A program made the translations under genes and the position numbers. Positions 1 to 64,000 of a stretch of DNA of 64,000 nt are shown here, piece after piece (within the stretch, counting starts at the first letter, position 1; each line of letters opens with the position of its first letter). The notes under the pieces were generated by a model that did not search any database, was not told where the DNA came from, and saw nothing but the letters and a program-made list of their open reading frames with translations. Source of the DNA: Octopus vulgaris (Eukaryota). The stretch lies in contig OX597817.1 in NCBI GenBank assembly GCA_951406725.2, positions 15,686,001-15,750,000 of the forward strand, read 5' to 3'.

Positions 1-261
1 CTTTATTATTGTTCTTATCTTTGTCTTAGATCTTTCGTCACACATCCTGTAACCTCTTCGGCGACTCTCCAGCCTACGTGTGTCCCCACTGTGTTCTTTT
101 TAGTCTATTCTGTGTTTCCTCCCGTTCTGTTTAGTCCACAGAAAGACAGAATAGACTAAACAGAACTGGAGGAAGCACGTAGAATGGAGAGTCGCTGAAG
201 GGGTCATAGGAGGTGGAGCGAATGATTTAAGACAAAAGACTCAAAAATAAGAACAATAGTA
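1..261. repeat. Imperfect inverted repeat (~110-bp arms), each arm carrying a degenerate minimal hammerhead motif pointing outward
   Basis: CCTGTAACCTCTTCGGCGACTCTCCA pairs with TGGAGAGTCGCTGAAGGGGTCATAGG, TTTAGTCTATTCTGT with ACAGAATAGACTAAA, TATTGTTCTTAT with ATAAGAACAATA. HHR-like at 23-65 (-) and 191-233 (+). Confidence 0.8.
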
Positions 262-349
262 TGAAATGAAGAATGAATATATAATGCGTGTGTTTAGTTG
301 GCAAAAAAATGATACTCCAAAATATAACAACGTGTGTGTGTGTATACAG

Positions 350-425
350 GGAGAGAGAGAGGGAGAGAGAAAAGAGACGGCAAGAGAAAGAGAGATGGAG
401 AGAGAGAGATGGAGAGAGAGAGATG

Positions 426-482
<57 letters not shown>

Positions 483-499
483 AGAGAGAGAGAGAGAGA
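350..499. repeat. (GA)n microsatellite with GAT interruptions
   Basis: Seen directly; source of the spurious ER-rich ORFs. Confidence 0.97.
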
Positions 500-799
500 T
501 TACTTTCACTAAAGAAATAATTTTTTTTTTAAATAAAAACTATTTTGACTTCCATGAATGAAATTCTTCATATTTTCTATAATTTGGTATTCTGACTTTT
601 GTTCTAATTTATTTAACCCCATTTTATGAATGTAATATTAATCTTTGTTGGTACATTTGTTTTAATAATAGGCCTGTCAAAACAGACTCGTACATTGATT
701 AAAATAACAGTTAGGTTCTATTCTGTTTGGTTGCCGCTTTTCAATTTCTTCAATTGATTTCATATTTGGTGCATTGAAGTAACTTTGTATGATAATTAT

Positions 800-1412
800 T
801 CGTTTCTACTCTAGGTACAACGCCCGAAATTTTGAGGGAAGGGGCCAGTCGATTAGATCGACCCTAGTACGCAACTGGTACTTAATTTATCGAGCCCGAA
901 AAGAAAAAAGGCGAAGTCAACCTCGGCAGAATTTGAAATCAGAACGTAAAGACAGACGAAATAGTGCTAAGCATTTCGCCGGGCGTGTTAACGTTTCTTA
1001 TTTCTTTATTGCCCACAAGGGGCTAAACACAGAGGGGATAAACAAGGACAGACAAACGGATTAAGTCGATTACATCGACCCCTGTGCGTAACTGGTACAT
1101 AATTTATCGACCCCGAAAGAATGAAAAGCAAAGTTGATCTCGGCGGAATTTGAACTCAGAATGTAGCGGCAGACGAAATACCTATTTCTTTACTACCCAC
1201 AAGGGGCTAAACACAGAGAGAACAAACAAGGACAGACAAACGGATTAAGTCGATTGCATCGACTCCAGTGCGTAACTGGTACTTAATTTATCGACCCTGA
1301 AAGGATGAAAGGCAAAGTCGACCTGGGCGGAATTTGAACTCAGAACGTAACGGGGGACGAAATACGGCTACGCATTTCGCCCGGCGTGCTAACGTTTCTG
1401 CCAGCCCGCCGC
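800..1412 (-). mobile_element. Cluster of three nested/tandem copies of tRNA-derived SINE family B
   Basis: Repeated CTGGTAC...TTTATCGACCCCGAAAGGATGAAAGGCAAAGTCGACCTCGGCGGAATTTGAACTC (B-box GAGTTCAAATTCC on -); same family as 17179 and 30056. Confidence 0.85.
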
Positions 1413-1679
1413 CTTGTTTACAGTTTGATATTAGAACACGTGCAGCTAACAACAGGCATATCAAAACAATTGACCAACTCAGAAATTTAAAGCACGCTCA
1501 GAATAGTTCCTCTCTATTATTCATATTGAGTGTGCTTTAATTTCCGACTTATGGACAACTAACTGATTAGTTATATATCACCTTTGATACGGGGAGTATC
1601 GCAATAGGCAACTATATAGCTTGTATTTTTATAGATGCATTTTTAGCTGTGCTACTCTTAAACACTCGTGAAAAGCAAG

Positions 1680-1875
1680 TCCAAAGGATATCTGTATAGT
1701 CTCAGCTCAGTTCAACTCATGCTCTTCTTCGATGGAGTCATCCCAAGTTAGAGGTTCCAGCAGTGTCACCGTCCATAGTGCCGACCAGGTCTACCAGTGC
1801 CTTCCATTTCAAGTGGTCCCATGCCTGTCCCTTGACTTTAATTCTCAGATCTTTTTTAATCGCGTCCAGCAATAT
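1680..1875 (-). mobile_element. 3' remnant of an RTE-type LINE
   Basis: Minus-strand translation LDAIKKDLRIKVKGQAWDHLKWKALVD resembles the RTE ORF C-terminal D-I-x-x-DL...A-x-DR-x-x-W motif. Confidence 0.5.
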
Positions 1876-2077
1876 TTGGTGAAATTTATAACATTCTGAC
1901 TAGTTATATGCCATTACGAGTAATATATTATTTGATGATATAAAAATATATCTACTATAGCACTTACTTTGAGTGAGCTTTTATTTCTGACTTAAGGACA
2001 ACTAGCTGATTTTATATATATATATATACATGTGTATGTGTGTATGTGTATGTACACAAATATATTTAACATAATCA

Positions 2078-2490
2078 TAGGCGCGGGAGTGGCTGTGTGG
2101 TAAGTAGCTTGCTAACCAACCACATGGTTCCGGGTTCAGTCCCACTGCGTGGCATCTTGGGCAAGTGTCTTCTGCTATAGCCCCGGGCCGACCAATGCCT
2201 TGACGGAAACTGAAAGAAGCCTGTCATATATATGTATATATATGTATATATATGTATATATATATATGTATGTGTGTGTGTTTGTGTGTCTCTGTTTGTC
2301 CCCCTAGCATTGCTCGACAACCGATGCTGGTGTGTTTACGTCCTCGTCACTTAGCGGTTCGGCAAAAGAGACCGATAGAATAAGTACTGGGCTTACAAAG
2401 AATAAGTCCCGGGGTCGATTTCCTCGACTAAAGGTGGTGCTCCAGCATGGCCGCAGTCAAATGACTGAAACAAGTAAAAGAGTAAAGAGT
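2078..2490 (+). mobile_element. tRNA-derived SINE family A (CORE-like, internal TA/TG microsatellite, GTAAAAGA tail)
   Basis: A-box GTGGCTGTGTGGTAAG, B-box GGTTCAGTCCC; near-identical copies throughout the window. Confidence 0.9.
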
Positions 2491-3173
2491 ATATACACTC
2501 TGATGCAGGAAGCCCTTTTACTGCAGAAACTAAAATGTAAAAAGTAAAATGGTAGAATAGCTGTTCTCCATAGACCTTAAATGATAAGGCTGGAAAGATA
2601 TCAAGTCAGTCAGGAATAGACGGAATTTTCCAATTTTTCAAGTTATATTTTTACATACGCATGCGATCACTGATAATTTCTGACCTGGAGTTCATTAGAG
2701 AGTTAGGAATCTTAGATCTGAATAGGATCTGCACTCTTTCAGTCAAACAAAGTCTACACTTATTCGATTAATTCATATAAGGATTGAATTTCTCAGTTAC
2801 TTTCAATTTAATCACATATAGTGTTTCGTTATATTTCAAAGTCCATATGTGTCGAGCCAACTTAGTAGCCTAACACTTGCCCCTATGTCGGAAGGAGGTT
2901 GTGATTGGCATAACGATTTTTAAATTCACTTTCGCATAATCCAATGTAGGTTTTCTTATCAGTTGTATTATTTAAGGTTGTAGTAACTTCTGCCTCATAT
3001 ATTATCCTGTCCACTTGGTTAAGCGATGTATGACTAAATCTATCATATATAATTGTGCTTCCGTTTTTCGTTTTCTATTGTTTACTTCTCGTTGTTTACT
3101 ATATGCTGCCTTCTCAATTTTTTGGCGTTTCTTCTATTATTCAATGTTTGTAGCTCGTTATGATATGTGGTTT

Positions 3174-3226
3174 GCGCTTGAAGAATATGTTTAAGTTTTC
3201 TCAACATATGAAACTATTGGTAGCGC
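3174..3226 (+). ncRNA. Minimal type I hammerhead ribozyme motif (C3U variant)
   Basis: gcgc-UUGAAGA-auauguu/aacauau (7-bp stem II)-GAAA-cuauugg-UA^-gcgc. Confidence 0.6.
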
Positions 3227-3312
3227 TTTAAAACATGTATTGTGACCTTTAAATAAATAATATTTATCTCTCACCAGGGTAGTTTTTTGTTGAATTTTCT
3301 ATCACCGAACAG

Positions 3313-3317
<5 letters not shown>

Positions 3318-3392
<75 letters not shown>
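3318..3392. repeat. (TA)n microsatellite
   Basis: Seen directly; flanks the Penelope element. Confidence 0.97.
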
Positions 3393-3395
<3 letters not shown>

Positions 3396-4101
3396 AATCA
3401 ATAAATGGTGGGGTTGTGTTGACCGCACGTGGAGAAATGATAGGCAAGGAAATATTATAAAAAGGCAGAATGCTGAATTAAAGGTAAATTTTAATGAAAT
3501 GGACGTATGGAAATTTTTTTTTTAAATGTATATATATCAAATCAAATCGGTTTTCATCGCAATGCGACTTTTCAAGAATTGTAAGGTGAAAAGAAAATTT
3601 TTTTATAATTGAGAAGGGGGGAAAAAAATTACATTGTTTTTTTGCAAAAAAATAATAAACATATACAAAAATTATAAAAATAGGTACACCGATACATTGT
3701 AAAGTCTTTGTGTATCTTGAGTTCAATGATAGGTCTTGGAAAAATTACCTTGGAGGATTAAGATCCATGTGATTAACTCCATGTGGTGTTTAATTTAGGA
3801 TGTTTGTTAAATGAATGTCAAAACAGGAAATGGGGTAGGAGTTATCCAGTTCCTGTGAGTAAGGGGAGACGACTCTGTGGATTTTATGCTCTTCAATTGG
3901 GATTATTCGATTTTTTGTAAGATAGGATGTTAATAAACCTTAAATTATAAAATTATCATTTTAGCTTCATTTGCATTATCTTTTTTTTTATATAATTGTT
4001 TGCTAACTTAACATTTAGATTTTAACACTTTATTTATATTGTTTTCTAATCATATAAATTCACATAAACCAATTTATAATTTCATTTCAGATTGTTATGT
4101 C

Positions 4102-4165
<64 letters not shown>

Positions 4166-4714
4166 GAATATAATTTTTAGCTTGAAGTGATAACTGCATG
4201 ATATCCTTATATATTTGTATTAGTCCATCCATGAAGAATGAGGTAGAAAAAAGAAGTATGCTTATCGTGGAGTTTGCATATTAAGATACGTTTGAATTTT
4301 TCAATAAAAAGATTCTCCTTGTTAATTCTTTCTTGTGTAGTGATTCCGTCTTTACATTGGTAGAAGGGGAGAATATGTAAAATTTGGGATTTTTGTCTTT
4401 AGCGCACGAGTCTATGTGACTATTTGTGGAATTTGATGGTATTCTAGGAGATTTATTTGTTCTTTATGGACCGCTACTCTTTTACGTAAAGGGAGGCTCG
4501 TTTGTTCAACATAATTATGTTGGCAACCGGCGCATGTGCGAACGTAGATAAGGTTCTCGGAGGAACAGGAGAAGTTGGTCTTGATTTTAAACTTTGTTCC
4601 TTGTTTGAAGCTAAATTCAGAGCCTTCAAGTAGGAAGGGGCAGGTGCCACAGTTTGGGCGTGCACATTTTTTAACTGATGGGGGTGATGTGGTGTGTGAA
4701 GTTTGGCATTTGTC

Positions 4715-5880
4715 CATTGCACCAGCTGCACCAGTCCTTGCGAACCTCATAATGGGCTTCTTCAAACTATCATTCTATGAGATATCACGCCAGAAATTTG
4801 GACACGTTTTCCACATTTACCTAATGGAAAACTGGAAAAGGTATTTGGATGATTGTTTCATCATATGGGAAGAATCTTATGAAAAGCTTCTGGAATTCAA
4901 AACCATACTGATCAACATACATCGCAACATCCAATTCACTATGGAATTCAGCAAACATCATCTCCCTTTCCTTGATCTCCTAATTATAAAAACACCTAAG
5001 AACCAAATCATAACAGACATCTACCACAAACCTACAGACTCACAACAATACCCCCTCTTTAGCTCATGCCACCCAAAACACACCAACTTAGCTAAAAGGG
5101 TATGCACCATTGTTTCGGATCCCAAAACTCGAGAAATACGCCTTCAAGACCTCAAAAAAATCCCCACTATTACAACGCCAATATCCCTCCACCCTTATAG
5201 AGTATGGAATAAAAGGTGCCAAAGAACGAGACAACATTACACTGAAAACCACCCAACCCAACAACACACACAACCCCAAAATACTTCCATACATTTCCAC
5301 CCACAACCCCCAAAATATCGAAGCTTATACCACAATCATACAAAACCTCACTCTACAGTCAACAGACCCGAAATTGAATAACATTATCAATACACACAAA
5401 ATCCTCAAATGTAAAAGGCAACATAAATCTTTGAAAAAACTCTTGACAAATGCCAAACTTCACACACCACATCCACCCCCATCAGTTAAAAAATGTGCAC
5501 GCCCAAACTGTGGCACCTGCCCCTTCCTACTTGAAGGCTCTGAATTTAGCTTCAAACAAGGAACAAAGTTTAAAATCAAGACCAACTTCTCCTGTTCCTC
5601 CGAGAACCTTATCTACGTTCGCACATGCGCCGGTTGCCAACATAATTATGTTGAACAAACGAGCCTCCCTTTACGTAAAAGAGTAGCGGTCCATAAAAAA
5701 CAAATAAATCTCCCAGAATACCATCAAATTCCACTAAGTAGTCACATAGACTCGTGCGCTAAAGACAAAAATCCCAAATTTTACATATTCTCCCCTTCTA
5801 CCAATGTAAAGACGGAATCACTACACAAGAAAGAATTAACAAGGAGAATCTTTTTATTGAAAAATTCAAACGTATCTTAA
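4715..5880 (+). pseudogene. Penelope-like RT C-terminal half + Cys-rich linker + GIY-YIG endonuclease, frameshifted
   Basis: WKRYLDDCF (YxDD), LPFLD, DIYHKPTDS...SCHP; linker CARPNCGTC; GIY-YIG-like NLIYVRTCAGCQHNYVEQT...LRKRVAVH. Frameshift around 5090-5160. Confidence 0.9.
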
Positions 5881-6020
5881 TATGCAAACTCCACGATAAG
5901 CATACTTCTTTTTTCTACCTCATTCTTCATGGATGGACTAATACAAATATATAAGGATATCATGCAGTTATCACTTCAAGCTAAAAATTATATTCTTTAT
6001 TTATTATTATTATTATTATT

Positions 6021-6455
6021 CAGTAGCTTTATTTTTATAGCGTGCTTTCACTTCACTACCGAGCGCAGCTCTGTGTGCCTTGGGTATGTGCTGTGATTTG
6101 TTGTGATGCTCTGATGGTTATTGTATGGAAAGTGTTCTGCGTAGGATGTGTGCAGTGCCTAGTAGTGCAATTTTCTGTATGTTATATGTGTTTGTAAGTC
6201 CTGGTGTTTTTGTTATGTATTTGTCTGAATATTTTTTTATCATGCCTAATGCACCTACTATGATAGGAATTGTTTCTGTTTTCAGGTTCCACATTCTAGT
6301 TATCTCTATTTCCAGGTCTTTGTATTTTGAGAGTTTCTCCATTTCTTTTAGAGACACGTTGTCATCTGCCGGTATTGATACATCAATTAGAAAGCATTTT
6401 TTTCTTCATGATCTCTGACAACTATATCTGGTCTGTTGGCCTTAATTTCTCTATC
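6021..6455 (-). mobile_element. 3' fragment of an R4/Dong-type RLE LINE inserted in (TTA)n
   Basis: RPDI...KEMEKLSKYKDLEIEITRMWNLKTETIPIIVGALG...QKIALLGTAHILRRTL; nearly identical to 46337-46620. Confidence 0.88.
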
Positions 6456-6586
<131 letters not shown>

Positions 6587-7157
6587 TTTATTATATATGA
6601 CATAACAATCTGAAATGAAATTATAAATTGGTTTATGTAAATTTATATGATTAGAAAACAATATAAATAAAGTGTTAAAATCTAAATGTTAAGTTAGCAA
6701 ACAATTATATAAAAAAAAAGATAATGCAAATGAAGCTAAAATGATAATTTTATAATTTAAGGTTTATTAACATCCTATCTTACAAAAAATCGATAAAATC
6801 CCAATTGAAGAGCATAAAATCCGCAGAGTCGTCTCCCCTTACTCACAGGAACTGGATAACTCCTACCCCATTTCCTGTTTTGACATTCATTTAACAAACA
6901 TCCTAAATTAAACACCACATGGAGTTAATCACATGGATCTTAATCCTCCAAGGTAATTTTTCCAAGAACTATCATTGAACTCGAGATACAAAAAGACTTT
7001 ACAATGTATCGGTGTACCTATTTTTTAATTTTTGTATATGTTTATTAGTGTTTTACAAAAAACAATGTAATTTTTTCCCCCTCCTCAATTATAAAAAAAA
7101 ATTTCTTTTCACCTTACAATTCTTGAAAAGACACATTGCGACGGAAACCGATTTGAA

Positions 7158-7208
<51 letters not shown>

Positions 7209-7300
7209 TTACCATACACCCATTTTCATTAAAATTTACCTTTAATTTAGCATTCTGCCTTTTTATAATTTTTCCTTGCCTATATATATATATATATAAA

Positions 7301-7950
7301 AATTAATAAATAAAATAAAACATATGCATATATACATACATATATGTACATACCTACCTCTACATGTATATATACATGCATATATGGGTACAGGACACCA
7401 AAAAAGACGTCGAACACAATGAGAAACGAAAACATAAACACAAAACCAAGGAAATGGACAATTTTCTGAAACAACGAAAAAATAGAGTAAAGGACATACA
7501 AAACAAGGAAAATTCCCCTTCTTCAGTCGCCTTTGTTTCATCTACTCCGCGTTTCGAAGGTCAAGGCGAGAAACGACTTTAATGAAACATACCTTCCCGC
7601 GAAAAGCAAATTAAATAAAATTTGAGATTTTTTTGCGGAGGGATAAAAATGGTAACAAAAACAGGACAGTAACGACAGTACAAAATATAAACAGTAAAAG
7701 ACAGGACAAGGAGAGTAACAGTAACACAGACAAAAAGGGCTGTTAAGCCGAACGAGATAAAATATTACGAACGCTCTTTTTGAGAACGGCGAAGGAGCCA
7801 CAGAAAATGCCGTCTACACTTGAAGGAAGCCAGGTCAGAAAGACAGTAGCAGAGCTCTCGTCGCGGGTCAACGACGGGAGGGAGGAGGAGGAGCAAGAGA
7901 AAGGGAGAGAAAAAAGGGAATGGTTGTAGAGAAAACCAGAAAGAATGAAG

Positions 7951-7994
<44 letters not shown>

Positions 7995-8535
7995 AGAGAC
8001 AGTAAGGTAGAAGAAAAGGAAACCCGAAAGAATGAATGCTGAGAAAGGGAGGGGGGACAGAAAAGTTAAGAGTGCGTATCATTATTAATATTAAGAACAA
8101 TCTTACTTAGAAATGGATGCGTGCGTTCCGTCATATAATAAATTAATAAATAAAATAAAACATGTATATATAGATACATATATGTACGTACCTACCTCTA
8201 CATGTATATATACATGCATATATGGGTACAGGACACCAAAAAAAAAACGACGAACACAATGAGAAACGAAAACATAAACACAAAACCAAGGAAATGGACA
8301 TTTTTCTTAAACAACGAAACAATAGAGTAAAGGACATACAATACAAGGAAAATTCCCCTTCTTCAGTCACCTTTGTTTCATCTACTCCGTGTTTCGAAGG
8401 TCAAGGCGAGACATGACTTTAATGAAACATTCCTTCCCGCGAAAAGCAAATTAAATAAAATTTGAGATTTTTTGCGGAGGGATAAAAATGGTAACAAAAA
8501 CAGGACAGTAACGACAGTACAAAATATAAACAGTA
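7301..8535 (-). mobile_element. Non-coding element with two ~395-bp direct repeats (7301-7696, 8141-8535; period 840), each with a rearranged hammerhead motif
   Basis: Direct repeats seen in sequence, flanked by (TA)n; motifs at 7515-7589 and 8355-8429. Confidence 0.8.
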
Positions 8536-8549
8536 TATATATATATGGA

Positions 8550-9542
8550 AAATAAAAGACGGAAGATGGAAGATACGAGAATTTTTATAAATCACTACAA
8601 TTGTTTCGACACATCTAGCATAAGTCCCTCGCGGGTGGTATACTTGACAACTGGTTCAGGAGTATTCGACGGTGCAGATGTGTCCATTCGGGTCATAAGT
8701 AGATATAACTCGTTAAAATAACATTTCCGCAATGTATCTTCTCATTCCGTGTAAGGAAAAGCAGCAAACTAAAGGATATAACTTCATTTATATAGAAGAT
8801 CAATCATAAAATAGCAGATGCAAAAGAGAAACGAAAAAAATATTAAAAATAACCGTTAACGGATATGGATGTATAAATGCCCTCGCTCAAGCTGCATGGC
8901 GCATGTACACTCGCTCATACAAGCATCCACGAAGATGTAAGTATATGCATACGTGTGGTTTTGTGCACACACGTTCACATAGCGAGTTAGATAGCTATTT
9001 GGTGTATATAAGAATGAGAAGGTTAACGCTAAACGTAATTCATCCATACCTCAAAGTAAATTATGTTAACAATTACTAAAATGCATTCCCGCTGCATTGT
9101 GCGAAAGTACATTTACATACATGTAGGCATATTGAAAGTCTTTTCAGAGATGCTATCAATGATCTTCTCATTGGTTCACAAAATAGACAGGGTTTCTTCG
9201 GAGCAGAATCGGCATCTCCTGGAAATAATACTACATGATTTTGCGTGCCTTACTATGGACCAGTCTATGTCATACTTAATTTCATCTTCCTTAGGTCGCC
9301 ACACAAAATCAACCAAAGATGTTGAATGTCTCTTATTGATTCTCTTGAAGCTGACGGCATGGTTGGGATAACGATTCTTGAATGAATCAGCCGTTTGCCT
9401 AATATATGCACGGTACATTTATGTACAAGATTTGTACTCATACAGAGGTTCATCAATGGGTATTTTGATTTTTCTTTGCATGTGCATTTATTATATTTAT
9501 TTGTATATATGGCAGTTCTGACTTCATTTTCCGACATTATAT
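8550..9542 (-). mobile_element. Degenerate Penelope-like 3' fragment (GIY-YIG endonuclease + 3' region)
   Basis: YIRQTADSFKNRYPNHAVSF...TSLVDFVW...IDWSIV...RRCRFCSEE matches the PLE GIY-YIG domain; upstream CTCKEKSKYPL. Confidence 0.8.
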
Positions 9543-10675
9543 ATGGCGCACATTCTCTTCTGATGACCCCATACACTTGCTGGCTACCGGTATGCAGAGT
9601 TCTCGACTAGTCATCAGAAGAGAATGTGCGCCATTTCGGGGCCTACCTCGCAACGGCATCAGTCGCACTGGCCCCTTCACTGATATGAGGCCCCACTTGC
9701 TCGATCAACTGGTTACCAAATAGAGCTTAATATTCGTCTCTTTTTAACCAAATCCAGTGGCTAGCCTATTCCACTGTAGTTTGGATATCGGCCATGGTGG
9801 TATTTACCTTACGATGAGTTAGGCCTAACGATAACATCAGTCGTCTCACACTGTGTATAATTCCTTTCTAGTATCGTATATTGAGCTTGTTAACTTTCCC
9901 AGTTTCTCCACTGTAGAGCCTGTCATTTTATAAAGAGCTCGACATACCTTGTTTTCAAACTCTTTATATTTTCCTTTCTCATTAGCGGCAGGCCACTGAA
10001 CCGTCGGTTTCCTCCGAGTACTATCTGATGCACCAGTTTCATAACCTGCAGTTTCCTGTCGAGAAGAAGTCTTTGCTGTAGCATTTATCAATCCGCTGTG
10101 GTTTGAGTCCGGTGATGATTTGCCACGTGCTTTACAATCACATGATCCACACTGCTCTGTTCTCTTCTTACAAGTCTTTCCCTGATATATCTTCAAGCCT
10201 CGCTCGGTTGCAAAGGTCCTACAGCACAGTTCGTATCCAAAGTTCGCAGTTCGTGCCCAAGGTCATTTCCGTGTTAACTGAGTTTGATTGATTCTCGACT
10301 CCCGCCTCTCGTGGGGCTGTCATTTCCAGTTATTTCCGTTACAATATATTACATAGGCGAGGATCGTAAGTCCGCAGCCTCCGCCAGTCTTTCCTGGTGT
10401 CGATAGTCTTTCCCATTGTCCGCTCGTCTTTCCGAGCAGTTCTCTTGTCTTTCCAAGATGCCTAACCGTCTTTCCGCTTTGTCAGTGGTTACCTACCACA
10501 AGGTCTTAGATGTTTTGCAGACAACGTGCACATGCAAGTGCTACTAGTTGAGAACTCCGCATACCGGAAGCCAGCAAGTGTATGGGGTCACCAGGAGCGA
10601 GTGCACGCTGTTTCGGGCGCCCTACCTCTCGACGGCATCAATGTGCACCGGACTCCACCTCACTGATATAAAATT
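9543..10675 (-). mobile_element. Internally deleted HERO-like RLE non-LTR element with terminal direct repeats and a 3' fold-back
   Basis: N-terminal LKIYQGKTC zinc-finger remnant and RKPTVQWPAANEK motif, joined to C-terminal ASHWIWLKRDEY*. Repeats at 10545-10670 and 9610-9690; inverted piece at 9543-9610. Confidence 0.7.
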
Positions 10676-10689
10676 CCTACTAAGTCTGA

Positions 10690-11203
10690 TTTTCGCGTTT
10701 TATCATTTGCAATTTTTACAGCATAACAATTTCGCAATATCGAAATAAACTAATACTTTCATGTGTCACGTAGTCATCAAGTTTATGTAGTGACAGTCGT
10801 GTTCCACATTTGACAGTAGTCAATTGTGGAACATGACTGTCACGACATAAACCTGATGATTGCGTGACACATGAAAGTATTAGTTTATGTCAAGATTGTA
10901 AAGCCAATTGTGGAACATGACTGTCACGACATAAACCTGATGATTGCGTGACACTTGAAAGTATTAGTTTATGTCAAGATTGTAAAGCCAATTGTGGAAC
11001 ATGACTGTCACGACATAAACCTGATGATTGCGTGACACTTGAAAGTATTAGTTTATGTCAAGATTGTAAAGCCAATTGTGGAACATGACTGTCACGACAT
11101 AAACCTGATGACTGCGTGACGCATGAAAGTATTAGTTAATTTCAATATTGTAAAATATTTAAATTGTTAAATTGTAAAAATTGCTAATGATAAAACGGGA
11201 ATT
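10690..11203 (+). repeat. 84-bp tandem array (units at 10821, 10905, 10989, 11073) plus one inverted upstream unit; each unit holds a minimal hammerhead motif
   Basis: Unit: GACATAAAC-CTGATGA-ttgcgtgacacat-GAAA-gtat-TA-GTTTATGTC. Outer inverted ends CGTTTTATCATTTGCAATTTTTACA / TGTAAAAATTGCTAATGATAAAACG. Confidence 0.85.
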
Positions 11204-11295
11204 TCATTGATAAATATATTCTTCTAAACATATAATAAATATATTAATCAATTTCATTGATTAATATATTCTGCTAAACACAGTCATACAAACTT

Positions 11296-11429
11296 TTTGC
11301 TAACCAACCACATGGATCCGGGTTCAGTCCCACTGCGTGGCATCTTGGGCAAGTGTCTTCTACTATAGCCCCGGGCCGACCAATGCCTTGTGAGTGGATT
11401 TGGTAGACGGAAACTGAAAGAGGCCTGTC

Positions 11430-11512
<83 letters not shown>

Positions 11513-11704
11513 TGTGTCTGTGTTTGCCTCCCTAGCATTGCTTGACAACCGATGCAGGTGTGTTTATGTCCCCGTCACTTAGCGGTTCAGCAAAAGAGAC
11601 AGATAGAATAAGTACTGGGCTTACAAAGAATAAGTCCCGGGGTCGAGTTGCTCGACTAAAGGCGGTGCTCCAGCATGGCCGCAGTCAAATGACTGAAACA
11701 AGTA

Positions 11705-11707
<3 letters not shown>
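11296..11707 (+). mobile_element. SINE family A, 5'-truncated
   Basis: Identity to 2078-2490. Confidence 0.9.
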
Positions 11708-11775
<68 letters not shown>

Positions 11776-11779
11776 GTAC

Positions 11780-12408
11780 ACAGATTCCCGTAACCGCTTG
11801 AAGGCTGAGCTCCCTTTGCGATGCGCGTATCGACTTCGCCGTCAATTTTTACAGATCTGGAGAGTGTGCTGCCATGGTTCATGAACTTTGTGTTTTTCAC
11901 TCGTCAGTGATAGCTGGTTCCACATACAGCTTTTGTGGAGTAGTGAACGTGAGGCCAAAGTTGTCGCAGGCAGTGGAAAAACAGCTTATGCTCTGCTATA
12001 TCTGAAACTCTGTGGCAGTTTTGAGAGCGCAGTCGTCTGCGACCAAGAATTCGAGCACTGATTCCTCTTCTACCTTCGTCTTGGCCTATAGTCTCCGCAA
12101 GTTGAAGAGTCTGCCCTCAGTCTCGAATCTGATCTTGACGATGGTTTCGTCGATGCTGCGGAAAGCATCCGTCAGCATGGCTGAGAACAGCTTACAAAAC
12201 AGCGTAGGTGCGAGTATACAGTCTTGCTTGACATCTTTAGAGACTGGAAATGCCAAACTTCCCCATGATTTTCCTAAGCCTCTCACGGTTGACGGTGTCA
12301 AAGGCCTTGGTTAAGTCTACAAACACCGTGTATAGATCCTGTTTTGTTCCTGACACTTCTGGAGTTGGCGTACTGCAAAGATCATTTCGACTGTCCCTCG
12401 GCCTTCTC
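11780..12408 (-). mobile_element. RTE (BovB-like) RT fragment
   Basis: VFVDLTKA, FPVSKDVKQDCILAPTLF, RFETEGRLFNLRRL. Confidence 0.85.
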
Positions 12409-13290
12409 TAAAGAAAAGCCTTCGACAGGGACCCCCACTCCCTTAACTGGTGGTCAATGCAGAAACTAGGGATAGATGAGTGGTTAGTAAGAGTTTTACA
12501 GACCATGTACAGAGGTGCTGTCAGTAAGGTGAGGGTTGGCAACGAGTATAGCAATGGATTCATGGAACAAGTAGGGGTTCACCAAGGATCAGTTCTCATT
12601 CCCCTCTTGTTCATTATAGTCCTTCAGGAAATCACAGGAATTTAAGTCGGCCTGTCCCTAGGAGCTCCTCTATATTGATGACCTAGTTCTTATAGCCAAA
12701 TCACCTCGAGAACTAGAGAAATCTCAGGTGTGGAAGCAAGATCTAGAACTAAAGGGCCTTGGAGTTAATTTAGCAGAAACTAAAGTCTTAGTAAGATGGA
12801 AAGCGGACAAATCACAAATCCCTTCGGGTAGATGGCTCTGATCGATATGCAGAAAAGGCGTAGGTAGAAACTCCATAAGATGTGCACGGTGCAAGCTATG
12901 GACACATAAGAGGAGCTGCAATATCAGGGAAAATAGTCTTTGTGTGTGACAGATGTACAAGTACAATAAACCCTAGAAATATACAGAAAATAGATTCCAT
13001 CAAATGCCAGAAGTGAAAACTGAAAGTAGTTGATAGCTTCCGTTATCCAGGTGACAAAGTCAGCCGCGGAGGTGGATGCTCTGAGAGTGTGGCCGCTAGA
13101 ATAAGAACAAGCTGGGCAAGTTCAGAGAGCTTCTACCTTTATGGTAACTAAGGGCCTCTCCCTCAGAGTGGAATGTAGATTTATGATGCCTGTGTGCGAA
13201 CAGCCATACTACATGGCAATGAAGCATGGGCTGTGATTGCTGAGGACATGCGTAGGCTTGAAAGAAATGAAGCTAGTATGCCTCGCTTTA
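12409..13290 (+). mobile_element. RTE-clade RT fragment from a different subfamily
   Basis: EKAFDR...MQKLGIDEWLVRV...GVHQGSVLIPLLFIIV, degenerate LLYIDDLVL. Confidence 0.85.
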
Positions 13291-13904
13291 TGTTGGCTTT
13301 ATCCTAGAGGGTGGTGGGCTAAAGTATGAGAAAGTGGAGCCAGAGGAGATTTTTGTTGTAGAGGACACATGGTTTTTTTTATATTTAGAAGAGAGTGTGA
13401 GAATGATCAGTTGGAGGTGCAATGAGATAAATAGTGGCGATAAGGTGTCCAGGTGGCCCTTCAAAGTACGATGTGAGTAAAAGGAAGTGGGAACAAAGGA
13501 ACTAGGAGCAAGAGTAGGTGGAAGTTTGGTAGAACAAGAGACAGAGTACAGGGGATGGGAGGTAGGCAACAACTGTAAAGGTTGGGTAAGATTGAAGGGT
13601 AGACGTAGGGAGTGATGAACCTATGGATAGAAATGGCTTGGTCTGGCCAATGATGCATGAGTCAAGGAGAGTAGAGAGATGCAGGAGAGAGCAGTGGTGA
13701 GTAAGCAACAGGAGAGTAATTATGGTATAGTTGACAGAGGGAGGACAAGAGAGAGATGACATATGGTTGGGTTGGCTGTAGGAATAGGGTTGGGAAGAGC
13801 AAGTGTTTGGTGTCTCAATGATCACCCTCAGATTCGGTTGTTATTTGCCTCATAAAATTTTATACTTCACTAATTTTTCAGAATTAGATTCGCTTCATTG
13901 AGAT

Positions 13905-14550
13905 CTCTTTTACTTGTTTCAGTCATTTGACTGCGGCCATGCTGGAGCACCGCCTTTTAGTCGTGCAAATCGACCCCGGGACTTATTCTTTGTAAGCCCA
14001 GTACTTATTCTATCGGTCTCTTTTGCTGAACCACTCAGTGATGGGGACGTAAACACACCAGCATCGGTTGTCAAGCAATGCTAGGGGGACAAACACACAC
14101 ATAAACACACACACATACACATATATACACATATATACATACATATATATATATATATACATATATACGACAGGCTTCTTTCAGTTTCCGTCTACCAAAT
14201 CCACTCACAAGGCATTGGTCGGCCCGGGGCTATAGCAGAAGACACTTGCTCAAGATGCCACGCAGTGGGACTGAACCCGGAACCATGTGGTTGGTTAGCA
14301 AGCTACTTACCACACAGCCACTCCTGCGCCTATATATATCTTTACTCTTTACTTGTTTCAGTCATTTGACTGCGGCCATGCTGGAGCACCGCCTTTAGTC
14401 GAGCAAATCGACCCCGGGACTTATTCTTTGTAAGCCCAGTACTTATTCTATCGGTCTCTTTTGCCGAACCGCTAAGTGACGGGGACGTAAACACACCAGC
14501 ATCGGTTGTCAAGCAATGCCAGGGGGACAGATGCACAGACACACACAGAT

Positions 14551-14598
<48 letters not shown>

Positions 14599-14762
14599 GA
14601 CGGGCTTCTTTCAGTTTCCGTCTACCAAATCCACTCACAAGGCTTTGGTCGGCCCGAGGCTATAGCAGAAGACACTTGCCCAAGGTGCCACACAGTGGGA
14701 CTGAACCCGGAACCATGTGGTTTGTAAACAAGCTACTTACCACACAGCCACTCCTGCGCCTA
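13905..14762 (-). mobile_element. Two tandem copies of SINE family A (13905-14332, 14341-14762)
   Basis: Reverse complement of 2078-2490, twice. Confidence 0.9.
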
Positions 14763-15431
14763 TATATATCTGTATATTATTATTATTATTTTTTTTTATT
14801 ACGATATAGATGTTTAAAGATGGCACCAGATATTACTCTTATTCCAGTTTTGTCACTTTTTGTCTCATTACATTTTTGTACAGCATCAATTCTGGCGTGG
14901 TTTCCAGAATTAGCTTCTTTTTATCGAGATCTTTCATTTAAGCTTAATTAATAAAACTTATTAAAGAAAGAAGAAAACTATACCATTTAGAAATTGAATC
15001 AAGTCATTATTCATCGATTTCTAAACACTTTTGTGCTGGGCTACTTTCTTTTTATACCCAGTCTTTCTCTCAACACATAAGCTTAACATTTGTAGATGGA
15101 AGGAAAGAATATTTGTGGAGAGAGACTTCTAGAAGAAAGTAACTCAGAAAGAAATATCAGCAACATGTTTAATATACAGGGTCTCTGATAGGAACTATAA
15201 TTGGAGTTGTGAGTAAAAAGGAGGTAGCTGCAACAAGTGGATATAATCAGTGGCAGATCTACCACAAAACTAAGGAAGCTTAAGCTTCAGGGTCCCTAAT
15301 CCCAGAGCAAATTTAGTGATTTCAAAGAATACAGTAACCTGGCAAACTGGTCCGTAACAATTGATAATGATTTCATACAAAACTGTTCAATGCAAGACAT
15401 ACATTTTTTTTTTTTCAAAATAAAAACTAGA

Positions 15432-15858
15432 TAGGCGCAGGAGTGGCTGTTTGGTAAGTAGCTTGCTAACCAACCACATGGTTCCGGGTTCAGTCCCACT
15501 GCGTGGCATCTTGGGCAAGTGTCTTCTGCTATAGCCCCGGGCCGACCAATGCCTTGTGAGTGGATTTGGTAGACGGAAACTGAAAGAAGCCTGTCGTATA
15601 TATGTATATATATATATAAGTGTGTGTGAATATGTTTGTGTGTCTGTGTTTGTTCCCCTAGCATTGCTTGACAACCGATGCTGGTGTGTTTACGTCCCCG
15701 TCACTTAGCGGTTCGGCAAAAGAGACCGATAGAATAAGTACTGGGCTTACAAAAGAATAAGTCCCGGGGTCGAGTTGCTCGATTAAAGGCGGTGCTCCAG
15801 CATGGCCGCAGTCAAATGACTGAAACAAGTAAAAGAGTAAAAGAGTAAAGAGTAAAGA
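15432..15858 (+). mobile_element. SINE family A inside the hAT element
   Basis: Identity to other copies. Confidence 0.9.
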
Positions 15859-16062
15859 GATAGTGTATATACTGAATCCAACAAGATTTACAAACAGCAA
15901 AATCGAAGTTTCTCAAAGAAGTACATTGAAAAAAAGATTGAAAAATGGTCAGACTGTGATGAGATCCTGGTTAGTTTACTGAAAGAGCAAACTCTTTTCT
16001 AAATGCAAAATGTCACATACAACGGGTGGGTTTTCTGATAGGATGAATATACTCAGAACTCT

Positions 16063-16454
16063 TGTGGAGGCGCAATGGCCCAGTGCTTAGGGCAGCAGAC
16101 TCGCGGTCATAGGATCGCGGTTTCGATTCCCAGACCGGGCGTTGTGAGTGTTTATTGAGCGAAAACACCTAAAAGCTCCACGAGGCTCCGGCAGGGGATG
16201 GTGGTGATCCCTGCTGTACTCTTTCACCACAACTTTCTCTCACCCTTACTTCCTGTTTCTGTTGTACCTGTATTTCAAAGGACCGGCCTTGTCACTCTCT
16301 GTGTCACGCTGAATATCCCCGAGAACTACGTTAAGGGTACACGTGTCTGTGGAGTGCTCAGCCACTTACACGTTAATTTCATGAGCAGGCTGTTCCGTTG
16401 ATTCAGATCAACTGGAACCCTCGTCGTCGTAACCGACGGAGTGCTAAGAAGAAG
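16063..16454 (+). mobile_element. tRNA-derived SINE family C
   Basis: A-box TGGCCCAGTGCTTAG, B-box GGTTTCGATTCCC; TSD ACTCAGAACTCT (16051-16062 / 16455-16466). Confidence 0.92.
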
Positions 16455-17178
16455 ACTCAGAACTCTAGAAAATCATGAAGACAGCATGGCACATAAGAGG
16501 GTGATGCTGAGCTGGCTAACACGAAAGTCAAATAAAAACACTGTGGATCAGCAACTTGAGGAACAATTGAGAAAAAACATGCAGTACTATTTTGAAGTAC
16601 TAAAGAGAGTTGTAGCAGTTATAAAGTTTTTAAGTGAAAGAGGTTTAGAATTTAGAGGTCATGAGGAAAAGCGGGACTCCCCAAACAATGGAAATTCCAT
16701 GGGGGCCCTTGAGCTTATTGCAGAGTGAGACCCATTTTTACATGAACATTTAGAGAAATGTAAAAATGAAAAAGTAAACATTACTTACCAATCCAAATCT
16801 GTGAATGAAAAATTGATACAAATTGATACAAATCATGGGAAAACATGTAAAAAATTGAAGTGGTGAATCAGATCAATAACCTCGACACCAAATACTACTC
16901 AATTATAGTTGACTCTTCACCTTATGTGACACATGTTGACCAGCTGATAATTGTGGTTTGATATTGTTATAATGGAAAGCCCTATGAGAGATTTTGAGCA
17001 TTTTTTCTAATAGAAAACCATTCATTCACGAGCTTGTTCAAAAAAATAACACAACTTCTTGGGGAGCATAAGCTTTCACTTGAAAATATCCGTGGTCAGT
17101 TGAACAATAATGCTTCCAACATGAAGGGCTTGGAGAAAAAGCTGCAAGCACTTCTTAAAAACATTAACAGGTATGCAG

Positions 17179-17405
17179 CGGTGAGCTGGCAGAAATGTTA
17201 GCACGCCGGGCGAAATGGTTAGCGGTATTTCGTCTGCATTACGTTGTGAGTTCAAATTCCGCTGAGGTCGACTTTGCCTTTCATCCTTTCGGGGTCGATA
17301 AATTAAGTACCAGTTACGCACTGGGGTCGATGTAATCGACTTAATACCTATGTCTGTCCTTGTTTGTCCCCTATGTGTTTAGCCCCTTGTGGGTAATAAA
17401 GAAAT
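17179..17405 (+). mobile_element. SINE family B inside the hAT transposase
   Basis: TSD AGGTATGCAG (17169-17178 / 17406-17415); removing it restores LKNINRYADYVPC. Confidence 0.92.
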
Positions 17406-18979
17406 AGGTATGCAGACTATGTACCATGTGGAAACCATTCACTCAACCTTGTTTGGTAAAAGGCGGTGTTTACGGCACCTGAAGTTGTTGACTATTTTGT
17501 CATCTTGCAGCATCTGTATGCTTTCATTTCTGAATCTCCTTGAAGAAGTGGGATTTAGGACACACAGGGTAATCTAGCCTTTTCTCTAAAGAGCTTAAGT
17601 GTAACTAGATGGTCTGCACACTATGAAGTAGTATGGACAATTAAAAATGGATCTAGGTATATTTTACAAACTCTCAAACATACCTTTGAAGACACAGAAG
17701 ATAAGCCTGAATGTAAGCGAGATGCAAAGTTGGTAAAATTGGAATATGCTAGTTTAACAGACGTTTGGGAAGAAGTTATGGAGCGTTTTAACTAAACAAG
17801 TAAGAAACTCCAAACCCTTGGTTCTGATGTATTTGAAGGTAACCTTCTGCTGGCATCTTTGCTTTCATTTGTTAAAGAACTACAAGAAAATTCAGCTGAC
17901 AGGATTGCACACCTCAGATTATTCTGATGTTTCCAAACGCATTGTTACAAAGAAATTTGCAGATGGAACAAGTGATAGGGCTTCTTTGAAAGGGACTGAA
18001 AAAGTTGGGATAGTTCTAAATCAGGTCTATGACTGCTTGATAATCCAATTAAGCAAGAGGATGGATCCATCTGAGCAGATTGCAAAATGGTTCAAGTTTC
18101 TCTCAGAATTGATGAATAATTCAGAATTTGACGAGAACAGCATCAAACTTATAATATCGCATTACAAAGACGATATTGACCACAAATTAATAAATGAATC
18201 TTATCAGTTAGGAAATCTTGGAACACAGAAGAAAACTCACCATCTAAAATGCAATGCACGGAAGTTTTTCAGCTTATTTATAAGGGTCCCCTAATATTAC
18301 CACTGCACATAAGCTGTACTTGACATTGCCCATCACGAGCTGTGAAGCAGAAAGGACTTCCCCAAAGCTTTCCTTTGTTAAGAATAAATTTCGGTTTTCC
18401 ATGACTGAAGAGAGCTTAAATTCCTTGTGCATATTGTCTCTAGAAAATGACATTGCAAAGAAGCTGTCATATGACAAAACTGCAACAAAAAAAACAGAAA
18501 AAAAGAGTATTTTGTAATTTTCATATGTATTTTAATGATGCATTGTGCATGTATATAACGCTTCCCTAATTTTCAACCCCCATTACTCTAAAAATATAAA
18601 GGATTGCCTGGAAAATATTTGTAGTGATCTGCCATGGAACAACCACATCGACAAAGATATTGGTGATTACCCACACCTCATTTCTGGTGGATAGGGGGCT
18701 CACTTTCAGACTCATTTTAAAGGACTCCACATCACAGCTCCACCACTTAGGCTATCAGGGCCTGAAGCTGGAGTTCTTTGCAAGGGAACGAAAATTCTTT
18801 GACCCTTGTTGGATGTTACCCTACTGTTGCTGGATGTAAAGCCCCCCTCCCCCCACTAACATTTTATGCTTCAGGGCCCCAATATTGTAGATCTGCCACT
18901 GGATGTAATAGAGCAAGACACTGAGGTGACACATATGTAGGGAAAAATCTATTACAGTAGTAGTGGATAAAACATACAA

Positions 18980-19020
<41 letters not shown>

Positions 19021-19176
19021 AACTTGGAGAAGACTCTATGCTTGGAGGATATTATTGATGGTAATATCAATTTTACAGAAGTCATCAAAATAAAAGCCAT
19101 CAGAGGTATATAATATTCTTAACCTCAACTTTTACCCAGTCATGAATGGGTAAAAGCTGATCTGAAGTATGATTAA

Positions 19177-19395
19177 CCCTTTAGTGTTTAAACTGGCCAT
19201 ATCTGGCCCAGATATTCTACATGTTTTATATTCAAACTGGCAATATCTGGCCTCTCACACCTACCCGACAATGTCACTCTAAATATAAACAATTACATTA
19301 TTGAAACCTCAAAGATATAAGATAATGCATGATTAATTCAAAACATTTGAGTGGAAAAGTATTACATTTAACAGAGTAATCTGAACACTAAAGGG
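19177..19395. mobile_element. piggyBac-type MITE
   Basis: TTAA|CCCTTTAGTGTT ... AACACTAAAGGG|TTAA. Confidence 0.85.
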
Positions 19396-20057
19396 TTAAG
19401 TTCTTTGAAAAAGACAAGTACCAGGCTATAGTTTAAGCTCCCCCACCTCCTTGTCATTATTTTCATCATCAATGCCATCGTTGCCAATGTCATCATCACC
19501 ATTGTCGTTGTCATCGTCGTCATCGTGGCTACCATCATCATCATCATCATCATCATTATTTAGCATCCATATTCTATGCTAGTGAGATCACCATGCGCCT
19601 TGTAAGACCAGAAACCACAATATAGGGGTAGCTTTATGCAAGGAAATGAAGGGTTAAAGCATGAAAGAAGGGACCAGAATGATGTAACAGGTTTCTTGCT
19701 GTAGAGAGAGACCACATGGTTGTCCCCATTTTGAGAAAGAGAGGTGGGATTATTGGGGTGGGGCTGTGAAGAGATAAAGATTGATGATGAGTTGACTGAG
19801 TCAACCCTCAAAGTACAAGGCATGTAAAAGTGAATGAGGGAAAAAGAACAAGGTGTACAGGTGGATTGAGATTGTAAGAATGCGTGGGTGGTGGTGGTGA
19901 GGGGCTATAATGATGGAAAAACAAGTGTTGTGCAGACGTCATGTAGGAGAGGTGGGAAGAGTAGATAACAACTTTAGAGATTGGTCAGCTAGAGTTGAGA
20001 AGTATAGCTGGTGGATAAGGAGTGGGGTTGGTCAGTGATGCATGAAGAAGAGTAAAG

Positions 20058-20158
20058 TATCATCATCATCACCACTATCGTCATCATCATCATCCTCCTC
20101 CTCATCATCATCATCATCGTCGTCATCATCATCATCATCATCGTCATCATCCTCATCG

Positions 20159-20241
<83 letters not shown>

Positions 20242-20255
20242 TTCATCAGCATCAT
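20058..20255. repeat. (CAT)n microsatellite
   Basis: Seen directly; similar (GAT)n tract at 37810-37938. Confidence 0.97.
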
Positions 20256-20465
20256 TTAACATCTGTTCTTCATGCTGGTATGGGTTGGAGAGTTTGACAG
20301 GAGCTGACCAGCTGGAGAGCTGTCCAGACACCAAATTGTCTGCTGGGGCATGGTTTCTACAGCTGGATTCCTTTTCTAATGCCAACTACCTAACATAGTG
20401 TACTGCATGCTTTTTACATGCCACCAGAATAATAATGATAAATCAGTAGACAAGGAAAGTATAAG

Positions 20466-20512
<47 letters not shown>

Positions 20513-21417
20513 AGAGAGATACAATGTATGGTTGGGAGGTTGTGAAAGTGTGGAGAGAGAGGAAGGTGGTGTAGTGCATGGGGAGAGTGAGAGATGTATA
20601 GTTGGGAAGGAGGAGAGTTAATTTGGTGGTTAAAGATGAGGGCACAATGTAAAATGTTGGTGGAGAGTATTAAAGATGAGGGATGTATATCAAGTGAAAT
20701 GGTTCCAGTTAATGAGAAAGATCAAAGATATCAAGGAAACGCTGCCGTTAGAGAAACTCATTTTGCTAGTCATTTCGTCCCTTGTTAACCCTTTGAATGG
20801 AGACAACTTGGGGAGACTGGAAAGAAATGAAGCACACATGATCCATCTGATGTGCAACAGAAAAACGTATATTGATTTGAGATACATGTAGTTGTATACT
20901 GACAGTTTAGAAAACAACACTTTTCAATTAATCTACCTCTAACTTCATTTTGCACCTTATACATGAATTAATATTATTATTATATCATTCATTAACGTTT
21001 TCCATCACATCTTGGCCTTTACATACTATCATCAGTTAATTCTAATTATTGCTTTTCCTTGTTGATTCTGTTTAGATTGATATGAGTCATATCAAAGTTC
21101 ATTATCTATTGTTGTTATTGACGTCACTGAAGGGTGATAGTATTTTATACTAACTGAAATTTTCTTAGATATAAATATTTCCTTATGATATTAATTATGA
21201 TAGTTCCTGTAAATATTTGTTAAAAAGATTTCCTTCTTTCATTTAGGCCAAATGATTCACTCAATCTTATAATTTTATTTGTAGTCACTTGTTTTATAAT
21301 ATATATATTGTGATTTTCAATGATAAGAATATGACACTATAAAGATATGACTTATTTTGAATTGTTTTCCTTGAATATCCTATCTTAATATAATTATATC
21401 TATTATTTATTTAACAG

Positions 21418-22344
21418 GGTCCTCAGACAAAATTAATAAATGACTTGAATATAACATTCACAACACCAAGCATCATTCAAAATTCTACAGAAATATCTTC
21501 AATTCAGGAAGACATTTTCTCTTTTAAAAAGGAACTTCCAAAGAATACTATGAACCTTTCCAATGAAATCTCAGTATTGACTGCATATTTCAATTTAGGA
21601 TCCTTTGCAAAAGGCAGTCATGGACTGCAGTTTACCCCAAATATCTATTACAAATGGATGTCTATATTTGGCAACTTGACTAACAATTTAATTGTTTATA
21701 CAGATGATAAAATTGCATACAAATATTTCCAAAAATTAAGGGAAAAGTTTCCTAAAGAGCGAACCAAAATATTTCTGATAAACAAGAAGGAATTGTGGTC
21801 ATTTCAGATAGAAAAAACTATTTCTCAAATATATAAACAGCCTGGTTATCCAAAGCATCTTCCCAACACTGTTGTGCCTGGATATTCTTGTGCCATGCAT
21901 GCAAAAATTGAACTTCTTAATCGAGTTATAAGAAAGAACTATTTTCATACTAAATACTTTATGTGGCTAGACATTGGAATATTCAGACATCACTCGGATA
22001 TTAAATTTAAAATGGTAATACCTAAAAGTTTTGATGATACTAAGGTTGCATACAGCAATGTAAATAAATTTAATCAGCAAGTAACCTATAAAGACATTAT
22101 TTATAATAATATGGTATGGTTAGCTGGTGGTTGCAATCTTGGTAAATATGATGTTTTGTATAAATTTACTCAAGAGTATTTGAACTTCGTTAACAATTCC
22201 TTGTCCATAAAACTAATAAGTACAGATCAACAGATCATATATGGAATGTATGTGGACAAACATAAACCAGAAACAAAGCTTCAAATTTATTATTCAGGTT
22301 GGTTTAAATTATCTGATCTAAGTTATACAGCAGGAAAGAACTGA
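21418..22344 (+). CDS. Large terminal exon encoding an HtrL/YibB-family (putative glycosyltransferase-like) domain
   Basis: Uninterrupted 308-codon frame after acceptor TTTATTTAACAG (phase 0). Motifs LTAYFNLG, NNLIVYTD, Y...MHAK, NYFHTKYFMWLDIG, LAGG, DQQI. AATAAA at ~22359 and ~22483. Family assignment from motif recall, not a database search. Confidence 0.75.
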   Translation, partial: GPQTKLINDLNITFTTPSIIQNSTEISSIQEDIFSFKKELPKNTMNLSNEISVLTAYFNLGSFAKGSHGLQFTPNIYYKWMSIFGNLTNNLIVYTDDKIAYKYFQKLREKFPKERTKIFLINKKELWSFQIEKTISQIYKQPGYPKHLPNTVVPGYSCAMHAKIELLNRVIRKNYFHTKYFMWLDIGIFRHHSDIKFKMVIPKSFDDTKVAYSNVNKFNQQVTYKDIIYNNMVWLAGGCNLGKYDVLYKFTQEYLNFVNNSLSIKLISTDQQIIYGMYVDKHKPETKLQIYYSGWFKLSDLSYTAGKN

Positions 22345-22533
22345 TTTGTTTAAATATAAATAAATATGAATGGCGGTAAAGGTTTGTATGTTGAAACATC
22401 ATTTTATTTATCCACAATTCATCTTGTTATGAATGATTGCATGAAACAAGCATAAATCATGAACAAATTGTTTTGTTCATCAATAAATAACACATCTGAA
22501 ACAGCTGTAATGAACCTCAGCCCATCTGTGATA

Positions 22534-23023
22534 TCTATATATATAAAACTGTAGTTGTGTGAGTGTCTGTCCCCTTCGATTTAGATTCCTAACTACTCCC
22601 ACATTTTGCGGTGCAATTTAACCAAATTCGGGTATCTTATAGTCGTGATTCATATCGAGCCCTTCTGGGTATTAGCGCGCGTCTACGAAGAGACTACGAT
22701 TTTAAAAATAATTTAACATCATTTTTTATTCCATTTTAATGCATAATTTTTCGTGTGTCGATGGCGGCGGAGTTGGCGTCCATGGTCACACCTGCACCTG
22801 TTGCTTCTCCCCCTTCTTGCCGCCCTCGTGAAGCTGTGGGGAAGGGAGTGTAAGGAAATCAACGTCGTAAAGCGTTGTCAAGGAGACCAGCGTTCTTTTG
22901 AAGACACCAAAACAGAAATGGCTAAGAAAGCCCGAATTGGCATCTATAAGGGAAGTAACTCTCTAAAAATGCTTATATAGTTATTTCCCTTACAAACCCG
23001 AGCAACGCCGGGTGATACTGCTA

Positions 23024-23024
<1 letters not shown>
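22534..23024 (+). mobile_element. Non-autonomous Helitron
   Basis: 5' A|TCTATATATATAAAAC; 3' CCCGAGCAACGCCGGG hairpin followed by CTAG|T. Confidence 0.85.
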
Positions 23025-23083
<59 letters not shown>

Positions 23084-23204
23084 GAGGGCATTAATACACA
23101 TTAATGCCACATGCTAGGAGGGACCTTCAAAGTCAATACTACCAAAATTAAACGGATCGTACCCAATGCATTTCTCAAAGCAAGACATTTAGAAAAAGAA
23201 TTTA

Positions 23205-23268
23205 GTTCCAGATCACCTGTGATTTCGCAATTAGCGTATTTTCTACGTCTTTCGTTCATCAGTGAAAC
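23205..23268 (-). ncRNA. Type I hammerhead ribozyme motif
   Basis: guuuca-CUGAUGA-stem II-GAAA-ucac ag guga-UC^-uggaac: intact core, 6-bp stem I, 5-bp stem III. Confidence 0.75.
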
Positions 23269-23482
23269 ATATTCAAAACATATCATAAATAAACAAAACC
23301 GACCTACCAGGCGGAACCAAACAGACAACCGTTGAGTCCATCGTAGCACGTGAAAATGTTAATTCATCATATATTTATGTAAATGGCTGGCTTTTTCGAA
23401 ATGCATTTCGGGTAGAAACGTGTTTCATTGGAACAAATTTAACAATTAAGATTTTAATTTTCAAGATTTTATCCTTAATTGT

Positions 23483-23484
<2 letters not shown>

Positions 23485-23536
<52 letters not shown>

Positions 23537-23719
23537 CTCACACACATGCACATACACACACACATACACACACACCACACACACATACACACTCACACAC
23601 ACATGCACATACACACACACAGACACACACACACACATACAGACACACACACATACAGACACACACACATACAGACACACCACACACACACACTCACACA
23701 CACACAGACACACACACAG

Positions 23720-23752
<33 letters not shown>

Positions 23753-23763
23753 GAGAGAGAGAG
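23485..23763. repeat. Compound (TA)n/(CA)n microsatellite
   Basis: Seen directly. Confidence 0.95.
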
Positions 23764-24325
23764 ATATTGCATTTACATATATATATCTATATATATGCAT
23801 GTTTATGTATGGATGGATAGATAGATTCTTTTATTCTATTACTTGCTTCAGCCATTAAACCGTGGCCATGCTGGGGCACTGCTCTGAAGATTTTAGTCAA
23901 ACAAATCAACCCCAATACTTTTTAAGCTTGGTGCTTATTCTATCAATTTCTTTTTGGTGAACCACTAAGTTACAGAGATGTAAACAAAACCAACACCAGT
24001 TGAGAAGTGGTGGTGGGACAAACACAGACACAGTCACACACACACACACATACACACACATATTGGGGTCTGGACAGTCCCCTGCTAGCCAGCTCCATGT
24101 CAAACCATCCAAACCATGCCAGCATGGAAAGCTGGCATTAAACGTTTAATGATGATGATGATGATGATATGATAGGCTTTCAATTTCTATCCTCGTACAA
24201 GAATTTGGTCATCCTAGGACAAGGCTTTTGGTCAGCCCTGAACTTGAGTATCTATCTCCTGCTATAGCCCTAAGTCAAAGGAAGCCTTCTAAATGGATTT
24301 GCTAGACAAAAGCTAAAAGCAGCCT

Positions 24326-24374
<49 letters not shown>

Positions 24375-24763
24375 TTGTGTGTGTATGTGTGTGTGTGTGT
24401 GTGGGGGGGGTTATATTTGTTTTAGTCATTGGACAGTAGCCATGCTGGGCCACCACTTTGAAAAAGTTTTAGTCGAATGAATCAACCCCAGTAATATTTT
24501 TAAGCACGATAATTATTTTATTGGTATCTTTTGCCAAACTGCTATGTTGCAGGGATATACATAGACTAATACCAGCTGTCAAGTGGCGTTCGAGAGACAA
24601 GCACAAACACAAAGACTCACACATATATGATGGTCTTCTTCAGTCTCTGTCTACCAAATCCACTTATAAGGCTTTGATCACTACCTGTGTCTGTAGCAGA
24701 AGACACTTGTTTTAGGTACCAAGCAGTGGGACTGAACCAGGAACCATGTGGTTGGAAAGCAAG

Positions 24764-24819
<56 letters not shown>

Positions 24820-24823
<4 letters not shown>

Positions 24824-25195
24824 TGGTAAAAACGGTAAGATAACAAAAGAAAGAAAGAGACCTCCATATTATGTAAATAGAGGAAATTTATCTATAAAAT
24901 AATATGTTACAATTACTCAATAGTCAAGATAAAACTCTGAGTTTCAGATGCCGAAGTGGAAATCCACAACACCATCTCTTCGGTTACGTGTTTTACTATG
25001 AAATTTTAATCTTATTTTATATAACTAGCAGAATTATAACACACTAATTTCCCTTTATATAACGGTATTTTTTCATAGCGTTTTTTCAGATGGCCAGATA
25101 ACCGAAGAGACGGTGTTGTGGATTTCCACTTCGGCATCTGAAACTCAGAGTTTTATCTTGACTATTGAGTAATTGTACATATTATTTTATAGATA
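24820..25195. repeat. Tail-out inverted repeat (24889-24986 / 25099-25195) with hammerhead-like motif, between TA tracts
   Basis: ~97-bp near-perfect arms; agauaa-CCGAAGA-...-GAAA-cucagag-UU-uuaucu at 25096-25158. Confidence 0.75.
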
Positions 25196-25205
25196 TATAT
25201 AATAT

Positions 25206-25389
25206 AGCATTGCTTGACAACCGATGCTGGTGTGTTTATGTCCCCGTTACTTAGCGGTTCGGCAAAAGAGACCGATAGAATAAGTACTGGGCTTATAAAA
25301 GAATAAGTCCCGGGGTTGAGTTGCTCGATTAAAGGCGGTGCTCCAGCATGGCTGCAGTCAAATGACTGAAACAAGTAAAAGAGTAAAAG

Positions 25390-25390
<1 letters not shown>
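25206..25390 (+). mobile_element. 3' half of SINE family A
   Basis: Identity to other copies. Confidence 0.88.
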
Positions 25391-25465
<75 letters not shown>

Positions 25466-25601
25466 AGAGAGATAATGGTGTCATTAAGACCCAAAGGTGT
25501 CAGGTAATGCTGAATAAGTGCTATAGACAGACTATGGTTAAGTTCCAGATTTGGTAATATTGCGAATAAATGGTTCAACGTTGGTTCTATGTCAGCGAGT
25601 G

Positions 25602-25738
25602 TATATAAGAATTTTTGCGTAATAAGATAAAAACCAAGGCTGTATAGATTTTAGAGTATTTATAGATAGAAGGTCTATCTATAAATGCTCTAATATCTAT
25701 ACAGCCTTGGTTTTTTTATCTTATTACCCCAAAGAGTT

Positions 25739-25745
<7 letters not shown>
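25602..25745. repeat. Near-perfect AT-rich palindrome (~50-bp core stem, 3-nt loop AGG)
   Basis: AAAACCAAGGCTGTATAGATTTTAGAGTATTTATAGATAGA-AGG-TCTATCTATAAATGCTCTAATATCTATACAGCCTTGGTTTT. Confidence 0.9.
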
Positions 25746-25805
<60 letters not shown>

Positions 25806-25855
25806 ATATAATATAATATAATATAATATATACACACACACACACACACACATAT

Positions 25856-25856
<1 letters not shown>

Positions 25857-25895
<39 letters not shown>

Positions 25896-26520
25896 GCTTT
25901 TTAACATCTGCTTTCCATGCTGGCATGGGTTGGACGATTTGACTGAGGACTGGCGAACTGGATGGCTGCACCAGGCTCCAATCTGATCTAGCATAGTTTC
26001 TATAGCTGGATGCCCTTCTTAATGCTAACCACTCTGAGAGTGTAGTGGGTGCTTTTACGTGCCACCAGCACGAGGGCCAGTCGGGCGGTACTGGCAATGG
26101 CCATGCTCAAATGGTGTTTTTTACGTACCACCTGCACAGGAGCTAGTCCAGTGGCACTGGCAACGACCTCACTCAAATAATTTTTCACGTGCCACCGGCA
26201 CAAGTACCAGTAAGGTGACGCTGGTAGCGATCATGCTTGAATGGTGCATTTAACGTGCCCCCAGCACGGAAGCCAGTCAGCTACTCTGGCAACGATCACG
26301 CTCAGATGGTGCTCTTAGTGCTTCACTAACATGACTGCCAGTTATGCTGTGCTGTCATCGAATTTGATTTCGATTTCGATTTCACTTGCCTCAACAGGTC
26401 TTCGCAAGCAGAGTTTAGTGTCCAATGAAGGAAAGGTACTCATAAGTGGGCTGGTTACACCCCTAGCATAGGCTACGGGTTATGGTCTCACTTGGCTTGC
26501 TGGGTCTTTGCAACAGCTCA
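25857..26520 (-). mobile_element. Retroposon with (GAT)n tail and internal short repeats (RTE-tail SINE-like)
   Basis: CCATGCCAGCATGGAAAGCAGATGTTAAA + (GAT)n on the minus strand; related tails near 20260, 24115 and 30475. Confidence 0.55.
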
Positions 26521-26696
26521 GCTACTGGGAAAGGCTGAAACAGCTAAGACTCTACTCCCTAGAGTGAATGCGGGAGAAGTTACCACCATGCTAAATATAG
26601 CAGCCAAAACTTGACTCTAAAACTACATTAAATGTTCATACAGCACCTGGAGAGAAGACTAAGAGACAAAATAAACTAGCAAAAAGTTATTGGATA

Positions 26697-26754
26697 ATTC
26701 CAGATCCTGGATTTCTGGCTTTGCATAAGAAATACTTTGCCTCATCAGTAGAAT
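26697..26754 (-). ncRNA. Type I hammerhead ribozyme motif
   Basis: auucua-CUGAUGA-ggc...gcc a-GAAA-ucc a gga-UC^-uggaau; palindromic stem III. Confidence 0.75.
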
Positions 26755-28980
26755 AACACACAAAATAGTACATAAATACAAATATATATATATACATACA
26801 ACATACGAATACTTACATATACGTACGTAAACACACATATATATGCACGTATGCTCACGACCAGTTTAAATTGCCCGTCTAAATCCTTCATGCGATATGG
26901 TAAAAAATACCACTGCAGTGAATTTAATGACGAAGTAAATATATATCTTTTCATGGGGATAAGCTAGACATCCTCTTACCGACACCCTTTATGAGGTTCA
27001 AAAAGCTTTAGGCAAATGGTACGAGGTTGTGTTGATATACCGCATCCTTTCATTGGGTAGGTTCTGTATGAGCCAGTGCCCAAATTGAATGTTATCTCTT
27101 CAGAAATTTATTGTGGTAAGGCTAGTCTTAATGGTAGGATGCCCTCTGGATCTAGTTTGGAGTGTTATCTCTAATGAAAGAGAGGTACAGTAAATCTAGG
27201 CTCAGTATGAGTAAGAAACTGGTTTGTGAGAATTTGTACTGGCAATGGTTGCAACGAATACCTGTTAGTAAGGACAGGGACATGGCTGGAAGGCAGCACC
27301 CTTCCTCTTAGGACTAATGTATCCTTCCTTTTTAAAATGGTAGAGCATAGTGTGAGGAAGATTTGGCTGTTATTTCTAGCAAATTGAACAACCACATAGA
27401 GATTATCTCATTGGCTCATTTGCTGATGTGTATAAGTAAACAAAAACGAAACGAAATGGATCTTCATCTATTTCTAGGATGATCATTCCAGTTGTATGAT
27501 CAACCGAACTGGTTACACATTCAACCGGTACTTTTTTGACCAACCTTGAAAGGATGAATGGCAAAGTCAGCCAAGGTGGGATTTGAACTCAGAATGTAAA
27601 GCATTTTGTCCAGTGTGCTACTGATTCTGTCAGCTTGTAGTCTTATGGTTACACATTATATTAACATATAACTGGCTGAGTATACCACAGAACACATGTA
27701 CCCACAACGTAATCCATATGTAGAATCAGCGCAACCCAGTGTGACATGGCTAGGCCTTTTAATTACAGGTCCAGAATCTAATTATAGTGTAATTTGGCTG
27801 AGTATTCCGTAGATATATATGGCTTTAATGTAATTCTGGGACAGAATCAGTGTGACACATGAAGGACATACCCAGAGTTTCAACTAAATGCTTCTCAACT
27901 ATTAAGAAAAATACACCATTCGCTGAATAAATTGTGGAAAATCACAACAAAATTAAACTAAATATCAGATGAATAATTCTATTGACAGGGAGCTAGTTTC
28001 TTCATTCCCCCTTATTGGTTACATATTTAGTGTGAGACTAGGTTAGCTCTTTAAATTAATTGTACTTCATCTGGCAGTATTTCACACAGTTTCTATTTAA
28101 CCAGTTTTACTCCCAATGCTTTGGCCACCTGACAGAATAACTATTAAGTCACTCACATATTAGACATGCTAGCCAGAAACACATAGCCTCCCGGTCCAGG
28201 TATCGAAACCACGAATCTTATGATGATGATGCTGACGCCCTAACCACTAAGCCACGCGCCTCAACTTAAAATATAATACCTAGTTTAAATACTTTATATC
28301 TTAGAAAACTCATGACACCTTCTAAATACCCAGCGCCGCTCATTGCCATTCTATAGACTTGCTAAGCTTAATGGTTAAAAAAAACCCAAGCGTAAACACT
28401 CGTTTCTGAAAGGGAAAGAAGAGTTGCCACTCGTACGATTCCAGCTATGATCCATCATGAGTTTATAAAGCGATATTTTTAGTTGCTGCCCTTATGATAG
28501 AAAATTTATTTTAGAAACATGGTCTTCCCCTTTTCGAAGGAGAGAATAAAAAAAACCCTCCGCAGCTGACCGCCTTCGATCGCGGCTGGCAATACATACA
28601 TAAATATATAATTTAAATGTCTTCGTCTATATCTAGCATGTTGACCGTCCACTTTTAGTGGTCAATCCTTTAAATTTTGTACATAAATATATACATACAC
28701 ATGTGCATGAATGTCTGTTTTTGCTTACATTTGTACTACTCTGAAAATCCCTGAGCTACAAGTGGTGATGTTGTTATTTCCCCTGTTAATAAATCATCCA
28801 CTAGCTTTTTGCTGGAAGACATGTGAAGCAAAAGCCCCCTTACTTCATGTACAGAGAAGGCTTAGTGCCAGGAAGGGTATCCAGTTGCAAAACAATGCCG
28901 GAATAATAAAATTGTCTAATTTTCCATAGTAGCATGGAAAAATGGAGGTGCAAATGAAGAAGTAAACAAATAAATGCATA

Positions 28981-29153
28981 TAGGCACAGGAGTGGCTGTG
29001 TGGTAAGTAGCTTGCTAACCAACCACATGGTTCCGGGTTCAGTCCCACTGCGTGGCATCTTGGGCAAGTGTCTTCTGCTATAGCCCCGGGCCGACCAATG
29101 CCTTGTGAGTGGATTTGGTAGACGGAAACTGAAAGAAGCCTGTCGTATATATG

Positions 29154-29186
<33 letters not shown>

Positions 29187-29399
29187 TTGTGTGTCTGTGT
29201 TTGTCCCCCTAGCATTGCTTGACAACCGATGCTGGTGTGTTTGCGTCCCCGTCACTTAGCGGTTCGGCAAAAGAGACCGATAGAATAAGTACTGGGCTTA
29301 CAGAAAAGAATAAGTCCCGGGGTCGATTTGCTCGACTAAAGGCGGTGCTCCAGCATGGCCGCAGTCAAAATGCCTGAAACAAGTAAAAGAGTAAAAGAG
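28981..29399 (+). mobile_element. SINE family A
   Basis: Identity to other copies. Confidence 0.9.
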
Positions 29400-30055
29400 A
29401 TACACTCACATCACACACACACACACACACACACACGCACATACACAAATACACACGTTTCATATCTCCAAGAATTTCAATTTCCACTTCACTGTGTCGT
29501 TCCTCCATGCTAATGGCACTGAGATGTCCAATCCTTGCCTAAAACAGGTGGGAACAAAAGCAGTAAGAAAGGGATAGTGTGCGATCTTTACGTTTTCCTT
29601 CCACTTATCCTTCTGACTTCGAAATTCCGGTGGTGATTCCTAGTTAGAGTGGTTCTAGATTTCAGTTTCCTACATTTTGGGTTCAATTCTAGTCATTTTG
29701 AAAGTTGGTTTTAGCTGGTCTTTGTAACAATAGAAAGACATCCAATGATCTTTTGCTCGTGCTTCATTTACTGAAGAGAATTTTACATGCAAATCTTTCT
29801 TCTCTATTTTAACATTATCCTCACCACCGTAGCTGGTCTTTAATTCTGGTTGATTCTATGCTTTGACTGTTGGAATTGTTGGTCATGCACTCCTCTTATT
29901 TGATGTATAAGAAAGCATGGAACTTTTGTTGATGGAAATGCGCTGGCTTTCTATGTGTGTGTATGCGTGTGTGAGAGCGCGCGGATACAAGAATGTCTTA
30001 AAGTGAGTTTAGCTTTCCTTATTTTGACATCTCACAATAACTATAAACAAATACC

Positions 30056-30286
30056 TATTTCTTTATTACCCACAAGGGGCTAAACACAGAGGGGACAAAC
30101 AAGGACAGACATAGGTATTAAGTCGATTACATCGACCCCAGTGCGTAACTGGTACTTGATTTATCGACCCCGAAAGGATGAAAGGCAAAGTCGACCTCGG
30201 TGGAATTCGAACTCACAACGTAACGCAGACGAAATACCGCTAAGCATTTCGCCCGGCGTGCTAACGTTTCTGCCAGCTCACCGCCT
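30056..30286 (-). mobile_element. SINE family B
   Basis: 14-bp TSD TATAAACAAATACC (30042-30055 / 30287-30300). Confidence 0.92.
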
Positions 30287-30571
30287 TATAAACAAATACC
30301 ACCATCATACAAGTAAAGTCGTTTGTTCCTAACCTTTTGCAAAACATATCTGGGATATTGTGCAGTTAGTGTTGGAAGGATTATGAAAAATATATTAGTT
30401 GAGAGAAGGTTGGCAACAAGAAGCGCATCGGGCTGTAGAAAATCTGTCCCAACAAATTTTGTCTGACCTTTGCAACCATGGAAAAGTGAACGTTAAGCAA
30501 AGATGAGGATGATGTTGATGATGAGGCTGCTGCTGCTGCTACTGCTGCTGCTGCTGCTGATGATACGGATA

Positions 30572-31671
30572 TCTATATATATAAAACTCAACTTGTGTGT
30601 CTGTGTGTCTGTGTGTTTAACTTCCCGGCACATCTCCTCCTAGCCAACAAGTCGTAGAACCACGAAAAATGGGTCACTTAAAGTTTAGGCGAATGAAAAT
30701 TGAACTGCGCTGTTTCTGTTCCGAAATTCATCTCGCAAGTGCAAAAATCGATAATGTGTTTGTTTAGGCCTTATCCCATGCATTGAATAGTGTACTTTAC
30801 TCAGTCAGCTGTTTGACGTGAACTGTGTTCACCACGCGTTCAAGCATGCGTAAATTGCATGAAAAATAAAAAATCAAGATATAAAAACGAATCGCCGTAA
30901 ACATTGTAGAAATTCGGCAAAGAAATGAATTTTCGGGATGTAGCCTGGAGAGTTTTTTCGTATTAATCGTTTGGACTTTGTGAACACATACCAATTGTTT
31001 TCATAACATTTTTAACGCTTTGAATTAAATGTGACCATTTTGCGTTGAGTCTGCAGTTTGAATCACTTTAACCAAATTTTAGCAGGCCGGATTTTTGATC
31101 ATCACGATACATCGCCAGCGACTCCTTGAAACTCTCCTCTGAAACCCCCGTTGAGAAATCTATATATATAAAACTCAACTTGTGTGTCTGTGTGTGTATC
31201 TGTGTGTGTGTGTGTGTGTGTGTCTTTAACTTTTGGATCTACCAAGTTTCATTATTAAGGATGGAAAGTAGTGTGTAGCAAATCTATATATATAAAGCTG
31301 AAGTTGTCTGTTTGTGGCAGGTTTGGTAGCCTTCAACTAACACTATCTCCTTCGAGACCCTGCAGCGCAAGTTGACCAAAATTGAGAGTATGATAGAAGA
31401 AGGCTTGCTCTTCATTCTGTAGAAGATAAAATTCAAATCGGACCATGTTAACACCAAAAATTATTTACATCAAAAAGGTGATTTTTTGTCTATGAAAATC
31501 CCTATTTTTTACGATTTTTGACTGCTGTGTTGACATTTTCGGTGTATTTCAACTGGGGAAATGTTCACTTGAAGAGAATAACAAGCTACATAATGCAAAA
31601 TGTTTACTTTTCAAAAATTCCAATTCTAAAGGATCGAAACAAACCCAAGCAACACCGGGTGATACTGCTAG
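30572..31671 (+). mobile_element. Composite non-autonomous Helitron with three 5' ends (30572, 31159, 31283) and one 3' end
   Basis: TCTATATATATAAA three times; terminal CCCAAGCAACACCGGG...CTAG|T. Confidence 0.75.
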
Positions 31672-32270
31672 TAAATATATATTCTTTTGTTTGATAAGAT
31701 ACAATGTATTGAAACAACTGCACTTAGGTATTTTTTCATAATAAATGAATATAACCCCTACAATTTATTGAATCTTTTAATGAGTTGACGTCTCCTAGAT
31801 CACAGTTATAAAAAAAGTTATAATCGTGGATTCTGTAGTATTAACTATAGAAAGTAACGTCCTTTATAAAAGTGTTTAATTAGTCACAGATATAGTTTTC
31901 TTTTTCCTTAATGCCCATGGGTTACAAATAATATGGATGTTCATGAACTTCAATCTATATAGAATGCCCTTGTCCTACTTATGTATTTGCTACAGTACAC
32001 TGCATAAACTTTTCCCAGAACTTTGTTATCTTAAGAGCAACTTGTAAATTTCTGATTTTTATCTTCACCTAAAACTGCACACGTTCAAAATCCTGGCAGG
32101 GCCTTATTAGTTCTAAGGTATGGCAAAATGGTACAAATGTCTGGTGTAATATACACTGTATTTCATGGCATAGAAGACGCACATTTTTTCCCCAAAACAA
32201 ACATCTCAAAAATCATCCCAGGTTCTATTTGCGAAGTCGAGCTCCCATAAGCAAGTATCAGAGGCATTAA

Positions 32271-33824
32271 TCTCTCTCTATATATAAAACTGAGAATGTG
32301 TGTCTGTCTGTCTGTGTGTGTGTTTCCCTAAAACTTGAGAACTACACAACCAATTTCATTCAAATTTTACACATGCCTTACTTAGGGTCCGGGGAGTGTC
32401 ATCGGCAAAAAAAATGTTCAACTTCTTGCCTAGAGCGAGCCCATGGCAATATCATATCTTCTCCACTATTTCAGTATTACCTGTTAAAAGTGAAACAAAA
32501 ACATTTCTCTATTTTATGTCAGATGCTTTCACTTTAACAATAAAAATAATAATAACAATTGAATTATATGTAGTAAGTAATAATTAAAATCAAAGTAAAG
32601 TATAATATAATCGTAACATAACAAAAGTAAAAATAGCAATTGGTATAAAATTGCATCAATGACTTGAACTTGAATAAGTGGTTTCACATAAATGGGAATA
32701 AATTAAAAATAAAATTAGCGTGCAAAAATGGAATAGTCCAGATGGAGCTGTGCTTTTACATTAGATTATCTGCTAATTAGCTAGCATTAAGTATCTATAT
32801 GAAGTTTGGCTGTATGTAATATCTGTTTTCTCGAACAGCCGCTCCTGTTGGTTTATTTCTTATACATAAAGGACTAAAGCTTCAACTGCTTCCTGCTTTC
32901 TGGCTCATCGTAAGGTTTGTTGTTATTATTATTACTGTTTAACTATTATCACGTTTGTTGGTTCCTCGTAAAGGAAACATTGTTTTGTAGCATTTGTTAA
33001 ATAATTGTAAACTGTAACCTTCCCCCTTTGTGAGAAGGAGCTTTGGTTATTGTTTAAAAATTGAATTGTGTCCTTGTTTGGGGAAATTGACAATATTTTC
33101 ACCGTTTACACGGAAGCATTTTTGTTAGAATGCCTTCAATAGAAGAAAGTCCAAAAATGAATTTCGCTGCAGCCGTCGGCGGGCGCGAACTCATTGAAAT
33201 TAAAATGGAAGAAATACGGATTGATCACCGACAAAGACGGTGAATCTAGGATAACACCACCAAACGAAATAAAAAATTGAATTAAAGAAAATACTATTGT
33301 CTATAAAGTATACAATGTAGAGAAAAAAGATTTGAACACCTGGAGGAAAGCACCATCGAAAATTGTCTTGGTGCGACTATGAAAGATATCTAACCAGAGG
33401 CGGTAAATTCGCTACAATAGAAGCAAGGTTCGAGTCAACGGAGCGTGCAAGGGAGTACTCGACTCGAACCTTGCAAAGCGGAAATATTTTATTTTTACCT
33501 TTAAATCTGGGACGTAGGACGTCCCGGATAAAAATTTAAAATATCCCCCCTGAAGTAGAGGTAGGCTGGATTGTAGCCACACTTCTATACAAGAGGGAGG
33601 ACAAGATCCAATTGATCGAAATTGCAAGAGACGAGCCTACAATTCCAGTCTGTTATATATTTTGAGTATTGTTATCACTAGCGATATCAAGATATAACTT
33701 TGTATTTTGTATTTTATGTGTAGATGTATATATATAGAAGTACATGTTATATGTACACATATATATATACACATATATATATGCACTAGCACTATGACCC
33801 GGCAACGACGGGTCATAATGCTAG
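32271..33824 (+). mobile_element. Non-autonomous Helitron
   Basis: 5' A|TCTC...TATATAAAACTG; 3' GACCCGGCAACGACGGGTC hairpin + CTAG|T. Confidence 0.75.
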
Positions 33825-34599
33825 TATACTAAAATCTTCAAGACACAAGCACCTTTCAAGTTCTAGTTTTAGTTATGATAACGCCCTCACAGACACGCAC
33901 GTGCGCGTGCATGCATTAAAAGAGAAATATCAGGTAATTAGTTGTGTAAGAATTGTTTGAAATGATAGAAATATTAATTGATTTACAAACATAAAATGAT
34001 TGGCAAACCTTCCTATAACATTTTAGGACAACGCTTTCCTGAGATATTTCTTAAAATATCCCAATTTTTATATGCGTTGCTATTTGTACCAGATCTATCC
34101 TCACTGTACAAACCTGTGTTCAGTGATATTCTAATCGTTACTACCATATCCGTTTTTGTTTTCACGCATGAAAATGCATAATTCAGTGTGAGCTTCCTTT
34201 GTTAAAGACAGTATAGAATGACTTGAGGAGAAGTTGGTTCCTATTTCTAACATGCTTTATTATCATATGGAGACTCCTTTGCTACTTGGTTGTTCACATA
34301 TTTATTCTAAAGTTGACATTTATCTTCACATCTTTTAAGAGTGAGATACATGAAATAGATGAAGTAAAGATTCTTTAAGCAAGAAGATAAAGATACCACA
34401 AGGGAGGTTTGAAATCTAAAACAAAAGAAAAAGCAAATAACTTCAATAAGATTAGTTGATCGAAGTATTAACACAATTGTCTCTTCAATGTAGATTGGAT
34501 GTGACTAGTTTTTGAAGCCAACTTCTGAGATCAACAGATGTATTTTAGAATTTTTTGCTAAATCACTGGTTTTTGTCGTCTCTTATAAATAGTCTAAGT

Positions 34600-34991
34600 G
34601 GAATGGAAGCACTCCGTCGGTTACGACGACGAGGGTTCCGGTTGATCCGAATCAACGGAACAGCCTGTTCGTGAAATTAACGTGTAAGTGGCTGAGCACT
34701 CCACAGACACGTGTACCCTTAACATAGTTCTCGGGGATATTCAGCGTGACACAGAGAGTGACAAGGCCCGCCCTTTGAAATACAGGTACAACAGAAACAG
34801 GAAGTAAGAGTGAGAGAAAGTTGTGGTGAAAGAGTACAGCAGGGATCACCACCATCCCCTGCCGGAGCCTCGTGGAGCTTTAGGTGTTTTCGCTCAATAA
34901 ACACTCACAACGCCCGGTCTGGGAATCGAAACCGCGATCCTATGACCGCGAGTCCGCTGCCCTAACCACTGGGCCATTGCGCCTCCACTAC
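34600..34991 (-). mobile_element. SINE family C
   Basis: TSD TAGTCTAAGT (34590-34599 / 34992-35001). Confidence 0.92.
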
Positions 34992-35099
34992 TAGTCTAAG
35001 TATTTGCACCTGAAATGGTACGTCAAACAATAGATTGAATCCTTGATTGTTGCTGCTAGAAATAGTAACACGATGCCTAGTGCAAATGTGACACACCCA

Positions 35100-36330
35100 A
35101 AAGATTCTAAGAAACTAGATGGAGAGCAAAGATTCAAAGATTAAACAAGTGGCAAGTTAAAGCGATGAATGGGCAATACCTCAGATAAATGGAAGAAAAA
35201 GGCAAGACCAACATCTGGAGGTGGCTAAGGAAAAGTGACCTGAAAGGATGCACTAAGGCATTGATCTGTTGTACTCAGGAACAAACTTTGAGAAGTAATT
35301 ACACCAAGTTCCAAACATAAAATATTGAATCGCCTGCCTTTTTGTAGGGTAGGAGGCATCAAAAATGAAACTACCTCACATATTGTGAGTGTGTGTAGCG
35401 AATTGGCTGAAAAGGAACACAAAAGGAGGTATGATGGCTTGGCTAAGGGTGTTCTTTGGAGATTGTGAGAAGTACCGTCTTGAGAGGACGTTAAAACAGT
35501 ATGAGCATAAACCAGAAGGCGTCACCGAGAATAATGAGTATATGATCTTGTGGGATTTTACAATCCAGTGTGATTCAGTGATTGATGCTCGGACACCAAA
35601 CGTTGCAGTTGATAAAATATTGAAGGAAACCAAGATTATAGATATTGCCATATCTGGAGATATGGAAGCACACCGTCGGTTACGACGACGAGGGTTCCGG
35701 TTGATCCGAATCAACGGAACAGCCTGCTCGTGAAATTAACGTGTAAGTAGCTGAGCACTCCACAGACACGTGCACCCTTAACGTAGTTCTCGGGGATATT
35801 CAGCGTGACACAGAGAGTGACAAGGCCGGCCCTTTGAAATACAGGTACAACAGAAACAGGAAGTAAGAGTGAGAGAAAGTTGTGGTGAAAGAGTACAGCA
35901 GGGATCACCACCATCCCCTGCCGGAGCCTCGTGGAGCTTTTAGGTGTTTTCGCTCAATAAACACTCACAACGCCCGGTCTGGGAATCGAAACCGCGATCC
36001 TACGACCGCGAGTCCGCTGCCCTAACCACTGGGCCATTGCGCCTCCACATCTGGAGATATACGAGAGATTGGTAACGAACTGGAAAAGACTGAAAAGTAC
36101 AAGCCACTTAAAGAGGAGATTGCATGGACGTAGGCAATGAAGAAACTAACTGTTCCAGTAGTTGTAGGGTTATTAGGAGCATTACTAACAAGCTCTGAGA
36201 AATTTGTAGGAGAAATTGGGACTGACATGAGGGAAGAACATATTCAGAAAACTGTTTTATTGCCAAGGATTTTGAGATTGGTACTTTGATATCAAGTATC
36301 GCGGAAGAAGCCTCGGTGAAACACTTGACA
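35100..36330 (+). mobile_element. Degenerate R4/Dong-type LINE 3' part, interrupted by a SINE C copy (35664-36048, -)
   Basis: ILWDFTIQCDSVIDARTPNV...IIDIAISGD; SINE TSD ATCTGGAGATAT (35652-35663 / 36049-36060). Confidence 0.8.
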
Positions 36331-36384
36331 ACAGGTTGTTGTTTTATTCTTAGAGAATAAGCCAGAGCAAGTGAAATTAAGAGC

Positions 36385-37135
36385 TCGGGCTACAGAAAAT
36401 ATTCTGCTCAATGTCTTGGTGTAAAAGATGAGCCACAGCAAATATTCTGCTCAAATGCTCTGATGCAATACCAGACACTGGTTCTCATGGCATCAGATCT
36501 TAACTGATTGGAAGTGTTATCATGTACATTGTTTTGTCTTGTTGTTAAAGATGAGCCACAGCAAATATTCTGCTCAAATGCTCTGATGCAATACCAGACA
36601 CTGGTTCTCATGGCATCAGATCTTAACTGATTGGAAGTGTTATCATGTACATTGTTTTGTCTTGTTGTTAAAGATGAGCTACAGCAAATATTCTGCTCAA
36701 TACCACAGATTTGATTATCCGTTGTTTGACCTTAACCAGTTAAACATGTCCCTTAGTGGCTGACGATATGTGCATCTCTGATCACGAGCAGAAGTAGTGG
36801 GAGAGCATCATAGTCATGCGTTGAGAGGAATTCTTTGGGTTTTGAATAATTCACCACCGGAAACATGGGGGTTTCCTTCAACATCCTTAAACAACCCTTA
36901 TTCAGGGACCTATTGAACAGGATGGGCTACTCGAATTGAAGAAAATTCTAACTTGCAAGGCCATGCGATGTTTATTTTGATATAAATTTACCATGTCGCA
37001 TACATATGGTTGTGATGCATGTGCCTGGTGTACCCTTATCAGACAGGTAGTCATGATGGGTATATAGGGCTTCGTATATTTGTATCCTAGTGTCACTTTG
37101 ATGGCATGCGATACTTTCTCACTAAATAATAATAA
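36385..37135 (+). mobile_element. Non-coding ~550-bp retroposon with (AAT)n tail (family D), 5' part tandemly repeated with a 123-bp period
   Basis: Homologous to 46682-47240; CAAATATTCTGCTCAA recurs at 36439, 36562, 36685. Confidence 0.75.
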
Positions 37136-37805
37136 TGTGTCTCCGCTGTGCCGCATCTGCAATAGAGTGGATGAAACCATTGCCCATATCACAAACGAGT
37201 GCCCTAGACTTGCCCAAAACACAAAAAAGTTGTGGCGACACGACCAAGTGACGAAAGTGTTACATTGGGAACTGTGCGAAAAGTGGGGTCAAGAGAGAGG
37301 CAAGATGGGGCATGAGCACAAACCTCAGAGAGTGGAAGAGTTGGGTACGAGCAAAATCCTCTGGGATTTCCCAATCCAAACAGATCAGGTGCTAGAGCAT
37401 AACAGACCGGATCTAGAGGTGGTGGACAAGATGCACCACATATGCTATATAATTGATGTTGCATGCCCCTTTGATCCACGAATAGTCAAGAAGGAAGACG
37501 AAAAGAAAGATACTTATAAACCTCTTAAGTACGAAATAGCACGGCTATGGAAAATGAAGGTGAAGATAGTGCTAATTATTGTTGGGTCCTTGGGAACAGT
37601 ATCAGAAAGCATCAAGAGGAATATAGAGGAAATTGGAATAAAGTGCCCAGTAGAACTGTTACAAAAGGTTTGCCTCCTTGGCATGGCCAGAATAATCAGG
37701 AAATCTGAAAAGAACGAATAGCAAGAATAGCAAGGTACCGTAGGCTGCAGGTAGTAAGCTCGCTACGCATGCAAGACTCCAGGAGCTTCGATACAACCTG
37801 TGATA
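37136..37805 (+). mobile_element. R4/Dong-type LINE 3' end (CCHC knuckle + RLE)
   Basis: CRIC...ETIAHITNEC, RHD, ILWDF...NRPDL...IIDVACP...K..Y; same family as 61130-61780. Confidence 0.9.
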
Positions 37806-37864
37806 AAGAGATGATGTTGATGATGATGAAAATGATGATGATGATGATGTTGATGATGATGAAA

Positions 37865-37912
<48 letters not shown>

Positions 37913-37954
37913 ATGATGATGATTATGATGATGATGATAACAACAACAACAATA

Positions 37955-38485
37955 ATTAATTCTTGTTTTATTGGCCACAAGGGCTAATATAAATCAAAAA
38001 ACATGTAAGGACAAACACCGGACGAAAATTACAAAGGGTCTTGCGAAAAAGAAAGGTCCGTGTAAACATTAGAAAACAGCGAAAAATATAACCGAACTCC
38101 TAATAGAGGGAGGTGCTTTGAAAGATTACTCGTGGAAAAACCTATAAAAGCCACGGGAGCCTGGTCAAACGAGGTGAGAGCCCCTTATTTTATATTCCAT
38201 TTTTGTTTTTACAGGTGTAACCTCAGAATTGGTCCGTTCATACTGGCCATTTTATCGACATTCACCCAACTTTTTATAAATTTGCTACGAGACAGCACTT
38301 CCCTCTCTACTCTCACCTTCCTTTTCAAGTGGAACTTGTAAAAATTGATGAGGCCTTGGCCAAAGAGGAAAATGTCTGACTTTAGCCCTTTCAAACGGGT
38401 CCACAATACCACCTCTTTCGTTACAGCCACCAGACAAATGAAAATTGTTTTGCCCTCCCCCTTAAAGGAGGTCGGCGGGACTAAC
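37955..38485 (-). mobile_element. 3' end of an L1/Tx1-like LINE
   Basis: VAVTKEVVLWTRLKG...LKRKVRVEREVL...FIKSW resembles the ORF2 C-terminus, followed by a T-rich UTR and microsatellite tail. Confidence 0.55.
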
Positions 38486-38745
38486 AATAACAACAACAAC
38501 ATTACTATTCATCCGTATAGAAAATGTTCCCATCTCTCTCTTTTGTTTTTATTTAATGTCTCTTCAGAAACATATTGCTGAAAGACTTTCTCCGTACTCT
38601 CCCAGCTAAACACACAACACTACGCTGGCTCTAAATGACCCTCTTTCTCCCTATCTCTTTCTCTTTTTTTTTCTCTCTCTCTCCTCTCTGTAATTACACA
38701 AAGCAGTTGCTGCCATTAATATTGCTATTTACTTTAGAGCCAGCC

Positions 38746-38776
<31 letters not shown>

Positions 38777-38779
38777 CCT

Positions 38780-38829
<50 letters not shown>

Positions 38830-39590
38830 CCTCTCCTTCTCTCCCTCCCTCTCTCTCTTTCTCTCTCCCCCTCTCTCTCTCTCTCTGATCCCATTGACTT
38901 TTCACTTGTTTGCTGACCAGAGAAGAAAATCGTAAGAAGATTCGCTCTTACTAATATTGCCATACATCCATATATAAAATGTCCCCTTTCTCTGTTTCTC
39001 TTTTTCCCTTATATTTATTTAAAATCTCTTCTGAAACATTTTCCTGAAAAAAACTTTCCCACCCTCTCTTCTCCGTACCCTAGATCCCAGCCACCCGACC
39101 CCTTTTCCCCCACTAACAGCTTCGTTTCGAGCAATCAAACAACAGCTAGTTTTAGATGAATGAAACAGCTTGTAGGATCATCGGTATAATGTGCCAGTGC
39201 ACATGTATAGCTGGTCTGACAAGTGAACTCCCAACGCTCCAGACACAGCAAACCAAAGCCAATACAAATCTCCGCCCTTACCTCAATAGAATTTCTCTCC
39301 CATATAAATATCAGCAGCAAAACTGGCAGACTGAACATTGCAATCCATTTTATACGGCCGTTGATAGTACTCTAAACAATAACAACACCTACGTCACCAT
39401 GACTACATAGCGCTGTCACTACTACAAGGACAAAAGCAACAGTAATAAGGATCGTAAAAAGAAGAGCAGCAATGGTAACAAAGCCATCGTGACTACAGGA
39501 AATACAAAAATAGCCAGAACAATGAAAATGATAAGACAATAACAACGCCAAAAGCAACAATACAGTTTACTGTAACAATACTAGTAAATA

Positions 39591-39979
39591 TGGGAGGCGC
39601 AATGGCCCAGTGGTTAGGGCAGCGGACTCGCGGTCATAGGATCGCGGTTTCGACTCCCAGACCGGGCGTTGTGAGTGTTTATTGAGCGAAAACACCTAAA
39701 AGCTCCACGAGGCTCCGGCAGGGGATGGTGGTGATCCCTGCTGTACTCTTTCACCACAACTTTCTCTCACTCTTACTTCCTGTATCTGTTGTACCTGTAT
39801 TTCAAAGGGCCGGCCTTGTCACTCTCTGTGTCATGCTGAATATCCCCGAGGACTACGTTAAGGGTACACGTGTCTGTGGAGTGCTCAGCCACTTACACGT
39901 TAATTTCACGAGCAGGCTGTTCCGTTGATTCGGATCAACCGGAACCCTCGTCGTCGTAACCGACGGAGTGCTTCCATCC
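39591..39979 (+). mobile_element. SINE family C
   Basis: TSD ACTAGTAAATA (39580-39590 / 39980-39990). Confidence 0.92.
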
Positions 39980-40320
39980 ACTAGTAAATAATATTAATAC
40001 TAACAATATGCTCTGGGTGCGGCATGAAACTGCATCCGGTTGTGGTGTCTCGACGTGGGAAGAATAGGGTTACCGTCAACCAGAACTACCTTCAGATCAC
40101 TGTGGGGCAAGGTGTAGTACCTGTAAGCCCTTCTCGAGACCTTGAAATACCAGGTTGACGTCTGTCTCACAGCCTTAGTTGAGAATGCCTCTAGAGAGAT
40201 TTTGCACCAATTTAGACATAATTTTTCCCACAATTTTGACATAATTTTTTGAAAATGGAAAATTATCAAATTAGACATTAGTGTGGGAAACATTGACGTG
40301 GAATCTAACAGAGAAAAGAA

Positions 40321-41347
40321 GGTAAATTTATAGTTCCACACCAGACTCGATTTCGGTACTAAATAATTTTTTCCCGCGTTTTTTTCTTTTTTGATTTTTT
40401 TTTTGTGTGCAAATGTCTTTGTTGGCCTCATAAGCTGTCGGAAATGCATTCTTTCCGCGGAAAACGGAGGGGGTGGGGTGGTGCGGAACTTCGGAAATTC
40501 TTCTTCCCGACCCCGTCTCCCGCATTTTTTTCTTTTATTCTTTTTTCGCTGCAAACGTCTAAATTGACCTCATACATTATGATTGAGCGGATTAGGAAAG
40601 GTCGCTTTGTTGCTCCTCTGACTGGTCAGAAGTGTGACAAAGCGACATTGCTTCCACTAATTCAAAAATACATCAAACCTGGCTCAGTTATCTATAGTAA
40701 TTATTAAGCGGCTTACAAAGATATACAAACATTCGGTTTGTATATCTTTGTAAGCATTACATGATAAACCACAAAGAAAATTTTGTTGATACCACATATG
40801 CACGCATACACGCAATGAACATCGAACGTTTATGGTGAGATTCGAAAGAATGAGTGAAAAGGTCAAGTATTCCTTCAAACTATCTACGCCAGTACCTGAC
40901 CAGGTATTTATTTATTTCTGCTACAGAAAACAACAACAGCAACAACAAAAATTGCTGCACCAATTTTTTTATTGAGGCAGCAAAATTATATACACCCTTC
41001 CCAGATCGCCAGTAAAGGATCGATTCCAGAACAAATCCAGAGACATAAGATATACAGGACTCCCCTAGGTTCCGTCCCATACCATCCCCTCCGTTTTCCA
41101 CAGACAAAATGCGTTTCCCACACATTATGATGTCAATTAAGAGGATTGGAACGAAAAACAAACGTAGGAGACGGGGTCGGAAAGGGGAATTTCCGAGGCT
41201 TCGCCCCACCTCACCCCTCCGTTTTCCTCGGTAAGAATGCATTTCCGACAGCTTACAAGGTCAACTAAGACGATTGCACCCCCCAAAACGTGAAAAAAGA
41301 ATGGTTTAGTACCCAAATCGAGTCTGGTGTGAAACTGTAAATTTACC
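40321..41347 (+). mobile_element. Merlin (IS1016/ISXO2-like) DNA transposon, internally deleted
   Basis: GG...CC termini, ~200-bp imperfect TIRs (GGTAAATTTA...CACACCAGACTCGATTT), 8-bp TSD GAAAAGAA; transposase remnants DKATLLPLIQKYIKPGSVIYS and KENFVD...NIERLW. Confidence 0.9.
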
Positions 41348-41365
41348 GAAAAGAATATTAATTGT

Positions 41366-41946
41366 GGTTGTATAAAGTCAACATAACGTGACAGTCTCGT
41401 AGAGGGCATTACACTACCACTATATAGCCCTTGGAAGCATCGACGCTTCCTGTCGGCTTTGACACATTTCCTGTGTCCTTATATTTGCAAAGGGGAGGCA
41501 AGCACCCCCACTAGCCAGGACTAGCAACCTGAAGACATGCATGTTTCTGGGTATTGCCCGTCGTCAGTCCGGGGTAGCGAGTCCCCGCTAGCGGTGATAC
41601 TTGCCAAGCCTTCGCAAATATATATATATTTACAGTGAAATCTATTCACTGGTCACCGTGATTAGAAATATTGAATTTCTAAATGTCTCAAAGAGACATG
41701 AGCGGTGGTGGAGCGATAGAGTGGTTGTATAAAGTCAACATAACGTGACAGTCCTGTAGAGGGAATTACACCACCGCTATATAGCCGTGTCAAAACCGAC
41801 AGGAAGCGTCGATGCTTCCTAGGGCTATGTAGCGGTGGTGTAATTCCCTCTACGGGACTGTCACGTTATGTTGACTTTATACAACCACTCTATCGCTCCA
41901 CCACCGCTCATGTCTCTTTGAGACATTTAGAAATTCAATATTCCTA
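41366..41946 (-). mobile_element. Retrozyme-like non-coding insert: 357-bp-period partial tandem + inverted segment, with hammerhead
   Basis: 12-bp TSD AATATTAATTGT (41354-41365 / 41947-41958); repeat at 41364 and 41721; 41787-41946 inverted. Confidence 0.8.
41528..41574 (-). ncRNA. Minimal type I hammerhead ribozyme motif
   Basis: ccccgga-CUGACGA-c ggg caaua ccc a-GAAA-caugcaug-UC^-uucagg; GUC site, palindromic stem III ACAUGCAUGU. Confidence 0.8.
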
Positions 41947-42060
41947 AATATTAATTGTTAAGCACCAAAAATTATCCAGATATTTAATTTGCAGCCTCAA
42001 TTACAATCGAGTCGAAGTTGAAGAAAAATTTCTTGAAAGAAAAGTAATACACTATACGTA

Positions 42061-42389
42061 TATACATTCATGCATGCATACATACATACATACATACATA
42101 CATACATACATACATACATACATAAATACATACATTCATGCATACATACATACATACATGCATACATACATACATTCATGCATACATACATACATACATA
42201 CATACATACATACATACATACATACATACATACGTACGTACATACATACATACATACATACATATATACATACATACATACATACATAAATACATACATT
42301 CATGCATACATACATACATTCATTCATGCATGCATACATACATACATTCATACATACATACATACATACATACATACATACATACATAC

Positions 42390-42420
<31 letters not shown>

Positions 42421-42482
42421 CATACATACATACATACATACATACATACATACATACATACATTCATGCATACATACATACA

Positions 42483-42513
<31 letters not shown>

Positions 42514-43948
42514 CATACATACATACGTACTTACATACATACATTCATGCATACATACATACATACATACATACATACATACATACATACATACATACAT
42601 ACATACATACATACATTCATTCATACAAACATACATACATACATACATACATACATACATACATTCATGCATACATATATACATACACACACATGCATAC
42701 ATACATACATACATACATACATACATACATACATACATACATACATACATACATACGTACTTACATACATACATTCATGCATACATACATACATGCATAC
42801 ATACATACATACATACATACATTCCTGCATACATACATACATTCATACATACATACATACATACATACATACATACATACATACATACATTCATGCATAC
42901 ATACATGCATACATACTTACATACATACATACATTCATGCATACATACATACATTCATGCATACATTCATACATACATACATTCATGCATACATACATAC
43001 ATACATACATACATACACACATACATACATACATACGTACGTACGTACGTACATACATACATACATACATACATACATACATACGTACGTACGTACGTAC
43101 ATACATACATACATACATATACATACATACATACATACATACATACATACATACATACATACTTACATACATACATACATTCATGCATACATACATACAT
43201 ACATACATACATACATACATACATACATACATGCATACATACATACATACATACATACATTCATGCATACATACATGCATACATACTTTCATACATACAT
43301 ACATTCATGCATACATACATACATTCATGCATACATTCATACATACATACATTCATGCATACATACATACATACATACATACACACATACATACATACAT
43401 ACATACGTACGTACGTACGTACGTACATACATACATACATACATACATACATGTATGTATGTATGTACGTACGTACGTACATACATACATACATATATAC
43501 ATACATACATACTTACATACATACATACATACATACTTACATACATACATACATTCATGCATACATACATACATACATACATACATACATACATACATAC
43601 ATACATACATACATACATACATTCCTGCATACATACATACATTCATACATACATACATACATACATACTTACATACATACATACATACATGCATACATGC
43701 ATACATACATACATACATACATACATACATACATACATACATACATACATACATACATACATACTTATACATACATACATACATACATACATACTTATAC
43801 ATACATACATACATACATACATACATACATACATACATACATACATACATACATACATACATACATAAATACATACATACATACATACATACAAACATAC
43901 AAACATACATACATACATTCATGCATACATACATACATACATACATAC

Positions 43949-43979
<31 letters not shown>

Positions 43980-45284
43980 CTTACATACAAACATACATTC
44001 ATGCATACATACATACATACATACATACATACATACATACATACATACATACATACATACATACATACATTCCTGCATACATACATACATACATTCATAC
44101 ATACATACATTCATACATACATACATACATACATACATACATACATACATACTTACATACATACATACATTCATACATACATACATACATTCATACATAC
44201 ATACATACATTCATTCATACAAACATACATACATACATACATACATACATACATTCATGCATACATACATACATACACACACATGCATACATACATACAT
44301 ACATACATACATACATACGTACTTACATACATACATTCCTGCATACATACATACATTCATACATACATACATACATACATACATACATACATACATACAT
44401 ACATACATACATTCATGCATACATACATGCATACATACTTACATACATACATACATTCATGCATACATACATACATTCATGCATACATTCATACATACAT
44501 ACATTCATGCATACATACATACATACATACATACACACATACATACATACATACGTACGTACGTACGTACATACATACATACATACATACATACGTACGT
44601 ACGTACGTACATACATACATACATATATACATACATACATACTTACATACATACATACATACTTACATACATACATACATTCATGCATACATACATACAT
44701 ACATACATACATACATACATACATACATACATACATACATACATACATACATTCATGCATACATGCATACATACTTACATACATACATACATTCATGCAT
44801 ACATACATACATTCATGCATACATTCATACATACATACATTCATGCATACATACATACATACATACACACATACATACATACATACATACATACATACGT
44901 ACGTACGTACGTACGTACATACATACATACATACATACATACATGTATGTATGTATGTACGTACGTACGTACATACATACATACATATATACATACATAC
45001 ATACTTACATACATACATACATACATACATACTTACATACATACATACATTCATGCATACATACATACATACATACATACATACATACATACATACATAC
45101 ATACATACATACATACATACATACATACATTCCTGCATACATACATACATTCATACATACATACATACATACATACATACATACTTACATACATACATAC
45201 ATTCATGCATGCATACATACATACATACATACATACATACATACATACATACATGCATATATACATACATACATTCATACATAC

Positions 45285-45323
<39 letters not shown>

Positions 45324-46316
45324 CATACATACATACATACTTACATACATACATACATACATTCATGCATACATACATGCATACATACTTACATACATAC
45401 ATACATTCATGCATACATACATACATTCATGCAAACATTCATACATACATACATTCATGCATACATACATACATACATACATACACACATACATACATAC
45501 ATACGTAGGTACGTACGTACGTACATACATACATACATACATACATACATACATACATACATACGTACGTACGTCCGTACATACATACATACATATATAC
45601 ATACATACATACATACATACATAAATACATACATTCATGCATACATACATACATTCATTCATGCATGCATACATACATACATACATACATACATACATAC
45701 ATACATACATACATACATACATACTTACATATATACATACATACATACATACATACATACATACATACATACATACATACATACATACATACATACATAC
45801 ATACATACATTCATGCATACATACATACATACATACATACATACATACATACATACATACTTACATACATACGTACTTACATACATACATTCATGCATAC
45901 ATACATACATACATACATACATACATACATACATACATACATACATACATACATACATACATACATTCCTGCATACATACATACATTCATACATACATAC
46001 ATACATACTTACATACATACATACATACATTCATGCATACATACATGCATACATACTTACATACATACATACATTCATGCATACATACATACATTCATGC
46101 ATACATACATTCATGCATACATACATACATACATACATACATACATACATACATACATACATACATTTATACATACATACGTACGTACGTACGTACGTAC
46201 GTACGTACGTACATACATACATACATACATACATACATACATACATACATACATACATACATACATACATACGTACGTACGTACGTACGTACATACATAC
46301 ATACATACATACATAC
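42061..46316. repeat. ~4.25-kb (CATA)n tetranucleotide array with variant units
   Basis: Seen directly; source of all HTYI/MYVC ORFs. Confidence 0.98.
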
Positions 46317-46336
46317 AGAAGAAGAAGAAGAAAGAA

Positions 46337-46613
46337 AATAACCAGAATGTGGAATCTAAAAACAGAAACAATTCCTATCATAGTAGGTGCATTAGGCATG
46401 ATAAAAAAATATTCAGACAAATACATAACAAAAACACCAGGACTTACAAACACATATAACATACAGAAAATTGCACTACTAGGCACTGCACACATCCTAC
46501 GCAGAACACTTTCAATACAGTAACCATCAGAGCATCGCAACAAAACACAGCACATACCCAAGGCGCACAGAGCTGCGCTCGGTAGTGGGGTGAAAGCACG
46601 ATATAAAAAAATA

Positions 46614-46620
<7 letters not shown>
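46337..46620 (+). mobile_element. R4/Dong-type LINE 3' fragment with (TAA)n tail
   Basis: ITRMWNLKTETIPIIVGALG...RRTLSIQ*; same family as 6021-6455. Confidence 0.88.
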
Positions 46621-46675
<55 letters not shown>

Positions 46676-46681
46676 TTATAT

Positions 46682-47236
46682 ATGCCCTAATGCAGTACCA
46701 GGCAGTGGCTCTCATGGCTTCTGATCTTAACTAATTGGAAGTGTTATCATGTACATTGTTTTGTCTTGGTATAAAAGATGGGCTACAGCAAATATTCTGC
46801 TCAATACCACAGATTTGCTTGTCAGTTGTTTGACCATAACCAGTTGAGCATGTCCCTTAGTGGCTGACAATACGTGCATCTCTGATCACGGGCAGAAGTA
46901 GTGGGGGAGCATCATAGCCATGTGGTGAGAGGGATTCTTTGGAGTTTGAATAATTCACCTCTGTAAACATGGGTGTTTCGTTCAACATCCTAAAGGGACA
47001 TTATTCAGGGACCTTTTGAGCAGGATGGGCTACTCGACCTGAAGAAAATTCTAACTGGGCCCCACCTGCAAGGTCATGTGCTGTTTATCTTGATACGAGA
47101 TCACAATGTCGCGCACATATGGTTGTGATGCATGTGCCTGGTGTACCCTTATCAGACGGGTAGTCATGATGTGTATATTGGGCTTCGTATATTTTACCCC
47201 AGTGTCACTTTGATGGCATGAACTGCTCTCTCACTC

Positions 47237-47240
<4 letters not shown>
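46682..47240 (+). mobile_element. Family D non-coding retroposon between (TAA)n tracts
   Basis: Homologous to 36560-37125. Confidence 0.75.
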
Positions 47241-47289
<49 letters not shown>

Positions 47290-47329
47290 TAATAATAATA
47301 ATGATAATAATAATAATAATAACTTGGTG

Positions 47330-48000
47330 AAAATGTATATATGCTGCACATGTGCAACAAACCTTTGCAGAATGTGTGGGAAGAGGGTCGAAAGCGTGAC
47401 TCACATTGTTAGTGCTTGTGAAAGTCTTGCGCAGAAAGAGTACAAGAGTGGACACGACAAGGTAACCCAACAACTCTACTGGCTACTATGCCATAAGTAT
47501 GGTTATGAGGTTACGGGTGCTTGGTATCAACATACACTGGAAAAGGTAATGGACGAAAGGGGGGGAGGCAAAAAGCCTCTGGGACTTTGACTTCCAGACA
47601 GACAAGGTATTAGAACACGGTAGGCCGGATATAGTAACTTTTTGGAGGAACAAACATGAGTGCTTAATAATCGACGTGGCAAGGAAATCAACAGATCATC
47701 ATGAAAGAAAGAGAAGAGGTTGATAAATATGGAGACCTGAGAATTGAGATTGCCAAGATGTGGCAGCTACGAGAGTCAAACAAAAAGGTTATCCCGATCG
47801 TCATCGGAGAATTAGGTTCAATACCACCCAATCTAAAAAAGAAACATCTGAAAACTTTAGAAATACCCTACAATCTAGGTGTATTGCAAAAGTCGGCATT
47901 ACTTGGAACTGCACGCATATTGAGGTCCTTGTTGTGACTTGACAAACAGTACAATATCTTTAATCAACAACCTCACCATATTGTACACTGTGCGACGTCT
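47330..48000 (+). mobile_element. R4/Dong-type LINE 3' end
   Basis: CRMC...ESVTHIVSAC...AQKEYK.GHD, RPDI, KYGDLRIEIAKMW, QKSALLGTARIL; followed by (TAA)n. Confidence 0.88.
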
Positions 48001-48015
48001 ATAATAATAATAATG

Positions 48016-48084
<69 letters not shown>

Positions 48085-48133
48085 GTAGTAGTAGTAGTAA
48101 TAATAATAAAAATATTAATAATAATAATAATAC

Positions 48134-48184
<51 letters not shown>

Positions 48185-48244
48185 ATCATATAGTTGCAAG
48201 AACTGAAACAAACAGTTGTCTGTTCAAAACAGGCAGAACCGGTC

Positions 48245-49490
48245 ATTTTAGTTAGGGACGTGAAGGAAATCAGCAAAAAGATGAGCAACTAGAAGACCCC
48301 GGGACCAGATGGAGTTCAATGCTACTGGATCAAAAGATTTGGTGAATGTCATGCACGAATAGATGCGAAACTCAACACCCTGTTAAATGCCGACCAAAGT
48401 AGATGACATTGGGTAGGACAGTGCTATACTTGAAAAACATCGAAAAAGGCAATACGGTAGACAATTACAGGCCGATATCCTGTCTGCCACTTATGTGGAA
48501 ATTATTGACTGGAATACTTGCAGAGTCAACGTACGAACATCTGGAAAAAAATGGAGTCCTGCCACATGCGCAGAAGGGTTGCAAGCGTAAGTGCAGAGAT
48601 ACCAAGGATCAACTCCTGATAGACAAAACTGTATCTAGAGACTGCAAGAGGAGGAAAACTAACTTAGCCATGTCATGGATCGACTATCGTAAGGCTTACG
48701 ATATGATCCCACACCCTTGGATAATGGAATGTATGAACCTATTTGGTATTGCATCGAATGTTGATCGATTGCTTGGAAATAGTATGGCGAACTGGAGGTC
48801 GGACCTAACAGTCAAAATTAAACGGACAGAATAAGATTGAAGCTTTCAACACCTGGGCTGTTTCACTCCTTAGATATGGAGCATGAGTAATGGACAGTAG
48901 ACGAACTAAACAGCTTAGACAGAAAGACAAGGAAGTTGCTAACTAGATATGGGACACTCCACCCAAAAAGTGACACAGGCAGACTATTACGCACCAAGGA
49001 AAAAAGGGGGAAGAAGACTTATTAGATGCGAACACAGCATTAAAACAAAAGAAAACAACATAGCATGGTATGTAAAAAATGCCACAGAACTGCTAATAGA
49101 AGTAGGAAGATCAGGCTTCTGTAGGATGAAATATAGCAAAGATAAAGCACTATACAAGACATTGAAAACGAATGAAACTGAAAATATATGGGTAGAGAAA
49201 GGAATGCATGGACAATTTCATAGGGATGTTGAAGATAAGACAGACAGAGAAAAAAGATGGCTGTGGATGACGAAAAGTGATTTAAAACCGGAAACGGAGG
49301 CTCTAATCTATGTTGCCCAAGAGCAAGCACTAAAAACAAACTACAAAAAATACTGAGTAGACAACACATCAGAAAGTGATAAGTGAAGCATCTGTGGACA
49401 AAATGGTAGAACCGTATGGCATATTACCAGCTAATGTACGCCACTAGCCCAGAAGGAATATAAGAGAGGCCACGACAATATTGCACGGAC
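48245..49490 (+). mobile_element. R4/Dong-type LINE RT fragments with internal deletions
   Basis: [17 protein letters not shown]...QKGC...TKDQLLID...[13 protein letters not shown]; MHGQF...LKPETE...AQEQAL. Confidence 0.88.
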
Positions 49491-49530
49491 AAAAGCCCCA
49501 TAGCTAAAGTGTGAAAGTGAACAAAAGCTA

Positions 49531-52108
49531 TGTAGACAACCGTAGTTGAATCCATGTACGAACGCGGGTCATCTGGAGTTTTCTCCCCTGGTCACATCGT
49601 TAACACCGAGGTGGCGCTCGTGAGAGAGAGAGATAAAATGACGTGCAGAGCCAATAAGGGCCTCTTTTGTCCACCAAGCAGCCTGCTGCTAACTGCATCA
49701 TCTCCCTCTCTCTGCTAGTAGACTACCCGCGCCGATTTGAATTGAGTGGAATCCACTAACTTCATTCTGTTCTGTAAAATGTTAAATATTCAAGCTGTGT
49801 ACGAATGCTCTCCTCCCAGATTGTAATAAATATACCATGTACACGAAGGCCTCAAAAACTCATACGAATTGTTGTTGTTTTTCATTGGATTAACTCTTAC
49901 AGCTATCGAAGGATTATCGGATATTTTATTAAATTAGTGGGCTATAAGCTTGCTAAAGTGGTGACCCCGACGTCGGAAACTATCCGCCGGGTAGTTTCTT
50001 TCAAAGAAGCAATCAACAAAAAAACAAAAAAGTATGTATTTTAAATAGCTCGTTCTCTTTTTTTTTTGTCATCCACGTGTGCGAAGATTCAGTTGTTGAC
50101 AACATGGCGAATAGTTTTCCTCTCCATTGCTTGATCATGCGCTTCACGCATGCGTCTTAATGCTTTGCCTCGTTTTCGCCGGGATTTTACCTGCTCGCCG
50201 CCATTACTCAACATTCTCCTAATTCGTCGTGTAGGTTCTAATATACAAGTTGGGAGCGAGATACGAGTCACGAAGGTTTTGTCGGACTGCGCCTGCTGGT
50301 TTGTTTCTTTCAATTTCACAATGAGCCATTCACCGGTACCAGCCTTTAGTGGTGATGTGCGAGTATGGTTTTGCCAGCTGGACTTCTACTTCGTGGCAAA
50401 CGACATTTCGTCCGACCGACACCAACTACATATCCTACTAAGCTCCATCCCTCCATCACTGGTGAATAGTCTCAAGGATATTATTATCGACATCCCTAGA
50501 GATGCCACGTACGCATCCGTCAAGAGTGAGATCATTCACAGGACGGCCGTACCCGAGACCAAGCGTTTCCGCACGTTAGTTTGCGACGAACATTTGGATG
50601 GCAGGACGCCGACTCAACTGCTGCGCAGAGAGAGCTGACGGAAGATTCTGCCAGAGACAGTTCCCTGCTAAAGCAGTTTTTTTTCATCCGTTTGCCTTTG
50701 CTCGTGCAGGGGATTCTTGCCCCCAGCATGGAAGTCACTCTTATCGACCAGTTGGCCTTGTCTGCAGATAGGATTTTAGAATACACTGGAAATGGAGCTG
50801 CGGACAGCAAATTGGTTGCTATTTCCCCTCTTCCCTCAACAGTCGTAACCTCATTCCAGTAGCCTGATTCCACTCTACAGGCTATCAGAGAACTTACCGA
50901 GCAGGTGAAGAGCCTATGTGCCACTCGGAATGCACCACGATGGCGAACTTTCAGCCGGTCACCTTCCCCAATGCGACGTGCCTTACCTCCTGCCCCTCGC
51001 AAGACTTATGCTGGTACCATCGTCGTTTTGGCCGGAATGCTAGGAAGTGCATTCAACCGTGCTCTTATGGGAGCCAGGGAAACTCCACTACGGGACGCTA
51101 AGCGCGGCGGCTGCTCTCAGTACATATCCCCAGAGCCGTACATTTTTCGTTAAAGATTATTCATCAAGCAAATATTTCCTGGTGGATTCCGGTGCGGCCT
51201 GTCGTATTTGGCCGCTGAAATTCTTCAAGGATAAGCCTCTTCTATCAGATGTTACCCTGCAAGCTGTCAACCACTCACCCATTTCAACCTACGGTCAGGC
51301 TTCTCTTTCTCTGGATTTGGCCCTTCAGCGGGACTTGAGACGGATTTTTATCATCGCTGATCTGCCCTATCCAATCCTCGGCGCAGATTTTCTCCATCAC
51401 TTTTCCCTCATGGTTGATGTACGTAAGCAGAGACTGATAGACAGCACCACGGATCTCCATATTCCTGGACGAATGGCGAATACTCCGGCAGCCAGCCCAG
51501 TTTTCTTCAAAGCCGCAGCTGGTGATCGGTATCAGGCTATTTTGGCCTCTTTCCCAGAGTTGACCAAACTCAACTTCCAGGTGGATAACCTTGCCCACTC
51601 TACAAGGCATTTTATTGCTACACCCGGGCCTCCTGTTTTTTCTCGACCTCGTCGCCTATCTCCGGAGAAGCTTAAGGCAGCCAAGACGGAGTTTGAACAC
51701 ATGCTTCAGCTAGGAATTAGCCGCCCCTCCACCAGAATATCTACAGAACTGCCGTTTGGGCTGCGAAATGCCGCTGGTACATTCCAGCGTTTTATAGATG
51801 AGGTCATTCGTGGGCTGGACTCTGCTACTAGACTACCCGCGCCGATTTGAATTGAGTGGAATCCCCTCTATACCAGTCATGGAAGGCGGCAAAACCTTAT
51901 CTTATTCATCTTCATTCTGTTCTGTAAAATGTTAAATATTCAAGCTGTGTACGAATGCACTCCTCCCGGATTGGAATAAATATACCATGTACACGAAGGC
52001 CTCAAAAACTCATACGAATTGTTGTTGTTTTTCATTGCATTAACTATTACAGCTATCGAAGGATTATCGGGTATTTTATTAAATTAGTGGGCTATAAGCT
52101 TGCTAAAG
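49531..52108 (+). mobile_element. Gypsy LTR retrotransposon, CsRn1-like clade, internally deleted
   Basis: LTR segments 49709-49957 and 51820-52108; PBS TGGTGACCCCGACGT (49959-49973, complementary to the tRNA-Trp 3' end); Gag Cx2Hx9Cx3C; protease FLVDSGA; RT PFGLRNAAGTFQR. The 5' LTR start is approximate. Confidence 0.9.
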
Positions 52109-52668
52109 TTCTATGGTTATATTTTTCGGTTATACTTTCGTTTTTTTTTGTTTGTTTTTTTGCTGTCATCATACTGTGGCCATGCTGGAGTACCACTTTG
52201 AGGAATTTTTAATAGAATGTATAGACCCCAGAATTTTTTTATGTTTTTCAACCAGCGTATGAAGTTAAGCCAAGAAGGTCTCTCCACATGCTAGAAATAA
52301 CAGCCAAATCTGTTGGTTATTCTTCGATTTTTTTTTTATTTTCTAAAAATATTTTTAGTTGTTTCAGTCATTGGACTGCGGCCATGCTGGGGCACGGCCT
52401 TGAGGAATTTTTAGCCGAACGAATCAACCCCAGAATCTTTTTGGGGTGATTTTCAACCAGCACATGAAGTTAAGCCTAGAAGTTCTCTCCACGTGCTAGA
52501 AATAACAGCCAAATATAATTTTTTTAATATAATTTCACGTAAGCAAAAACAGAAATCGTTATTGTAAAAAAAAGAAGCTTTTATTTTCCAAAATTACAAT
52601 TTCTAAGTAAACAAAATATATTCAATACATTTCTATATTCAAGAGATGAGGAATTATGTACATTATTT

Positions 52669-53958
52669 GGATCTTTTCAAATTTGTGGCCAGGACCCCAG
52701 ATCTTTCTAGTTAACTAAATAATTTGAAACTTTGTGTACTCATAGAGTGGAACTAGTTTATTCACCAGTTGGAACTAGTTTATTTGAGAAAAATCTATTT
52801 TATGACTTTAATCGTAGATTAAAACTGCGAATTTTAACCAATGAGATTGCTTGTTTTCATATCTAAAACGTTACTGCGATCTGTTAGTGTGACGTTGAAA
52901 GCAGACGAGGGAAGTTTGTCTTTGAAGTTACCGTCTAGGGGAAGCATTGATGTACATGTGTGTGTGTGTTTGATGGGGTGTGGGAGACAGTATGTTGTGT
53001 AAGTGAAGTGCTTCTGTTAGTGTGTGTGAAGAGACAGAGAGAGTAATGTGTGAAAGAGAGAGATAACTGAAATTTTTTACTCGGTGTATGTGTATATGTA
53101 TGTCTGCATGTATGTGTGTGTGTGTATGTATCTATGTATGTATGGCCATACATACATACACACACACATACATACACACACACATACTTACACATACATA
53201 CACACACACATACATGCAGGCATACATATACACATACACCGAGTAAAAAATTTCAGTTATCTCTCTCTTTCACACATTACTCTCTCTGTCTCTTCACACA
53301 CACTAACAGAAGCACTTCACTTACACAACATACTGTCTCCCACACCCCATCAAACACACACACACACACATGTACATCAATGCTTCCCCTAGACGGTAAC
53401 TTCAAAGACAAACTTCCCTCGTCATAAAATCGCTTCCTCTTAGTCTCTTTCGCTTTCATTACTTATGTAAAAAAATAAAAGTTTTTTACGGAAATCGACG
53501 GAAAACTTGTGCTACGACAAGCGAAACTTCGCCTAAATTTCTTGCCACTTCTTAATAGCAAACGAAAGCAAGTACTAACAGAATGGAAACATTTTCAATT
53601 TAATACATGTGGCTTATTAACTAGTTTTAAATATTGTTATTAGAAGGTGGCTGACTATAGGATCCTGGAAACATGAGTACGTTAAATAATTAAGATGCGC
53701 TTGTTTACATTTAAGATGTTTAATACGTCACGAAATTGGTGGTCGAGACGGAGTAAATAAAATAAAGCCGAATGACGGAATATCATTGGTTAAAATTCTA
53801 ATTATTAAACAACGTTAAACTTAGAAGTTACAATTCCGTTTTCATTCTGGTTTACAATTAAGTTTACTTTTGACACATTCTACCAGTATACGAAGTTTCA
53901 AATTGTTTGGTTCAGTAGGAAAAATTTGAAAAAACTGGCTTCAGAATAGAAAAGATCC
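52669..53958. mobile_element. Non-autonomous TIR element with GG..CC ends and 8-bp TSD (Merlin- or Mutator-like)
   Basis: CATTATTT|GGATCTTTTC ... GAAAAGATCC|CATTATTT; longer imperfect subterminal inverted repeats. Confidence 0.85.
52904..53423. repeat. 520-bp near-perfect palindrome nested in the TIR element
   Basis: GACGAGGGAAGTTTGTCTTTGAAGTTACCGTCTAGGGG... mirrors ...CCCCTAGACGGTAACTTCAAAGACAAACTTCCCTCGTC; centre near TATGGCCATA (53141-53150). Confidence 0.93.
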
Positions 53959-54042
53959 CATTATTTACATCTGACGGATATATCTGACGAGCGTATGGTT
54001 AGTGGTTAAGAGTTCGATTCCAGGCAGTGACCCTGAATAATG

Positions 54043-54080
<38 letters not shown>

Positions 54081-54125
54081 CATAATAATAACATCAAAAA
54101 AATATCTTAGGTTCGAAATTTCCCC

Positions 54126-54173
54126 AACATACCTGATGAAGGCTGGAAGGTATATCAGCCAAAACGTTGTGTT
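54126..54173 (+). ncRNA. Minimal type I hammerhead motif, G12A-degenerate
   Basis: aacauac-CUGAUGA-a-ggcug..cagcc-AAAA-cg-UU-guguu. Confidence 0.6.
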
Positions 54174-54721
54174 AACAACAAACAAGATGAGGACAAATAT
54201 CCGTCAAATATAAATAATGTAAATAATGAAAATATATTCAATCGAAAATAAATAAGTAGAATAGAATAACAGAACACTTGACTCTTTACTACTCAAAGTA
54301 CGTATTGTCTGAATTCTAACAAAAGGGAAAGCATTTACTTCAAGAAATGTGTAGAAACATAAAAACGATAAGAAGTACGTTTGAATGACTAGCCTTCGGC
54401 GCCATAATTCTGTTAGACCTTCAACGGCCGGAGGAAGTTCAAAAGGTCAGCTCATCCTCATTAATCTGTAAGTTCTGATAGAACAAAACAAAATACTTTT
54501 TGTGCGACTAAAAATTCTTCAAGGCGGTACCCCAGCATGGCTGCAGTCTAATAACTGCAAAAAGTAAAAATAAAAAAAGAATTCGGATGTAGTTTCTTTT
54601 TTTCATTTGCAAAATGAGCCCCTATTAATTTTGCTCAGATTGCTTTCAATTTTGGTGTATCGATGCAACTCCGAATTTTGGTTACGATCAACGAATTACT
54701 TTATCGCGTAAATTAAAGAAT

Positions 54722-54923
54722 CTCTTTTACTTGTTTCAGTCATTTTGACTGCGGCCATGGTGGAGCACCGCCTTTAGTCGAGCAACTCGACCCCGGGACT
54801 TATTCTTTGTAAGCCCAGTGCTTATTCTATCGGTCTCTTTTGCCGAACCGCTAAGTGACGGGGACGTAAACACACCAGCATCGGTTGTCAAGCAATGTTG
54901 GGGGGACAAACACAGACACACAA

Positions 54924-54966
<43 letters not shown>

Positions 54967-55118
54967 CGACGGGCTTCTTTCGGTTTCCGTCTACCAAATC
55001 CACTCACAAGGCATTGGTCGGCCCGGAGCTATAGCAGAAGACACTTGCCCAAGATGCCACGCAGTGGGACTGAACCCGGAACCATGTGGTTGGTTAGCAA
55101 GCTACTTACCACACAGCC
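54722..55118 (-). mobile_element. SINE family A
   Basis: Identity to other copies. Confidence 0.9.
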
Positions 55119-55949
55119 AATCTGATGTTATTTAGAATTAAAGTTGGAAAATTTGGGTAATTTCAGCCAATCAACAGACAGTAAGGAATTAACAGCTTGT
55201 TACCATGACAAACGGGCGTTGTGTTGTGTTTCACTTCATCTGCATGTTTTGCCGATTCTTCACATCACGAGATTTACTTCACCCGCGTTTTGTTTTTATA
55301 AAAACTCATATTTATCAATTAGAATTTTATTGCAGATGTTTTTCGTCAAATGTCTTAATATTTTACATATTTTTCATATATAGCAAAAGTTGTTTGCGAT
55401 GTTTATGAAGGTGAATGGAATATGAGAACTTAGGGTTCACGTGTGAGTGTGTGTGTGTGCTGTTTGCTTAGACGCAGCAAATGAATTGAGCTCAAATACT
55501 GGGATTTCATTGGTTAAAATTCGAAGAATTAAACTACGTTGAACTTACAAATTACAATTTTGTTTTCAATTTTGTTTACAATAATGTTTTCTTTTGACAC
55601 ATTCTACCAGTATACGAAGTTTCAAATTGTTTAGTTAACTAGAAAATTCCGTCCATCAAAAAGAAAAGATCCGAACTTAGTACACAACCGCACACGTACG
55701 CTACAAGCACAGTACTGACAAAAAATCGGTGTCATCGAACCAGTATTGCCAAGCCTCAGGAACTTATTGACTCAGATAGCTGCATTTATGATTTCACTAG
55801 GTTAATTCTATTCATAAACATTTAAATTAAGAGTATTTCTTAAACCGTTAGCTTCACATTTCAACAGCTTAACTGAAATTTAGCTCATGTGACAGGTGTA
55901 CATAATACTCAAATACACATAAAGTAACACATGCAGACATGATACAGCG

Positions 55950-58900
55950 TATCATAGCAGTAGCAGGTAAGCTCTCCAGATATTAGAAAAGAATAGATCA
56001 GTATCAACAGAATAGATTATTTGAGACAGACTAGAGGAGATTTTATAACCAAATAAGTAGTGAAGAACGAAGTACTGAAGATGAGAAACCTAAAGCAGAT
56101 GAAGCTAGAAAGTTCTGGAGTAATATTTGAGATAAACCAGTCAATCATAATGAAGATGCAGAATGGATAAAGAAAGTGAAGTAAGAAGTAGTGAGTGAGA
56201 AGCAGCCAGATCTAAAATTAACTAGTGCATTAATGAGTAAAGTATTAGGGAAAATGCCGAATTGGAAGGGCCCAGGATCAGATTTAGTTCAATGGTACTG
56301 GCTAAAGAAATTCAGTAGATTACATGGAAGGCTGAGGGAACAACTTCAGGATTGCCTTAATGGAGAAATAATACCAGTTTGGATGACTAGATGGAGTACA
56401 ATACCCATTATGAAGGATTAGAACAAGGGTAATATAGCCAGCAACTATAGACCAATCACTTGCTTACCATAAGTGTGGAAGCTGTTAACAGGAATGCGTT
56501 CAGAAAGCATTTACGAGTACTTTGACAACCAAAAGTTACTACCAGATGAACAGAAAGGTTTCAGGGAGAAGGCTAAAGGAAGGGATGGTCTTTTATATAT
56601 AAACAAAGCATTTCTAAATGAAGTAAAAGCTAGAAAGAAAAATCTAACAATATCATGGACAGATTATAGTAAGGTCTATGACATGATCCCACTCTCATGG
56701 ATAAGTGAATGTTTGAGTACATTCAGTATAGCAGACAACATAAAAGAATTAATTAGCTTTAGCATGAAGAAATGTAAAGTAGATCTCTACTCAAATGACA
56801 CACACTTAGGAAAAGTTAATATCAAACGAGGAATTTTCCAGGTACTCGTTGTCCCCTTTAATAGCTGCCCCTTTTAATATTTGTCTCCTTTAATACCCCT
56901 CAGTTTAGTATTAAGGATGGCAAAGGCAGGGTATCAGTTCAGAAATAGCAATGAAAAATTTAATCATTTGCTCTACATGGATGATCTGAAGTCTTAGTAA
57001 GAATGAAAAAGAGATAGATTCCTTAATACAGACTATAAGACTCTTCAGCAAAGATATAGGCATGGAATTTGGCATATGTAAATGTGCAATATTAGTCACG
57101 AGAAGGGGACAGGTGGTCAACAGTGAAGGCATCCAATTGCCAGAGAGCCAGACATTAAAATCATTGAAAGGAAGAGAGAGTTATGAGCAATTAAAGTTAT
57201 GAGTATCTTAGAATCTGACAGTGTACTAACTACAGAAATGAAAACGAAAATTGAGGAGTACATCAGAAGGGTGAGGAAGCTAATGAAGTCAAAGCCAAAT
57301 GGTCCGAATCTAGTGAAGGCTGTAAATACTTGGGCATTATCATTACTTAGATACTCTGCAGCTTTTGTAGATTGGACAAAAACTAAATTAGCAAAGCTAG
57401 ACAGAAGAGCTAGGAAGGAATTCAATATGAATGGAGGAGAAGGAGAAGCAAGATTATACCTACCTAGAAAAAAAGGCGAAAGAGGGTTAATATCAGCAGA
57501 AGAGTGCGTGTAGTTATGTAGAGAGAATATAGACTCCTATGTAGGTAATACTGAAGAAAATCTGCTACAGTCACAGGAAGACACAGGGAAACCAAAACAC
57601 CAAGCGAACTTAAAAACCAGAAAACGAACGGAAATTATCTGACTGGCAGGAGAAGGCGTTGCATGGTGGATTCCCAAAGATAGTTTCAGCAAACAGTAGT
57701 ACTGAGACATGGTTATGGCTACAGAAAGGAAAGCTGAAAAGGGAGGCAGACAGTTTGTTAGTAGCTGCATAAGATCAAGCATTAAGGACTAATTGGATAA
57801 AAGTCAAAATAGGTGCAGGAGTGGCTGTGTGGTAAGTAGCTTGCTAACCAACCACATGGTTCCGGGTTCAGTCCCACTGCGTGGCATCTTGGGCAAGTGT
57901 CTTCTTCTATAGCCCCGGGCCGACCAATGCCTTGTGAGTGGATTTGGTAGACGGAAACTGAAGGAAGCCTGTCGTATATATGTATGTATATATATATATA
58001 TATATATGTGCATGTGTGTGTGTTCGTGTGTCTGTGTTTGTCCCCCTAGCATTGCTTGACAACCGATGCTGGTGTGTTTACGTCCCCATCATTTAGCGGT
58101 TCGGCAAAAAAGAGACCGATAGAATAAGTACTGGGCTTACAAAGAATAAGTCCCAGGGTCGAATTGCTCGACTAAAGGCGGTGCTCCAGCATGGCCGCAG
58201 TCAAATGACTGAAACAAGTAAAAGAGTAAAAGAGTATAGACAAAAACCAAGTAGATTCCCAATGTAGATTATGCAAATCAAAAGAGGAAAACGTTGTTCA
58301 TATAGTAAGTGCAAAATAATTGACTTTTCAGTTCCAAATGATGAAATAGTCAACATAGAAAAAATAGAAAAAGTACCAGGATCTAGCCATTAAATTCCAG
58401 ACTATGAAAAGTGCGGGTAAAATGTATTCCAGTATTTATAGGTCCATTAGGAGCTATCCCTAGATATTTGAACTGGTGAACAGAGAAAAGAAGCATAAAA
58501 TTCAGTTTAGTACAGCTCCAGAAAACAATGTTATTAAGGACAGCTAGGATACTTGGGAGTAATAATAACTACAGACAGTACATGGATTTACCAAAGAAAT
58601 AAACATGAAATTTGGCTTAGAAAAATGTGTCAAAGCAACCCTGAAAAGAGGAAAACTAATTAAGAGTAGTAACATCACTAGATAAAGCAAATGAAATAAG
58701 AGAATTAGACAAAGCCAGACATAAAAATAATTAGGAACCAATGAACTAGATACGATGCAACACACAAATGAAAGAGAAGATAAGAAAAGAATACTATAGA
58801 CGAGTCAGATTAATACTGAAAACAGAGGTCAATGCGAAGAACAAGAGAGTAGGAATCAACATTTTAGCCGTCGCAGTTATTAGTTGTAGATTATAATATT

Positions 58901-59175
58901 CTTAACTGGACTCTAAATGAACTAATCAAAATAGACAGGAAAACAAGAAAAATATGACAGGTTTTAGGATGCACCACCCAAAATCTAACATAAAAAAAGT
59001 TATATATACAACATATCGAAGGTGGTAGAGTCCTCATACAGCTAGAAAACTATTACAAAATAACCACCATAGGACTACAGAAATACCTACTTCAGAAGCA
59101 AGGAAAATTAATACAAATAACCACAAAACACGAACAAAACAAAAAACTGTTCTCAGTGTTTAAGGTAACTGACAA
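55950..59175 (+). mobile_element. Degenerate R4/Dong-type LINE RT-RLE (to ~58560) followed by a second RT fragment; SINE A inserted at 57809-58234
   Basis: MPNWKGPGSD...YWLKKF, WKLLTG...EQKG, KRGIFQ, HLLYMDDLK, VKAVNTWA...RYSA, RLYLPRKKGERGL; second MKFGLEKC. Confidence 0.85.
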
Positions 59176-59178
59176 ATA

Positions 59179-60390
59179 TCAGGTCATCCCATAAGTTCTG
59201 TCCGATTTTACCTTTTTTTAAATTGAATGAAATTTAATATTATGTTAGAATATCTAATGGAATTTAAAATTATTTTTATACATTTGTGTATATTTAAACT
59301 AATTAAATATTATTTTACAGAATAATAGAATTAAAATTTCTTTGATAAAAACCCTTTCTAACATGGAAGTATCCAAAGACCATTTGAGGCACATAATGCT
59401 TTATGAGTACAAAAAAGGAAACTGCAGCTAAAGCGAATCGAAATATACACTCAGTTTATGGGGAAGAATGCTTGAATGAAAGAACTGCAGAACATGGTTT
59501 GCAAAATTCAGAAGTAAAGATTTCAGCCTTGAAGATGAAGATCGAACAGGACGACCTGTTGAGTTTGATGATAAGCTCCTTCAGGCATTACTTGAAGAAA
59601 ATCTTGCATTATCAGTTGAAGAATTAGAAATAAAGCTTAGTTCAAACCATACAAATGTTCATTGTCATCTTCAACAACTTGGAAAGTTTCCTAAACTTGG
59701 AAAATGGGTGCCTCATGAATTGTCCGAAAGCATCCGCAAATCCTGAGTTGACATCTGCTCTTCTCTCCATTCTTGCGAACTCATTTCATCCTTTTTGGAT
59801 AGATTTGTGACTGGTGACGAAAAATGGGATCTTCTATCGAAATGTTAAACCTCGTTACAGTGGCTTGGTAAAAGGGAAAAGGCTCAACCACAACCGAGAA
59901 GGGAACTTCATAGAAAAAAAGTTCTTCTCTCTATCTGGTGGGATTGCAAAGGAGTAATTCACTTTGAATTGTTACCACCTAATATACCAATCAATGCTCA
60001 AGTCTACTGTTAGCAATTAGAGCATTTGAACTGAGCTTTGAAGAAAAAAAGACCTGCTTTAGTGAATCGTAAAGGAGTGAAGTTTCATCAGGACAATCCA
60101 CGACCCCACAGTGCAAAGAACACATCACAGAAGATCGAAGAGCATGGTTGGGAAAATATTCCTCTCCACCTTATTCTCCTGACCTTGCTCCTTCAGACTA
60201 CCATTTGTTTTGCAGTTTACAGAATTGTTTGGGGGACATAACTTTCGCAAACCAGGAGAAGGTCGAACCTGACAGTTCAGAGTTCTTCACTTTGAAACCA
60301 AAAGAGTTTTACATTGATGGGATTTAAAAACTTGTAAATAGACGGAAGGAAGTCATAGATAATCAGGGAAAGTACATTGATGATTAAATT
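59179..60390 (+). mobile_element. mariner (Mos1/SETMAR-like) transposase pseudogene, right TIR lost
   Basis: TA|TCAGGTCATCCCATAAG; MEVSKDHLRHIMLYEY, WVPHEL, VTGDEKW, HQDNPRPH, YSPDLAPSDYHLF across frameshifts. Confidence 0.9.
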
Positions 60391-61790
60391 TCCTACAATT
60401 GTTACGAGACGAGGAAATCTTTTGAGAATAGAAGGAATATGGTTGCTAAGTGGTGAAAGGATGAAGGTAATTCAACCTCAATCCAGCTATAAATACCTGG
60501 GAATACTTGAGGCAGATGGAATTAAACACAATCACATGAAGGAAATGACAAAAGAAGAGTACCTGCGGCGAGTGAGAAAAATATTGACTTCAAAGCTGAA
60601 TGCCAGAAATATAATTTTGACAATAAACACGCGCGCAGTCGCAGTAGTTCGATATGGCGCTGGAATCCCGAAGTGGACAGAGGAGGAACTAAAGGAGATG
60701 GACAGAAAGTCACGACGCTCCTAACGATGCATGAAGCCCATCATCCACGTGAAGACACTGATCGCCTATACATGAAGAGAGCAAATTAAGGAAGCGGATA
60801 AGTGTGGAAGACTGCTTGCGTATCGAACTCGATATGAGATACCTAGCCCAAAGTAAGGAATTCTTGCTATTGACAGTTAGGAACGAAGGAGTATTGGAAG
60901 CTGAGAAAAGGAGAAAACAAAGGGATAAGTGCAAAAAGGACATGAAGAAGAATGACGCAAGAAGAGACTATACAATCAATTCCATGTAGCCACAACAGAA
61001 GTTACTGGAAAAGTAGGTAGAATTGGCTGATGAGAGGAATGCTAGAAAAAAAGTGAGAGAGAGCACTATGCTGGCAGTGCAGAACCAAGATTTGACGAAC
61101 TGGCGGGTCAATTTTAGGAATTTGAAAGTGTCTCCGTTGTGCCGCATCTGCAATAGAGTGGATGAAACCATTGCCCATGTCACGAAAGAGTGCCCTAGAC
61201 TTCCCCGAAACCACTGCAAGTTATGGCGACACGACCAGGTAGCGAAAGTGCTACATTGGAAACTGTGCGAAAAGTGGGGTCTAGAGAGAGAGGCAAGACG
61301 GGGTATCAGTACAATCCACAGAGAGTGGTGGAGTCGGGTGGAGTCGGAGACTTGCAAAATCCAAACAGATCAGGTACTAGAGCATAACAGACCGGCCCTA
61401 GTGGTAGTGGACAAGATGCACCACGTATGCTATATAATTGATGTTGCAGGCCCCTTTGACTCACGAATAGTCAAGAAGGAAGGCGAAAATCTAGATAAAT
61501 ACAACCGTCTTAAGTACGAAATAGCTCGACTATGGAAAACGAAGAAGGTGAAGATGGTGCCAATTATTGTTGGGTCCTTGGGATCAATATTCTAAGGGGA
61601 ATACAAAGGAAATTGGAATAAAGTGCCCAGTAGATCTATTACAAAGGGTTTGCCTCCTTGGCACGGCCAGAATAATCAGGAAAGTATTAGATAGCTGAAA
61701 AGAATGGATAGCATGATACCGTAGGCTGCAGGTAGCAAGCCTGCTACGAGTGTGAGGCTCCAGGAGCTCCAACATAACCTATGATAAAGA
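60391..61790 (+). mobile_element. R4/Dong-type LINE 3' half
   Basis: YKYLGILE...EYLRRVRKIL...INTRAV.VVRYG; CRIC...RHD...IIDVAGP; followed by a (TAA)n array. Confidence 0.9.
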
Positions 61791-61792
61791 GA

Positions 61793-63423
<1,631 letters not shown>

Positions 63424-63429
63424 GATGGT

Positions 63430-64000
63430 ATAAAACATGCTGCTACGAAGGAAAAAATAAGAAAAGAATATTACAAGAGAATAAGACTCATACTAAAAAC
63501 TGAACTCAACTCTAAAAATCGCATCGAAGCCATTAATGCCTTGGCACTTCCAGTAGTCCAATATAATTTAACATCATTAACTGGAATCTTACAGAGCTCC
63601 AACACCTGGACAGGAAGACAAGAAAAATACTAACTTCTAAGAACATGCACCGCCCAAAAGCAGATATCACTCGTCTGTACCTATCTAGAAGTAATGAAGG
63701 AAGATGAATGATGCAGGTAGAACTGTGCTATAAGACCTCCCCAACAGCAATGAGCAGGTACTTGTCTAGAACAGAGGAGTGGACGCTACGACTTGTGTGC
63801 AAACACAAAAGCAGCAAAAGGTCACATTCGATTGTCAAAGAAGCTTGCAAATTCGCAAGGGAATTTGGCATTAAACCCTAAAATTGTTGAAGAACCTGAA
63901 ACCACTGCCACAAAACAAGCAAAATGGATCAAACAGACTGCAAAAAAGAAGGGGCAGAAATGAATTGAAGAGCGGTGGAGCCAGAAGCCTCTGCAATGAC
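63430..64000 (+). mobile_element. R4/Dong-type LINE fragment running off the window edge
   Basis: KTELNSKNRIEAINALALPVVQY...LDRKTRK...MHRPKADITRLYL. Confidence 0.85.

Follow-up and report, generated by a model that had tools for sequence, protein, structure and literature searches.

Structure of the insertion at 41354–41958

The window (the whole 64-kb stretch of DNA that was analysed) looks like repeat-rich animal DNA, judging by its long microsatellites, its decayed fragments of non-LTR RT and its scarcity of long ORFs; no tRNA gene was found in it. At 41354–41365 and 41947–41958 it carries the only two occurrences of a 12-bp direct repeat, AATATTAATTGT, which enclose 581 non-coding bp in three segments: a full unit of 357 bp, a 66-bp portion of another unit and a 160-bp piece in inverted orientation. 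Direct- and inverted-repeat comparisons reproduced the layout described in an earlier note on this DNA, namely a 12-bp duplication around 581 bp without an ORF, a 357-bp monomer accompanied by an inverted 160-bp segment and a near-perfect duplex of about 125 bp, and the coordinates hold.

The full unit (41364–41720, minus strand; GC 46.5%) ends, in the sense of its hammerhead motif, at 41364–41366, a point referred to below as the inner end or site B. Its longest frame, as judged by six-frame reading round the unit junction, has 57 codons from stop to stop and 40 from an ATG. A 5′-truncated second unit of 66 bp (41721–41786, minus strand) forms a partial tandem with it, the direct repeat 41364/41721 having a period of 357 and 92% identity. 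This second unit is joined head to head to an inverted and likewise 5′-truncated copy of 160 bp (41787–41946, plus strand), which comprises unit positions 300–357 and 1–102 and additionally matches 41364–41465. No microhomology is visible at the joint, 41786/41787. In hammerhead sense, the insert starts with the truncated copy that is inverted, whose 3′ end points outward, and continues through the truncated direct copy to the full unit.

The inverted end extends 58–60 bp beyond the direct end. The extension corresponds to a stretch of the full unit (41661–41720, minus strand) that reaches from site B′ (41721) to a terminus recurring in the family, site A (41661–41663), and that contains two short hairpins; it is taken as the equivalent of the tail of Penelope-like elements (PLEs) and makes up the outer 58 bp of the inverted copy. 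Together, the direct and inverted copies form a hairpin (41662–41947) with arms of 125 nt (41662–41786 and 41823–41947), 3 mismatches and a 36-nt loop consisting of unit sequence that is missing from the direct arm. Neither the left nor the right end of the insert carries a poly(A) or short-repeat tail, and no second family copy was found by BLAST within the 64-kb window.

Several other repeats were noted in the window. A dispersed repeat of ~400 bp is present in about ten copies with 85–94% identity, including 2077–2500, 11297–11777, 13903–14774, 15418–15851, 28968–29458, 54720–55122 and 57809–58242, and another, of 385 bp, in four copies (16063, 34597, 35662 and 39593) with 97% identity. Decayed non-LTR retrotransposon pieces (RVT_1, zf-RVT) lie at 37068–37721, 48403–48834, 56473–56877 and 61017–61595; none of these four gave a PLE endonuclease match. 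Palindromic inserts with arms of 42–188 nt were seen at 20–236, 24886–25198, 25602–25746 and 52904–53423. The CTGANGA..GAAA core is absent from all four, which could be other fold-back insertions or MITEs. A 309-codon open frame (21415–22344, plus strand) matches Pfam HtrL_YibB (E 9e-14); its nearest Atlas clusters are mostly viral, which is not in itself a sign of transfer.

The hammerhead motif and its degree of conservation

The unit carries a type I hammerhead motif on the minus strand (41528–41574), with core letters CUGACGA (41567–41561), GAAA (41547–41544) and UC (41535–41534) and a cut predicted from the sequence at 41534/41533. Helix III, of 2–3 bp, is contained in the perfect palindrome ACATGCATGT. 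Helix I has 6 bp including one G·U and, at pair 4, one C·A, and helix II has three G-C pairs above a basal C·A, at a place where hammerheads usually have a G-C pair. The motif is held in a long rod that extends helix I (41470–41635, minus strand; -76.7 kcal/mol, z -7.6, none of 200 shuffles as stable). In the folding model, which leaves tertiary contacts out of account, the free ensemble is predicted to be more stable than the catalytic fold by 7.4 kcal/mol.

At 41571 on the plus strand, most contigs of the family (described below) have A where the insert has G, and an A would give U-A in helix I. Since most family contigs would thus pair at helix I pair 4, the hammerhead of the insert has drifted. 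The basal C·A of helix II may instead be a family trait, both of its positions lying outside the best 40 of 318 difference rows. The motif had been called intact in the earlier note; this is true of the core letters and of the palindromic stem III, and not of helix I with its C·A mismatch nor of the predicted energy of the fold. Nor can the element be called complete, as had been proposed: the insert holds only one hammerhead, with a broken helix I pair, and because there is only one, this copy would not by itself release a monomer.

The layout of canonical metazoan type I hammerheads given in PMC4209133 agrees with the motif found here. A descriptor, written after the motif had been seen, gave one match in the window and none in 50 Markov simulations of it. 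Rfam returned no hammerhead match in three of three scans and nothing at gathering score in the window; near the insert there were only weak miRNA and rRNA hairpin matches, with E up to 10. Pattern scans of metagenomes for the hammerhead gave 0 matches, and in a literature motif search the 14-letter hammerhead motif occurred in no paper's main text. Three viral contigs that fit a relaxed hammerhead pattern were set aside as chance matches; BLAST of the insert gave a single 33-nt match, with E 0.27.

A second insert of PLE style was observed at 10687–11206, where four 84-bp tandem units (10818–11153) are preceded by a head-to-head inverted copy. Each unit has a CTGATGA..GAAA minimal hammerhead-like motif on the plus strand, and a 9-bp helix I is possible in the first three. 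This insert has no clear TSD, and in folding predictions the hammerhead is not the minimum.

The target site in a dispersed host repeat

Contigs of four of the 24 listed runs (X2, X4, X9 and X11) were aligned to 41000–42050 at 80% likeness. In three of them, many contigs start their alignment at 41947 with a loose left end (56 in X2, 59 in X4 and 42 in X9). The consensus of these loose ends before 41947 terminates in CAGAGAAAAG, and in our own comparison 27 of its 30 letters equal window positions 40289–40318. The right flank of the insert is itself a dispersed repeat: its right part (41959–42038, plus strand) is delimited by loose contig ends at 41947 and 42038, and its left part ends at ~40318. 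In the paralogous copies of this host repeat, the 12-mer is present once, right after GAAAAG, and the same six letters precede the left TSD. Because these paralogous empty sites carry the 12-mer once, the target-site duplication is real; no orthologous empty allele was seen.

The length of the TSD is 10–12 bp, since the GT at 41364–41365 fits both target and element. When it is read as 10 bp, both insertion junctions follow ATT; this trinucleotide takes up 5% of the positions in the flanks, and one of the two ATT matches requires the 10-bp reading, which makes the ATT context weak evidence. Among the displayed contig rows, none spans the three junctions of the 41354–41958 locus itself.

The same host repeat is interrupted by a TIR element (40321–41347) with an 8-bp duplication. 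The element is non-autonomous-looking and ends in GGTAAATTT and AAATTTACC; its duplication, GAAAAGAA, at 40313–40320 and 41348–41355, overlaps the left TSD by 2 bp. We take its GG termini and 8-bp TSD to recall Merlin.

A high-copy family with a recurring terminus

Contigs aligned on 41000–42050 numbered 4164, 3890, 1954 and 412 in the four runs, with a summed depth by far highest over the element, and the 357-bp unit is a member of a high-copy family. Summed contig depth itself (up to 7e5, compared with ~55 per contig in X2) was not accepted as a copy number. Run X11 is only guessed to be RNA, so that its 412 aligned contigs are no evidence either way on expression. Contig pieces at unit positions 62–288, 269–34 and 316–91 close the 357-bp period, and because such pieces tile it as a whole, the period is a property of the family. 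Sites A and B are both crossed in tandem register by contigs, which come from different runs; an array with two hammerheads did not appear among them.

The analysis of ends and joints covers the best-supported rows: for loose ends the best 24 of 1017, for joints 15 of 54, for between-letter positions 12 of 26 and for contig pieces 32 of 10565, so that other end points may be hidden. Within these rows a single pile of ends is visible, at a recurring terminus (41661) where 22 X4 contigs stop with long and mixed flanks (median 255 nt, agreement 0.48) and where single pieces in X2 and X9 likewise begin. The right end of the insert (41946–41947) mirrors this terminus, at 41662–41663. The free circular permutation of start points that the earlier note had led one to expect is therefore not supported as it was stated. 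No pile of ends at site B was found among the best 24 of 1017 loose-end rows, and site B is defined by this one copy. A drop in depth near 41503 was ruled out as a truncation profile, since a diverged subfamily stops aligning there.

Inside the insert, 17 distinct joints were displayed: nine inversions at different breakpoints, seven same-sense joints and one, 41788–41456, set aside as ambiguous. Each is carried by one or two contigs with short sides (24–58 nt where given) at 80% likeness, and three share 41484, a position at which the diverged subfamily stops aligning. Two of the joints in run X4, 41526–41596 and 41526–41622, skip or replace the whole hammerhead (69–95 bp), which hints at the existence of ribozyme-less family derivatives.

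These family data bear on two explanations that do not involve a PLE. The hairpin could have arisen by fold-back during assembly, or by a DNA rearrangement that came later and had nothing to do with the insertion. Long inverted repeats are hard to assemble (PMC8557442), and the displayed contigs leave the junctions of this locus unspanned. Nevertheless, the inverted piece adjoins the right TSD and stops at the family terminus, its arms differ at 3 sites, the 36-nt loop has no counterpart in the direct arm and inversions are found in other family copies, all of which make such an artefact or rearrangement most improbable.

Alternatively, a LINE (RTE, L1 or similar) might have copied the RNA, the inversion being produced by twin priming. 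Target-primed reverse transcription is expected to generate a TSD of such length at an AT-rich site together with a 5′ inversion, and both are present here; fragments of non-LTR RT and zf-RVT also occur in the window. In twin priming, the internal start site varies; the inverted piece, by contrast, has the recurring family terminus as its outer end. The absence of a poly(A) or short-repeat tail from both ends speaks against a LINE as well, and inverted pLTRs with a tail are described as unseen in non-LTR target-primed reverse transcription (PMC8557442). We therefore regard mobilisation by a LINE as very unlikely.

Comparison with PLEs and retrozymes

PLE insertions consist of a partial tandem with an adjacent inverted 5′-truncated copy and a 30–40-bp tail at one end (PMC8557442), and inverted pLTRs with 8–10-bp TSDs as well as trans-mobilisation by pLTRs alone have been reported (PMC3846280). 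A PLE protein has been shown to cut and extend both strands with a preference for ATT; reverse transcription begins at two positions within the RNA, which mark the limits of the tail, and hammerhead cleavage is dispensable for activity in vitro (PMC11167929). The order hammerhead, site B, tail, site A in the insert is the same as in the PLE of that study. More generally, the insert shares with EN+ PLE insertions (Penelope/Poseidon, Neptune, Naiad; PMC8557442, PMC3846280, PMC11167929) the partial tandem, the head-to-head inverted 5′-truncated copy, the tail at one end, a short AT-rich TSD and a hammerhead upstream of two end points. In contrast to these elements it has no RT or GIY-YIG ORF, and so is not an autonomous PLE; its tail is 58–60 bp instead of 30–40, and its hammerhead is of canonical instead of minimal size.

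A layout equal to that of autonomous PLE insertions could also be left by the heavily 5′-truncated stump of such a PLE, its pLTR having been duplicated in the donor, in which case there would be no separate non-autonomous family. Two contigs would be in line with this: beyond the 5′ (sense) end of their unit sequence they continue for 441 and 549 letters that do not align. However, what comes upstream of the hammerhead is the unit's own 3′ end and not the end of an ORF, and no frame exceeds 57 codons, whereas the anole PLE has an ORF that continues from the hammerhead through both start sites (PMC11167929). The tandem register in which contigs of different runs cross sites A and B also disagrees with a stump, an origin that we consider quite unlikely.

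With metazoan non-LTR retrozymes (Cervera and de la Pena 2020, PMC7229834; Li, Clavereau and Pollet 2026) the insert shares a non-coding unit of 150–450 bp with GC below 50%, a canonical-size type I hammerhead with a short palindromic helix III, a TSD longer than 4 bp, high copy number and dispersed solo copies. A published rule counts a retrozyme as 'active' when two or more units follow one another and every one of them carries a hammerhead (bioRxiv 10.64898/2026.07.22.740005); the insert, a monomer, falls outside it. The inverted piece, the tail and the fixed ends are absent from the available descriptions of non-LTR retrozymes (PMC7229834, bioRxiv 10.64898/2026.07.22.740005), and in the latter, the portion of main text consulted contains neither 'tail' nor 'junction' nor inverted copies. 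In the literature searched, which excluded subscription papers and Repbase, no inverted-plus-tail insertions were found described for a retrozyme family; supplements may list this family or such layouts.

Chlamys MRC1 and the pLTR-only mobilisation in Adineta vaga (PMC8557442, PMC3846280) are further parallels in being non-coding, moved by PLEs in trans and forming pLTRs and head-to-tail copies. Such elements share sequence with a known autonomous family; for the insert, no such partner was found among the window ORFs scanned. Plant LTR retrozymes are likewise non-autonomous, hammerhead-bearing and TSD-flanked, but their hammerheads are of type III and they carry PBS/PPT, a pair of LTRs and a TSD of 4 bp (PMC5680766), as opposed to the single type I motif and 10–12-bp TSD of the insert.

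A connection between the two groups has been drawn before. PLEs have been named as likely partners or ancestors of retrozymes (PMC8969392, PMC5680766, PMC7761336), non-autonomous PLEs such as MRC1 are already known (PMC8557442), and a phylogenetic link between retrozymes and pLTRs has been presented together with the argument that animal retrozymes are non-autonomous PLE derivatives (bioRxiv 10.64898/2026.07.22.740005).

A proposed model for insertion by PLE enzymes in trans

On the best reading, the locus holds a solo member of the high-copy family of 357-bp non-coding hammerhead repeats, a non-LTR retrozyme for which a PLE is the likely source of RT and endonuclease in trans. A TSD, a partial tandem, an inverted copy attached head to head, the 58–60-bp one-sided extension, the recurring terminus and the recurring inversions are all observed, and together they make up a PLE footprint. 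Two features differ from published PLEs and count against this reading: the tail is longer than 30–40 bp, and site A is not AC-rich, unlike published PLE start sites. A likeness of site B (AUACAACCAC) to the AC-rich start site of the anole PLE, judged by eye and hand count, was discarded as too short to count. No GIY-YIG match that would point to an autonomous partner was found among the 27 window ORFs scanned (83 listed).

In the mechanism that we propose, an endonuclease would nick both strands of the AT-rich target 10–12 bp apart, each just 3′ of ATT. The top-strand end would prime cDNA at RNA site B and run 423 nt into the next unit, passing an uncut or religated hammerhead site, while the bottom-strand end would prime at site A, 58–60 nt further 3′ on the RNA, and run 160 nt. 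Joining of the two truncated cDNAs at 41786/41787, followed by fill-in, would then give the hairpin and the TSD, the 125-bp hairpin being a by-product of two-strand priming. The template exceeded one unit in length; of its two possible forms, a circle and an uncut multimer, we lean towards the multimer.

The earlier note had invoked a circular or multimeric RNA and a 5′ strand switch. What is upheld is a retrozyme-like retro-insertion that is flanked by a genuine TSD and whose template, which may or may not have been circular, exceeded one unit. A one-off switch is not supported, because the inverted piece ends at the recurring terminus and because inversions recur in the family, as they do in PLE insertions.

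In the standard retrozyme model, a monomeric circular RNA would be reverse transcribed in rolling-circle fashion from an arbitrary start, the enzyme happening to switch strands close to the 5′ end. Consistent with this, the insert is longer than a single unit and runs across the predicted cut site, the contigs of the family cover the whole 357-bp period, and metazoan retrozymes form abundant circles, for which such a route has been proposed (PMC7229834, PMC7761336). An arbitrary start is at odds with the terminus at 41661, and repeats copied off one circle should start identical. Instead, private changes number 5 in 102 nt of the first unit and 4 in 285 nt of the hairpin arms, a difference that is no more than suggestive (Fisher p = 0.058, or 0.097 when confined to the 66 nt in common) and that conversion between the arms could also explain. 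We consider the rolling-circle route quite unlikely. Without being decisive, the contrast in private changes would favour either a multimer template of mixed units or such conversion. The fixed ends argue against random permutation and not against a circle as such: if a circle were copied from the fixed start sites of a PLE, this would be distinct from the rolling-circle model and compatible with insertion by PLE enzymes.

A broader proposal is offered tentatively, as possible but rather doubtful: animal retrozymes might spread without circles, PLE enzymes copying uncut multimer RNA from two fixed sites that flank a double-hairpin tail and priming on both nicked strands.

Implications

The enzyme and the template that move animal retrozymes have so far been argued from shared ribozymes, co-occurrence and phylogeny, and a 2020 review states that retrozyme repeats show no motif indicating their partner (PMC7761336). 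Insertion anatomy is independent evidence on the mobilising enzyme, and the 357-bp family has a PLE footprint. No sign of a host function was seen for the single insertion. If circle-free spread by PLE enzymes were true, neither the hammerhead nor the circular RNA would be needed for spread through the genome, and a long perfect hairpin, from which double-stranded RNA silencing could be fed, would arise at many insertions. The family would then be a high-copy natural record of PLE footprints, with a tail longer than the published 30–40 bp.
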